Positions 1 to 64,000 of a stretch of 64,000 nucleotides of DNA are shown here, one piece after another. Location of the stretch: contig OX597837.1 in assembly GCA_951406725.2 (NCBI GenBank), positions 496,001 through 560,000 on the forward strand, read 5' to 3'. This DNA is from Octopus vulgaris (lineage: Eukaryota). How positions within the stretch are numbered: the stretch's first letter is position 1; each line of letters begins with the position of its first letter. A program made the position numbers and the translations under genes. Below the pieces are notes generated by a model. That model was not told where the DNA came from and made no database searches. It saw only the letters and a program-made list of their open reading frames with translations.

Positions 1-294
1 TTATCAAATATAGATATCTTTTTTTTGATATTGGTAATCAGGTTTTGAAACACTGAAAGGGGTGGATCACTGGATCGCATATATATATACGTAAGCTTCC
101 TATTCAGTTTATCCTGTATCCATGGCATGAAACTATTTGTAGTTATTTATTAAATACTGTATACATTAAATGACAAATATAATACTTGTTTTGAAGTTCA
201 GTTATAACAAAAGCATTTTAACGTTAATTTGAAGTGGCACTCTATACTATTGTAGAGAATAAATTTATTATTTTAAAACCAGAATGCTAGTGAG

Positions 295-367
295 AGTGAC
301 TTCGAAATTGCGGGCAGCTAAACTATCGTCGGACGACGTGTTAGCTGCCCGAAACTTCACAGTCACT
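295..367. other. Imperfect 73-nt hairpin, pre-miRNA-like
   Basis: agtgact 295-301 pairs with agtcact 361-367; cgggcagctaa 311-321 pairs with ttagctgcccg 341-351; the intervening bases mostly pair; tcgt/acga closes the loop. Confidence 0.35.
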
Positions 368-1302
368 ATCAAATAATATGCTTGTTTAAGAATAATACAT
401 ATACACATACATATCTACACACACACACACGCACACATACACACATATATATATTTAATCAGGCATATATCCATAAATTCATACGATATATCAATATATT
501 GGAAACCGGCATTTTCTCAAAAATATAACTATAGATTATATTTTTAAAAGTATTTCGTTCAGGTTTTCTCATACTTTACTAACCCATTGCTAAACACACA
601 TACCCCCCCCCCCCCGCACAAAAACGCACACGCGCGCTCGCGCACACACACACACTTGGGCAGGGATCTTCAGTGAATCAACAACAGGTGGTCCATGAAG
701 AATTGTGGCGACGATCGTCTAAGACAATTGAAATGTCTTCAGTCTACATTTCTACGTTTTTCTCCAAAATCTCATTTCTTTGTTACATTTATTTTTCCCA
801 AAATAAACAAACACTGAGAAACACTCTTCACTATTATGACAATATAAAACAATATATATATACAAGAAGATAACGCAAAATATATCAATAAAAAATGACA
901 ACCAACGCATCTCTGAAATGAAACAAAGCCTATGTTTAAGGTGGAGGAGAGGAGGGTGCCATTACAAATATCCACTTATTTATTTATTTATTTATTCATT
1001 TATTTATATCAAGTGTTTATATTTTAATGTAACATTGCTATCTGAAGCACACCTCCACCTCTTCATGACACCCCCTACCTGTAGCAAAAATTAGTTCCCT
1101 CCTGCAGTTCTCTATACAACCGAACACCAATGTCTCTCAAATCTCGTATTTCCTATTATCGCATTCAACGTTCAAGTAGATACAGTTAGGCATAAGGTAG
1201 GAACACCCCACGCGCTACATATATGCACACGTACGTATGTATGCATGCATGTGTGCATGTATGTATGCTTGTATATATATATCTATTGTATATATATATC
1301 TA

Positions 1303-1398
<96 letters not shown>

Positions 1399-1707
1399 CA
1401 TATGTGCATACACATAAATGTAAAAATGATGCAGGTTTGCATATGCACATATGTATGTATTCATACAGGCATATTTATAAACCATTACAGCTACAGCTAA
1501 AAGTGCGCATATCTATCTATCTGCCTGTCTGTCTGTCTGTCTTTGTCTATTTATCAACCTACCAATATATAGTTATGTATTTATATAGCTATTTACATTA
1601 ACGATCATTTTCTCCCACCCACACTTCAGTCTAATTCTGTGTTCATCTCTCTACGCCTCTTTCAATCTCTCTCTCAAATATGTACGTACGTGTGTATGGT
1701 TGTTTGC

Positions 1708-1756
<49 letters not shown>

Positions 1757-1758
1757 TA

Positions 1759-1959
1759 CAGGGTGGCTCAAAAGTAGGTTTACAGTTATTCAACTATCTC
1801 TTTCGGATTCATTTATTAAGTTTAGATCTTAATTATAAAAAAATATGAAACCATTATGCTAATTTAGTTAATTATAAGATAGATATTTAAATGTAATAAA
1901 ATGCTTTAAAAGAAATTTAAATGCCTACGTGATAACTATAGACCTACTTTTAGGCCATC

Positions 1960-1962
<3 letters not shown>
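1759..1962. mobile_element. Tc1/mariner-type MITE (~204 bp)
   Basis: Imperfect ~31-bp TIRs (cagggtggctcaaaagtaggtttacagttat / ataactatagacctacttttaggccatcctg) with TA on both sides; no ORF. Confidence 0.8.
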
Positions 1963-1997
<35 letters not shown>

Positions 1998-2267
1998 AGA
2001 GACAGAGAGAGACAGAGAGAGACAGAGAGAGAGAGAGACAGATGCATGAATGTATAATCAAACATACGATCAAATATATTTAAATATCATGAAATCATAT
2101 ACATATATACTCAAAAACTTGATATCATATCTATATCCCTATATATACACACATATGTGTGTATATATAACGGGAAGCTTTATGAAAATAGACAAAAGAC
2201 GAAGGCAGGTGGAATACAAACAAACAATTGTATTAGTATGGCGCTCAGGAAATATAAATAAAACAAG

Positions 2268-2304
2268 TTTTTAACGTTTCGAGCCTACGCTCTTCAACAG
2301 AAAG
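2268..2304 (-). ncRNA. Minimal type I HHR-like motif, core CUGUUGA (A6U)
   Basis: Minus strand: cttt CTGTTGA a GAGC gtag GCTC GAAA CGTT aaa; palindromic ACGT stem III. Confidence 0.55.
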
Positions 2305-2564
2305 ATACACAGAGAAGAAACACAGAAAGGAGGAGAGAAAAAAATGCGTGCAGAGGCTAGCGAATCAACATGGCGATCTGATTTCGGCCAGAAGTCAAAG
2401 ATCAAACGTGAGACGCAAGAGCGAAATTAGGGGAGATAATAGGCTTAAATGACCTCGCTCCAACATAAGAGTGTGTGTGTGTGTATGAGAGTATTAGTGC
2501 GTATGAGAGGTGTGAACGTGTGTATGTATATATGATGTGAAGTGTAAAGTCGTATGGTGTAGTG

Positions 2565-3000
2565 TAGAGAGAGGAGATGAGGGAAGAGGGGGGAGGTAAG
2601 GGGGAGAGATGAGGGGAGAGAGGGGAGGGTGAGGGTGAGGGGGGAGAAAGAAAGGGGAGAAGAGGGGAGAAGGAAAGGGGAGAAGAGGAGGGGGAAGGGA
2701 GGGGGGGAGAAGGAAGGAGAGGTGAAGAGGAGGGGAGAGAAGGGGGGAAGGAAGGAGAGGAGAATAGGAGGGGAGAGGAGGAGGGAGGAGAGAGGGTGAG
2801 GAGGAGAGAGAGAGAGAAGGGGAGTGAGGGAGCAGAGAGAAAGAGGGAAGGGGAAGAGGGAAGAAGGAGGGAGGGAGAAAGAGGGAAGAGGAGTAGGGGT
2901 GAAAGGATGAAGGACTGAAGAGAAGTAGGGGTCGGGGGGGAGGTTAGATGAGGAGGGGGGAGAGTTGAGACCAAATGGCGTATAAGAGGGAAGAGAGAAG
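2565..3000. repeat. Polypurine G/A-rich low-complexity tract inside the PLE fragment
   Basis: Almost exclusively G and A on the + strand, with many G runs. Confidence 0.9.
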
Positions 3001-3294
3001 ATTAATTCCTGTTCACGGCGCAAACGGGAATCCGGATGGCCTCTGTGCAAGGACAAACCGAACACAGACAGGTGTTGCAAGGAGTGACCGGTGGAGCGGA
3101 AATGGCGTGAGACCCGTGTGACCTACATATATATATATATCATATATATATAATATATGTATGTATACGTATATATATATGCACATCACACCTTGCATGT
3201 AAAGTTTATAATTTATCTTGTTACGCTGCTATTATACATACTTACATACAAACATATGTACACATATATATATATATATGTATATATATATGTC

Positions 3295-3333
<39 letters not shown>

Positions 3334-3445
3334 TCGTTTTGTAAGATTCTTGATATATATATATATTGTAGTTTCTCCTTTAAAACTAATTATATATGTG
3401 TGTATATATATGTATATATATATATATATATATATACATACATAC

Positions 3446-3483
<38 letters not shown>

Positions 3484-3620
3484 ATGCATGCATGTACATC
3501 ATTTCTTGCACGTAAAGTTTACAGTTTATCTTGTTACGCTGGTATTATACATAACTTAACGTGCGTGTAAACATATATGTATAGATGTAAGTATCTATAC
3601 ATACATACACACATACATAT

Positions 3621-3828
3621 AATGTTATATTTCGGAATGGTCATTTTTCTCCAAATAAACACATCCACTCTATATTCGATCTTCATCCCACCTTTTTTCT
3701 ATTCACCTCATGTCCATTGTTCGAAAATCTTTCGTCTCACATCTTTGACCTCTTCAGTGGACCCTTCCGTCCACGTTTGCCCTCCTGTTCCATTTAAGAT
3801 TCTAAGATTCCCCCCACCATCTCCCCCC

Positions 3829-3830
<2 letters not shown>
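3621..3830 (-). mobile_element. Short PLE-like remnant with degenerate HHR (3712-3762); same family as 41500-41917
   Basis: Minus strand: gtcca CTGAAGA g GTC...GAC GAAA...tggac, followed about 70 nt later by atgaccattccgaaatataaca, which also occurs at 41893-41914. Confidence 0.5.
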
Positions 3831-3863
<33 letters not shown>

Positions 3864-3864
3864 A

Positions 3865-4035
3865 AATAAAATACAAAATGGTACAAAACGCAAAACATCC
3901 GGACAACTAGGTGATACAAAAAGGGACAACGAAACATCTAGATAGACGATACAAAAAAACAAGGACGAGTCATTCGAAGCCTTTTATCCTCAGTCAAGAA
4001 CCGGATAATCCTCGCAATTTCGGCTGTTTTCGTCC
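3865..4035 (-). mobile_element. Non-coding interspersed repeat; same family as 57610-57890
   Basis: Shared blocks in opposite orientation (gatacaaaa/gggacaacgaaac, cattcg, cctcagtc, gcaatttcggctg); begins at a TA repeat. Confidence 0.6.
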
Positions 4036-4618
4036 ATTTATAAACTCACTACAATGTCTTCGAGAGATTGTTGTCTGTATATGTAAGCGTTACTACTTGT
4101 AGGCTAACTTTTAGTTATGTTTATGAATGAATCTCACGAAGAAGGAGTGCGGATCGAACCTAGGGATGCAAGCGAATATCGAACTTCTTCCTTCATGGTT
4201 TCGGATCAAACCACTTAACTCCCCACCCACGCACTCACGTATGTGTGTGTACCTGCATGTATGCTTGTTTCTCCTTGAGTATATGTGTGAGTGGTATATG
4301 TTTGTGCAGCTCTCGTGTGCGTGCGTCTATTTCTCAAGTGTTCTGTTCGGACCCTTACTGTTTCAGCCCAATTCCTTATCACTCTCTTTCTCTTTCTCTC
4401 TCTCTCTTCCCCATCTAACTATGTTATTTATGTTTGTATGTAAGATCTGTATCTCTCTCCTTTCTATCAATACCTATAAATGCACATATGTATGTATGTA
4501 TGTATGCATGTATCTATCTATTTATCTACCAATCTATCTCTAACCTATATCTACATGATGTTAAACAAAACCACTCGCGCACACATGCACAAACACTAAC
4601 ACACATACACACACATGT

Positions 4619-4652
<34 letters not shown>

Positions 4653-4673
4653 GCATGTATATATATGTGTACG

Positions 4674-4712
<39 letters not shown>

Positions 4713-4848
4713 AAATACATGTATATATATACATATATACCAGCATCCACATATATACACGTATGCATATATATATGTATATATAAATATACATAAATAT
4801 ATAGTTATGCATACATATTATACATACATACATACATACATACATACA

Positions 4849-4884
<36 letters not shown>

Positions 4885-5305
4885 TGTGTGTAAGTATGTA
4901 TGTATGCCCGCCCACTCACTACTTTTTCCAGCTCCTATCAATAGAATTTCCATCGGAATTCTCTCATTACTATTATTATTGTTCTGCAAATATAGCCTCG
5001 ACATTGATCAATATCGATCTGCAGGATACTTTTCGACTCGTATCGATTCGCTATTGATCTGTGTTTAATCTATACTAATCATTCACATTCAACCTACCGA
5101 TCACTGCACTCCTGCGGAGTAGAGCATCTCCCGGTGAACTTTTGAGTATTTTCCGTTTCTGTGCACGCACACACACACCCACACACGTACGCACACACTC
5201 ACCCACACACGTACGCACACATCCACTCACACTTATGTATATATTGCTTATCATAATTGTAATCATACGTGTGTGTGTATGTAGTCACAAGTATACAGAT
5301 ATTAC

Positions 5306-5392
<87 letters not shown>

Positions 5393-5770
5393 CATATATA
5401 TACATGTATGTATATCTATATATGTATATGTACACATACATATAATGTATGTAAATATAGATATATGTGTACCTTTATGCATGGATATATGTATAAAGTA
5501 AAATGTTTATATGCCTATATATATATATATATATGTTGTATATATATTATATATATATTTATATATATATTATATATATATTTATATATATATCATATAT
5601 ATATATTACATATTATACACACACACACACCTATATTATACACACACACACAAACACACGCACACACACAAACACACACACATATATATATGTATATTTA
5701 AAGAATTATTGTAATAATAACACTAATGGGAGAGAATATTTTAGTGAGAGAGATCCATATAAATCACGTG

Positions 5771-5859
<89 letters not shown>

Positions 5860-6517
5860 TCATAGCAGCGTAGGGAGAACGGCGTGATATCAGTTCGGTG
5901 CTCGACTGTAGGTCATTTTATTAATGTTCGTATTTTTGCAGTCTTGCGTTTGTCGCGTTTCCCATATTTAAATATGAACAATGATAAATTCTACATATCT
6001 ATATGCATAGATGTATGCATGTATGCCATTCAAACACACACACACACACAAACACACACAAGCGCGCCCGATGCACAGGCACGCTTATATACCGCCGTTG
6101 TCGTCGGCAGTCCATCTTCAACGTTGACTATTCTGTTCAGACTTCTTTGAGAAAAACACCTGGGACGGTGAGTAAGGCAGTTAGTGTCGTCCCTCCTGCC
6201 TCTTGACTGCTAGCGTGACCCCCACATCAATTAGCAAGTAGCTTACCGGAGCACAACGAGCATAGTCGACGACAGGGCTGACCCGCGCTACCAGCTCATT
6301 TGCTAATGGCCGCAACAACTTTCAAGACATAGGTCTTAGACTCCTCCATCTTGTTGGTTATACAACGTCCTGATGCTGAATTCTTCACTGTATCCCTAAT
6401 GCAAAGGGACTACTCGCACTTACCCAAATATGTCACCAAACTCTGCTGATAAAAGGGCCGACTTACTCTCCCTTCTATGGGCAACCAGTAAAGTGACTGC
6501 CCTGCCGTATTGCACTG

Positions 6518-6605
<88 letters not shown>

Positions 6606-6790
6606 GTATGTATAGTTTTTCAATGTGTACATATAGCAAGGACGAGAAAATAATTAGTTACCAAGGAAGCAAAAATTCACATAAGTGCCAAGGATATTAC
6701 GTCCTACTAATAAAAGTAGAAATCCCAGGGTTAAGTGAAATATTTTTGAATAATATGGATAAATTAAGAAATGGAGTCGAACGCAGCTGC

Positions 6791-7065
6791 ATTTGTATAT
6801 AAATATGTGTGTTTGTGTGTCTGTCTGTGTCTCTGTGTGTGCGATTCCGTACAGAGAAAGAAACAGACAGACAGATTGGTAGACATACACATGATAGATA
6901 AATACTTACATATATACATACGTATTTATATATATATATACATACACATTTATACATATATGTATGTAGGCAGGTCTGAGTACACATGGATGCGTATGTA
7001 TATATATCTATGTAAATATATATACATACATATATACATATATATATGCATGCATATAGATACAA

Positions 7066-7128
<63 letters not shown>

Positions 7129-7198
7129 GTGTGTATATATATATGCATATATATATATATTATGTGTGTATATATATATATGCATGTATCTATATGCA

Positions 7199-7246
<48 letters not shown>

Positions 7247-7466
7247 CATACGCATCCATGTGTACTCAGACCTGCCTACATACATATATGTATGAATGTG
7301 TATGTATATATATATATATATATATGTATAAATACGTATGTATATATGTAAGTATTTATCTATCATGTGTATGTCTACCAATCTGTCTGTCTGTTTCTTT
7401 CTCTGTACGGAATCGCACACACAGAGACACAGACAGACACACAAACACACATATTTATATACAAAT
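6791..7466. repeat. Large inverted repeat with ~215-bp arms around a TA-rich spacer
   Basis: 6791-~7004 is the reverse complement of ~7239-7466, including the unique words gcgattccgtacagagaaagaaac and gtaggcaggtctgagtacacatggatgcg. Confidence 0.9.
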
Positions 7467-8419
7467 CCACATATACACACCCTTGCGCGCCCCCGCGTGT
7501 ATACAGTTAGTGATGTAGTGCTGTTATGCGTGAGTGACTCTAAAATCTAAAATACGAAAATAATGAACAATATTTCAGTTATTTAGTCTTTGGTTCCGTC
7601 ATATTCTGAAACCCAAGTGGCATCCGATTTATCACCAGTGCGGTTGATGTATCATATTTCTTTTCTATCCGGTCCTCCTGCATCTGAGGTCTCTCTGGAA
7701 TATCTGATGCCAAGCGTTCCTGAGGCAGCCACTGCCTCCCATGCTTCTTCTTTCGGTGAATGTATTGTAATAATCTTTGCATTCCAGACAGAAACAAAAT
7801 GTGGTTTGTCAAGCGTTATCAACGAAGTAAGACGATGTTTTGTCATTTTAAAAAGGGTTTCGTTATAGTTAAACCTATGTCTCCCGGTGACTCTGAAGAC
7901 CTTTTCTCTGGACATCATGTTTTGAATGTATCTATCTTAATCATTATCGCTGAAATCTTCCATTTCCCCTTTCGCATGCATAAACGGACGCACAAACTAG
8001 TGCACTATAAAATGCAGTAAATTTTGCCAACGGCCTTCTATGCCCAAAGCATAAACGTTACAAACATGTTTACTGGAAACCTTGTTACTGGTTTGTGAAT
8101 GGTTACTTCCCTTTAAGGACTCTTTAGTTAATAATGCTTATTTACTGGGGGTTTTGGGGTGATTTGTGTCCTTAGTGAGTTGATTGAGGTTCGTGATTTA
8201 GATACGATGTTGTGCATATATTTACTGTTGGGAGACACCAAATAGTTACTGTGATACTTTGCGGATACATTGCCTGTTCTGAAATAATAAATGTGTAATT
8301 TGCTGTATATAGTAAATATCTGTTTCTATGTGTGTATAAATATATAATTCTTACTAGAGATGCATGAAGCAGCATCGAATAAAATATATTCTTGTAAAAT
8401 CATATTTAATAAATTCGTA

Positions 8420-8623
8420 CGCATTCGAAGTAGAAAGACCTTTCGTTACGGAGATAGTCTCAGAAGAAAATTCTCCTCACTGGGAATTTGTGTGAAAACG
8501 CATTGGGCTATGAATGGCGTCATCCGGTTGAAGAACGCATGCGTTTCTGCGTCGCTACAGAGACCAGATCTGAATGTTTGCGATCTGGGTGTCTTTCGGG
8601 GAAGACATCCAGATGCCAATTAG
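8420..8623 (+). pseudogene. Possible Tc1/mariner transposase remnant
   Basis: Translates ...QRPDLNVCDLGVFRG, resembling the SPDLNxxDLGFF motif around the third catalytic Asp; no other motif recognised. Confidence 0.35.
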
Positions 8624-9245
8624 TAACATCAGATCGGGTGAGGGAATAATGCTTATAACTCAAGTAATCCGAAGCAGGATTTGAACTCAGAAAACAAACA
8701 ACCAGAATACTGCACACATCCTGTTCAACGCTCTAACGAATCCGCTAGTCTATCGCACTTGACATCTGCTTCATTTATTCCCCCCCCCCACCAGGTAGCT
8801 GAAAGGCAAATTGCTTGTGGCGGGATTTGAAATCAGAACGTCAGGAACCGGAGTAAATTTAACAAGGTGCTTTGTCCGGCGCCATTCAAATTCAGGCAAA
8901 ACTGTACGGTGGAGGTTAAGTATTACAGTATTGAGGGAAAGCTGGTTGCTATGGTTAGCCGTCCGAATAATTAATAAGATTTTTAAAGGTATTGATCTAT
9001 GTCAGTTCAACCTTATCGACCACAGCTGTCCTGGTACGTCTGAAGAGGTCAAATGTTCGATTCTCACTCTTTCACTAAATTAAAAAAATATAAGACAATC
9101 AAGCAACAATAAAAATAAAGAAAAATTAAAAGAAAATCAATAATTTCTATTTTTATTTTACCGCCAAGTTCAATCCCGTCGAAAATTTATTTTCATGGAA
9201 TTTTGAGCAATTTTAAGTAAAAAAATAAATACTTTTTTACTTATG

Positions 9246-9477
9246 CTTTTATTCTTTTATTTGTTTCATTCATTTGACTGCGGCCATGCTGGAGCACCGC
9301 CTTTAGTCGAACAAATCGACCCCAGGACTTATTCTTTGTAAGCCTAGTACATATTCTATTGGTCTCTTTTGCCGAACCACTAGTTACGGGGACGTAGAAA
9401 CGCCACCATCGGTTGTCAAGCGATATTGGGGGGACAAACACAGACGCACAAGCACACATACACATGCATATATACAT

Positions 9478-9529
<52 letters not shown>

Positions 9530-9540
9530 ACACACATATA

Positions 9541-9588
<48 letters not shown>

Positions 9589-9750
9589 ACGGGTTTCTTT
9601 CAGTTTCCGTCTTCCAAATGCATTCACAAGGCTTTGGTCGGACCGAAGCTATAGTAGAAGACACTTACCCAATGTGCCACGCAGTAGGGCTGAACCTAGA
9701 ACCATGTGGCTGGTAAGCAAGCTACTTATCACATAGCCACTCCTGTCCCT
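9246..9750 (-). mobile_element. tRNA-derived SINE family A (Octopus-type), full length with internal microsatellite
   Basis: Minus-strand head gtggctatgtgataagtagc...ggttcagccc (A/B-box-like), CORE-like gggtaagtgtcttc, and tail ggcggtgctccagcatggccgcagtc; several copies in the window. Confidence 0.85.
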
Positions 9751-9792
9751 ATGTTAAACATATATTTTTCACAATTATGATGTCGAATTTTA

Positions 9793-9832
<40 letters not shown>

Positions 9833-10329
9833 ATACTACTACTACTACTGCTATTGCTGCTGCTGATGCTGCTGATGCTTACTAATCTGTCTTTTCATTT
9901 CGTGTTGCACGCTAAGCATTATTTGTTAAATGCCAAAAGAAGAGAGAGCGAACGTTAAAATGGTGTCCGACTCCTGCAACACACTGTTTAAACTATTTTG
10001 GCTTCAGATCAGTCAAGTCTGTCTCTCATAACAAACTGTTGTTGTCAGCTCTTTGCAGCTGTACACTGTGATTCTTTTATATGGATACATTAACTCTTCC
10101 CACACAGATTAGTAGAAAGCCAGCAAGGATGGCAGTGCCAAATGTAAGACAGTGCCAAAATTACATACATATATATACACACGCATACACACACATACAT
10201 ATATACATATACGTAGATTTGAGTATGCATGTATGTAAATACAAACATAAAGAGATATATACATACAAGAGGTATATACATATATACATAAACATAAAAG
10301 CATACAAATAGAAAGGCACACGCACGCAC

Positions 10330-10525
10330 AAGCACACAAACATATTTTCTCTCCATTTTTTTTCTTCTCTTCATCTGTCTTCTCTCCTCATTTTTTTTTC
10401 TGTAGAAGAGCTTCGGCTTGAAATGTCAAAGACTTCTTCCAATTTTCCTGAGCGTTAAACTAATACACCTCGTTTGTTGTGCCTTGACAAATCTATTTCG
10501 TTTGCTTTTTGTACAGCTTTGAACC
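10330..10525 (+). mobile_element. PLE pLTR remnant with decayed HHR (10396-10432)
   Basis: ttt CTGTAGA a GAGC ttcg GCTT GAAA TGTC aaag; downstream cctgagcgttaaactaatac is shared with 12120-12332 and, in part, 2171-2380. Confidence 0.65.
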
Positions 10526-10564
10526 ACACACAGACACACACACACATATACACGCGCGCGCGCA

Positions 10565-10780
10565 TCTGTAAATAATGATATTTGTTAGCTTAAAGCTTAA
10601 AAGCAATCACCGTGTATTGCTTAAAGAAAAAAGTCTAGAATTGGGGAATAAGAAACCCGCGACTGAAAACAAGTGGGTTTCTCTGTCGAGGGCTTATATG
10701 GCCCCAATGCTAAACTATTTTTAGTAAATGCACGATGATCGCTTATAAGTTTTAAGCTTACAAATATTATTAATTACAGA
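10565..10780. repeat. Old, diverged fold-back with ~80-bp arms
   Basis: 10565-10646 aligns with the reverse complement of 10702-10780 with scattered mismatches. Confidence 0.75.
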
Positions 10781-11013
10781 ATTGCCACTCGCCACCGCTT
10801 CCCCATTTATCGCATATATATATATATATATATAAGTAGATGAATTAATTATCCTATGTTTATCGTCAGCATGGAAAATTCGTTTAACCGAAACCTGGGT
10901 AGCAAATTCACGTCAGAAAACACGGTTGAAGCGACCTGTCAAGGGTAGAAACTCCGGGTTCATGTGTAGAAATTTGTGTGTTGTATATGAATAAATGAAA
11001 GAATGGAGTCGAA

Positions 11014-11375
11014 AGGTATTACAATCCAGATACAGTTTTTGTGGCCTTTGAATTGTTCTTAATGTTGTTTGTGATAGTAAGGGAAAAATTTCTGGGTTGG
11101 AAATTTGGGGTTGCATGGCGCTTACCTCCCCTAGTCCGTAAAGAATTTATTTTATGTACAGGGTTGCTGGCACTATTAGAATTGAAATCATTATTCCTAT
11201 TACGGGTATCTTTACTATCTGGAGAAGCAGATGTTGGTTTAGAATGAGCTGGGTCGATGTATGACACTTTCTCCTTATAACCGGCTCTTGTCAAGGCGGC
11301 GTTATAGAAGTCTGCCTTTTGGTTAAAGATGTCGATATTAGCAGATAATTTGGACAGTCTCAGATAATTTGGACA
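11014..11375 (-). pseudogene. Penelope-like RT thumb/linker fragment
   Basis: RLSKLSANIDIFNQKADFYNAALTRAGYKEKVSY matches the PLE post-RT pattern RLSxLSxxxxxF......Y..AL...GY. Confidence 0.6.
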
Positions 11376-11429
11376 TGTAGGCAATCATCGAAATTTTTGT
11401 TTGTCTTGTTGCAGAGAGAGGCTACCTTT

Positions 11430-11511
11430 CTTTCCTGATGAGAAGATTGCATAATGCACCCTTTATTCCTTTGGAATGAAAATATGCTGTCTTCAAAACA
11501 TGTGTCGAGAG
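11430..11511 (+). ncRNA. Type I HHR with long stem II; G12 mutated to A
   Basis: ctttc CTGATGA GAAGA..GCAT...ATGC..TCTTC aAAA CA tg TG TC gagag; all three stems pair; GUC triplet. Confidence 0.6.
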
Positions 11512-11899
11512 TAAAGGAATTTTGTTAACATCTTCGTTCGACTCCATTCTTTCATTTATATATATATATATATAGCCATCTATGTATCATTCTTAATGTA
11601 AATACATTGTAGAAATTTCGTTCAGAGATAATATAACGTATAGACCGCAGCTGGGACAATTTTCCTTTCTCTCTGATATATATTATGCTTCTCGATACTA
11701 CCACAGTAAATTTGCCTTTCAACGATCTATTTATATTTATTTAGATACAAAGATGAGCATTTTAAAAATTTAATACAGGTTGTATTGTATATAATTGAGA
11801 CACATTCTTACATACACACACACACACACATACACACATGCGCGCGCGCCTTTCATATTCACGTTTGCTTTTATGCTAAGTTATAAAAAAACAATTTAA

Positions 11900-12045
11900 T
11901 AGGTGCAGGCGTGCCTGTGTGGCAAGAAATTTGCTTCTCATCTCCTTCTTTACAGGTTCAGTTTCACTGCGAGATACGTAGGTCAAGTGTCTTGTGCTAT
12001 AGCCTCGGGTCGACCAAAACCCTGTGAATGGATTTGGGGGTGTGT
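11900..12045 (+). mobile_element. SINE family A head fragment
   Basis: ggtgcaggcgtgcctgtgtggcaagaa...ggttcagtttcactgcg...caagtgtcttgtgctatagcctcggg. Confidence 0.7.
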
Positions 12046-12053
12046 ATATATAT

Positions 12054-12085
<32 letters not shown>

Positions 12086-12119
12086 TTACTTGGTTATCTT
12101 CCCTACTTCTTCGCTCTCC

Positions 12120-12331
12120 TGTGTGGCTCTTCTGTCCGGCAGTCGCCATGATAGATCGGTAGCCACTACACACACTTCTTTTCTCTCCTTGTTTGTTTCT
12201 GTGTCCCTTTCTGTAGAAGAGCGTAGTCTCTAAACGTAAAAGACTTTTTCAATTCCTGAGCGTTATACTAATACATCTGTTTGTTTTGTACACCACCTGT
12301 CTTCATCTTTTGTTTTTTTCGTAAACTCTCG

Positions 12332-12332
<1 letters not shown>
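12120..12332 (+). mobile_element. PLE pLTR remnant with decayed HHR (12207-12242)
   Basis: cttt CTGTAGA a GAGC gtag tCTC tAAA CGTA aaag; homologous to 2171-2380; 3' end abuts (TA)n. Confidence 0.7.
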
Positions 12333-12403
<71 letters not shown>

Positions 12404-12647
12404 GGAACAAATTTTAAAATAGGATAAAATCTCAATAAGAAATTATCAGGTAGTTAGCGTGAAAAACCTCATAAGAGAAAAAATCTGTAAATTTTTTCAC
12501 TTGAAAATATCTATTTATATTATATAGAGGGCATTATTACACATAGATGCCACACGCTAGGAAGGACTTTTAAAGTCATAACTACCAAAAATAAACAAAT
12601 CGTACCGAATGCAATTCTGGAAGCGAGACATTTAAAAACAGAATTTA

Positions 12648-12711
12648 GTTCCAGATCACCTGTGATTTCGCAATTAACGTATTATCTACGTCTTTTGCTC
12701 TTCAGTGAAAC
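12648..12711 (-). ncRNA. Type I hammerhead ribozyme, canonical core
   Basis: gtttca CTGAAGA GCAA..ACGTA...TACGT..TTGC GAAA TCAC ag GTGA TC tggaac; AUC triplet. Confidence 0.85.
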
Positions 12712-13194
12712 GAATTCAAAATATATCATGAATGAACAAAACCAACATACCAGGCGGAACCAGACAGACAACCGTCGCCTCCATTGCAGCATATGAAAAT
12801 GTTTACCCCTCATATATTTATGTAAATGGCGGGCTTTTTCGAATTGCATTTCGGTGAGAAACGTGCTTCTTCGGAACAAATTTAAAAATAGGATAAAATC
12901 TTAATAAGAAATTATCAGGTAGTTAGCGTGAAAAACCTCATAAGAGAAAAAATCTGTAAATTTTTTCACTAGGAGGGACTTTTATGAGGTTTTTCACGCT
13001 AACTACCTGATAATTTCTTATTAAGATTTTATCCTATTTTTAAATTTGTTCCGAAGAAGAACGTTTCTTACCGAAAAGCAATTCGAAAAAGCCCGCCATT
13101 TACATAAATATATGAGGGGTGAACATTTTCATATGCTACGATATGGTTCCGCCTGGTATGTTGGTTTTGTTCATTCATGATATATTTTGAATTC

Positions 13195-13258
13195 GTTTCA
13201 CTGAAGAGCAAGAGACGTAGATAATACGTTAATTGAGAAATCCCAGGTGATCTGGAAC
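13195..13258 (+). ncRNA. Type I HHR, damaged copy
   Basis: Same motif as 12648-12711, but TTGC>TTGA breaks the stem II closing pair and TCAC>TCCC weakens stem III. Confidence 0.7.
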
Positions 13259-13402
13259 TAAATTCTGTTTTTAAATGTCTCGCTTCCAGAATTGTATTCG
13301 GTACGATTTGTTAATTTTTGGTAGTTATGACTTTAAAAGTCCCTACTAGCGTGTGGCATTTATGTGTAATAATGCCCTCTATATAATATAAATATATATA
13401 TA

Positions 13403-13800
13403 TTACTCTTTAACTCTTTTACTTGTCTCAGTCATTTGACTGCGGCCATGCTGGAGCACCGCCTTTAGTCGAGCAACTCGACCCCGGGACTTATTCTTTT
13501 GTAAGCCCAGAACTTATTCTATCGGTGTCTTTTTGCCGAACCGCTAAGTGACGGGGACGTAAACACACCAGCATCGGTTGTCAAGCAATGCTAGGGGGAC
13601 AAACACACACACATACATATATATATATACATATATACGACAGGCTTCTTTCAGTTTCCGTCTACCAAATCCACTCACAAGGCATTGGTCAGCCCGGGGC
13701 TATAGCAGAAGACACTTGCCCAAGATGCCACGCAGTGGGACTGAACCCGGAAGCATGTGGTTGGTTAGCAAGCTACTTACCACACAGTCACTTCTGCGCC

Positions 13801-13801
<1 letters not shown>
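13403..13801 (-). mobile_element. tRNA-derived SINE family A, full length
   Basis: Colinear with 9246-9750; B-box-like ggttcagtccc on the minus strand. Confidence 0.85.
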
Positions 13802-13834
<33 letters not shown>

Positions 13835-14097
13835 CAATTAAGGACAACTACTTAATAAGGAAAACTTAACAAGAAATTGTCAGGTAGATAGCGTAAAAAC
13901 CTCATAAGAGAAAAAATTTCGAAAATAATTATTTCTTATTGAACATATTAATTTATATATAGAGGGCATTATACATACATGCCAGAAGGCATTATACATA
14001 CATGCCAAACGCTAAGAGGGACAATTAGTCATTTCTACCAAAAATATTACTAATCCCACCGAATGCAATTTTTCAAAGTAAGACATTTAAAAAATAT

Positions 14098-14145
14098 AGA
14101 CCTGTATCACAGTGATTTCATACTTACGTACTCATCAGCAGGCCT
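14098..14145 (-). ncRNA. Type I hammerhead ribozyme (identical copies at 14578-14625 and 15058-15105)
   Basis: aggcctg CTGATGA GTAC gtaa GTAT GAAA TCAC t GTGA TA caggtct. Confidence 0.85.
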
Positions 14146-15287
14146 GAATGCATTATAAATAAACAACGACCCTGCCCCGCTTAAGTCGATCAGCTAACTG
14201 TTCAACATCAACGAAGCACATGGGTGAGTTTACATATATTACATCCGGTCAAATGGCAAACTTTTACGAATTGCATTTCGGGAGAGGAAAAGTTTTTTCG
14301 GAATAAAAATTTAGCAATTAAGGACAACTACTTAATAAGGAAAACTTAACAAGAAATTGTCAGGTAGATAGCGTAAAAACCTCATAAGAGAAAAAATTTC
14401 GAAAATAATTATTTCTTATTGAACATATTAATTTATATATAGAGGGCATTATACATACATGCCAGAAGGCATTATACATACATGCCAAACGCTAAGAGGG
14501 ACAATTAGTCATTTCTACCAAAAATATTACTAATCCCACCGAATGCAATTTTTCAAAGTAAGACATTTAAAAAATATAGACCTGTATCACAGTGATTTCA
14601 TACTTACGTACTCATCAGCAGGCCTGAATGCATTATAAATAAACAACGACCCTGCCCCGCTTAAGTCGATCAGCTAACTGTTCAACATCAACGAAGCACA
14701 TGGGTGAGTTTACATATATTACATCCGGTCAAATGGCAAACTTTTACGAATTGCATTTCGGGAGAGGAAAAGTTTTTTCGGAATAAAAATTTAGCAATTA
14801 AGGACAACTACTTAATAAGGAAAACTTAACAAGAAATTGTCAGGTAGATAGCGTAAAAACCTCATAAGAGAAAAAATTTCGAAAATAATTATTTCTTATT
14901 GAACATATTAATTTATATATAGAGGGCATTATACATACATGCCAGAAGGCATTATACATACATGCCAAACGCTAAGAGGGACAATTAGTCATTTCTACCA
15001 AAAATATTACTAATCCCACCGAATGCAATTTTTCAAAGTAAGACATTTAAAAAATATAGACCTGTATCACAGTGATTTCATACTTACGTACTCATCAGCA
15101 GGCCTGAATGCATTATAAATAAACTTTTATTCCGAAAAAACTTTTCCTCTCCCGAAATGCAATTCGTAAAAGTTTGCCATTTGACCGGATGTAATATATG
15201 TAAACTCACCCATGTGCTTCGTTGATGTTGAACAGTTAGCTGATCGACTTAAGCGGGGCAGGGTCGTTGTTTATTTATAATGCATTC

Positions 15288-15335
15288 AGGCCTGCTGATG
15301 AGTACGTAAGTATGAAATCACTGTGATACAGGTCT
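15288..15335 (+). ncRNA. Type I hammerhead ribozyme (identical copies at 15767-15814, 16247-16294, 16727-16774)
   Basis: 7-bp stem I aggcctg/caggtct, CUGAUGA core, stem II with GUAA tetraloop, GAAA, stem III, AUA triplet; predicted cut after 15328. Confidence 0.85.
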
Positions 15336-16907
15336 ATATTTTTTAAATGTCTTACTTTGAAAAATTGCATTCGGTGGGATTAGTAATATTTTTGGTAGAA
15401 ATGACTAATTGTCCCTCTTAGCGTTTGGCATGTATGTATAATGCCTTCTGGCATGTATGTATAATGCCCTCTATATATAAATTAATATGTTCAATAAGAA
15501 ATAATTATTTTCGAAATTTTTCTCTTATGAGGTTTTTACGCTATCTACCTGACAATTTCTTGTTAAGTTTTCCTTATTAAGTAGTTGTCCTTAATTGCTA
15601 AATTTTTATTCCGAAAAAACTTTTCCTCTCCCGAAATGCAATTCGTAAAAGTTTGCCATTTGACCGGATGTAATATATGTAAACTCACCCATGTGCTTCG
15701 TTGATGTTGAACAGTTAGCTGATCGACTTAAGCGGGGCAGGGTCGTTGTTTATTTATAATGCATTCAGGCCTGCTGATGAGTACGTAAGTATGAAATCAC
15801 TGTGATACAGGTCTATATTTTTTAAATGTCTTACTTTGAAAAATTGCATTCGGTGGGATTAGTAATATTTTTGGTAGAAATGACTAATTGTCCCTCTTAG
15901 CGTTTGGCATGTATGTATAATGCCTTCTGGCATGTATGTATAATGCCCTCTATATATAAATTAATATGTTCAATAAGAAATAATTATTTTCGAAATTTTT
16001 TCTCTTATGAGGTTTTTACGCTATCTACCTGACAATTTCTTGTTAAGTTTTCCTTATTAAGTAGTTGTCCTTAATTGCTAAATTTTTATTCCGAAAAAAC
16101 TTTTCCTCTCCCGAAATGCAATTCGTAAAAGTTTGCCATTTGACCGGATGTAATATATGTAAACTCACCCATGTGCTTCGTTGATGTTGAACAGTTAGCT
16201 GATCGACTTAAGCGGGGCAGGGTCGTTGTTTATTTATAATGCATTCAGGCCTGCTGATGAGTACGTAAGTATGAAATCACTGTGATACAGGTCTATATTT
16301 TTTAAATGTCTTACTTTGAAAAATTGCATTCGGTGGGATTAGTAATATTTTTGGTAGAAATGACTAATTGTCCCTCTTAGCGTTTGGCATGTATGTATAA
16401 TGCCTTCTGGCATGTATGTATAATGCCCTCTATATATAAATTAATATGTTCAATAAGAAATAATTATTTTCGAAATTTTTTCTCTTATGAGGTTTTTACG
16501 CTATCTACCTGACAATTTCTTGTTAAGTTTTCCTTATTAAGTAGTTGTCCTTAATTGCTAAATTTTTATTCCGAAAAAACTTTTCCTCTCCCGAAATGCA
16601 ATTCGTAAAAGTTTGCCATTTGACCGGATGTAATATATGTAAACTCACCCATGTGCTTCGTTGATGTTGAACAGTTAGATGATCGACTTAAGCGGGGCAG
16701 GGTCGTTGTTTATTTATAATGCATTCAGGCCTGCTGATGAGTACGTAAGTATGAAATCACTGTGATACAGGTCTATATTTTTTAAATGTCTTACTTTGAA
16801 AAATTGCATTCGGTGGGATTAGTAATATTTTTGGTAGAAATGACTAATTGTCCCTCTTAGCGTTTGGCATGTATGTATAATGCCTTCTGGCATGTATGTA
16901 TAATGCC

Positions 16908-16974
<67 letters not shown>

Positions 16975-16976
<2 letters not shown>

Positions 16977-17185
16977 TAAATCCCAAACAACGAAGAACAA
17001 ACACATGAACAAACACATGAAAAAAACAACAAGGCGAGGACGTGGTAGGTGCAAAGTATTAGCAGACGCTCAGGGAAGGAAAGAAAGGTGGTTTTACGTT
17101 TCGAGCAAAGCTCTTCTTCAGAAACAGGAGACAGAAGAAATTCCAAGAGAAAAGGAAAACGGAGAAAAAAATCGCCAATTATTCA
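16975..17185 (-). mobile_element. PLE pLTR remnant with intact minimal HHR (17091-17125)
   Basis: Minus strand: gttt CTGAAGA a GAGC ttt GCTC GAAA CGTA aaac; homologous to 56700-56907. Confidence 0.8.
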
Positions 17186-17780
17186 TATGTGAGTGTCTTT
17201 GTGTCTGTGTTTGTCTCCCACCAAGTTAGCAATTCGGCAAAAGAAACCGACATAATAAGTACTAGGTTTACAAAGAATAAGTTCGGAGTCGATTTCTTCA
17301 ACTAAAACCCTTTAAGGCGATGCTCTAGCGTGGCTGCAATCTGATTTCTGAAACAAGCAAAGAAGAAAAGAAAAGAAGGAATTAAACTTTAGGAGAAATA
17401 TTTCTATAATATTTAAATATTTAAATTTAATTTGTCTGATGTATACCTTATTGTGCATTAATGGTCGTATAGGCAGCATATTTCGGAACCGCTTGAATCG
17501 AGATTCCGTCCCTCGGCGTAACACTTGGTCGAGTCTTGCCTACTGTAGACTTTGGGTATAACAAACTCTCGCGAGTGGATTTGGTTGGCGGAAACTGAAA
17601 GAAGCTCACCGTGTATACATATTGAAGAACTTTGGTCGAACGAATCGACACCAGTACATTGTATTTTGTAAGCCTGCTACTTATTCTATCGGTGTCACTT
17701 GCCGAACCGCTAAGTTACGAGGATATACAAATAACATCACCGGCTGTCAAGCTGCGGTGGTGCGAGACGGACACACACTC
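17186..17780. mobile_element. Cluster of SINE family A fragments in both orientations
   Basis: Tail fragment on + at 17186-17375, head fragment on + at ~17480-17615, body fragment on - at ~17630-17775 (gccgaaccgctaagttacg). Confidence 0.65.
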
Positions 17781-18619
17781 ACACATACGCACACACACAC
17801 ACGCACACACAGACATACATACACGCACACACACATATACATACACACGCATACACACATTTCTGTTCGCCATCCACCTATGGCTATAATAAACTCCTTT
17901 CTCAATCTCTCTCTTTCCCCTATTCTCTCTTTCTCTCTCTCTTCCTCTTTCTCTTTCTCTCTCTCACACACACACACACACTCTAACAAGATGTTTCTCT
18001 TTTTTTCTGCGTATTCTATTTTGGGACACAAAGCTCATTATTAAGAGAAAGTCTCTCGCCTTCCCCCTCTCTCAGTCTCTCTGTCTCTCACTCTTCCTTC
18101 CTCCTCACCTCTGTTTTTCCCTCATTCCATTATTGCTCTGTTTCCTCTCCTCTTACTTATTCGCTTAATCTCTCTTCCTCTCCCACGCACACACTCCAAC
18201 GGCACAAACACACACGAACCTGTAGACAAACACAAACACAAACACATGCATACAAACATACGCACACACACACACACACGCTCATGCACGCACACGAACG
18301 CATGGACAAATACAAACACACACACACACACATCGACACGCATACGCACACAGCAACTCGCAGAAAAGCGAAACTTTAATAAAGTTTCTCGTTCTGATTT
18401 CGATCTCCCCCCACCTTACCCTTGTCTATCAAGGGCCACCTTCTGTGTGTTTGGCCTGACCATTCGTCCAAGACAGGAACTATTAAAGCAGGAACTCCCT
18501 GCCAACACTGAAAGCTAATGTTCTTCCGATTCTGAGATCACTATTAGAAACATTGGTAAACTCTAAGACAGAACCATCTCGACGGTTCCACCATTTAAAC
18601 AGTTGATATTTCGGGATGG

Positions 18620-19380
18620 TAGCAGGAGGGCGTCGGTGGTGGTGGAAGAGGTGGTACTGGAGATGGCGTTGTTGACGCGGGATAGAGAGGGTGGTAGTGG
18701 TGGCCTTGATGGTTACAGAAGGAGTCTTACTGGTGTTGGCGGTGGTGGTATTGTAGAGTTGATGGTGGCGGCGTTGACGGTGGCGGCGTTGATGGTGGCG
18801 GCGTTGATGATGGAAGCGTTGATGGTGGCGGCATTGATGATGGTGGCGATGATGGTGGAGGTGTTGGTGGTGGTGCTGATGGTTGTGCGGGTGGTGTTGG
18901 TGATAGGAATGCTGTTAGCGGTGGGGAGGGTGGCAGTAGAGGCTTTTTTTAATGTGGGTGATGGTGGTAGCAGAGGGAGGTAGTAGTTGTGTTGCTGGTG
19001 ATGGGCATGGTGATGGTGGTAGTAGTGAGGGTGGTAGTGGTGATGGGGGTGGTAGTGATGGAACCCGTCATATAGTGGTGGTGGTAGAGGGGATGATAGT
19101 AATATTAGTGATGATGATAATGATGATGGTGGTGACGGCGATGATTAATTTTCGTGTTTAACTGATCTATACTCTTCTATAATGGATGTCTAATTTGGTT
19201 CGTGAAGCTAGAAGACGGGTTGGCTGTCAGAAGTGATGGTCATGATGGTGGCGGTAATTTGGTGGGGTCTGTGGTAATAGAGATGATGATGGTGGTGGCA
19301 TCATTGAAATCACTAGTAGTAGTAGTAGTAGTTGTGGTGGTAGTGGTGGTCGTGACGGTGACGTGGTCGGAGGTAAATAT
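18620..19380. repeat. Degenerate (GGT/GAT)n low-complexity tract
   Basis: Trinucleotide-rich; includes a 15-nt tandem gttgatggtggcggc. Confidence 0.85.
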
Positions 19381-19691
19381 AGCGACTGTTGTTGTGTCCG
19401 AAGTTGATGGAAGACGATGGATCCTGGAGAGAAGGAAAGAGGAAGAACTCCAACACGGAGAAGATCTTTAAAGTCAGGCATAAAGCCAAGGGAAGTAACC
19501 GAAATAAAACATCACTGACACATATAGATACACACATATATATACACACACACACATATCTATACACAGAGACACAAACGCTTGCACACGCATGGTCATA
19601 CATGCACACACGCACATTCACACACAGATATATATGTACATAATAAATACATACATTTATGTATATATATATACATGTATGGAAGTATTGC

Positions 19692-20062
<371 letters not shown>

Positions 20063-20534
20063 ATATGTGCATGATCTTCTGCTCTCTGCGTCTATAATTC
20101 TATTCATATCTAGTGAAGGAAATATTGGGATGATTTGACCCTCTTTGGAAAATAAATTGATTTCACAGCATCAACAGGAGCAACAACAGCAACAACAAGA
20201 AGAGCAATAATGATTTCTAATTTAGGCTCAAGGCCAGCCATTTTTGTGGGAAGCGGTGTCAGACGATGCCCTTGACCTCAATATTAGACGGGTACTTTAT
20301 ACTAATGACCCCGGAGAAATGAAAGCAAAAGTTGGACCTTAATGAAACTTTCACAGCCAACAAGTGTATGTAAAAGAGTGCTGAATGTATCATACAGACG
20401 GGATTACAAAACATGGATACTCGGAGATATACCTTCAGCTCTCTCTCTCTCACTCTCACTCTCTCTCTTTCTCTATCTTACACTCTACGTGCATTCATAC
20501 ATGTGTATGTGTGTAATCATGTTATACACAGTTA

Positions 20535-20716
20535 CATTATTGGTTTCAAGTTTGAGCACGAGGCCAGCAATTTAGGAGGAGACTTGATTATACGATCCCA
20601 GCGCGTAAGTGATACCTATTTTTATCAATCCTGAAAGGATGAAGGCGGAGTCGACCTCGGCGGAATTTGAACTCAGAATTTTACACGGCGTGCTAACGAT
20701 TTTGCCAACTCACTGA
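20535..20716 (-). mobile_element. tRNA-derived SINE family B, decayed (another piece at ~20212-20350)
   Basis: Minus-strand ttctgagttcaaattccgccgaggtcgact...ttcatcctttc matches 52687-52902. Confidence 0.7.
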
Positions 20717-20744
20717 CTTGCTGCTGCTGCTGCTACTGCTACTG

Positions 20745-20793
<49 letters not shown>

Positions 20794-20807
20794 CAATAAT
20801 AATAATG

Positions 20808-20868
<61 letters not shown>

Positions 20869-20919
20869 CAACAACAATAATAATAATGATAATAATAATT
20901 TTAATAAACTTCTAATTTA

Positions 20920-21084
20920 GTTATGTTTTCACAGACATTTCACAGACATTTCATAGACAATATTCTGTGCAAAACCCAAAAGTATGGTACTCTAGTCATA
21001 ACACGAACTTGAACTTTTAACTTCTCTCTTGAGCTTTTCAGATGAGTCCTGGAGTCAACTTGTACAAATACAAAACAAAACCAA

Positions 21085-21088
<4 letters not shown>
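20920..21088 (+). mobile_element. R4/Dong-like 3' UTR fragment
   Basis: tctcttgag...tgag..ctggagtcaacttgtaca resembles 24130-24196; followed by (AAT)n. Confidence 0.55.
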
Positions 21089-21810
<722 letters not shown>

Positions 21811-22186
21811 TGCCAAGTAATCGACGTTGCAGTGCCAGGGGATCATCATGAAAGAAAGAGAAAAAGTTGATAAATATGGAGACCTGAGAATTGAGATCGC
21901 TAAGATGTGGCAGGTATGAGAGTCGAACAACAGGGTTATCTCTATTGTCATCGGAGCATTGCGTTCAATACCACCCAATCTGGAAAAAAAAACGTCTGAA
22001 AACCTTAAACATACCATACACTCTAGATGTACTTCAAAAGTCGACATTACTTGGAACTGCAGGCATATTGCGTAAAGTACTGTTTGTCTGAGGTCCTTGT
22101 TGTGACTCGACAAACAGTACAAAGCTCCGGCAGATACAATATCTACAATCAGCAACCTCATTATATTGTATACTGTGTGACGTCTA
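21811..22186 (+). mobile_element. R4/Dong-like 3' fragment
   Basis: KEREKVDKYGDLRIEIAKMW...IVIGAL...LQKSTLLGTAGILRKVL (REL endonuclease C-terminus), bounded by (AAT)n. Confidence 0.75.
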
Positions 22187-22188
22187 TC

Positions 22189-25510
<3,322 letters not shown>

Positions 25511-25680
25511 CAGCGTGTATGTATATATATATATATATATCTGTACGCACACACACACACACATGCACACATACACACACACACATACACAAGGACGAAA
25601 CCCTGCTTTGGTGTAAAGTAGAACGCTTTTGCGTACAATAGCAGCACTACCAACTGATTATTGTTGTAGCCTTTTATTAA

Positions 25681-25716
<36 letters not shown>

Positions 25717-26119
25717 TGTATGTATGTATGTATGTATGTATGTATGTATCTATCTATCTATCTATATATGTATATATATATATACACATATACATATACA
25801 TACATATATATGTATGTATGTATGTATACATGCATCAACAGATACAAGCTGTCATGGTAACTTGTATACATATTATAGATATATGCATACATATACGTAT
25901 ATATGTGTATATATATGTATATATATACATATATATACGCATATATATGTATATATATACATATATATATACACATATTTACACACACATATATATATAT
26001 ACATATATATACATGTGTATATATATGTATATACATATATATACATGTGTATATATATGTATATACATATATATACATGTGTATATATATGTATATATAT
26101 ACATATATATATATACACG

Positions 26120-26234
<115 letters not shown>

Positions 26235-26948
26235 CATATATATATACATACACACACACGCACGCACACACACATATATATATTCACACATATATTCTGG
26301 TCTAACAGTTTACACACGACACCTTCGTCTCGATTTGAAAGTATTATTAAGTTGCTTTAAGGGACATAACTCAGTATGACAAGGCGCCATATTATTCAAC
26401 ACACACACACAATCCCACCATTACACATCACTTGTTATGAACTAACTACATTAAACTACGTTTCATATTTGAGACAAGTAATAATCTTTATCCTTTCTCA
26501 GCTCTTGTTATCACATCGTATATTCTAATCTTAATCATAAGCCGCTCGACATCTCCATGAACCAGTCAACTTATGTACAAAATAAAGATTTAATCATAAG
26601 AGAAACATTTTCTTTGCTTTCCGTGTCTTTTCTTTTTTTTCTTCTTATTTATTCGTGTTTGTATAATTTGTTTCTTCTTCTTTTTCTTCTGGTACCCTAT
26701 CATCACGTACCTTCTGGAATGGATATATACTTCTCCTGTTTCAGGCATTAACCCTTTACAGAATGAAATATGGTGCTTGGTCAATATTTAATCTGGTGCT
26801 GTTAATCTCTCCGTTCCACTAACGCACTGCGGATTACTGTATTGTTTCAACAGAGAATTACGTGAAAACCAGACCAAAGCAAAACCAAAGCCTGCTCAAC
26901 CAAACATTTACCCTTCGCTTACCAATATCTGTATGGATTTCTCTTTCT

Positions 26949-26982
<34 letters not shown>

Positions 26983-27304
26983 CCTCACTCACTCTCTCAT
27001 CGAGATGTACGTCTTTCACTCTTACTAGCATGTTTTTCACCACTTTCTCCAACTAATCTCTCTCTCTCGGCAATAGTTAGTCGCTCTTGAACACACAAAT
27101 ATTTATCGCTCTCTCTCTCTCTCTCCCTCCATCTCCCACTCTCTCCTCTCTCTCTCATATTATCCTGTACGTCTCTTTTTCCTTGTTAGTATTATGTATA
27201 TCTTCTCTCTCTCTCTCTCTCTTAGCCTTAAGTCTGTCTCACTCTGACTGTCTATTTCTCTCTGTCTGTTAGGCTGAATAGCTCTCATTCTCTATCACTT
27301 AGCC

Positions 27305-27355
<51 letters not shown>

Positions 27356-27706
27356 ACGCTCTCTCCTCTCCCTCTCTCTCTAAAGTTGTGCTTATCCGAT
27401 TGCTTAACTAGTTGACCTCCTGACCTCTTACGGTCAATTTTCCTGTAAATTTTGGCTGATTTAGAAAATGTTTGGAGAAATATTGAGTTATGAAAGAGAA
27501 AATAAAAGAAAATAAGAGAAGCCAAAGGAAGAAAGAGGGAGGTGAGAGAGAGAAAGAGAAAGAGGAGAAAAACCAATTTAATATTTAAATATTTACTTAT
27601 TTATGTTGTATGTAAATCTACATCTCTTTCTCTCTGTCTGTTTGTCTGTCTGTCTGTCTGTTTGTCTCCCCCCTCTCTCTCTCTCTCTACACACACACAC
27701 ACGCAT

Positions 27707-27764
<58 letters not shown>

Positions 27765-27769
<5 letters not shown>

Positions 27770-28100
27770 TGCAGCGTGGAAGGTGTTTATAAGCCATTTA
27801 AGAAACACACAACAGCCGTTCGATTCACTCCAACATTTAAGTTTAATTTGTCAAAATATTTTCGTCGCTAAAATCCGCGACCTGTTCACTGACAAAAATC
27901 CGTGCTGCACGGATTTTTGTCAGTGAACAGGTCGCGGATTTTAGCGACGAAAATATTTTGACAAATTAAACTTAAATGTTGGAGTGAATCGAACGGCTGT
28001 TGTGTGTTTCTTAAATGGCTTATAAACACCTTCCACGCTGCAATTGTTTTCGTTTCAGCACACAATCTCAGATCAAATTACTTGCTATGCGAGTACATCT

Positions 28101-28102
<2 letters not shown>
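27765..28102. mobile_element. TA-flanked fold-back element: perfect 141-bp palindrome (centre 27906) plus 55-bp extension
   Basis: 27765-27905 is the reverse complement of 27907-28047. Confidence 0.9.
27916..27965 (+). ncRNA. HHR variant with G3:C8 core (mirror copy at 27847-27896, minus)
   Basis: tttgtca GTGAACA g GTCGC ggatttta GCGAC GAAA ATAT TT tgacaaa. Confidence 0.65.
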
Positions 28103-28140
<38 letters not shown>

Positions 28141-28141
<1 letters not shown>

Positions 28142-30643
28142 CTGCTCAATCGAAGTCGACTCTCGGTTACTCGATGGATCAGTGTCCTCCAGTCAGTTCT
28201 ATCCTGGGCCGCTTCCTTCAGATTGGCCATGTCCATTCCGGTATCATTCTTGATGGTGTCAAGCCAGCGGGTTCTTGGCCGGCATCTTCCTCTCTTGCCA
28301 CTGACCATTCCGAGCATGATGTCCTTCTTCAGGGATTTTCTCCGCATAATATGACCGAAATATGTCAATCTATGCTCGGTGATTCTAGCGTCTAGGGACA
28401 GTTTCGGCCTGATTTCGTTAAGAACTTCTCCATTGGTGAGCCTCGCTGTCCATGGAATCCGTAAAAGTCTTCTCTAACTCCAAAGCTCGAATGCATTTAT
28501 TGTCTTATGGTCAGCTTTCTTTAGTGTCCAGGTCTCGCATCCATATTTTGCTACTGGGAAGACAATTGAATTCACCAATCTGCATTTGATAGTGAGTCTG
28601 ATGTCTCTACTCTTCCAGACCCTGCTCATGCTGACCATTGCCTCTCTGCCTAGTAGTATTCGACGTCTAATTTCTGGAGTGCAGTCACCATCTCGATTTA
28701 TTTTGGAGCCAAGGAAGATGAAATCATCAACCACTTCGATCTCTTCATTATCGATCTTGATACTGATGTTTGTTGTGGCTGCTGTTGACATGGTCTTCGT
28801 TTTCTTAACATTGAGGTACAGTCCAAATTTCTCACTCTCTTTCTTGACCAGCAGGACAAGATCCTCCAGATCCTTACTACTCTCCGCCAGCAGGGTTGTA
28901 TCGTCTGCATAGCGAAGGTTATTAATATTTCTTCCTCCAATCCTCACTCCAATGCTGCAATCCTCCAGGCCTGCATTCCTCATGACCTTTTCAGCGTATA
29001 TGTTGAAGGCTGCTGGTGACAGGATGCAACCTTGCCGGGTGCCTTTTCCAATCTCAAACCAATCAGTGTCGCCATATGCTGTCCGCACTGTAGCCTCTTG
29101 CTTTCGATAGAGTGATCTAATACGCTGGACAAGGTGTAAAGGTGTTCCCATTTCCTCCAGACATTTCCATAACTTGTCATGATCAATGCTGTCAAAGTCT
29201 TTGGAGTAATCGATGAAACATGTACAGCTTCTTTTGGTATTCTATTGCCCTTTCCATAATCCACCGTAGGTTGGCGATGTGATAGCGGGTGCCTCTTCCT
29301 TTGCTGAAACCAGCTTGCACCTCTGGCAATTCTCTCTCAATAGTTGTGTTCAGGCGTTTCTGGATGATTTTAAGGAGAATTTTGCTTACATGGGGGATCA
29401 GGGTGATGGTACGGTAGTTTGCGCAGTCCTTTTCTTTGGTATTGGGATGAAAACTGACCTCTTCCATTCCCTTGTCCACTTACAGGTTCACCGTATTCGT
29501 TGGCAAAGCGATGTTAGTGTTTTTGTTGGTATTGGCTTGTGTAATCTTAGTGGAATACCATCAGTACCTGGGGCTTTTCGGTTGGCCAGCTGTTTCATTA
29601 CCCATACCACCTCATCCTCCAGGATGTCTGGCTCCAGTTCCAGTTCCAGTGGCTTCTCTTCTGCATGTTCATCGAGGTTGTTCCCTGCGTACAACTGTTC
29701 AGTGTACTCTTTCCATCTTTTGCTAATCCCTTCTTGGTCATGCAGTTCTTCACCATTTCTCCCTCGGATGGTTGCTTGTCTGGCCATGAATGCTGTACGG
29801 GTCTTCTTTACATGTTGGTAAAGTTCTCTCATGTTCCCTTTCCTGTATGCCTCTTCTGCCCTTGCACATTCCTCATTCCAGTATTTCTCTTTGTCCTTCC
29901 TGGTGGCCTGTTGGAACATTGCATTCAGTCGCCGCACTTCATCCCTGCTTCTGGTCATCTTTGCTCTCCTTCTTTCTTCTGCTATTGCAATAGTCTCCTC
30001 CGAAATCCACTTTGCTGATCGTATGGGTTTCTTGTACAGTACATGTTTCTCTGCTGTTTCAACGACAATTTCCTTCACCTTCTCCCATATTTCTTCTGCT
30101 TCTTGATTCTCTTCGATGGCGAGCAGTTCGAAACGGTTTCTGATCTCAGCGGCATATGATGGACTGATCTTGTTGGTATCAAATTTCAGGCAAGCGGGTG
30201 GTCGCTTGACGCTGCAGAGTCGCATCTTGATCTTGGCAACCAGAACTTTATGGTCAGATTCACAGTCTGCCCCAGGGAACGTCTTCACAGCTTGGACTGA
30301 ACTCTTCCACTGTTGCTGACATAGGATGTAGTCGATTTGATTGCGGTACTGTCCACTTGGCGACGTCCAGGCGTATAGCCGTCTCCTTGGTTGCCGAAAC
30401 CAAGTATGTTTTGTTCTTGACAAAATTGGACCAGTCAGTCTCCTGCTTCATTCCGTTCTCCTAATCCAAATTTGCCAACAATGTCTGCTGCTGCCCTTTC
30501 TCCAATTTTGGCATTGAAATCTTCCAGAATATATACAATATCTGCTCGTGGTGTTTTCTCGATTGCTCCCTGAATTTCTGCATAGAATTGTTCAATCTCC
30601 TCTTCTTCGACGTCGGCATTCGGTGCGTAGATTTGTAGCAATG
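28141..30643 (-). mobile_element. RTE-clade LINE (APE C-terminal part plus RT), frameshifted
   Basis: EDFNAKIG, NQIDYIL, SDH, KAPGTDGIP, NYRTITL, QAGFSKGRGT, RQGCILSP, LRYADD across several frames. Confidence 0.92.
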
Positions 30644-30693
30644 GGTTGTCAAGCAATGCTAGGGGGACAAACACAGACACACAAACACACACA

Positions 30694-30733
<40 letters not shown>

Positions 30734-30913
30734 TACATATACATATATACGACAGGCTTCTTTCAGTTTCCGTCTACCAAATCCACTCACAAGGCATTGG
30801 TCAGCCCGGGGTTATAGCAGAAGACACTTGCCCAAGATGCCACGCAGTGGGACTGAACCCGGAACCATGTGGTTGGTTAGCAAGCTACTTACCACACAGC
30901 CACTCCTGCGCCT
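30644..30913 (-). mobile_element. SINE family A, 5' two-thirds, joined directly to the RTE
   Basis: Near-identical to 13576-13801; the SINE tail is missing at the RTE junction. Confidence 0.85.
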
Positions 30914-31992
30914 ATATTCATTTTATTTTTATTTTTACCTTTACTTTTTTATATTTGTCTATTAGGCTTTTTCGGTAGATTTTGAATTTTTAGCCGTTTA
31001 TATTTAACATTGTTGTAGGCCGTTCTATTTGTATTTTATTCGATTATATATTTTTACCTTCTGTGATTTTATGTATATGTATTATTTTTATGTGTTTGTG
31101 AACTATGGTGATTTTTATATATGATTAAATGTTTGAGGGGGGGGGGTTGTATGTAAAGTCGTTCACCCAAATTTAATGTTCTTTAACCAATGCTTCTTTA
31201 TCTTCGTCTCATTTATACTTGAGCACTTCTTTTGCAGTCCTATAAACCCTTTAGTTTCTGCTAGAAGAGACAAATATTATTTCTTGTTGTATATATATAT
31301 AAATATAGATGTACATATACATTTATGTTTTGGATAAGTTTATTTCTTCCTATAGGCATAATAACACCTTTACAACAATCACTACCACCCCCACAACGAC
31401 GATGACCACCACCACCACCGTTATTTCCATCACCCACCGTTATCAATCCATTATCTTTCATGTTATCAAGAGAATGTTCAAGAATTGTAGAGTTACAACG
31501 GTGAACAACAGGTGGTGCCTTAATGGCGATGGTGGTTGTGGCACAGATACAGGGTAGTAGTGGTGGAGGTAGTGTGGGCGTGATGAGGATAATTGTGAGG
31601 GCAGTGGTGGTGGTGATGGTGCTGGTTGTGATGAGGATGATGATGATATTTTTTTCGTCTATAGAATCTTTCTAACCAGAAAATACCTACACACTGTTTA
31701 TCGTTCAGCATCAACATCCCAGCATCACTAAATATACCCAGTTAACATTCATACTCAACACATCCCCCCCTCACACACACTGTGTGTACTCACACAACCT
31801 CTACACAACCAGCTTATCCAGTCGAAATTTTTATCCAGTTCATTTTATACACACTGTATCTATCCTATCAGAATCTAGATCCATTTCGCATATACACACC
31901 ATATCTTCTGCGCCATTTAACGTCTCGAGAACTGCTGGTAGCCATCAACCACTTCAATACAAATTTATACACGCACAGAAACACTTCCATGC

Positions 31993-32032
<40 letters not shown>

Positions 32033-32624
32033 ATATATATGTGTATATATAAATATATATATACATAATACATATGTATATGCTCATGCACATATATATG
32101 TGTTTGTGGATATGTATATGACGTGCGAGTACATAAATATCAATGTTGATATACAATTATATGGATGCACACACACACACACATCGATACATACACACAC
32201 GCGTGTTAAACATTGCTAAACAAATATACATACATCATTGTTAGATAATTCAACGATGAGGAGGGGGACCTGCAGTAAATTATCTGAAATTCAAGAACTG
32301 ATTAACATAATTGATTGGACAGGGAATAATTAAAAGCAAATGATCAACATGATTGGCGTCATCATTACGTCTTCACCATCTTCCTCCTCTTCCTCCTCCT
32401 CCTGTTTCTCATCCTCTTTCTCCTCCTCCTCCTGTCCATCATTATCACAACCCTCACCACCAGCCCCAACACCATCATTGTCGTCCACCTCCTTCTCGTC
32501 ATTATCAACATCATCATCATCATTACAATGATGACCATCATCAGTGTTCATCACGATTTTCCCACAAATGGATCAGGCAAATTTTCTTCAAATCGCACCT
32601 TTCTAGACAAGACATTTAACTAAA

Positions 32625-32760
32625 GCAAGCGGCGAGACTCCAGCTTGTGGGGTTGGGAATTTTGGGGAGTATGGTGTTACTCCCTAGTCACAGCTACTCC
32701 TAGATTCACTCTGGCCCACGGTGGTAGTACCTGTGAGGCGCTCCTGTATAGATAAATTAT
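32625..32760 (+). mobile_element. Decayed SINE-like domain (related piece at ~59800-59900)
   Basis: ctcctagattcactctggcccacggtggtagtacctg resembles ttccctggtctactttaatccgaagtaatagc; weak. Confidence 0.35.
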
Positions 32761-33448
32761 CATAAGATATCACTGCAGCTAAAATATACAGGACTTGCAA
32801 AATGGCCCACCGATATATCGCCATGTCTTGATGTCCAGGAATGACTCTCCCTGCTTAAGAGTTAATTGGGCCTTGCTTCTTAAGGGCAAGTAGAGACAAG
32901 TAGAGGAAACGTTAAATAAACCAGCAGAAGGGAACAGGATGCCATTTGCTCTATCCTTCCCAAGAAAAATTATGGATCTGCAGAAATTGGATTGACGGTC
33001 CGAGATCACCGGGGCCTGTAGGCATGGTACATGGAAAGAGAAATAGCAAGAAAAAGCGAGCGAGCGAGCGAACGAGAGGGAGCGCGCACGAGAGAGAGAT
33101 AAATAAAGAGAGAAAGAGAGAGAGCAAAGGAGAGCGAGAGAGAGACAGCAATGGAGAGGGAGTGGGAGAGTATTGTAACGTAATTACTCGCCACCAATTA
33201 TTGTAGCATCGCCATTAGTTATGACGATACTTACTTACACTATGACCGTGTAGTAACAATAAAATATATAAGGAAGCAGAGTAACAACAACGTAACAATC
33301 CAAGAAAATCTCCACGAACTATACACCAACCAACTGCCGATATTACGACACCTTACGACTTCTTGCGATTAACTCACTCAGACCTCTACTATTATAGTCT
33401 CTTGGTCTAGTCTGTTCTCACAGGGGTTGTCGTGACCCTCGGTACAGC

Positions 33449-33482
<34 letters not shown>

Positions 33483-34000
33483 CAAAGGAGAGGGAGAGGG
33501 AAAGAGAGAAATAGAAAGAGAGAGAGATGAGGGAGAGAGAGATATCTACTGTCTGAAAAACGGAATGACACATTTTATAATGTAGTCCTACTTACACTTT
33601 ACCTGACTGTATGACGGTGTTGTCATACATGGAACATGCTTGATCATGGAACCACTGGATTAAAGCCAGCTTGGGGTTAAATAGTAACACCAATGAGAGA
33701 TACATTCGATAACGTTGTTCAAGATACACGAAGCCTGAGTATAAGATGGTGTGGTCATATATGGATCAGCTTTGATCACGGAACAGTTTGAGGTTGATTG
33801 TTATTATCGTTGGGGTTGTTTAGCCCCAGGTTAGGCTTGCTCCAGCATTGTTATGATCAAGCAAACCAACCGTGACCATCACGCTTCAGAGGATATTGTA
33901 CCTCGGATCGCATTATCTGATGTGGTCTTCTTTCTTTAATATGTAATTAACAGATTTATTTGCTTTTTTCTATCAAGACGAGCGACAACTGAAAAGCAAC

Positions 34001-34215
34001 CGGTGAGCTTATAGAATGGTTAGCGCGTCGGACAAAATGCTCAGTACATTACTTCCGGCTCTTTACTTTCTGACTTCAAATTCCACCAAGTTTGCCTCCC
34101 ATCTTTCCAAGGTTGATAAAATTTGTGCAGAGTGTGTGTGTGTGTGTGTGTGGGGGGCGATTAAGTTGTTTTACGCCCCCCCTAAAAAGTGCTGGCCTTG
34201 TGCCAAATTGTAAAC
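34001..34215 (+). mobile_element. SINE family B, decayed
   Basis: cggtgagct...gttagcgcgtcgg...ttcaaattcc...gctggccttgtgccaaa. Confidence 0.7.
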
Positions 34216-34850
34216 GAATCATAATAAAAGTGATTAGTGTGTGGTAGGGGTTGATGACGTAAAGAGGTCTGTAGCAGTAGGGTGGGGATAATTGTGGTGG
34301 TAATAGATGTGATGGTGATGGTGGACGGGGAGAGGGTGGAGGGGGATCATAATGGTTCTAAAGGTGACTGCAAGGTGTTGGCGTTGGTAGTGAGGATGGT
34401 GGTGGAGGGTGAGAGCAGAGATGATGGTGGTTGTAGTAGCTGTAATAGTGGATTGATAGTGGTGGTGGTAGTAGTAACTGGTGGTCGTCGACGTTTTCAT
34501 AGTAGTTGTGGCTGCAGCGGTGGCGTTGATGGTGGTGATGGTGGTGGTAGTAGTAATTGTCGAATATTCTTTAAGAAACTTGTTAGCTCAGTTTTATTGA
34601 TCGGAGAGAAAAGAAAAACAAAAAAAATCGAAAGCATCAACAACGAGAATATCAACAACAACAACAATACTAATAACATCTTATCATCATCATCAACAGC
34701 AGCAACAACAGCATCATCAAGAATGAGAATCCCAACGAAACCATTTCAGGTAGTCAAAGGTCTTCACAAAATTAACTTTCTAAAATTTAATTTGATTTTG
34801 CTTTTGACAAGCGTATACGTATTTGTGTGCGCATGCGTACCGTATGCGTG

Positions 34851-34902
<52 letters not shown>

Positions 34903-35933
34903 CACACACACTATGTGTGTGTGTGCGCGTTTATGCGTGTGTATATAATGCTGCTGTTAAATAAATATATTCAGAGAGATTTCTGACAAAACAAATAGCT
35001 TATAGCGGGGTGTATAAGTACACACATCACAAACTGAACAGAAGCTCTTTAATACACACACATACATACAAGCAGGCGAAGGCATGTATATAAACATATT
35101 GCAATTTGTATATATACAAACATGACCCAACGTACACAAACATTCTGTACTTCATACACAGGAAAACACAAGAATTAGATAAGTTAAAAATTTATATAAA
35201 GAATTTTTGTCATCCTTTACACACCAATGTATTTACGTATTTGTACACACATAATATATGCTGTCAACATACATGTAAACACACCTTATGCAAAAATGAT
35301 AAAGACGTCACTTTCTAATCATGGGTTTGAGGGTTCGATCGCAATCTCTGCATCATGGATAGCTACCATAGTCTCGTGTGGACGCTTGCGAATCAGTCTA
35401 GGTTGAAGAAAAACTGCTTGAAAGCGCCTCGATTATATTTGGATCTGAATTGATTGTCAGTTTCTCAGACCACCTTCACAAGATCATAAAGCATACTGCA
35501 TTGACCAAGATGAAAAAAGAAAAGAACCGTCCCATAGTTGGTGGTTATTTGAAGATCAGGAACAACGTCCTTGCCCTACTAAGTGAACCATAAACAAATA
35601 TGTAAACGTCTACAGTAGCGAAGAGAAGTAGAGGCAAACCAAGGCAACCGTCATTGAGTCGTCTTTCGTAAAGGGGAGGTTATTTATGAACAGGATACTC
35701 GTCCAAGGGGAGACTATCAAGATTAAACCAGAAGCTGTTAGGCCCATGATACTTCTTAAAAATGCTTCTCATCTCATGTGTCAGCCATTTTGGAAGAGAC
35801 GAAGGATTATTTTAAGTTCAACCTCAGGCATTGATCAGACGCCAGCTACGGCGGCAGCTTTATAACAGATCTAACATTTATATCATTGCGATTTCACAGA
35901 TTGATAACTCCTATTTCCACTACTTGTTAATGC

Positions 35934-36003
<70 letters not shown>

Positions 36004-36211
36004 GCATATGTGTATGTGTGTATGTGTGAATGTGTGTGTATGCATATATATGTATGTAAATGTGTATATGTATATATACATATATATGTAGGTATGTACA
36101 CATATGTATGTATATATGTATATATATATATGTGTATATATTTATTATTTATATATACATATACGTATATATATATACACATACATACATGTAGATATAT
36201 TGATATATACG

Positions 36212-36254
<43 letters not shown>

Positions 36255-36682
36255 ATATATATATATATACACACACACATACATACATACATACATCTAC
36301 ATATATTGATATATCCGAACATATATATATATATATATACAACTTACATACACGTAACATGTATATTATATCAATATGCAATATTAATACGTTCACCCTC
36401 CCCTCACACACATATATATATATGTATGTACACACATACGTCCAAATATGTCAATGGAAGTAATGTCTTATTAAAAATAGTATCGTTACTCCTACAATTA
36501 TCTCCTCGTTTTACCATATTTTGTCCTTGTGACAACTGGGTCACCAAGCTTTTACAGAATGGGTTAATGAAAACCGCAAGCTTTCCGTTAATTACATTGT
36601 GATCCAGAAAAGCGGAAAATTACAATATATATATACGTACATGCACACACAACACCCCAGCATAGACATTATGTATATATAC

Positions 36683-36758
<76 letters not shown>

Positions 36759-37118
36759 GTATGTATGAAGTTCACAATGTGTGATGTAATTTAGTTGAGT
36801 TAAAGCGAGTCAGAGATAGAATTATGTTATTTCTATGCTTGCCATTTACTACGGCTCACTTGGTTCTGTTGGAAGCATGGATATATTTGTGCTTATATTA
36901 ATATGTATGTATACACAGCTATGTGTATAAATGAGTATATGCCAACATACATTTATGTATAAATACATATACGGCCATATATGTATATATGCATATTATG
37001 TGTATCTGCATATCTGCTTATAAGAGTGCATGCATATATGCCTCTATGGATAGATGTATATATATATGTTTATATACATGTGTGTAAATATACATACGTA
37101 AATGCGCGCGCGCGCAGA

Positions 37119-37163
<45 letters not shown>

Positions 37164-37974
37164 GTATATATATATGTACTTTTATTTGTATTGACATATA
37201 AGCTTATCTCTCTCACTGCCTCTCTCTCTCTCTCTCTCTCTCTCTTTACACACGCAGATACGCACAAACATCATCTCGCGCGCACATATGCATACAGAAA
37301 GCGAAATAGTGAGAAGGAGAAGGTGTGAGTCACAGATATATACGTAGAACAGGTACATATATGCCCATATATGTTTCTGTCTATATACATGTGCATATAC
37401 ATACATACACGCATACATTCATACATATATATATATACAAATACATACTCGCGCCCACATAGACGCACTTTTCATCTGAATATGCGTGAGGACGTATACA
37501 ATTATTTGTCGGGGTGCATCTTAGGTTACTACACAGACACAAACTGGCACAATTGACACACACTCACGCTCATAAAGACATGTATAATTACTTTTATACG
37601 TACATATATATGCGTACATACACACATTTATATACATATATATATATGCGACAGTATACACATGTTACCCCTAATATTAGTTAATGTTTTTTTATATATT
37701 TTACGCTAATGTATATGTTTTGCTGCATATATTATATACACCATCTCCTCCACTAAACAAACGAATACGCCATATTTTTCTATATACCATCTATGTATGT
37801 CGGTATGTCTCTTCTATTTTTTTAAATTATTATAAATCTGCCGGTTTCCAACAAAGATACAGAGCTCCATCTTTAAGATGTAGTTAACACGGACAAATTC
37901 ACGTTTGGAACTTGAGAAAACTCATGCGTTTTACTGTTCCACTCAATTTCTCTTTCCGAAAATCCCAGTTTATC

Positions 37975-38460
37975 CAGAATCTTCTTTAAGCATTTGCTAA
38001 CAAAACCTAGTGCTCCAATTAATATTGGTATGTATATGAATTTATAGTCTGGATATAGAAGCTATAGGTATCGAAGCAGTTGTACATAGATATTCTCTTT
38101 TCTTTGATTTTGAAAGAGATAATTATATCTGCAGGGTAGTTGATCTCTATGATGGTACATACCCGTATCCATCTGTCCCAAACAACAATATCTGGCATGT
38201 TATGTTTACATTTGACAGACGTTTTGATGGGAATGTTCCACCAGTATTCATTGAGTTGGTGTTTATGAATGTTTTCTAAGTTTATTTCAGGTTTGTGCGG
38301 GTGTCATTGTAAATTGTTTTAGCAACAACATCGTACCGCATAGGGAGGCAATACCGTGACGACATTTTAGGACAGCCGCTATTCACATGCGTAATGTCTT
38401 CCACAGAAACACGATATAGCCTACACATGCGATTGCACCTTGGGATTACAAGAGCGTCAC
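37975..38460 (-). pseudogene. Decayed R4-like CCHC/REL fragment
   Basis: Minus strand: [64 protein letters not shown]. Confidence 0.7.
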
Positions 38461-38944
38461 TGTCCTTCTATGTATGTATGTATGTATGTATGTATGTATG
38501 TATGTATGTATGTATGTATGTATGTTTGTATGTATGTTTGTATGTATGTATGTATGTTTGTATGTATGCATGTCATTATTCAGTTTATTTCAAGATTTCT
38601 TGCCAATAGAGAAAGATCCGGTTTCTAAGCTAGATCCTAGGCTCCTTCATTAGAATTTCATCAACAACAGGGTATTTTTGTTTGTTTGTTTGTATGTATG
38701 TATGTATATGGGAAGATATGCATGTTTTGCTTTAGATATGTATTCTCATGTATATAGTTACATATCTAGACATGTTCATATATATATTTAAATGATAAAC
38801 TTCTGGAAAGTTCAATGACTTTTACAGTTCCAGTGATAGATTGGATCTGTTGTTTTTCTAGTTTTGAGAAGCCTAATTTCTCAAGATTGGTATTTAGGCA
38901 GTGTGTTACATATCCTAGGGCCACAATTATGTATGTATGTATTT

Positions 38945-39360
38945 ATGTTTGAAGAGGCCAGGATGTAAGACTCAACAGAGATTTAAAGAATGTTACGATC
39001 GAGAAGGTGAATCACAATGACAATTTTGTGTGCACAGTCTGGGCGCAAATAACATCTACGAACCCATGGAAAACAAACCTCCATCAATTATTCTACCTAC
39101 ATATACCTGTGCACACCTTTCAATGCAATGTATGTCATAAGGTCTGCAAATCGAACGGAGGCCTCAAAAGTCATTTTAAGATCCACAAAGATCAGAATTT
39201 ATCTGCAGCTTTTGATGGTCCAAATCGTATATGCAATCTATGTTAGTGACTTTTTAAAACATTATCTGGTTTAAAAAGCCACATCAGACGCCATGAGGGA
39301 TCTAAGTGTAATTACAGGGGTTGGACAGACTCTGCATATGGAATAGACGACCACCAAACA
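38945..39360 (+). pseudogene. RTE-like LINE 3' end with tandem C2H2 fingers, decayed
   Basis: FQCNVCHKVCKSNGGLKSHFKIH, then RICNLC**..LSGLKSHIRRH with stops; compare the GLISH finger of the RTE at ~55357-55420. Confidence 0.5.
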
Positions 39361-39608
39361 CATATATGTGTGTATAGCTGTGATGCATACATACACGTAT
39401 ACATAGATACACATATACAGGCAAACATCGTTAAACGTTCTGGTACCGGGATTCGGAGGTTGTAAAATTTCAAGGATGCTGAACATTTCTTTACGGAAGA
39501 GACGAGAAAATATTATCACGACACTTTTACATAGGTGCATACGGGTGTGTATGTGTGATTATACTTATGGATTAGTGCCTCTGTGTGTGTATATATATGT
39601 AAATATAT

Positions 39609-39690
<82 letters not shown>

Positions 39691-39699
39691 ATATATGTA

Positions 39700-39730
<31 letters not shown>

Positions 39731-39744
39731 ATATATGTATATAT

Positions 39745-39775
<31 letters not shown>

Positions 39776-39851
39776 GTATTATATATATATATGTATATAC
39801 TTTGATACTTTATATATATCAGGCCATTCTATATAGCATACCTGGTATATG

Positions 39852-39882
<31 letters not shown>

Positions 39883-39912
39883 GTATATGTATATATATGT
39901 ATATATATATAT

Positions 39913-40313
39913 CAACAATTGAGGGTAAAATTATTTAGTTATTAATCAATTTCACCAAGTAGTGTTCAGTATGTAAAAGGACCATTTAAGGCGAATTCAA
40001 AATATTATATTATATAATTAGGGCTCAGTAAAATAAATTACTTTGCCACATACTGAACTTTCTAGAAATAGCAGCCAAAAAGTTTTTTAGCCATTTCCAC
40101 CACTTTAAGAAAATTTCTCTCGAGAGAAATTTTCTTAAAGTGGTGGAAATGGCTAAAAAACTTTTGTTATTTCTAGAAAGTTCAGTATGTGGCAAAGTAA
40201 TTTATTTTACTGAGCCCTAATTATAATATAATATTTTGAATAAATGGTCCTTTACATACTGAACACTACTTGGTGAATTGATTAATAACTAAATATTTTA
40301 CCCTCAATTGTTG
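39913..40313. repeat. TA-flanked spacerless palindrome, ~200-bp arms, centre 40121/40122
   Basis: aaatttctct-cg-agagaaattt at the centre; the right arm carries several small deletions. Confidence 0.9.
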
Positions 40314-40337
40314 ATATATATATATACATATATATAC

Positions 40338-40390
<53 letters not shown>

Positions 40391-40430
40391 GGTGGTGCTA
40401 TGTATATATATATATATGTATATATATATA

Positions 40431-40464
<34 letters not shown>

Positions 40465-40473
40465 GTATGTATA

Positions 40474-40516
<43 letters not shown>

Positions 40517-40554
40517 AATTAATGTAAATATGTATATATATATATATATGTATG

Positions 40555-40585
<31 letters not shown>

Positions 40586-40732
40586 ATGTATATGTATATA
40601 TATATATATATGTATGTATATGTATATATATGTATGTATGTATATATATATATATGTATGTATATGTATATATATGTATGTATATGTATATATATGTATG
40701 TATATATATATATGTATATATATATATGTATG

Positions 40733-40772
<40 letters not shown>

Positions 40773-40803
40773 TATATGTATGTATATATATGTATATATA
40801 TAT

Positions 40804-40837
<34 letters not shown>

Positions 40838-41077
40838 GTATGTATATATATATGTATATATATATATGTATGTATATATATGTATATATATATATGTATG
40901 TATATATATGTATATATATATATGTATGTATATATATGTATATATATATATGTATGTATATATATGCATATATATATGTATGTATATATATGTATATATA
41001 TATGTATGTATATATATGTATATATATATATGTATATATATATATATGTATATATATATGTATATATATATATGTAC

Positions 41078-41339
41078 GTTTAAATATTTGTTGCGCAAGA
41101 TTTTTTATGTCAAGTCGTGTGTTGAAACAGATATTGTTATATTTCGGAATGGTCATATTGCCAGTTTAGCCAATAAAAACACACGCACTATATATTTGGT
41201 GTTATTTTGCTTCAGTGATGTTTATTTTTTTACATTAATCTATATATACATTATGTATATATATATATATGTATGTGTATATGTGTATATATGTGTGTAT
41301 ATATATATATATGTATATATATGTATGTGTATATGTGTA

Positions 41340-41432
<93 letters not shown>

Positions 41433-41917
41433 TTCGATTAGTTTTATTATTATTATTATTACTAATATTGTTGTTATACATACATACAAGCATATGTAAT
41501 GATAATAATGGGTGGATGTAAACACATTAACAAAATTAGAACAAAAGCAACAACAACAAAGACAAAATACAAATTACAAGAATGTATATAAACAGAAGAT
41601 ACAAATATTACAGGCATCCCTCCCACACACACACTAAATAAACATAGACGCACATAGAGATATAAGCATGCGCAAATGAAGACATACAATAGAAATACAA
41701 AATGGCTGACGGTTAGTAAGGAGAGACACAAATAAGTGAGAAGAAAACAAAGGACCACTGATGCGGTCACAGGAGTGTGACGAAAGAACTTTGGCCGAAA
41801 TAAGATTAACATTAATGTAAAAAATAAATATCACTGAAGCAAAATAACACTAAATATATAGTGCGTGTGTTTTTATTGGCTAAACTGGCAATATGACCAT
41901 TCCGAAATATAACAATA
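41078..41917. mobile_element. PLE-like non-coding element with inverted terminal copies and an HHR variant
   Basis: 41133-41238 is the reverse complement of 41811-41917; HHR-like motif at 41752-41796. Confidence 0.7.
41752..41796 (+). ncRNA. HHR-like motif, core CUGAUGC (A9C)
   Basis: ggacca CTGATGC g GTCACA ggag TGTGAC GAAA G aa C TT tggcc. Confidence 0.5.
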
Positions 41918-43513
<1,596 letters not shown>

Positions 43514-45520
43514 TTTTCCTATGAAAAAGAAAGAGCAGACAAAGAAGCCTGGGCTATAGAAAACATAAAATCTAACCCCAGAGCTTTCTACAGGTATGCC
43601 AAAGAAACAGCTACAGTGCACTGTAGAATAGGGCCACTCCTCGAAAAGGATGGCACACATACAGGAAAACCAATGAGGGTAAGTGAAATACTGAATGAGC
43701 AATTCAAGAGTGTTTTCACTCCACCCCTTGGGCATCTCCAAATCACCAATCCAACTGACTTTTTTACCACTGCAGATATAAAATCAGAGGCGGCGACGAT
43801 AGATTACATCGATATAAAGGAAGACGATGTAACCAAGGCTATAGATGAAATGAAAACAGACTCAGCTACTGGCCCCGATGGATTCCCGGCAATCCTCCTA
43901 AAAGCATGTAAGAGAGTCCTAGCAAGACCACTGCAGTTCCTCTTTCAGAGCTTCCTTGCAGCTGGCAAACTTCCAGGAAAACTGAAGGAAGGTAAAATAT
44001 GCCCCATTCATAAAGGAGGTAGCAGAGCGGAAGCCAAGAACTATAGACCTATCTCTCTGACCTCACACATCAGCAAGGTCATTGAACGAATAGTCAAAAG
44101 GAAGCTGATCACCTTCCTTGAATAGAATGACTTGCTGCCCGACACCCAACATGGTTTCCGACCAGGGAGAAGCTGTTTAACTCAGCTCCTACAACACTAT
44201 GACTGGGTGCTGAAACGGCTGCTCAACCACTCAAATGTGGAAGTGATATATCTCGACTTTGCAAAGGCCTTTGATAAAGTCGATCATGGAATGATATGTC
44301 ACAAACTGCGTGATCTCAACATAGTTGGAAAACTGGGAGAATGGCTTCATGACTTTCTGAAGGATAGAAGTCAGGTGGTAGTAGCCAATGGGGCCACCTC
44401 CATTAACACACAAATAGTGAGCGGTGTTCCGCAGGGCACTGTTCTGGGACCACTACTGTTCATAATGGCCCTCTCAGACATGCCCTCAGCCACGCAGAGA
44501 GCCACGATCACAAGTTATGCAGATGATACAAAAGTTTCACAGGCAATACAGAACCCTGAGGACACTAAACACCTGCAATGTGAGCTGGACGAAATATACA
44601 AGTGGGCTGAAAAGAATAGCATGCAGTTCAATGCTGGAAAGTTTCAAGCTTTATACTATCAGCATGCAAAACTGAATGCAATACCCAATGAATACACTGG
44701 ACCCGGAGGGATTGCAATCCCAGAGGCACAATCAGTGCGTGACCTGGGTATTCACATGAGTGATGACGCGACCTTTCATGTACATGTTGCTAAACTGACA
44801 ATGAAATGTAGACGGCTGGCTGGATGGATTCTTAGAACCTTTAGAACAAGAGAACAAGAAACCATGATGGTCCTCTGGAAGACACTTGTCCTAAGCCACT
44901 TTGACTATTGCTCTCAGCTATGGTCACCATCCAGTGTCAAGTTGATCACAGAACTTGAGGCGATCCAACGAAGCTACACAAAGAAGATAGCCTCTATGCA
45001 GAATGTAAGCTACTGGGAAAGACTCAAGAGATTAAAATTATATTTCCTGGAGCGTAGGCGGGAAAGATATGCCATAATATACATCTGGAAGATCCTGGAG
45101 GGAAGTGTCCTGAACTTTGGCATCGAGAGTTACGCAAATGCCAGAACTGGGCGCCACTGCGTGGTGCCTAGGACTCCAAACCTGCCATCAAGATGTAGGA
45201 CAAGATTCTGTGATAGCCTGGGCTTCCGAGGCCCACAGCTCTTCAATATCCTCCCGAAGAACCTGAGAGACCTGCATGGGGTGGATACAGATGTCTTTAA
45301 AATGAAGCTGGATCTCTTCCTGTCAGGTGTCCCAGATGAACCAACTTCACGGCAGGAGGGGCAGATGAGGGCAGCTGCATCGAACTCTCTCATGCACCAA
45401 ATAGCAGTTGCTAGAAAGCCTCCATGAAGTGAAACCAAGTAGCAACACCAAATGGCGGTGCCCCAGCATGGCCACAGCTCATAAGCTGAAACTAGAATCA
45501 ATCAATCAATCAATCAATCA
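43514..45520 (+). mobile_element. 5'-truncated CR1-group LINE (RT), one in-frame stop
   Basis: [57 protein letters not shown]; TAG at 44123; ORF ends at 45427; (ATCA)n tail. Confidence 0.92.
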
Positions 45521-48545
<3,025 letters not shown>

Positions 48546-49407
48546 GTTGGCAACTAATGACCAAATAAAAGTGGAGGGAGAGGAACATCGTACACCATTG
48601 TTAAATGATGTAATTTCGAAACCTTCACAGCTTGATGAAGGACCGCGTAATAAAGAATAAGCTTTCTAACAGTTTTATGTCTTTTCGAAGCATTGGCCAA
48701 AAGTGAATCGAATTTTGTAATTCACTTAAACGCACATATACGTACACTGGCATACATGCAGGCGTACGCTCACACACACACGCATATACACAGATGCACT
48801 CACGTATCTGATTATATGTATTCAAGCACATTCACGCATGCTAAGTCGTTTTCTTCCTTTTTCTAACATTTATACATCAAACTGGGAACGAATGCATTCG
48901 CACGTTCACCATATACAGCTTATTTATCTGTCTGTCTGTCTGCCTGACTACCTGATTGTCTGTCTGTTTGTCTTTCTATCTACATGTCTACCTGACTATC
49001 TATCTACCTGTTTATTTATCTGTCTATCTATCTATCTATCTATCTATCTATTTATCTGTCTGTCTGTCTATCCATCTTTTTACCTGTCTATCTACCCGAG
49101 TATGCGTATGTATAAGCACACGAACAAACATATATGACCACACACAAGCCCATGCAAAGACTGTATGTATATTTATATATATGTATGTATGTATGCATGC
49201 ATATATGTACGAATATATTTATATATGTACCTTTGTAAACACACACACACACACACACACATATATAAATATATATATATATATATATGTATGTATGCAT
49301 ATATGTAAGAATATATCTATATATGTATCTTTGTAAAAACACACACACATATATAAGTGTATGTATGTGCGTATGCACATATGTTCATATATATATATAT
49401 ATATATA

Positions 49408-49623
49408 GACCGGAGTAAACACATAAATGTGAAACAAGGTGGAAAAAAGAGTACTCAAATACCAGTGGTAGAGTAATATGCTTTATTTAAGCAGCAGAAA
49501 ATTCAACAAAATCTGTTATCTGAGTTTCTCGTTGCCGTTCATCAGACAGTTTTTTGTCTGATGAACGGCAACGAGAAACTCAGAGTAACAGATTTTGTTG
49601 AATTTTCTGCTGCTTAAAATAAA

Positions 49624-49629
<6 letters not shown>
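49408..49629. mobile_element. TA-flanked fold-back element with two divergent HHR motifs
   Basis: 49476-49548 is inverted at 49555-49629; + strand 49555-49590 reads tgt CTGATGA aCG gcaa CGa GAAA CTC a GAG TA aca; minus copy at 49513-49549. Confidence 0.8.
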
Positions 49630-49658
<29 letters not shown>

Positions 49659-50214
49659 TATATATTCATATATATGCATATATATGTATAAGTATATTTA
49701 TAAAGGGGTGTATCAATATATATATATATGTACATATATATATGTATATATATATATATGTATATATATACATATGTATATATATATATATGTGTACTTA
49801 TGTGTGTGTGTGTAATGTGTAAAAAATATTTATAAAAGTGCATATGTCTTGAAACTTTCTCAATTGATTTTAAAATGAAATAGAAACGAAATACCTGTAC
49901 AATTTTTAGAAAGTTATTATTTTTGGTTATAATTAAATTATTAGATGTCACGTGGCATTTTTATTCTCAGAAATGTGTGATTATATTTTTTATCTATGCA
50001 TCTACTCATATATCTGTTTCCATTCTGCTATCTTAGATACGAACCCTTTTTCGGTTCGTCTCCAAGTATCCTTAAGGTTTGACCTTATTTTAAATTAATT
50101 TTTTTTATTTTGTTCACTGTAATTGATTCTGTTCCTAATTGAATTGTGCAAGAGTCTGCCTATGCTAGTCTTTATTGTAGATTGCGAAAAAAACAAAACA
50201 AAAAAAAATACAGT

Positions 50215-50620
50215 GAACCTTTACCTGTGTGGTAAGAAGTTTGCTTCACAACCCCTTGATTGCGGGTTCAGTCTCACTGTGTTGTAAATTGGCCAAGTTT
50301 TTTCTACAATAGCCTTGGGCTGACCAAAGTCTTGTTGGTGGGATTTGGTCGACAGAAAATATTTGGAAGCTCTTCGCACGTATAACATATAACAAATATA
50401 TTAGGCGCAAAGATGGTTGTTTAGTAAGGAGCTTCTTTCTGTCCCATTGCATGCCACATTTGGCAAAATTTTCTACTATGGCCTCGGGGCATCCAAATCC
50501 TTGTGAACGGAATTGGTCGATGGAAAATGAAAGAAGCCCGTCGTATATATGTGTGTCTGTGTTTGTCATTCCATCATCACTTGACAATTGATGTTGCTGT
50601 GTTCACGCAGCAAATGATTG
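50215..50620 (+). mobile_element. Two tandem decayed SINE family A heads
   Basis: tgtgtggtaagaagtttgc...gggttcagtctcactg; ggcgcaaagatggttgtttagtaagg...ctactatggcctcggg. Confidence 0.65.
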
Positions 50621-50627
50621 AAGCAAG

Positions 50628-50667
<40 letters not shown>

Positions 50668-50668
<1 letters not shown>

Positions 50669-52620
50669 TAGCAAATACCCCGTCAGTGTAATTTATTATA
50701 ATGGTCTACTCCTGTGGACGGTTTAAGTTGAATGGTGAATTAACCCGCAGTTGGAAGTCGTCTCAAGCTGAGAAGCGTAAAATGTATAATTACCATTTTC
50801 GTTAGCAGTTTATGATATTGTATTAAGCAACTTTAGAAATGAATAATTTTTATTTTGAACACAGATTTGGCAGTTAGTAGTCAATGAAAATCCACGAAAA
50901 ATGTCGCAATTGCCGTAGACGTTGAAGCTTTTTGTATCGTGTATCGTGTGCTTATTTTTCAACCGCTTTGAAATTTTTCTTCAATGAAAGCCATGTGTGA
51001 TAAAGAAAAGCAAACATTTATAGCAAACACACAAATAAAATAAGGACATATACAAAAATAAATGTCAGAGCATGCTTATGAGCGAACAGCGTGCGTGAAG
51101 TAAGAAGGGTCATTGAAGGTAAATGTACGGTTAACAGTAATCAGGGAAATGAAGCAAAATATCAATGAAATGCTTGCAGGAAGTCTGATTGCTAAGGGCT
51201 ACAGTTTGGCGTAGATGTGAAGAATGCAATTGAGGAATAACTACGGTATGGCTACTTTGTTGACGACACTTTTAGTTTTTCCTTCAGGAGTATAGATGAA
51301 TAAGTTGTCTGGATGGTCAACTCTGGAACAACCGATGTAGAACTGCCCATGTTGAAAAGCACAACGTTCGAAGGTCCAATCCGAAAACTTTCAGTGACAG
51401 ACCTTGTGCTTTGTTAATTGTGATGGCGAAGCTGAGTTTGAGAGGAAACTGAAGTCTCTGCATAGGGTAGGAGCAGTCTGTTGGGGTTAGTGGAATTTTC
51501 GGAATGAAAACGGTCTCGTTTTTGCCGTGTCCTGTGATAATTTGGACCTCAATGACGTGGTCCATCATTTGTTTGACCACATGGCGAGTTCCATTGCACA
51601 GTGTGGGTGCGTTTAGATTGCGTAGGAGGATGTCACGGTAACCGACTTTTAAGTAAAGTTCACGGGGAGGGAGTCCTGGAGGATCGTGGGATTTGAGAAA
51701 GTATGTAACCTGATCGAGGTCGGTAACGATGTCAACTGATCTGTAACAATGTTCTTGAGAAGGTAGAATTCGTAGTTAAGAGTGTAGACAGCTGAATTTG
51801 TAGGTGCAAGAACAGACCTGCCGCGAAGCCAATTTGGTTTTATGTATTCCGTCGTAAGATTTGGGTAAACGGCAGACCATAAGTCATCAGGGCTGGAGAT
51901 CCGTTGTCTTCGAACGTAATTTGTCTAATGCCGATCTTAAGGAGCATTTCCGAAAACAGGGTTGTAGGAGTGATCTCATGTTGTTGGTGATTTGTTTCGA
52001 TTGGACATGCGACCAAAGGAAGGATTTTTAAGGTAGGAATTAAGGTCATCAGTGTGTGTTTCTTTGAGTATAATAGACAGTCTGTTGAAAATCTCCTGCA
52101 AGGAGTAGAGTCGCACCTCCAAAGATGTTGTTCGATCTAAGGTCTCTCATTATGGTATCAATTGCTTGTAAGAAACATCTGTTGATCGTGTAGATTTTAT
52201 TTGAAAAATGACTCTGTCCGATACTTTGGTATTGCACTTAAAACGCAAGGTATAGATTTCACACAATTACAGAATTCTATATTGATGTGTGCATGAAATG
52301 TTTTTTCAGAGCACCTTGTTGTGGGGTACGACCCACCGATTGTCAACCAAAAGAGTACCATTACACCGCTTCCTTGTTTTACTGAAATGTAACTTTCTAA
52401 AGAATATTCGTGTAACATCTTCACTCCTTCAAGTCGGAAGGCGAGTAAAACTCCAACTTCCTGTCCCTTTTCAACAAACCATCGTAGCATTTGAAAATCA
52501 TTCGTCTAGTTTTCACATGGAATGTTCTCTGTAATATTTTCTTATTCGGAGCACGATGTTGTTGGTTGTGTTTATGAGAAAATGCACGTATAAGAACATG
52601 CCATAGTGTTATCTAACAAG
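50668..52620 (-). mobile_element. Helitron, decayed RepHel with 3' terminus
   Basis: PIF1 motifs RLQFPLKLSFAITINKAQG, FGGATLLLAGDFQQ and LCNGTR; Rep motif FHAHINIEFC; minus-strand end gacggggtatttgCTAG|t at 50668. Confidence 0.85.
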
Positions 52621-52686
52621 AAGACGACTGTGTTGCCACAATGGATAATTTTGTGCCGTTACCAGTTCATAATAGTCTACAGATTT

Positions 52687-52902
52687 GGCGGTGAGCTGAC
52701 AGAATCATTAACACGCCGAGCAAAATGGTTCGCGGCGTTTTGTCCGTCTTCGTGTTCTGAATTCAAATTCCGCTGACATCGACTTTACCTTCCATCCTTT
52801 CGGGGTTGATAAAGTAAGGACTACTTGAGAACTAGGGTCGAAACAATCGACGTACATCCTTCCCCAAAATTGCTGGCCTTGTGTCGAAATTTGTGATCCA
52901 TA
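52687..52902 (+). mobile_element. tRNA-derived SINE family B
   Basis: ggcggtgagctgacagaatc head, B-box-like gaattcaaattcc, tail gctggccttgtg. Confidence 0.8.
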
Positions 52903-53189
52903 TTCTATAGATGTAACAGACATGTCAAATTTTAATGGAACTCCAGAAAAGGCTAAGGAAGCATCTATTTATAGCGACAGAGTTGACTACCATTCGCGAG
53001 CCGTGCACCCGTCGTTTCAACACATAACAGTCATAAAGTATGATATTTCTTGACCAGGAGACCCAAAATGGTGAATAAGCATAGGTGAAGGCATAACAGT
53101 CACCAACCTTACTTAAAAAGTTGTGAAAGTATTACGTACTATTATGGCGTTCAAATGACGTCAAACAAAGAAATAAACACACAAAAGCG

Positions 53190-53320
53190 CATACACACGC
53201 CCAAGGTTTTTCCTAGGTTATCGAAGAAGACACTTCCTCAAGGTACAATGCGGTTGAATCGAAGTCAGAATCATATGGCTACGAAACCAAATTATTAACA
53301 ACAAAGCGACGCCTGCGCAT
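53190..53320 (-). mobile_element. SINE family A head fragment, decayed
   Basis: gaagacacttcctcaaggt...acgcctgcgcat. Confidence 0.55.
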
Positions 53321-53547
53321 ATACTTGCATGTAATGTATGTCTGTATACATGCATACATACATGCATGCATACAAACATACTTACATACATACATACATA
53401 CATATGTATGCATGTATATATGTGTATATATATATACACTCACACACGTATGTATATATTCCATATATTTTCTGAGATTTTACAAAAACAACAAAAATAT
53501 TTTTTAATTTTAATATATGTATACACTCACACACGTATGTATATATT

Positions 53548-55492
53548 CCATCCGAGCTGAGCAGGGGGGTTGATCCACAGGAGAACTGCGGTCCATAGAC
53601 AGCTTTCAGCGCCTCGTAGAATTTCTTCACGAGGAAGCCATCGCACGACTCCCCCAGGTGCCGACAAACCACGAGTTGGCTGTTCCCCCTGCAGTCGAGG
53701 AAGTGAGCAGAGCCATCAAAAAAATGTCCACCGGCAAAGCTCCAGGCTCTGACGCCATCCCTGCAGAGGTGTTCAAGTCGGGCGGCCCCACCATGATCAG
53801 TCAGCTCACCAGCCTGTTCCAGTCGATGTGGGACAGGGAACAACTCCCTCAAGATTTCCGGGACGCAACAATCGTCCACATTTATAAGCGGAAAGGAGAT
53901 CCGCAGTCCTGCGACAACCACCGAGGTATCTCCCTCTTGTCCATAGCAGGCAAGATCCTGGCCCGGGTCCTGCTTGACCGCCTTCTGGAACACTTGGAGC
54001 AAGGCCTTCTCCCTGAGAGCCAGTGTGGCTTCCGCGCGGGTCGAGGGACCACTGACATGATATTCGCCGCCCGCCAGCTCCAGGAGAAATGCATGGAGCA
54101 GCACCTTGACCTCTGCATGACCTTTGTTGACCTCACCAAGGCCTTTGATACAGTCAGTCGGGAGGGACTCTGGAAGGTCATGGGAAAATTTGGTTGCCCC
54201 AGCAAATTTATTGCAATTGTCCGCCAGTTCCACGACGGAATGACAGCCAGAGTCCTTGAAGACGGCAACTCATCTGAAGCCTTCCAGGTGACCAACGGAG
54301 TCAGGCAGGGCTGTGTCCTGGCCCCAACACTGTTCAGCATCATGTTCTCGGCAATGCTGTCCGACGCCTTTAGGGACTGCAAGTCCAGTATCGACATCAA
54401 GTACAGGACAGACGGGAAACTTTTCAACTCCAGAAGATTGCAGGCTGTCACAAAGGTGAGGGAGACAGTCGTCAGAGACTTTCTCTTTGCTGACGACTGC
54501 GCCCTTAATGCAATCAATGAGCAGGAGATGCAGCTCGAGATGGACAGGTTCTCATCAGCCTGTGACAACTTCGGTCTCACCATCAGTGCCAAGAAAACCG
54601 AAGTGATGTTTCAGCCAGCCCCCGGCAAACAATACCATGAGCATCAGATAAGGGTGAACGGACGGATCCTACGAGTGGTGGAAAACTTCACCTACCTGGG
54701 CAGCACTCTCTCCTGCAATGCCAACATAGATGCTGAAACCATCAACAGAATCTCCAAGGCAAGCAGCGCGTTTGGGAGACTGCGCAAGAAAGTCTGGGAG
54801 CGGAGAGGAATCAGCCTCAACACCAAGCTGAAAGTCTACCGGGCAGTCGTGCTTACCACCCTACTATACGGCTGCGAGACGTGGACTGCTTACCGAAGGC
54901 ACGAGCGCCAGATAAACCACTTCCATCTCAGGTGTCTTCGGAACCTCCTTCACATCCGCTGGCAGGACAAAGTCCCAGACACGGAAGTTCTGAAGCAGGC
55001 AGATCTCCCTAGCACCATCACAATCATGCGCAAGGCCCAGCTGAGATGGGCGGGCCACGTCTCCCGCATGTCCGACACTCGCATCCCAAAACAGCTCTTC
55101 TACGGTGAACTCGGCCAGGGCAGGCGCAAAGTCGGAGGGCAGAAGAAGCGCTACAAGGTCTCAAGGTCTCTCTCAAAGACTTCTCCATCGGGACAGAGAC
55201 CTGGGAGACACTTGCTGCCAACCGCTCATCCTGGCGCAGCGCAATCACCGTGGGAGCAGGGACAGCCGAGGAGGGACGGATTCGGTCAGCGGAGCAGAAA
55301 CGTCAGATGCGTAAAGCCAGAGCCGCCTGCACCAGTAGCACGGCCCCTACCCACTTCTGCCCCACCTGTGGGAGGGGCTTCCTTGCCCGGATTGGCCTCA
55401 TCAGCCACCTCCGGTCTCATGGCGGCAGTTCCATCATATGATATCAGTTGGTCATCTTCGAACCGAAGGACGAACATTATTATTATTATTAT
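53548..55492 (+). mobile_element. 5'-truncated and 5'-inverted RTE-clade LINE, young and GC-rich
   Basis: KAPGSDAIP, DNHRGISLL, ESQCGFRAGRGT, FVDLTKAFD, GVRQGCVLAP, LFADD; C-terminal CPTCGRGFLARIGLISHLRSH after a frameshift near 55160; (ATT)n tail; 53548-~53628 is inverted. Confidence 0.93.
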
Positions 55493-55939
55493 TATGTATA
55501 TATATATTTTTTTTGTATGTATGTATACATATACACGGGAATAGTTTTTCCTTGTAATGTGTGCGATTGAATACACGGCCATTTTCACGTTCAATGTCCT
55601 CCAATTAAAGATTCTTCGTTTTTAATTATCAGCGTGTTTATGATTAGTTTGGATGTATAAAAGTTTCTTAATTCTATTCAGAAGATAAGACAGCAAAGGC
55701 ATTGAAAGATTAATTCATTGAAAGATTAATCTTAGCAATATTATTCCCCCAAAAAAGAAATAGAAAGAACCACCAAAGAAATCGGAAAAATCTTCAGTAA
55801 AAAGGATTAGAATCGCTGTCTGTCGAGTTTTCTATAGAACACACACACACACACACTTATGCACTTACAAATATACGCAGACATAGATTTGCCTGTGTGT
55901 GTGTGTGTGAATAAGTGTGCACTTGTTTTTGTGTATGTG

Positions 55940-56047
55940 TATCTCTGTATTTTCAAATAAGCTCATATGTATGATTCCCAACTACAAGGTTCCGAGTTCA
56001 ATCTCGGCCGACCAAAGCCTTGTAGTAGACGGAAACAAAGAAGCTCG

Positions 56048-56085
<38 letters not shown>

Positions 56086-56265
56086 TTGTTCTCTACCACT
56101 GCTTGGTAACAGGTGTTGGCTTGTATATGTCTCCGCAACCTAGCGGTTTGGCAAAGGACATCAATAGAATAAGTACGAGGTTTAAAGTAAATCATTGGAC
56201 TAAAATTCTTCACTGGAGTACCCCAGCATGCCCGCAGTCTAACTACTAAAACAAATAAAAGCATA
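55940..56265 (+). mobile_element. SINE family A, decayed
   Basis: ggttccgagttcaatctc, ccgaccaaagccttg, tail ccccagcatgcccgcagtc. Confidence 0.7.
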
Positions 56266-56699
56266 ACAGAACACAGGCATACACATACAGAGATATATAA
56301 TTGAAAAAAATGGAGTCAACAACAAGAAGTTTGGTTGGACATTTATGTTTCAACCCCTACAATTGTTTCCACGCAACGTATTTCTCCAGGCGTGCAGGTA
56401 CTTGATTATGCAACCCTTTCCCTGCATTATGAGATCTAGTTGTGTTCCTGGGGTGATATGTAAATATTGTCTTCCTAAGTTCAAATTCTCGGCTTCAAGA
56501 GCATTCACTCTGCCAACCGTACTCCTTCTTGCTGATTCCATTTTTTTTTCATTTTTCTATTCACACACCGACAGATGCCTAATCACAAACCTGGGAGTAC
56601 GTATAATACTGGATAGCGCAGGGTGTAATCTAAAGGTGGACAAGCTTTATACTGTACTCTACTACGTTCTTTACAGAATATACCATAACTATATATATA

Positions 56700-56907
56700 G
56701 AAAGTGACCGCGTGTGTACCGTTGACGATTTTTTTCCCTCCGTCTTCCCTTCTCTGGATCTTTCCTTTTCCTATGTTTCTGACGAAGAGCTCCGCTCGAA
56801 ACGTAAAACCCTCCTTTCTCCCTTCCTTCCTGAGTGTCCAATAATACTATATTTGTTCCACGTCCTCGAGTTGTGTTTTCTCTTGGTGTTTTCATGTTTG
56901 GATTAAC
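56700..56907 (+). mobile_element. PLE pLTR remnant with intact minimal HHR (56775-56809)
   Basis: gttt CTGACGA a GAGC tcc GCTC GAAA CGTA aaac; TA-flanked; homologous to 16975-17185. Confidence 0.8.
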
Positions 56908-57609
56908 TATATATATATATATACATACATACTGAGAGAGGGGGAGGGAAGCAATTATTCGGATAAGCAAATGAAATATATTATATAACATACAACATCT
57001 TGGGTATGAAATGCAAAATATGTTTATATATATACATGCACAACAAGAGAAAATAAAGAGTGAAAACTTTCGGACAATGAATATTTAATTAGAAATGTAT
57101 AAATATGTATATTAAAAGGTTTAATTTACACAGAGTACAAACGATACAGAAAATTGAAAAGGGTTTAAGAAAGGTGTTATAAGTCCAACAGTCATTTCTG
57201 GGGACTCGGAGATCCATCATAATGTCGGTAGATGGTGTCCATCATAATATGTAAGATGGCATATATATTTGCTTGTATAGTGTGATGAACTATATCCCTG
57301 CTCAACTCGATCACTCTCATAGCCATTCATTACCCCGTGGAATTGATCCCCTGTAAACACATCGGAGTCTAAGTTTCAAGTATTCGAGCGCTACATTTGG
57401 ATCCCATCTGTTGATCGCATAATAATAATGCTGAATCGCATAAATAGGACAGGGCACCCTTATATTGCAGAAAAATTTGTCATTAAGGCCGCTAAAAAAT
57501 TTTCTGCCATATAAGGATGTTCTTTGCCATTTATGCTATTCCGCATAATTATTATGCGATTGAAAATAAAATATTCCCGCAGATAATATATATATATACG
57601 TGTGTGTGT

Positions 57610-57890
57610 GTGTCTCCTTTTTTCCGTCCTTGTTTTCGTATACATTCGCTGCTTTCTTCCAAGGAATCTAATGCTGTTCGCTTAGTTTTTTACTTGGGGC
57701 TGGCCAGATTGGAGCAAACTCGAGTATAACCAGCCGAAATTGCAAAGATAATCTTCAACTCGACTGAGGAAATAAAACTCCGAATGATCCGTTCTTGTTT
57801 TCTTTGTATCGTCAGACTGGAAGTTTCGTTGTCCCATTTTTGTATCACCTCTCTGTCTTGGATGTTGTGCGTTCTTGTCTCATTTTTGTA
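57610..57890 (+). mobile_element. Non-coding interspersed repeat; same family as 3865-4035
   Basis: Shared blocks with 3865-4035; internal stem ggctgg/ccagcc followed by gaaa. Confidence 0.6.
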
Positions 57891-57936
57891 TTATATATAT
57901 ATTATATATGCATATGTGTGTATAGATATGCATATG

Positions 57937-57981
<45 letters not shown>

Positions 57982-58094
57982 TCTTTTATTAGCCACAAGG
58001 GTTCACATACAATAATATTGAATGACGTGACACAGACATAAAAGAAAACATAAAACGAAAGAAAAGATTTGAACAGATGGATAAAGGAAATAAG

Positions 58095-58260
58095 CATGAA
58101 ACCTAGTTGAGTACAGCCCCAGAAAAGTGCAATTAGGGACAGCTAGGATACTTAGAGTGTTCTTGGTATCTAAGGTTTCTTGCTGTCACCCGATGTTAGG
58201 ACTTTCTTTTCCAAAAATTTAACCTGTTCTGCGTATATTAAATAACAACAACAACAGCAT
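58095..58260 (+). mobile_element. R4-like extreme 3' fragment
   Basis: QKSA..GTARILR remnant, then a 3' UTR and an AAT/AAC tail. Confidence 0.45.
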
Positions 58261-58823
58261 TAATACTAACTGCAATAATATAGTTGTCTAGAAAGAGAAT
58301 GAGAATTGAACAGTCGATTGTATCAATTTGACAGATGATTCAAGTTGGATTTGAACGCAAAATGATAAGATCTGAAACCCACCACCTTTTCGAAAGCATG
58401 TGTGTGTGTGTGTGTATACACTCATACATATTTATATGTACACAAACTCAGGCACACACACACATATATGTGTGTGTGTGTGTGTGTGTGCGTGCGTGCG
58501 TGCGTGTGTATGTAGGAATGGGCGGGACTTAGCCCATTCCCCAAAGTCTAGTAAATGCGAAACGTAAACAGATTCAATATTTATTTAATGACTTTGATTT
58601 TTGCAGAAACGATTTGACTTTTGCATAGAAAAACAATAAAATAATTGATAATTTAGTTTAAATGAAACAAAACTTCTGTAAAACGAAAAACCATCGCCAT
58701 TACATCTATGTACATACACAGTCTCACACACACGTGTGTGTGTGTGTGTGTTGACCAATCACAGCCTGAATTATTTACACATCAGTAGACTCAGATACCA
58801 AATTATTAACCCAATATTGATTA

Positions 58824-58882
<59 letters not shown>

Positions 58883-59183
58883 GTTATTATTATTATTAGC
58901 ACCAATAAAATTAGAATATAAAAAGAACACTAAACTATAGAATTTTCGATGATGATATTGTGATTTATTTCGAGAATTAATCGGACCGTTTAAGTTGTTT
59001 ATGAAATCTGAAAATTAATAATTCCTTATCGGCAATTTACTATAATTCATTTATATATTCCCTATCATATATTCATCAATATCGATCGGATACTAATTTT
59101 TATTCAAATCGAACCAATGTTTCTTGACTCTTTTATGTTCGTATTTAACTATGTATGAGTACGCATATATATATATATATGCA

Positions 59184-59228
<45 letters not shown>

Positions 59229-59255
59229 CATACATTTATAATACATACATACATA

Positions 59256-59430
59256 CAGGGTGCGATGAATAAACTGTCGTCTAGATTACTCAAAAATGAA
59301 AATAACACTGACATCTCATTTTGACAGATATATTTACCAAAATCACATAAAAATATATTGAAATACTAACGAGTAAATTTATTTAATAAAATTGCCATTG
59401 GCTTCAACCATGGCCTCCAGACGAATTCGG
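59256..59430 (-). mobile_element. Tc1/mariner 3' end
   Basis: TA|CAGGGTG terminus; minus strand RIRLEAMVEANGNFIK* transposase C-terminus. Confidence 0.75.
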
Positions 59431-60048
59431 GATTGCTTCTTAAAATGTTAGACGATGTTTCTTTCCGCACGAGTTACATTTGATTGTGTTCTGAAGACAA
59501 CAACTCAATCGATTCTGATATTGATGCCAAGGTGACCATATTTGCCTTTATCTTTGATATAATTGGGCATGGAGAAGGGGTATATTGTATGTTGGGTTAT
59601 CTAATGGTTTTAAACAAATAGGCATACTCAGGCTGTGTGTAGGATAGGGGAATTACCACGATCACGAAGTCACGATCAGCTATGCGTCATGGAAAATCTT
59701 ACGTAAGTGTATGTTTGTACGTGTATGCATATATGTATGTGCTCAGCATGACATTAAAAATGCATCCGAAAGGGAGGGGGCTTTGTTTTTGGTGTTCCAA
59801 GTGTTTTGGAGGGTGTGAAACCACCTGTTATCTACTGTTGTTCCCTGGTCTACTTTAATCCGAAGTAATAGCAATTGTCAGGGTCCCACTTATGGATCAA
59901 CGAGTACGTCTCCCTACTCAGATAAGTGGGAGATGCAGAAACAGCCTAGCTTGGTGTCAGGGCGCGCAGTAAAAGAAGCGGGAGTGACGAATCACTAGCT
60001 GTCGTCACATATATTATATTTATATTATATATTATATATATAATTTGT

Positions 60049-60117
<69 letters not shown>

Positions 60118-60927
60118 TATATTATACATATATAATATATAGTATATATAGATAAATAGATAGGTAGACACACAGAAAGGTAGTGGTGCTTAAAAAAGAA
60201 AAAAAGACTCAAGAGATATGATTGTGAGTAAATATTTATGTTAACTTCGTAGCTCACATTCACATTTCTAAAATTGTCCTTACGCTATAACCGTGACTAT
60301 CCTTTCGGATACGCTGACACTAATTAGTACGATGATTACAGTATAGTTTCATTAGATGATGAGGCACGTTCCTATTGACTGATATTCTGTACTGAAACTG
60401 GTATTATACGTTTGTTTGATTGGGCTGAAGACAAATCTGGTGCATAATGTAGTAGTAGTCACTTTTGACTTCATTATAAATTCTATGAAATTTGCAAATT
60501 CGAAAAAACATTCTGGAATAGCAACACCTAATATTATTTTGAAACAAGCTCCGCTGTTGGCAGCTGTAGGAAAGTTGATGATCGCCGTTGCGAGTAAGAA
60601 AACCTCGCATAATTTGTGAAGACAATCACACTTATTTTGATTTATCGAATCAGAAAGATCAAATATGATTTGTGTCACTGCAGAATATTTATCAAAGCAG
60701 CAAATTGTCAATACCATTATGCATGCGTGTGTCAATAAACATGTATATTTATATACGTACGCACACGTGCACACACAAACACACACATAAGAATGGAAGA
60801 TGAAGCCATTCAAATTATTTTCCATAGTTTACAAAGCTATATGTACCTCTATATACTTATGTATATGTATTCATATATGTATGTATACATATATGTATAT
60901 ATGTATATATAACTTATATAGACTCTT

Positions 60928-60981
<54 letters not shown>

Positions 60982-60983
60982 TT

Positions 60984-61027
<44 letters not shown>

Positions 61028-61035
61028 CATAGATT

Positions 61036-61076
<41 letters not shown>

Positions 61077-61094
61077 CATAGATTTACTTATATA

Positions 61095-61129
<35 letters not shown>

Positions 61130-61433
61130 GTGTGTGCATAGATTTACTTATATATATATATATATATACCCTTATACATATATGCATATTTGTATATGCT
61201 CACGCGAGTATGCGTGCTCTCGTATGTGGATCTACATATGTGTGCGCGCGCGTGTGTATCTGCCTTATTTCATGACCGTATGACTATGAGTAGTTCATTC
61301 GCTTTTGATCATTATGAAAAACAAAATGCAAACGAGCGATAGCAAAATAGAGAGAAAAATACTGTTTTACTAATCATAACAGCAGTGAAGACGATGATGA
61401 TGATGATGACAATGATAATAATTATAATAATAA

Positions 61434-61470
<37 letters not shown>

Positions 61471-61930
61471 CATAATCATATTCATAATAATAATAAGAAG
61501 AAAAAATTTTGGGTGATGTAGTTTTCCAGTGAAAGATATTCCTAGCATATGAAGAAGAATATGTAGAATTTTCGGAAATATGTTGAGAAAAATCTCTGAA
61601 GTTTCTGTGAAGGTTCGTTAACAGTTAGACGTTCCTTTTGCCTACACAATAGCTACAATTAGCTGACCTGTAACCTTTCTATATTCCGAACATCTTCGTC
61701 TCTTTCTTACCGGAAGTAGGTGGAGTAGAAACGCGCCTAACCTTTAAACTTTTCTTCTGTTCGGCAGTCATTTATATAGGCTTACATTGCGTATATTTAT
61801 CGATGCCCCCTCTCTCTCTTTTTCTGTGTATCTCTCTTCACATACATACATACATACATACATACATACGAGTGTGCGTGTATTAATATTTTCATGCGCA
61901 TTTATATATAAATTTTCAATTGTATATATG

Positions 61931-61968
<38 letters not shown>

Positions 61969-62579
61969 TGTGTTTGTGTGTTTGTGTGTGTGTCTGTGTG
62001 TATACATGGAATTATGTATATTATATACATATTTATGAATGTCAAATATGTATTGTATAGATAGCAGTGCATGCATGCTTGTGTGTGAGTGTCTATGCGC
62101 GTGGAGAGTGAGTTAAAGTACCGGATGGACAACCTTGTCGCATTAGTTCCGGCTTTGTACGTTCTAAGTTCAATCCCTGTCGGTGTACAATTTAGTTTTC
62201 AGTCTTTGGGTTTAGACAAATAATAAACGAATACAAAATCCGGCTTCGAAACTTCTGTTGTCTTTCTTTCAACCTGACTTATACACCGGCAATGTTCAGG
62301 CTGAGAAGCGGAGGGATTTCGCTTGGTCTGCAAAGATCAATGTATGACGGAACCTTAAGGACTCCATCAAGCGTTGAGGGCACAACAAAGAAAGCATGCG
62401 TTCTTACATACATTCACATACATGCACATACATATGCAGATATATACATGAACACATACATATATACGTTATAGAAATATACATCATTTAAAACACAGAG
62501 GATTTAAATTTGAGCCACCCTGTTTCATGATCTAACTGTATAGTAGTCGAACGAGCTTGTATAGTATATACTATATATA

Positions 62580-62610
<31 letters not shown>

Positions 62611-62613
62611 ATG

Positions 62614-62644
<31 letters not shown>

Positions 62645-62789
62645 GTGTTCATTGTACAAGGAAAGATCCAGAGTAGCAATTGCAAGGTGGCCAAATGTCA
62701 CGTAATTGTCCTAGGAATTAGTAATCACACTTGCGTGGGTGTTAATTCCGAGAAGGAGTGAGACCTATTTTGTAGAATATAAGAATAAT

Positions 62790-62995
62790 CGAGATGCCAA
62801 AAACTGCAATAAGCAATTTTCTTTGGATTGGAAAATTTTGTCAAGATCGTTTCCCTATGATAAAGGGAAATCTTTCTGCTCTCTTTGTACGGACGAGCAC
62901 TTATTTATCTTTTTTTCCAAACACACATTGGTCAACAATTAAAAAGAACCTTTTTTTACAGGTGATTAAATTGGAAAAAAACACTCTTTCAGGTA
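62790..62995 (+). pseudogene. Penelope GIY-YIG endonuclease C-terminal fragment
   Basis: FSLDWKILSRSFPYDKGKSFCSLCTDEHLFI matches the PLE W.IL....PY......C.LC..EK..I pattern. Confidence 0.65.
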
Positions 62996-63817
62996 TTTCA
63001 AATAATATTTGCCCCATTACCTAATAATATCTGCAACTTAAACTTTTTCTTTCATCTCATACCTCCTATTCTTTCCTTCATCATTACTACCTGTCATTCA
63101 CTTTCTATTTGTTTATACCTCCATTACTGCTTTAATTCTCTTTCTCTCTTCCTTCACTTCTTCTCTCGTCCTATGACGCCAAATTTCTTTAAAAAGTTCT
63201 AGCGTTGCCTATTCATCTTTGTTTTCTCTCTCTATATATATATATGTTACAATTAAACATGTCCTATGAGTATTATAGGATAAAATCATATATAAACTGA
63301 AGTAACAGTTTATAAAATGGAGAAGAGAAGATGTTAAAAGTTTATAAAAATGTTTAATCCAAACGATCGTTTGGAATGATAATACTAAAATGTAAGAAAA
63401 CATGGAAAAGATTAAATTAATTATAATAATAATTAAAATAGTAATTAAATTAGATTAATTTAATTAGGTATTACCATTCTCCTCAGTGGAAAAAATTGAT
63501 AAAACATCAAAAAACGGTATTAACAAAAGAATATTAGAATAAAACTACAGAGAGCCTGTGTATCATAAAGTTGATCGGATATTCATAGCAAGATTGTGAA
63601 ATAGGAAAAAAAGAGATCTAGAAACATGTTAATGTAGTACTGTGTAAGATCTAGAACTTTTGGCCAACAGATATTTTAAACTATTTTTTATAGTTAAAAA
63701 TATCGGATTTATTACAATGCATCTATCGAAACATATATCGGTCATATAACTGATAATATAAAGGATTTAAATAACATCTTGAGCGTTTGTCTCTATTTCC
63801 CATTATTTTTATATATA

Positions 63818-64000
63818 CCGGGGTTGCACAAAACAATGGGAACACCTTAAAATTTCAAATTTATTTTAATATGGGGTACGACCGCCTTTGGCAGTAATTA
63901 CAGCTTGACTTCTACAATGTATGGACTCGTATAAAGTTTGAATTGTTTCCAAATGAATTTTTATCCATTCTTCAGCTAAAACAGTCTCCAGTTCTTGTAG
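63818..64000 (-). mobile_element. Tc1-like transposon 3' end (runs off the window)
   Basis: Minus strand LQELETVLAEEW...IQTLYESIHCRSQAVITAKGGRTPY*; TA|CCGGGGTT terminus. Confidence 0.8.

Follow-up and report, generated by a model that had tools for sequence, protein, structure and literature searches.

Covarying hammerhead stems in a multi-subfamily non-coding repeat of Octopus vulgaris, a likely non-LTR retrozyme

Introduction

Within a 64-kb window of the Octopus vulgaris genome (the whole stretch of DNA analysed, 64,000 nucleotides of contig OX597837.1), two neighbouring repeat insertions carry hammerhead motifs whose stems differ in sequence and still pair in both. This raises the question of whether selection has acted on ribozyme structure across subfamilies of one repeat, as a sequence-only reading of the locus had proposed, and of what kind of element carries the ribozyme.

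Architecture of the two insertions

The subfamily A insertion spans 12402-13399 and follows a (TA)n target on its left flank (12333-12401, no strand), in which TRF counts 34.5 TA copies. Sequence comparison resolves it into a full 469-bp unit (12402-12870), whose ribozyme-sense strand is the minus strand; a partial second unit on the same strand (12871-12983), which covers unit positions 1-100, jumps to unit position ~156-168 and meets the next part in a short-overlap join; and an inverted arm on the plus strand (12979-13399), which begins at the short end, passes through the unit junction and has TA at its end. The partial unit is 98% identical to the full unit over 12871-12970, and the inverted arm matches the left arm at 92% identity and lacks 19 nt upstream of its damaged ribozyme; a private variant at 12619 is common to both arms. 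This tandem-plus-inverted layout after (TA)34 is the one described earlier from the letters alone, and the coordinates and sequences given then were correct. A "tail", defined by a census of insertion ends, lies at 12402-12526 on the minus strand between the long end, which in A is usually ~8 nt inside 12402, and the short end, a TA-rich word before GAGGGC, and is seen at one end of inverted insertions only.

An intact-looking type I hammerhead was located at 12648-12711 on the minus strand by descriptor scan, covariation and fold. It reads GTTTCA CTGAAGA GCAA..TTGC GAAA TCAC AG GTGA TC TGGAAC, where GTTTCA/TGGAAC form stem I, GCAA/TTGC with an ACGTA/TACGT extension form stem II and stem III is self-complementary; the cut is predicted after AUC, between 12654 and 12653. 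The second copy, at 13195-13258 on the plus strand, had been called damaged, and two lesions were indeed found, at 13236 in the first stem II pair and at 13243 in stem III. The A insertion has one full unit per arm, and B and other insertions hold 2-32 ribozymes.

The neighbouring subfamily B insertion (13832-16924) is young and consists of 2.7 + 3.7 inverted 480-bp units with seven hammerheads; in both window insertions the long end is on the left and the short end on the right. A descriptor scan of both strands of the window returned eight complete type I hammerheads, one from A (12711-12648) and seven from B, the latter reading AGGCCTG CTGATGA GTAC GTAA GTAT GAAA TCAC T GTGA TA CAGGTCT, so that the differing but pairing stems are as first described. 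The homology claimed for the two units also holds, as they share 65% identity (315/485, E 7e-42), with the minimum across the ribozyme stems.

The two insertions are separated at 13400-13810 by TA runs and an unrelated, putatively SINE-like repeat of very high copy number, which matches 128 of 320 fetched loci and, with a contig depth of ~1e5, is apparently highly transcribed. The sequence-only reading had stressed that both subfamilies landed within about 450 bp of each other. A copy number of 2,154-4,000 would by itself give 0.7-2.6 pairs within 450 bp across the genome without clustering, and the closeness of A and B is therefore compatible with chance even if TA clustering is disregarded; a special cause was rejected, since ~1-3 such pairs would be expected anyway. 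A third Penelope-derived insertion in (TA)n, at ~10814-11590, points to a TA-rich neighbourhood. It is inverted and truncated, belongs to a different Hydra-type family (84-95% identity to the ends of L244, L266 and L268), retains coding remnants on the minus strand and has a hammerhead at ~11430-11512 with AAAA in place of GAAA.

A genome-wide family with many subfamilies

The genome measures 2.8 Gb and is rich in microsatellites. A pattern comprising the hammerhead core and TCAC/GTGA matched 2,154 times genome-wide and its reversed control not once, indicating that the motif is not due to chance; details are drawn from 100 listed of the 2,154 matches. A longer-stem pattern gave 64 further matches, some of them unrelated. 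Exact motifs were matched 78 times for the A type and 328 times for the B type across the genome, and a similarity search with the A unit yielded 46 matches among the best 40 of 3096 candidates. The best B matches are 99-100% identical to the window copies, across chromosomes, whereas the best A matches are 88-98% identical, which makes A the older of the two. Every member sampled consists of units of 460-480 bp that lack an ORF. The earlier count of at least two subfamilies was correct but low: A and B are two of at least ~20 ribozyme haplotypes, and ~20 of these could be placed on a single tree of flank sequence.

Several members stand out individually. An array at G000:C1:64.635-64.66 Mb is a single insertion of 15 kb, in which 31 near-identical 481-bp units and a short inverted arm contain 32 hammerheads. 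At L181 (G000:C1:53.14 Mb), four private variants are common to all units of one arm; two of the four are A-to-G on the ribozyme-sense strand and may reflect fixed RNA edits or nothing more than a variant template. Another old repeat (L297, L301, L304, L307 and L308) contains hammerhead core words, a stem III of ATCACGTGAT and a long stem II; it is unrelated to the A/B family by BLAST and is without clear stem I pairing. A locus at C1:70.53 Mb, where ribozymes lie 2.9 kb apart, was considered as a coding partner and proved to be two separate insertions.

Covariation and the level at which selection acts

To assess covariation, 27 real copies of distinct haplotypes were chosen by hand as representatives, automatic clustering being noisy, and a tree was built from 276 flank columns with the ribozyme excluded. 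Most representatives came from a search pattern that demanded the core and stem III but not the pairing of stems I and II. For stem I, three of the 27 copies have bulges and were left out; the remaining 24 representatives are paired in 144/144 cells against 107.7+-12.2 under a tree-aware null of 2000 simulations, and show 10 joint changes against 1.12+-0.93. Neither value was reached in any simulation (0/2000). Stem I covariation thus exceeds the tree-aware null, and the proposal that selection acts on ribozyme structure between subfamilies is supported, and for more than two of them.

Stem II covariation is weaker in its support than that of stem I. The proximal part is paired in 71/81 cells, a value reached by 182/2000 simulations, and has four joint changes (26/2000). 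Its extension, present in 19 copies, is paired in 91/95 cells after two mis-registered rows were corrected; the null was run on the uncorrected 83/95, which 15/2000 simulations reached, and its three joint changes are not significant (336/2000). Stem III cannot covary. The core and TCAC/GTGA, which had been noted as kept between A and B, are invariant among the representatives, although this is partly built in by the search pattern.

Two further alignments were analysed. In a MAFFT alignment of 21 of the 27 representatives, 87.9% of cells are paired, compared with 77.7% when shuffled and 23-40% when slid, and 62 cells changed on both sides compared with 20.5; 11 pairs change on both sides, a number reached by 25/500 shuffles. 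RNAalifold, applied to 18 longer subfamily copies, recovered the hammerhead unaided together with a predicted long stem enclosing it and a covarying upstream hairpin (12593-12860 on the minus strand in the A unit), with double changes in 17 of 52 pairs of the model.

Paired changes could also arise when short inverted repeats are repaired by template switching, or if selection favoured a hairpin in itself and not catalysis. The hairpin that covaries outside the ribozyme would fit this explanation, as would the persistence of non-canonical first stem II pairs in whole subfamilies and the fact that core invariance in the representatives is imposed by the search pattern. The stem I arms, however, are just 6-7 bp long and 35-50 nt apart, and core position 7 takes all four bases among the 27 representatives (17/7/2/1); by established rules this is the tolerant position of the hammerhead core. 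Moreover, ribozyme copies found by DNA similarity retain ATCAC..GTGAT intact in 26 of 33 cases, the exceptions being different single changes. Taken with these observations, repair or hairpin selection is a very improbable source of the paired changes, and selection on ribozyme structure is the preferred reading.

Such selection does not extend to inserted copies. Similarity and motif searches supplied 22 A copies, in which rare non-CpG changes affect 21/880 positions of the core and stems against 74/5103 of the flank, a difference with Fisher p = 0.056 and with the higher rate on the ribozyme side. Inserted genomic copies are not protected and decay neutrally, which implies that constraint acts on the source lineages only and that the damaged arm at 13195-13258 represents ordinary decay. 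The A/B family accordingly shows constraint on source lineages while its genomic copies decay, and its ~20 hammerhead variants form a well-resolved natural series with phylogenetically independent compensatory changes. Covarying stems are themselves expected of a hammerhead, and the retrozyme class has already been described, so the surprise is limited.

Hammerhead class, fold and transcripts

The motif has the CUGANGA / GAAA / UH core, the three stems and the open stem I of a type I hammerhead. Searched against Rfam at E<=10, 12402-15300 matched none of the hammerhead families, and what it did match was noise from microsatellites and hairpin miRNAs. The first stem II pair varies among the 27 representatives (G-C in 13, A-C in five, U-U in four, A-U in four and G-U in one), suggesting that activity may differ between subfamilies; A-C or U-U replaces G-C in whole subfamilies, including a very common one (L061-L064, L074, L101, L107).

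Folding predictions differ between single motifs and larger units. Isolated motifs have z-scores that are not significant against shuffles, and the minimum-energy fold of the A monomer is a structure other than the hammerhead. When whole units are folded as circles, z-scores are -8.5 (B) and -2.7 (A) against 40 shuffles each. Stem III does not fold as a hairpin in the A or B monomer, where its pair probability is 0.01-0.04, but the stem III word is predicted to pair with itself in a duplex, at -11.2 (A), -10.1 (B) and -6.6 (damaged copy) kcal/mol. This modelling suggests a dimeric double hammerhead between tandem units, which would explain the fixed sequence of stem III. Double hammerheads have a precedent in satellite 2, besides the dimer data for axolotl retrozymes; a literature search for double hammerheads and satellite 2 found no paper. 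For axolotl retrozymes, a double hammerhead is reported in the available text of PMC7229834, and in the available part of a 2026 preprint (10.64898/2026.07.22.740005) 8/9 predicted retrozyme dimers did not cleave.

The A/B family is covered at low depth by contigs from sequencing runs that are guessed to be RNA, none of which is on record as such. Three of these contigs (from X5 and X6 in study P2 and X12 in P5) have their end precisely on the base that follows the predicted cut; one further contig ends 2 nt away, and others run across the site. Contig ends at this position are no more than a weak hint of cleavage, as subfamilies differ in the base found there (A or C) and such a difference is enough to end an assembly contig.

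Insertion ends and candidate enzymes

A census of insertion ends, binned from BLAST, covered 92 rows outside the window, among them one duplicated locus and three split ones. TA-rich sequence was present on at least one side of 84/92 insertions. The 57 non-inverted rows all begin at a fixed point, which is the short one in 33 and the long one in 24, and their stops are scattered. Of 35 inverted rows, 27 combine a long with a short end, none combines like with like and eight have an end outside the bins, making long/short pairing strict in the classifiable inverted cases (27/27). The tail measures ~110-125 nt in both A and B. The insertions show the tandem/inverted layout, the pair of fixed start sites and the one-ended tail of a non-autonomous Penelope-like element, in line with the Penelope "tail at one end" signature described in PMC8557442 and PMC3846280. 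In vitro work on another Penelope-like element (PMC11167929) accounts for this signature by a pair of internal sites at which RT begins, nicking and extension taking place on both DNA strands; the strands did not differ in the site used, and insertion did not require cleavage. Private variants mostly fall within single units (40/50 in B, 31/35 in A), so that single-template copying is barely tested by them.

No RT/GIY-YIG ORF was found in A/B-type units in the 92 insertions, and where RT frames lie near some copies, 6/12 frames tested match RVT_1 and belong to separate elements. An autonomous partner was sought with a GIY-YIG family, a Hydra-type protein, a degenerate motif and longer-stem patterns, which brought several Penelope-like families to light. 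Among 150 fetched Penelope-candidate loci, some of them overlapping or chance matches, none was an autonomous element with an A/B unit and none gave pLTR homology to that unit. The units could instead be solo pLTRs, terminal repeats in truncated form from an autonomous Penelope-like family that escaped the search, since their insertion architecture matches that of autonomous families and a rare coding copy could be missed with 100 listed of 2,154 pattern matches. The head-to-tail unit with its fixed junction and without an ORF in all 92 insertions argues against this, as do young copies that are near-identical across chromosomes and never adjoin a Penelope ORF; a solo pLTR origin is accordingly very unlikely, and a non-autonomous repeat moved in trans is preferred.

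The closest candidate for the enzyme moving this non-autonomous repeat is an intact Hydra-type Penelope-like family (L221-L225) with ORFs of 981-1091 aa, RWK/RWR, DKT, YRDD, CxCX5C, CxxC and CxH motifs and a C-terminal EN. By a motif-based assignment it shows the Hydra-clade features of PMC8557442 section 11, including a hammerhead and a (TA)n target. Pfam gave no match to the full ORFs, and a related EN fragment lies above the GIY-YIG cut-off; a PDB search with the candidate RT gave no match, and the Hydra-type RT has weak similarity (E 0.027) to that of a Neptune-like family. The terminal repeat contains the hammerhead, the two insertion ends lie ~35 and ~155 nt away from the cut, and long is combined with short in 7/7 inverted copies that show both ends. 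The resulting tail of ~115-120 nt is a better match to that of A/B than the ~150 nt of a second Hydra-type family or the ~38 nt of the Neptune-like one. The long end, CTT(A/T)ATTGC (CTTAATTG), is common to 30/53 long ends of the A/B retrozyme family. Beyond these last 9-10 nt, no significant DNA homology was found between A/B and the Hydra-type family, and their tail alignments scored at the level of shuffled sequence (z 0.5-1.3); in addition, the A-type long ends are similar to that of the TA-targeting Neptune-like family. On this evidence, the Hydra-clade family is as probably the mobilising enzyme as not.

The wider Hydra-type family (L221-L240, e.g. G000:C19:23215000-23224900) is young, has its RT and endonuclease separated by a long Asn-rich insert, and returned 16,683 candidates with its endonuclease as query; its stem I covaries (TTTCGG/CCGAAA vs TTTTAG/CTAAAA). 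The Neptune-like family (L141-L147) is likewise young and TA-targeted, with a 781-aa ORF and an upstream open frame of 330-480 aa, and the descriptor found no convincing hammerhead in it. This 781-aa family is the less likely mobiliser: it too ends in (TA)n at two points, but these are ~38 nt apart and give the poorer tail-length fit.

Proposed mode of copying

The A element is an insertion of older date and belongs to a non-coding repeat of many subfamilies whose type I hammerhead covaries. The repeat is probably a non-LTR retrozyme; its RNA is predicted to cut itself, and a Penelope-like enzyme provided in trans likely copies that RNA into (TA)n. In the proposed sequence of events, tandem units would in all likelihood be transcribed, and the hammerhead would probably cut, with the likely help of two copies pairing through the self-complementary stem III. 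Monomers may then be ligated into circles that serve as the template, a step favoured by a smaller margin and proposed because copies run through the cut site and the unit junction. The step held with most assurance is the last, in which a Penelope-like RT/GIY-YIG protein would nick both (TA)n strands, one cDNA would be made from each of two internal sites ~110-125 nt apart, and the cDNAs would join. That this protein is the intact Hydra-clade enzyme, with its tail of similar length, is an evenly balanced proposal.

The same element and the same Penelope-type mobilisation could operate with an uncut multimeric transcript as template, the ribozyme being kept for end processing or for late, protein-assisted cutting and not for circles. 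Copies that read straight through the cut site would suit such a template, as would the several guessed-RNA contigs that span the site, and for the element studied in PMC11167929 the available text describes unprocessed RNA as the main substrate and ribozyme mutants that still insert. The long single-sequence array with its 32 hammerheads and the four L181 variants common to all units of one arm suit repeated passes round one template, and circles are established for mussel and coral retrozymes in the available text of PMC7229834. An uncut template is therefore regarded as rather doubtful, and a circular one is preferred.

A more specific scheme can be put forward only tentatively. In it, A/B retrozymes would be circular-RNA parasites of one specific Hydra-clade enzyme, mimicking its two start sites ~115 nt apart without homology; each nicked strand would obligatorily use a different site, and the ribozyme would be active only as a double hammerhead. 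The last element would explain why stem III is frozen while stems I and II turn over. As the pairing of long and short ends is strict and an intact candidate enzyme is present in the same genome, a partnership between retrozyme and Penelope-like element could be tested by the published in vitro assay.

Comparison with known systems

A specific description of the A/B family was not found in the literature, although the supplements of PMC8557442 or Repbase/Dfam may list it or the Hydra family. The available part of the preprint by Li, Clavereau and Pollet (2026) already argues that retrozymes are non-autonomous Penelope derivatives. Penelope-like insertions, as described in the available texts of PMC8557442, PMC3846280 and PMC11167929, share with A/B the tandem-plus-inverted layout, a tail confined to one end, a pair of RT start sites, insertion into AT-rich or (TA)n DNA and a hammerhead within the repeat. 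A/B differs from them in having no ORF, in a tail of ~110-125 nt, compared with the 30-40 bp described, and in the strictness of its long/short pairing among classifiable cases. Hydra-clade elements (L221-L225; the available text of PMC8557442 section 11) further share the (TA)n target and a minimal palindromic stem III, and the two ends lie a similar distance apart, ~115-120 nt in the Hydra-clade family and ~110-125 nt in A/B; the distance from cut to short end is ~35 nt in the former but ~130-145 nt in the latter.

The closest likeness is to the non-LTR retrozymes of animals. The units of A/B are tandem, non-coding and a few hundred bp long, each with a type I hammerhead, and are dispersed at high copy number with low GC and no coding capacity; low-GC non-coding tandem units with a type I hammerhead are likewise described in the available parts of Cervera and de la Pena (2020, PMC7229834) and of Li, Clavereau and Pollet (2026). 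Those sources also describe thousands of copies in several families, arrangements from monomers to long arrays and a self-paired predicted fold, all as in A/B, and the short stem III suited to dimers recalls amphibian retrozymes. The A/B unit of 460-480 bp, known here from sequence alone, exceeds the 150-450 bp quoted there for animal retrozymes, and fixed long and short ends with inverted arms were not encountered in the available text of either paper. Judged by its sequence features, the A/B family has those of an animal non-LTR retrozyme and would work like one, placing it with a known kind of genomic parasite.

Follow-up and report, generated by a model that had tools for sequence, protein, structure and literature searches.

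Anatomy of the array in the window

The window, the 64,000-nt stretch of Octopus vulgaris DNA analyzed here, contains at 13832-16907 a repeat array with the following parts.

13804..13833, no strand: left (TA)n target flank
13832..15124, minus strand: left arm, 2.69 units, reading leftwards from unit position 141 (5' end) to site Y (unit position 473; 3' end) on (TA)n
15120..15128, no strand: head-to-head junction of two 5'-truncated arms, with 4-nt microhomology and one mismatch
15125..16907, plus strand: right arm, 3.71 units, from unit position 477 (472 counting the microhomology) at its 5' end to site X (unit position 340-354) at its 3' end
15808..16287, plus strand: predicted 480-nt monomer, cut to cut, with site X near 15961 and site Y near 16083
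16908..16973, no strand: right (TA)n target flank, beyond the X end of the right arm

Tandem Repeats Finder resolved the locus into two separate arrays, 13832-15124 with 2.7 copies at 100% and 15120-16915 with 3.7 copies at 99%, both with an exact period of 480 bp. When one unit (window 15608-16087, set as unit positions 1-480 for BLAST and for all numbering) was used as the query, the left array matched on the minus strand and the right array on the plus strand, and stretches of perfect complementarity between the two reach 1160 nt. The first-pass annotation had described one tandem array of 6.4 units. Its period and units are real, but they are divided between two head-to-head arms with three hammerhead motifs in the minus-strand arm and four in the plus-strand arm; all seven can therefore not be in sense in any one transcript. 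This inversion of the two arms is the most informative feature of the array.

The units of the left arm (13832-15124) are without any mutual difference. Across both arms, one T is absent from a T-run near 15516-15521 and a C>A substitution lies at 16679; both had been seen at first pass, whereas a 3-nt deletion at the right end and the microhomology and mismatch at the junction had gone unmentioned. At that right end, the 3' end of the arm meets the (TA)n via TATATATAAAT microhomology together with the 3-nt deletion.

The absence of an ORF, the exact 480-bp period, and the (TA)n flanks, all part of the original description, were borne out by Tandem Repeats Finder and by a longest ORF of 39 codons from ATG (54 stop-to-stop). 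With a GC content of 33%, the unit agrees with the definition of the non-LTR retrozyme class (GC <45%, no coding, no LTR structure), and complete type I hammerheads occur in three consecutive units of the minus arm and four of the plus arm, the class being recognized by at least two. The arms are made of unit sequence alone and contain no RT or GIY-YIG ORF, indicating that the array is not an autonomous Penelope-like element.

The hammerhead motif

Seven motifs were mapped in the two arms.

14098..14145, minus strand: type I hammerhead motif, predicted cut 14105/14104
14578..14625, minus strand: type I hammerhead motif, predicted cut 14585/14584
15058..15105, minus strand: type I hammerhead motif, predicted cut 15065/15064
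15288..15335, plus strand: type I hammerhead motif, predicted cut after 15328
15767..15814, plus strand: type I hammerhead motif, predicted cut after 15807; weak Rfam Hammerhead_HH9 match
16247..16294, plus strand: type I hammerhead motif, predicted cut after 16287
16727..16774, plus strand: type I hammerhead motif, predicted cut after 16767

The seven 48-nt copies (three minus, four plus) are identical to one another, as first reported, and follow the type I order of a 7-bp stem I, CUGAUGA, a 4-bp stem II, GAAA, helix III, and an AUA site. Stem II carries a GUAA loop and a G-U closing pair at its base, and helix III is short and palindromic. The type I core (CUGANGA ... GAAA ... UH, with three helices) was found in 7/7 motifs, and the cuts predicted earlier after 15328 and 15807 coincide with the motif map. 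The Rfam hammerhead check that had been suggested gave a different result: there were 0 matches in the whole window at the curated (gathering) threshold and no hammerhead over 4.9 kb at E<=10. A submission of 111 bases yielded a single match, to Hammerhead_HH9, in which the core is in register but the score of 18.8 bits (E 0.012) lies below the gathering value of 52.

The ribozyme had been called intact. Its core is indeed complete, but in folding of the isolated motif the active fold accounts for merely 0.3% of the predicted ensemble, suggesting that cleavage may need a dimer or a protein. Pairing of the core with helix III gives an inactive fold that is predicted to be 3 kcal/mol more stable than the active one. 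For two copies, a helix III self-duplex of -10.1 kcal/mol is predicted, and this predicted duplex would agree with the dimeric hammerheads of tandem repeats as presented in PMC4209133.

The motif is well conserved among the genomic copies described below (family A), where 119 of 137 motifs are identical and 13 more differ at the outer stem I base only. The 47-nt ribozyme contains 0 of the 33 locus-wide variants, compared with ~3.2 expected (p ~0.03); of the private variants, 7/87 fall inside the motif.

Copies of the unit across the genome

We searched the genome (2.80 Gb in 227 contigs) with the unit and scored the best 39 of 951 first-look candidates. The family A sample consists of 38 other places and the window, 39 loci in all, and because these are the best-scoring places, long arrays are over-represented. 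Unit matches number at least 190 on many contigs, a lower bound rather than a copy number, with identity of up to 100%. This recurrence on many contigs indicates that the array of motifs is not due to chance.

Two arms were present in 31 of the 39 loci, divergent in all 31. The outer (3') ends lie at two places only, X near unit position 340-360 and Y near unit position 473-477, 122 nt apart. Each two-armed locus pairs one X end with one Y end (30/31; X+X or Y+Y, 0), apart from a single degraded locus (L049). Were the site chosen freely at even odds, the chance of obtaining 30 mixed pairs in 30 would be ~1e-9. The eight single-arm loci are split equally, with four ending at X and four at Y. 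On both flanks, (TA)n was found in 36/39 loci.

The inner (5') ends are scattered, and 4/70 lie within 10 nt of the predicted cut site, compared with 3.1 expected. At the inner junctions of the 31 loci, the arms overlap in 22, and the other 9 have a short insert between them. Counted by eye, 13/31 loci have more than one unit in each arm, the longest arm reaching 8.4 units. Offsets between the 5' ends of paired arms are uniform (KS p 0.73, n=30), thus giving no fold-back signature.

Haplotypes within insertions and the cut site

For the comparison of arms we used 29 two-armed loci, omitting L049 and L056 for a degraded or duplicated junction; L051 was also left out of the variant counts. The divergence of full units is 0.36% inside a locus and 1.33% from one locus to another, and the substitutions peculiar to a locus can be present in every unit of both arms, as with the eight of L067. 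The arms were fully concordant in 17/20 informative loci, compared with 7.7% (maximum 28%) over 5000 random pairings, a concordance somewhat inflated by the selection of informative positions through within-locus sharing. In the other three (L031, L036, and L052) the arms are discordant.

Substitutions common to several but not all units were seen in 6/36 loci, and the other 30/36 have none. L052 shows a roughly three-unit variant pattern, and L040, L042, and L043 have a matching pattern on both arms. The partly shared substitutions and the discordant arms call for a multimeric template or later exchange in those loci. At the predicted cut site, no indel was found in 140 passes.

Family B and the Penelope-like elements of the same genome

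A separate and older insertion lies next to the array.

12401..13399, no strand: family B insertion, ~469-bp unit, head-to-head arms, (TA)n flanks
12401-12970, minus strand: family B minus arm, ending at the family B Y site
12982-13399, plus strand: family B plus arm, ending at the family B X site

This insertion has its own hammerhead, with cores at 12705 (minus) and 13201 (plus). By BLAST, the units of families A and B are 73-91% alike over parts of the unit, and their X sites align. Rfam matches to miRNA families at 12897-13028 were rejected, as they represent the family B inverted repeat. The sample of family B was the best 40 of 3176 candidates, of which 39 were examined, two of them duplicates. 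Among its 16 opposite-strand loci, judged by eye, 13 are X+Y, 3 have one end unclear, and 0 are X+X or Y+Y. The two ends are about 100 nt apart, and the arms are at most 1.8 units long.

The genome also holds near-identical, intact RT+GIY-YIG elements of 781 aa (reference locus L145), which have a CX4CX2C linker of the Neptune/Nematis clade kind, as given in PMC8557442, and an upstream 479-aa frame. Compared with L145 over the main match, nine of ten other copies have 97-100% identity and one has 91%. The (TA)n-joined ends of these elements fall at two sites separated by 38 nt, and the inverted copies with both ends visible have one of each end in 6/6 (three read from sequence, three from match coordinates obtained with a tail-favouring query). 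Outside these six are one inverted copy with an end unseen and a few unclassed internal inversions. We found no DNA similarity of the family A unit to 50 GIY-YIG loci (30 short and 20 long, two places overlapping) drawn from the best 150 of 6136 candidates. The family B Y end and the tail end of the 781-aa element show only a weak 16-nt likeness.

Comparison with known retrozymes and Penelope-like elements

The metazoan non-LTR retrozymes described in PMC7229834 (coral, mussel at 350-390 bp, axolotl) have units of about 170-400 nt. Like them, family A is dispersed and non-coding; its tandem units are low in GC and carry a type I hammerhead with a short palindromic helix III, and its predicted monomer is highly folded. 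The account in PMC7229834 presents metazoan retrozymes as tandem repeats and, as far as it goes, contains no insertion junctions, inverted arms, or fixed priming sites; its circles are experimental, and those of family A are predicted. Rolling reverse transcription on a circle by a Penelope-like partner was proposed there. At 480 nt, the family A unit exceeds the 170-400 nt of that paper, in line with the first impression of a unit long for its class. This impression did not hold, since the consensus lengths given for vertebrate retrozymes span 51-972 bp (Li, Clavereau, Pollet 2026, bioRxiv 10.64898/2026.07.22.740005) and make a 480-bp unit ordinary.

The arrays in that preprint, mostly of <=7 units, are likewise tandem, with a hammerhead in every unit and a Penelope-like link. 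The link is argued there from co-occurrence, pLTR similarity, and pLTR phylogeny; for family A it rests on the insertion footprint, and no pLTR similarity was found in the 50 GIY-YIG loci. In the accessible text of bioRxiv 10.64898/2026.07.22.740005, the words "tail" and "orientation" are absent, and "inverted" appears once, in a reference title. For cephalopods, the giant squid genome paper, in the part available, lists 235 Rfam hammerheads as a count only (PMC6962438).

Insertions of endonuclease-bearing Penelope-like elements are reported to have an inverted 5'-truncated arm, an extension that is often one-ended, and a (TA)n bias (PMC8557442; PMC3846280). Going by PMC8557442, PMC3846280, and PMC11167929, family A has in common with them arms that stand head-to-head with random 5' ends, a choice of two 3' ends, (TA)n targets, copies longer than one unit, and a hammerhead near the 3' end. 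The same papers, in the parts consulted, describe the pairing of one of each end as "often" or "optionally" present, compared with 30/30 in family A, and the spacing of the two ends is 30-40 nt in published Penelope-like elements, compared with 122 nt in family A and about 100 in family B. Family A is also unlike Penelope-like elements in being without an ORF and in that both arms may be multimers.

In L1 twin priming, two primings on one RNA from two target strands yield an inverted 5' arm and a microhomology join; the position of the second priming varies, and there is hardly any overlap between the arms. Family A differs in that both sites are fixed and the same unit is covered several times by both arms. 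The left arm in the window has its end at unit position 473 and the right arm its start at 472-477, which recalls classical twin priming with abutting arms. We rejected this reading: unit position 473 is the fixed Y site, and across loci the X arm starts within 15 nt of 473 in 4/30, compared with 1.9 expected, so that we treat the coincidence as chance.

Proposed mechanism

Family A is a real and very young non-LTR retrozyme family and a member of the described class, and the array in the window is, with little doubt, a recent insertion of such a retrozyme mobilized by Penelope-type machinery. The first-pass annotation had proposed a young, non-autonomous, retrozyme-like element tied to Penelope-like RTs. 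The Penelope-type insertion footprint supports this proposal and backs the tie more strongly than had been argued.

Building on the directly observed anatomy, dispersal, fixed ends, X+Y pairing, common haplotype, and unscarred cut site, we favor as the probable mechanism a Penelope-type RT/endonuclease that primes both cut strands on one RNA monomer, probably circular. The array would be transcribed, and its hammerheads, probably paired as dimers via the palindromic helix III, would release 480-nt monomers for a host ligase to close. Judging from the footprint, a GIY-YIG endonuclease would nick both (TA)n strands, with one nick priming at site X and the other at Y, aided by short TA/AAAT microhomology. 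Each RT would then pass the ribozyme site without a stop, for 0.1 to 8 units. The random far ends of the cDNAs would finally be joined by microhomology or a short templated patch, a process that would leave the structure seen in the loci, a minus arm-plus arm insertion whose outer ends are one X and one Y. This layout and the random inner ends would both follow if a single RNA were primed twice, once for each strand and site.

Arms of more than one unit with one haplotype and no scar are explained most simply by a monomer circle, as has been proposed for retrozymes and Penelope-like elements in PMC7229834 and PMC4209133. Moreover, a Penelope-like protein purified from the anole was found in vitro to nick each strand of AT-rich DNA and extend it, beginning at two sites inside the RNA that mark the limits of the tail (PMC11167929). 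Weighing against the mechanism as a whole, the RNA used by the anole element was uncleaved and its start site did not differ between strands (PMC11167929), and self-cleavage, expression, and circles are predicted features of family A. The unfavorable predicted fold of the isolated motif, the partly shared substitutions in 6/36 loci, the three discordant loci, and the lack of similarity to the 50 GIY-YIG loci also count against it. More tentatively, and at somewhat less than even confidence, we suggest that a Penelope-type enzyme acts as a dimer on a single RNA circle made by the hammerheads, binding it at two start sites inherent in the RNA, one for either strand of the cut TA target, and copying round it from both simultaneously. 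If so, every insertion would document a programmed rolling-circle reverse transcription proceeding from two sides, and a single strand-coupled reaction common to autonomous and parasitic elements would produce both the Penelope "tail" and the head-to-head arms.

The same Penelope-type double priming could have acted on an uncleaved linear multimer, with a ribozyme that is slow or used at another stage. We consider this unlikely, although it is the alternative with most in its favor: the predicted monomer fold is unfavorable, unit-specific variants recur on both arms in L040, L042, and L043, the pattern in L052 is periodic, ribozyme cleavage is dispensable in vitro for the anole element (PMC11167929), and Xenopus retrozyme dimers were uncleaved in vitro in 8/9 cases according to bioRxiv 10.64898/2026.07.22.740005. 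However, arrays copied from linear transcripts with random 5' truncation can only become shorter, and arms of 7-8 units with a single haplotype exist; to place the same units in both arms, the two RTs would need to copy an identical stretch. The 30/36 loci without a shared-but-unfixed substitution and the ribozyme core left unaltered among locus-wide variants also speak against a linear template. Growth of short Penelope-type insertions by later tandem expansion of their arms at the DNA level (unequal exchange) would predict the same locus-wide haplotypes, so that a shared haplotype is expected from it too; the periodic variants in L052 and L060 resemble later exchange, and such expansion has been proposed for vertebrate retrozymes, as bioRxiv 10.64898/2026.07.22.740005 has it. 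Yet with both arms above one unit in 13/31 loci and units ~99.6% alike, two expansions would have to follow soon after each insertion, and the arms of the older family B, albeit a different family, are shorter (at most 1.8 units), not longer. This origin thus appears improbable.

Still less probable is that the second arm arose by self-priming (fold-back) or by a template switch onto the first cDNA, in place of a second priming on RNA. Self-priming was proposed in PMC3846280 for head-to-head Penelope junctions with palindromes, some junction inserts in family A copy nearby sequence, and the shorter arm is nested in the longer in 27/30 loci (3 exceptions compared with 6.6 expected, p 0.064). 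The exceptions, L046, L054, and L059, are not nestable, however, and the uniform 5'-end offsets include no excess of small loops. The X arm is the longer one in 14/30 loci, so that neither arm was consistently first, and the second arm would still require a precise cut at the other fixed site. Inverted repeats within TA runs are hard to assemble, and junction-adjacent units of L031, L047, and L056 contain more errors; nevertheless, an assembly artefact of fold-back reads or collapsed repeats is scarcely credible for 39 loci with differing flanks, arm lengths, and haplotypes that share two exact common ends, and whose arms lack mirror symmetry about the junction. Template jumps from one cleaved linear monomer to another were rejected on the unscarred cut site (140 passes) and the clustering of indels in homopolymers. 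RNA editing fixed in the copies was likewise rejected, as A>G (6) is not in excess over T>C (14) among 107 distinct variants. The double priming of one, probably circular, monomer remains the reading that we prefer.

A literature search, mostly without subscription papers, returned nothing on cephalopod retrozymes, two-armed retrozyme insertions, or a counted one-of-each rule. The movement of animal retrozymes has so far been proposed (a circle and a Penelope-like RT) and not read from insertion sites, and family A also bears on the cause of the head-to-head arms and one-sided tail of Penelope-like elements. Its template is short (480 nt), very young, and free of ORFs, its two start sites are mapped, and their pairing follows a strict rule; its value lies in a clean insertion footprint that renders a proposed mechanism testable. 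The intact RT-GIY-YIG elements with the same footprint in the same genome make a direct in vitro test feasible.

Predicted fold of the unit

Folding of the cut-to-cut monomer gave a z of -7.4 for the sense strand and -2.7 for the antisense strand; for the circular fold of the unit, z was -6.5. Covariation within family A was rejected as support for this fold, since the pair is kept in 11 and broken in 14 of 25 locus-wide variants at predicted pairs and kept in 19/60 private variants, numbers too small to support it. By eye, compensatory changes were found in stems I and II of the family B hammerhead, and compensatory pairs were also seen in a third family, C. When used as a genome query in the search for an autonomous partner, family C retrieved further short copies of itself.

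Related hammerhead-bearing families

Close to the array of 480-bp hammerhead-bearing units (family A), the window holds an older insertion of a related repeat family, family B, 430 bp away.

12401-13399: family B insertion, head-to-head arms in (TA)n, older than the family A array

The family B unit measures ~469-484 bp and carries a hammerhead with a CUGAAGA core, a long stem II, and an AUC site; a search of the window's genome returned 3176 first-look candidates. A third related family, family C (2039 candidates in the genome search), shares the helix III and has an AUA site. Many of its copies of ~367 bp lying between TA runs have identical start and end positions.

L154 7995-8380, minus strand: family C copy; further copies at L158-L169

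A short hammerhead-like repeat, also with a CUGAAGA core, represents a further abundant family (L141, L146, and the flanks of L050 and L062) and adjoins several TA runs.

At the family A locus L052 (G000:C5:2039000-2048000), unit variants recur about every three units along a 7.7-unit arm, a period pointing to either a trimeric template or later duplication.

Autonomous Penelope-like elements and a possible partner

The same genome contains a young autonomous Penelope-like element.

L145 2481-7272, also L138-L148: ~4.7 kb, two frames

The first frame of the L145 element encodes 479 aa and has no convincing Pfam match; the second encodes 781 aa, with reverse transcriptase and GIY-YIG domains. 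GATTGG/TGACGTC motifs recur in its 3' region, and its tail is 38 nt long. A pattern search found no canonical hammerhead in the element.

At its tail end, this element resembles the Y end of family B (one of two fixed 3' end sites) over the final 16 nt ahead of the TA run. The likeness, from one of eight comparisons, was the best among the element's 70 AAAT-ending 16-mers, and family A lacks it. As a lead to a partner element it is weak.

A separate Penelope-like family (L149, L151, and L154) encodes a protein 34-46% identical to the 781-aa protein. Downstream of its GIY-YIG frame, near the 3' end, inspection by eye shows a hammerhead-like motif whose helix III is minimal and palindromic.

Other features of the window

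Five other mobile-element fragments comprise three RVT_1 frames, one zf-RVT match, and one Pif1 2B-domain match; two TA-rich microsatellite tracts are very long (~3 kb each).

22690-23814 (+), 28477-29241 (-), 44126-45424 (+), 53574-55541 (+), and 51320-51775 (-): mobile-element fragments
40314-43514 and 45520-48545: TA-rich microsatellite tracts

Follow-up and report, generated by a model that had tools for sequence, protein, structure and literature searches.

Are the arrays of animal retrozymes written directly from RNA circles, or are they amplified later as DNA? This question, together with that of how Penelope-like elements produce inverted copies with a one-sided tail, is raised by a 3.1-kb head-to-head array of a 480-nt unit that carries seven type I hammerheads and lies embedded in (TA)n. 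The array is located in a stretch of 64,000 nt of octopus DNA, hereafter the window (G000:C24:496001-560000 of a 2.8-Gb genome). On the evidence set out below, it probably represents one insertion by a non-autonomous retrozyme of the hammerhead kind, which a Penelope-like element with reverse transcriptase (RT) and GIY-YIG domains would have mobilised in trans.

The positions of the array features are given in Table 1. The left arm comprises 1293 nt without a mismatch to the unit, and its outer end reads ...TAATTGCTA, overlapping (TA)15. The right arm begins TTTTATTCCG (15125, phase 480), is 99.7% identical to the unit and runs into (TA)33. In the unit, the left-arm outer end and the right-arm start are only 3 nt apart (gcta/aat/tttt). 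Alignment of the arms to the unit thus bears out the geometry described in the initial annotation, with arms that diverge at 15124/15125, a left end at 13832 overlapping the flanking TA, breakpoints 3 nt apart in the unit and seven ribozymes in about 3.1 kb, for which we count seven exact 48-nt hammerheads. The five nucleotides preceding the junction (TAAAC) match unit positions 475-479 (TAAAT) at four of five positions, and the junction may therefore lie within an imperfect microhomology.

Table 1. Position of the array, its components and a neighbouring element in the window. Unit positions ("phase") are numbered from window position 15605 = 1.
Feature	Window position	Strand	Remarks
Older sister-family element	12401..13400		Asymmetric inverted anatomy like that of the array; CUGAAGA hammerhead
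Left (TA)15 target run	13804..13833		Shares 2 nt with the element end
Left arm, 2.69 units, phase 144 to 476	13832..15124	-	Outer end is family terminus B (phase ~476)
Left-arm hammerheads	15058..15105, 14578-14625, 14098-14145	-	Exact copies
Head-to-head junction between 5'-truncated arms	15124..15125		Without exact microhomology; imperfect match 4/5
Right arm, ~3.74 units, phase 480 to 357	15125..~16918	+	Outer end is family terminus A (phase ~357)
Other plus-strand hammerheads	15288, 16247, 16727	+	Exact copies
Reference 480-nt unit	15605..16084	+	33% GC; stop-free stretches of up to 54 aa
Type I hammerhead (CUGAUGA ... GAAA, palindromic helix III)	15767..15814	+	Predicted cut after 15807
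Stretch of 119 nt from terminus A (357) to terminus B (476)	15962..16080	+	Counterpart of the Penelope "tail"
Right (TA)33 target run	16908..16973		Overlaps the element's own TA-rich A end

Elsewhere in the window, a CTGATGAACGGCAACGAG... stretch found on both strands (49545-49558) is a small inverted duplication unrelated to the array. Pieces of several LINE-type reverse transcriptase frames, recognized by eye in the list of open reading frames, lie at 22000-30500, 43500-45450 and 53574-55544.

The unit is non-coding and low in GC, and it has no LTRs. Its circular form is predicted to be strongly self-paired, with a folding energy of -127 kcal/mol against -89.8 +/- 5.9 kcal/mol for 60 dinucleotide shuffles. 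A motif within it reads as a type I hammerhead, in which CUGAUGA, a stem II of 4 bp and GAAA stand between stem I and a palindromic helix III. Cleavage is predicted to follow phase 203, and the motif is exact over 48 nt in four plus-strand and three minus-strand copies. Rfam at gathering thresholds gave no match, and the minimum-energy structure in a plain fold of the ribozyme region is without the catalytic core and no better than that of shuffles (z -0.58). Related copies and subfamilies carry compensatory changes in stems I and II, and the pair at the base of stem II varies among them between G-U, A-U and G-C; because of these changes we regard the hammerhead structure as conserved. Hammerheads usually have G10.1-C11.1 at this position, where G-U stands in the array ribozyme.

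The array belongs to a family of several hundred copies, and 274 exact hammerheads are found genome-wide. The exact B end (...taattgcta) followed by TA has 293 matches in the genome and none in a reversed-pattern control, and one exact form of the A end has 88. We studied 118 insertions, a non-random sample in which the array locus and 38 other best-scoring loci are the 39 best full-unit matches of 959 candidates and the remaining 79 were chosen by their B end from the first 100 listed of the 293. Ninety-four of the 118 are inverted and 24 have a single arm. The 32 inverted loci that were not selected on their ends have 64 outer ends, of which 61 belong to one of two narrow classes, class A at phase 338-366 (mostly 357-363) and class B at phase 462-6 (mostly 476-480), and the circular permutation of ends considered in the initial annotation is thus not what the family displays.

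The two classes of ends come in pairs. Among the 94 inverted insertions, 81 are A/B, one is B/B and none is A/A; the other 12 have one non-canonical end, and at least 4 of these show A sequence by eye. A separate A-anchored set (n = 30) gives the same picture, with B at all 19 visible opposite ends, four insertions running off the locus and seven with a single arm. TA stands on both flanks in 84 of the 94 inverted insertions, a target-site duplication being unreadable inside (TA)n, and the longest arrays still have exact A and B ends. The 81 A/B insertions therefore consist of an inverted 5'-truncated copy with a one-sided extension, here of 119 nt. The same 119-nt stretch between A and B contains the segment best conserved with the older sister family (91% over 58 nt).

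This older family is represented about 400 nt left of the array by a retrozyme with a unit of ~460 nt, whose A end matches that of the array, whose other end is longer and whose two arms meet at a near-mirror junction; the sister-family motif has 663 exact matches genome-wide. A variation is found at about 20 loci among L039-L118, where a subfamily 88-95% identical to the unit lacks a 23-nt duplication (unit ~457 nt) and has unchanged A and B ends.

The anatomy of these insertions matches that of Penelope-like elements. As described in PMC8557442, the latter often insert with an inverted, 5'-truncated copy and with a tail of 30-40 bp on just one side, and (TA)n is the target of several clades. 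For a purified Penelope-like element, PMC11167929 reports that both target strands are cut and extended, that ribozyme cleavage is dispensable and that reverse transcription starts at two internal sites on the RNA whose spacing equals the tail length. In our comparison A and B behave as those two start sites, 119 nt apart and one per side of the insertion. We therefore propose that a Penelope-like enzyme would cut both strands of a (TA)n run, and that each cut end would prime reverse transcription at a fixed internal site of the RNA, either A (phase ~357) or B (phase ~476). The two cDNAs would end at variable points and then be joined head to head. Each would pass through many units of one haplotype, for which the simplest template may be a 480-nt circle copied by rolling circle.

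The last step is suggested by how variants are distributed within and between insertions. For loci within 3% of the unit, 78 were available for divergence and 65, with overlapping copies, for variant calls, the uniformity of units being that of the assembly. Divergence is 0.36% within an arm (45 loci) and 0.51% between opposite arms (44 loci), compared with 1.78% between loci (2927 pairs). The variant calls at the 65 young loci comprise 112 that are fixed, being shared by all copies, 12 that are partial and 137 singletons. Seventy-nine of the fixed calls are on both arms and 23 are private to one locus, and 34 distinct haplotypes are found across 49 loci. Even a 15-kb array of 32 units has two variants in 32/32 copies and one in 3/32.

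A new mutation present in every unit of both arms implies passage through one unit, and ongoing conversion is unlikely because the singletons stay unshared. Both arms of an insertion, and all its units, thus usually have a single haplotype, and this points to a single-event insertion through a one-unit bottleneck, of which the simplest form would be rolling-circle reverse transcription. A further observation concerns the ribozyme. The predicted cut site lies inside an arm in 62 of 81 insertions, from which it follows that a cut linear monomer was not the template; nor do inner ends pile up at that site (2 of 186 against 4.3 expected). A monomer circle probably accounts for both the haplotypes and the crossing of the cut site, and a circular RNA is what we infer from them. 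On these data the single retrotransposition event claimed in the initial annotation is plausible and its rolling-circle copying of a 480-nt circle is probable. Of the grounds offered there, the twin-priming geometry given for the former fails and the self-cleavage of a linear multimer given for the latter is weak, as discussed below. More specifically, each array may record one Penelope-type complex that primed both strands of a cut (TA)n at two fixed sites, 119 nt apart, on a single 480-nt circle and copied it by rolling circle towards both sides of the insertion for up to ~31 rounds (15 kb), a reading of somewhat less than even likelihood that we put forward tentatively.

Seven of the 65 young loci are mosaic (L011, L012, L013, L026, L032, L033 and L045). 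L026 (2053-6207) interleaves two unit types and speaks against a single monomer circle, because such a circle cannot give two interleaved unit types; L032 (2054-6353) is a mosaic with repeated variant patterns, and these two loci are the best counter-examples. At L011-L013 a variant occurs in matching units of both arms with the unit order alike, which puts end B one unit upstream of end A. Such a pattern agrees with a multimer template, with fold-back copying or with conversion between the arms. Because of the patterns in L026, L032 and L011-L013, some events would therefore involve multimers, template switching or later change at the DNA level.

An insertion of 15.6 kb (G000:C1:64639653-64655251; L046 and L047) has an A arm of 511 nt and a B arm of ~31 nearly identical units. 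Either rolling-circle copying gave a very long product here, or the insertion is itself a source array.

The existence of long uniform arrays as possible sources makes room for a template without any circle, namely a linear transcript, long and uncleaved, from a source array that was uniform beforehand; Penelope-type priming on this transcript would take place at the same two fixed sites. The mosaics L026 and L032 and the matched order in L011-L013 agree with such a transcript, as does the recurrence of 17 singleton variants in different loci. The objection that a linear multimer should self-cleave, from which the initial annotation had argued for a circle, is weak, given the palindromic helix III, the G-U pair at the base of stem II and a core that is not the minimum-energy fold. 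Motifs with a palindromic helix III act as dimers and some are of low activity (described in PMC4209133), and the purified Penelope-like protein acted in vitro predominantly on unprocessed RNA (reported in PMC11167929). What a linear transcript leaves unexplained is the fixation of 23 private variants in every unit of one insertion, and likewise the 34 uniform haplotypes over 49 loci. Since source arrays accumulate single-unit mutations, their daughters would be expected to be mostly mosaic. We therefore consider a linear template rather unlikely, and retain the circle as the simplest template.

The inner ends, where the two arms meet, bear on a different alternative, in which a single cDNA made from RNA folds back and copies itself into the second arm, and the endonuclease trims the product at the other fixed site. 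Of the 90 copies, 16 have inner ends at mirror positions to within 10 nt, where permutation gives 5.1 (p ~5e-5), and some junction centres are short palindromes (L075, L099 and L038). This excess of mirrored ends comes mostly from the shorter, B-anchored set, and the 29 top-score loci show no significant excess (3 against 1.7). Without the hotspot at 245-285 it weakens at 10 nt, to 8 against 4.2 (p = 0.055), but persists at 20 nt, with 15 against 7.6 (p = 0.008). Mirrored inner ends fit two cDNAs that stop at one point of the RNA as well as fold-back copying in a subset of insertions. In 61 of the 81 A/B loci we analysed whether one arm could be nested in the other. Nesting is possible in 47 of these young loci, in keeping with fold-back, and neither arm fits within the other in 14, for which reason fold-back is not the whole story. 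Fold-back is moreover silent on the circle as template of the first cDNA. Taken together, we judge it improbable as the origin of the arrays, and two separately primed cDNAs remain our reading of the paired arms.

Inner ends are concentrated at phase 250-275 (31 of 186 against 10.1 under a uniform null), an enrichment to which we give no weight, since such a null takes no account of 5' truncation that sets out from fixed ends. According to the predicted fold of the circle, end B (phase ~470-476, 16074-16080) closes a helix with phase ~256-262 (15860-15866), near the commonest inner ends. Five loci (L049, L076, L083, L129 and L135) have short shuffled or re-oriented pieces of the unit at the junction, which suggests repeated template jumps before joining.

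Growth at the DNA level, in which short insertions are expanded by unequal crossover or slippage and homogenised by gene conversion, corresponds to the local amplification offered in bioRxiv 10.64898/2026.07.22.740005 and could produce the repeated unit patterns of L032 and L026. It sits poorly with the variant spectrum, in which the 137 singletons are unshared against only 12 partial calls, and with the 32-unit array, which has no blocks of neighbouring variants; the exact A and B ends of even the longest arrays speak against it too. We regard it as very unlikely.

The 3-nt offset at the array locus had been read in the initial annotation as the signature of L1-type twin priming, in which case the left end would be a chance annealing site adjoining the stop of the first strand. 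In L1 twin priming, the variable second priming site adjoins the stop of the first cDNA. Priming there begins on poly(A) and then uses an internal annealing site (PMC2837659). In 5'-inverted L1 insertions as described in that article, both target strands serve for priming, as they probably do in the octopus arrays, and in either case the 3' ends of the two arms face outward and the arms meet in the interior; unlike these insertions, the octopus arrays have two fixed start sites, no poly(A) and non-adjacent breakpoints. The offset itself, together with the 2-nt overlap with TA, is the evidence for twin priming, and under a uniform phase a single locus would show an offset of at most 3 nt, whichever the orientation, with a probability of 0.029. 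Among 90 loci at least one such case is expected with a probability of 0.93. We carried out the comparison across genomic copies that the initial annotation had named as decisive on 90 A/B copies, with two inner ends corrected by hand and nine A-anchored loci added. Breakpoints are adjacent within 5 nt in one copy, the array locus itself, against 2.1 expected, and the reciprocal adjacency, in which the B arm starts within 5 nt of A, occurs in two copies, again against 2.1. There is no excess of adjacency at any tolerance from 3 to 50 nt in these 90 copies, and the 3-nt adjacency is unique to the array locus among them, so that the twin-priming claim fails the test. The left end, moreover, is a fixed family terminus with 293 matches before TA and not a chance internal site, a poly(A) tail is absent and the ends pass straight into (TA)n. 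The adjacency is real but coincidental, not above chance, and twin priming of the L1 type is hardly credible as the origin of the array.

An assembly artefact from fold-back or chimeric reads can be dismissed with near certainty, since the 94 inverted loci have different junctions, asymmetric fixed ends and distinct flanks and an older diverged element 400 nt away shows identical anatomy, even if the junction at 15124/15125 is bridged by none of the contig pieces listed from four other sequencing runs that all hold the unit, an absence that, with 1718 pieces outside the listing, proves nothing either way. The unit is present in sequencing runs of seven studies, none of which is recorded as RNA.

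The unit and the array contain no RT/GIY-YIG open reading frame, and intact RT and GIY-YIG frames of 781 aa are present elsewhere in the genome. Among 38 GIY-YIG loci (from 148 scored matches of 6136 candidates) we found no autonomous partner sharing unit sequence, and the only unit matches in these loci are nested sister retrozymes. Because none of the 38 shares unit sequence, a Penelope-like partner is something that we infer. The loci L179-L182 belong to a young Penelope-like family with an intact 781-aa RT and GIY-YIG frame, direct terminal repeats and TA flanks, and have an overlapping open frame of 330-480 aa upstream of it. A different Penelope-like element (L184, 2821-5983) contains an inverted 5' copy that is perfect over 766 nt, and its 3' repeat bears a motif resembling a hammerhead.

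By its sequence features the element files as a non-LTR retrozyme, one that would work like a non-autonomous Penelope-like element. With the metazoan non-LTR retrozymes described in PMC7229834 and bioRxiv 10.64898/2026.07.22.740005 it shares tandem units that are non-coding, low in GC and equipped with one type I hammerhead apiece, a dispersed occurrence as dimers to long multimers and a strongly self-paired predicted circle. It differs in its length of 480 nt (subfamily ~457), compared with the ~170-400 nt reported there as a description and not as a limit, and in the predominance of head-to-head arrays, whose two termini are fixed and lie in (TA)n. In the available text, the word "inverted" does not occur in PMC7229834 and occurs once in the bioRxiv article.

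With Penelope-like elements, as described in PMC8557442 and for the Anolis Poseidon element PAc in PMC11167929, the octopus element has in common an inverted copy that is 5'-truncated and extended on one side only, TA-rich targets, a hammerhead in the repeat and, probably, the priming of both strands from a pair of internal RT start sites. Unlike them it has no open reading frame and no sequence link found to an autonomous family, its "tail" measures 119 nt compared with 30-40 (PMC8557442), and both its arms can be many units long, up to ~31. Non-autonomous Chlamys elements such as MRC1 (PMC8557442) are likewise of Penelope type with multicopy head-to-tail insertions. According to the same source they are mostly without canonical hammerheads, target (CA)n or (C)n and resemble their autonomous partners at the 3' end, in all of which they differ from the octopus element. 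The copying of retrozyme circles to tandem cDNA by Penelope-like enzymes has been proposed in PMC7229834, and bioRxiv 10.1101/2022.05.23.493040 describes a non-autonomous Penelope-like family actively transposing in an alga. Our literature search, which covered mainly the main texts of freely available papers, found no account of inverted retrozyme arrays with paired fixed ends or of haplotype uniformity per insertion.

The single 3-nt adjacency that prompted this study is of no consequence. Hundreds of young insertions serve as natural replicates in which ends, junctions and haplotypes can be read, and they argue for the use of Penelope machinery by retrozymes, for a paired use of its two start sites with one at each target strand, and for a bottleneck of a single unit in the making of the arrays. 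In vitro work could draw on the 480-nt unit as it stands, as a substrate with start sites already predicted. If true, the single-circle reading would join the two-start-site mechanism of Penelope-like elements in vitro to the proposed circular intermediate of animal retrozymes.

Follow-up and report, generated by a model that had tools for sequence, protein, structure and literature searches.

Here we examined an inverted repeat lying in a (TA)n microsatellite within a 64,000-nucleotide stretch of the Octopus vulgaris genome (the window). The repeat arms (27765-27905 and 27907-28047) measure 141 nt each, are 100% complementary and are separated by a gap of 1 nt, which bears out the perfect 141-bp palindrome described in a first-pass annotation of the sequence. 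The features of the locus are collected in Table 1. The right (TA)n tract is adjoined by the 3' end of a broken non-LTR retrotransposon on the reverse strand (approximately 28142-30450), which retains AP endonuclease and reverse transcriptase (RT) frames and which we take to be RTE-like.

Table 1 Features of the inverted repeat and its flanks, in window positions.
Feature	Positions	Strand	Remarks
(TA)n target microsatellite, left	27727..27764	.	
Left arm, a short element-end copy, inverted and tail-less	27765..27906	-	3' end at the inner of two fixed 3' ends
Minimal type I hammerhead motif, left arm	27847..27896	-	Identical to the right-arm motif; G3 at 27889
Right arm with 55-nt tail, a short element-end copy	27907..28102	+	5' UTR, hammerhead, first ORF codons
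Minimal type I hammerhead motif, right arm	27916..27965	+	Stems, core, palindromic stem III, U17
Element RT-endonuclease ORF, first 29 codons (MAYKHLPRC...)	28015..28101	+	
Penelope-type tail	28048..28102	+	Forward copy only; such a tail is described in parts of PMC8557442 and PMC11167929
(TA)n target microsatellite, right	28103..28141	.	

Both arms contain a type I hammerhead layout, with stems I and II round a core, GAAA and a UH cleavage site. In the right arm, stem I has seven Watson-Crick pairs (27916-27922 with 27959-27965) and stem II has 5 bp (27931-27935 with 27944-27948), closed by G10.1-C11.1 (G27931-C27948). Positions are numbered here by the usual hammerhead scheme. The core GTGAACA occupies 27923-27929, placing G3 at 27923, C8 at 27928 and A9 at 27929, and stem II is followed by GAA (27949-27951), the palindromic AATATT (27952-27957) and U17 (27958). 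The first-pass annotation had claimed a full hammerhead topology with a swapped G3:C8 core. The swapped core was found as described, here and in the left arm on the reverse strand. The stems, GAAA, AATATT and U site also stand, and to them must be added an unpaired G (27930) between A9 and G10.1 that had been left out, a feature typical of Penelope hammerheads. Where the consensus core is CUGANGA, with C3:G8, the sequence here is GUGAACA; since the Watson-Crick pair at 3:8 is kept, we classify the motif as a variant rather than a consensus hammerhead.

In its pLTR context the motif has predicted stem pair probabilities of 0.68-1.0, and the 55-nt motif has a fold z of -3.4. A relaxed hammerhead descriptor allowing any Watson-Crick pair at 3:8 gave 12 matches in the real window and 0 in 100 Markov-shuffled 64-kb windows. 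Given the shuffled result and the z value, the motif is not a chance occurrence, and the folding predictions indicate that it likely still folds as a hammerhead with the pair flipped. An Rfam search at the locus (E<=5) gave no hammerhead match, only spurious miRNA matches below the gathering score. This is consistent with the suggestion that standard models miss the motif, although the test is a weak one, as canonical-core hammerheads elsewhere in the window were missed too.

The right arm and the following 55 nt define a young repeat family, with 1856 first-look candidates, 40 of which were scored, all at 97-100% identity. In longer copies the sequence continues upstream as an ORF encoding RT motifs together with a C-x3-C-x2-C linker and a GIY-YIG domain. 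The RT motifs, YVDD and DKSG, were identified by eye, and a Pfam scan of the element ORF gave no RT match; GIY-YIG was matched above the cut-off (PF01541, E 1.8e-5). One copy has an open frame of 1025 codons and is truncated at its 5' end (L061). The ORF that starts at the locus, 56 nt after the predicted cut site, continues in three full-length copies (L066, L067 and L078). Another copy (L201) has the complete pLTR-ORF-pLTR arrangement in direct tandem, with the sense motif at both ends, 4.26 kb apart, and a broken ORF, while L061, L063 and L064 are inverted copies. The nearest named protein is an Octopus vulgaris hypothetical protein at 59% identity. A PDB sequence search with the element ORF returned 0 matches, and among the sequencing-run records none matching the element was registered as RNA. 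Four contig sets of possible RNA origin were aligned to L067; such contigs carry no information on strand, ends or expression, and they form no part of the evidence here.

A single ORF with RT and with GIY-YIG at its C terminus, tandem pLTRs, an inverted 5'-truncated copy and a one-sided tail characterize the EN+ Penelope-like elements. All of these are found here, and judged by its sequence the carrier is a Penelope-like retroelement, which upholds the link drawn in the first-pass annotation to the minimal hammerheads of these elements. The linker preceding GIY-YIG, CQSNCAVC, fits CX2-5CxxC, by which the Neptune and Nematis linker is defined in the part of PMC8557442 concerned with it. By this linker the carrier is of the Neptune or Nematis type, an assignment that does not separate the two clades. 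The octopus element and the Neptune/Nematis elements of Craig et al. 2021 (PMC8557442, in part) further share the C-terminal position of GIY-YIG, inverted 5'-truncated copies, a tail and microsatellite targets.

We infer that the palindrome is an insertion product, consisting of two short copies of the element end placed head-to-head in (TA)n. Copies in this family have two fixed 3' ends approximately 55-59 nt apart: among 48 distinct copies examined, 32 have the tail and the short ones all end at the same inner site (16/16). An adjacent inverted copy is present at seven of the 30 best loci (L001, L004, L008, L011, L021, L022 and L028), with spacers of 1 to approximately 25 nt, and at three more an inverted copy lies a few hundred bases off; most family copies are single. 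The same asymmetry recurs at other loci, where the arms are imperfect and the spacers vary. A one-sided tail on inverted 5'-truncated copies is a published Penelope signature in the relevant part of PMC8557442, and the architecture of the palindrome is ordinary and already published for such elements. The arms are head-to-head, not head-to-tail as are the units of non-LTR retrozymes. In the mechanism we propose, the element protein would nick both (TA)n strands and reverse transcription would begin internally, close to the ORF start, at the two tail sites; reverse transcription of the Anolis element likewise begins internally in vitro. Each cDNA would then extend across the intact hammerhead as far as the cap, and the two, once joined at their far ends, would leave an exact inverted repeat with a one-sided tail. 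Elsewhere in the family, L080:1-1320 consists of at least 7 tandem units, each approximately 170-190 bp long and built from the family end piece; it is a retrozyme-like derivative that could permit dimer folding.

The first-pass annotation had proposed a natural covariant family and a genome-wide search with the arm. That search revealed GTGAACA as the family norm, together with the stems: among 60 copies drawn from two subfamilies, one young and one older, and chosen by similarity to queries that contain the core, G3 is present in 59 and C8 in 59, and relatives carry C3:G8. Comparison of the two subfamily majorities gave no difference at 42 core and stem positions and differences at 6/9 loop II positions (Fisher p 5e-6 against core and stem). 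Flank and ORF differ at 9/137 positions; this contrast rests on two subfamilies and is not significant for flank and ORF alone (p 0.085; pooled p 0.019). U4, G5, A6, A9, G12-A14 and A15.1-U16.1 are unchanged across both.

A sister family with approximately 55% RT identity has a C3:G8 motif at the homologous place, with the same extra G and with compensated stems (a G-C/A-U change in stem II and U-A/C-G in a shorter stem I). In every copy where its motif was found, C replaces the near-invariant A9 and stem III is non-palindromic. Seven sister-family loci (L105, L111, L116, L120, L128, L135 and L138) look active, with intact frames of approximately 1312 codons. In a metagenome contig (L169, 42% amino acid identity) the ORF is followed by a canonical minimal hammerhead with C3:G8. 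Since the sister family and this contig both have C3:G8, the G3:C8 pair appears derived and the fold conserved. G3:C8 would have replaced C3:G8 in this lineage and then been kept along with both stems. The comparison is confined to three lineages because the 20 related loci gave no further motif lineage: 14 carry the sister-family motif, five have an RT match with no motif in the scan, and L129 has no match. Some older copies have G3 with G8 (L073, L079 and L167) and others U4C (L075 and L081). Each of these changes was seen more than once, and the core-damaged older copies are possibly sub-lineages. With C9 in the sister family, and given the G3/G8 and U4C copies, catalysis may be only loosely held in the lineage.

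The ends of genomic copies point to the RNA from which they were made. Reverse-strand 5' ends joined to (TA)n, counted genome-wide in 23-nt windows, number 353 round position -58 relative to the cut, 31 round the cut and 30 at a downstream control, counts that are only roughly comparable because their anchors differ in length and degeneracy. Each locus was taken to contribute one reverse-strand row. No excess of 5' ends over the downstream control was found at the predicted cut (31 vs 30). Within the cut window, a hand count of the first 100 of 230 rows placed the ends of 24 of the 30 loci listed between -1 and +6, a modest pile-up that may represent a small cleaved fraction or pausing of RT at stem I. 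Seven exact joints of (TA)n to the cut site were identified. When 30 copies were chosen solely by sequence 3' of the cut, 16 had 5' ends 52-60 nt upstream of it, five were long and 0-1 ended at the cut, two more apparent short ends being indel artefacts. Because ends pile up upstream of the motif and not at the cut, most of the retrotransposed RNA appears to have been uncut.

An untemplated G precedes the A at -58 in 16/22 distinct copies compared to 10/88 at the next four positions (p 3e-8), the 22 including a few that are not independent (L079/L080, and both arms of one locus). Untemplated G in L1 insertions is potentially derived from the cap, according to the part of PMC9341517 that deals with it. 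The extra G at -58 suggests that the pLTR contains a transcription start 58 nt upstream of the cut and that the RNA is capped. The -58 site also resembles a splice acceptor, having a branch-point-like and pyrimidine-rich sequence before AG; the copies share no exon sequence before the extra G, and splicing is less likely here than a capped start. Uncut templates do not prove the motif inactive, since cut RNA may simply not be copied. As most copies appear to come from uncut RNA, the motif likely cuts slowly or only with help. This pattern agrees, by analogy, with the Anolis element, whose ribozyme needed protein and was dispensable for insertion in vitro.

Any cutting by the motif would depend on a partner. 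The first-pass annotation had suggested dimer-dependent cleavage from the palindromic stem III, as in minimal Penelope hammerheads, and the stem itself fits this idea. The large palindrome does not, because its two motifs are on opposite strands, and any transcript holds one sense and one antisense copy, and because a read-through RNA is predicted to be approximately 70 kcal/mol more stable as a long hairpin than in the hammerhead-constrained fold. It is thus very improbable that the palindrome is itself functional, its arms pairing into an active dimeric ribozyme at the locus, even with a stem III like that of the dimer-cleaving minimal hammerheads in the sections of PMC4209133 describing them; that most family copies are single speaks against it as well. 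The AAUAUU self-duplex alone is marginal (predicted -0.2 kcal/mol), and the dimer form, at a predicted -27.2 kcal/mol, is not the cofold minimum of -31.3 kcal/mol. Cleavage would need a second copy, from tandem pLTRs or in trans, pairing through AAUAUU, probably together with an element protein.

The closest published counterparts are the minimal type I motifs that metazoan Penelope-like elements carry in their pLTRs; these hammerheads have low activity as dimers (Cervera and de la Pena 2014, PMC4209133, here and below in part). Like these, the octopus motif lies in the pLTR of an RT-GIY-YIG element, has an extra nucleotide separating position 9 from 10.1, G10.1-C11.1, a palindromic stem III, paired copies on opposite strands, and U17, which is common there. 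Unlike them, it has G3:C8. In Fig. S3 of that paper, 53 of the 56 representatives have C3, three have U3 (two as U3:A8, one with G8) and 0 have G3. The extra nucleotide is G here and H in the published consensus, and the 7-bp stem I is longer than most. Natural U3:A8 hammerheads (Perreault et al. 2011, PMC3088659, in part; Schistosoma Cercyon elements, PMC4209133) likewise covary at the 3:8 tertiary pair. They keep a pyrimidine at 3 and a purine at 8, whereas G3:C8 flips to a purine at 3 and a pyrimidine at 8.

A second comparison is with PAc, the Poseidon element of Anolis carolinensis, which carries a hammerhead and a tail (Frangieh et al. 2024, PMC11167929, likewise in part). In PAc two internal RT start sites bound the tail and both target strands are extended; cleavage by its hammerhead needed protein, and hammerhead mutants were without effect on insertion in vitro. 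Both elements have a hammerhead that lies at the ORF start or immediately precedes it, two internal RT starts bounding a tail, AT-rich targets and an uncut main template. The octopus element differs in its zinc linker (Neptune/Nematis type), its 55-59 nt tail and an ORF beginning 56 nt after the cut. C3G/G8C is an engineered and partly active change in PAc, whereas G3:C8 is the natural state here. Engineered G3:C8 variants are described in the relevant parts of PMC11167929, PMC8495972 and PMC3884650, the last of which also hints at a G3.C17 trap. We treat the novelty of a natural G3:C8 pair as provisional. None was found in the literature searched, a scope outside of which lie several supplements and the Lunse, Weinberg and Breaker 2017 catalogue, reportedly the main one of Penelope hammerhead variants.

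The window contains further hammerheads. At 13832-16915, inside (TA)n, a 480-bp unit forms two head-to-tail arrays facing apart, in which a type I hammerhead with canonical C3:G8, a 7-bp stem I and a full stem III is present in seven units; the arrangement resembles a non-LTR retrozyme that has undergone an inversion in the Penelope style. Canonical-core minimal hammerheads with an extra A and a palindromic ACGT stem III occur at 56779 (+) and 17121 (-) in another repeat family, probably another Penelope-like end. At 12705 (-), a hammerhead-like motif combines a canonical core and a full stem III with a long loop II.

Taken as a whole, we consider it probable that the locus holds end copies of a Neptune/Nematis-type element, head-to-head in (TA)n, each with a minimal G3:C8 hammerhead that likely folds and likely cuts slowly or with help. 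A long perfect palindrome in TA repeats might instead suggest that a hammerhead look-alike arose by chance in a MITE, a fold-back DNA transposon or an assembly artefact. This is still less probable than a working palindrome, as the arms correspond to the 5' UTR and the beginning of the ORF in an RT-GIY-YIG element (L201 and L067 contradict such an origin), and the asymmetric layout recurs elsewhere with imperfect arms and variable spacers. The shuffled windows gave no descriptor match, and the sister family has compensated stems.

A more serious question is whether the motif is a dead or nearly dead fold kept for another job in the 5' UTR, such as protein binding, RT loading, translation control or an internal promoter, with G3:C8 tolerated because cutting would have ceased to matter. 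Most cDNAs did run through the intact motif, by the genome-wide end counts (353 vs 31 vs 30) and by the 0-1/30 copies that start at the cut. C9 has not kept the sister family from thriving, there are copies with G3.G8 and with U4C, and Anolis insertion in vitro was unaffected by hammerhead mutants (PMC11167929, in part). However, the 3:8 tertiary Watson-Crick pair is needed only in the active fold, and unless that fold is under selection a double change restoring the pair is difficult to account for; the other catalytic positions stayed unchanged in two subfamilies while loop II changed at 6/9. We regard a dead fold as unlikely. Our fuller reading, in which a naturally occurring G3:C8 hammerhead is active and has become fixed in thousands of copies of a living family, with capped, mostly uncut RNA and protein-gated cutting held until after reverse transcription, is itself tentative, and we place it somewhat short of an even chance.

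Hammerhead surveys fix C3:G8, or sometimes U3:A8, which leaves G3:C8 families invisible to them. A flip of this pair that is fixed in nature is evolutionary support for the 3:8 tertiary pair. The G3:C8 family, its C3:G8-but-C9 sister and a canonical relative also form a ready test set. Finally, the ends of copies provide a read-out, within the genome, of what hammerheads do for Penelope elements; in this family the RNA that was retrotransposed was apparently mostly capped and uncut.
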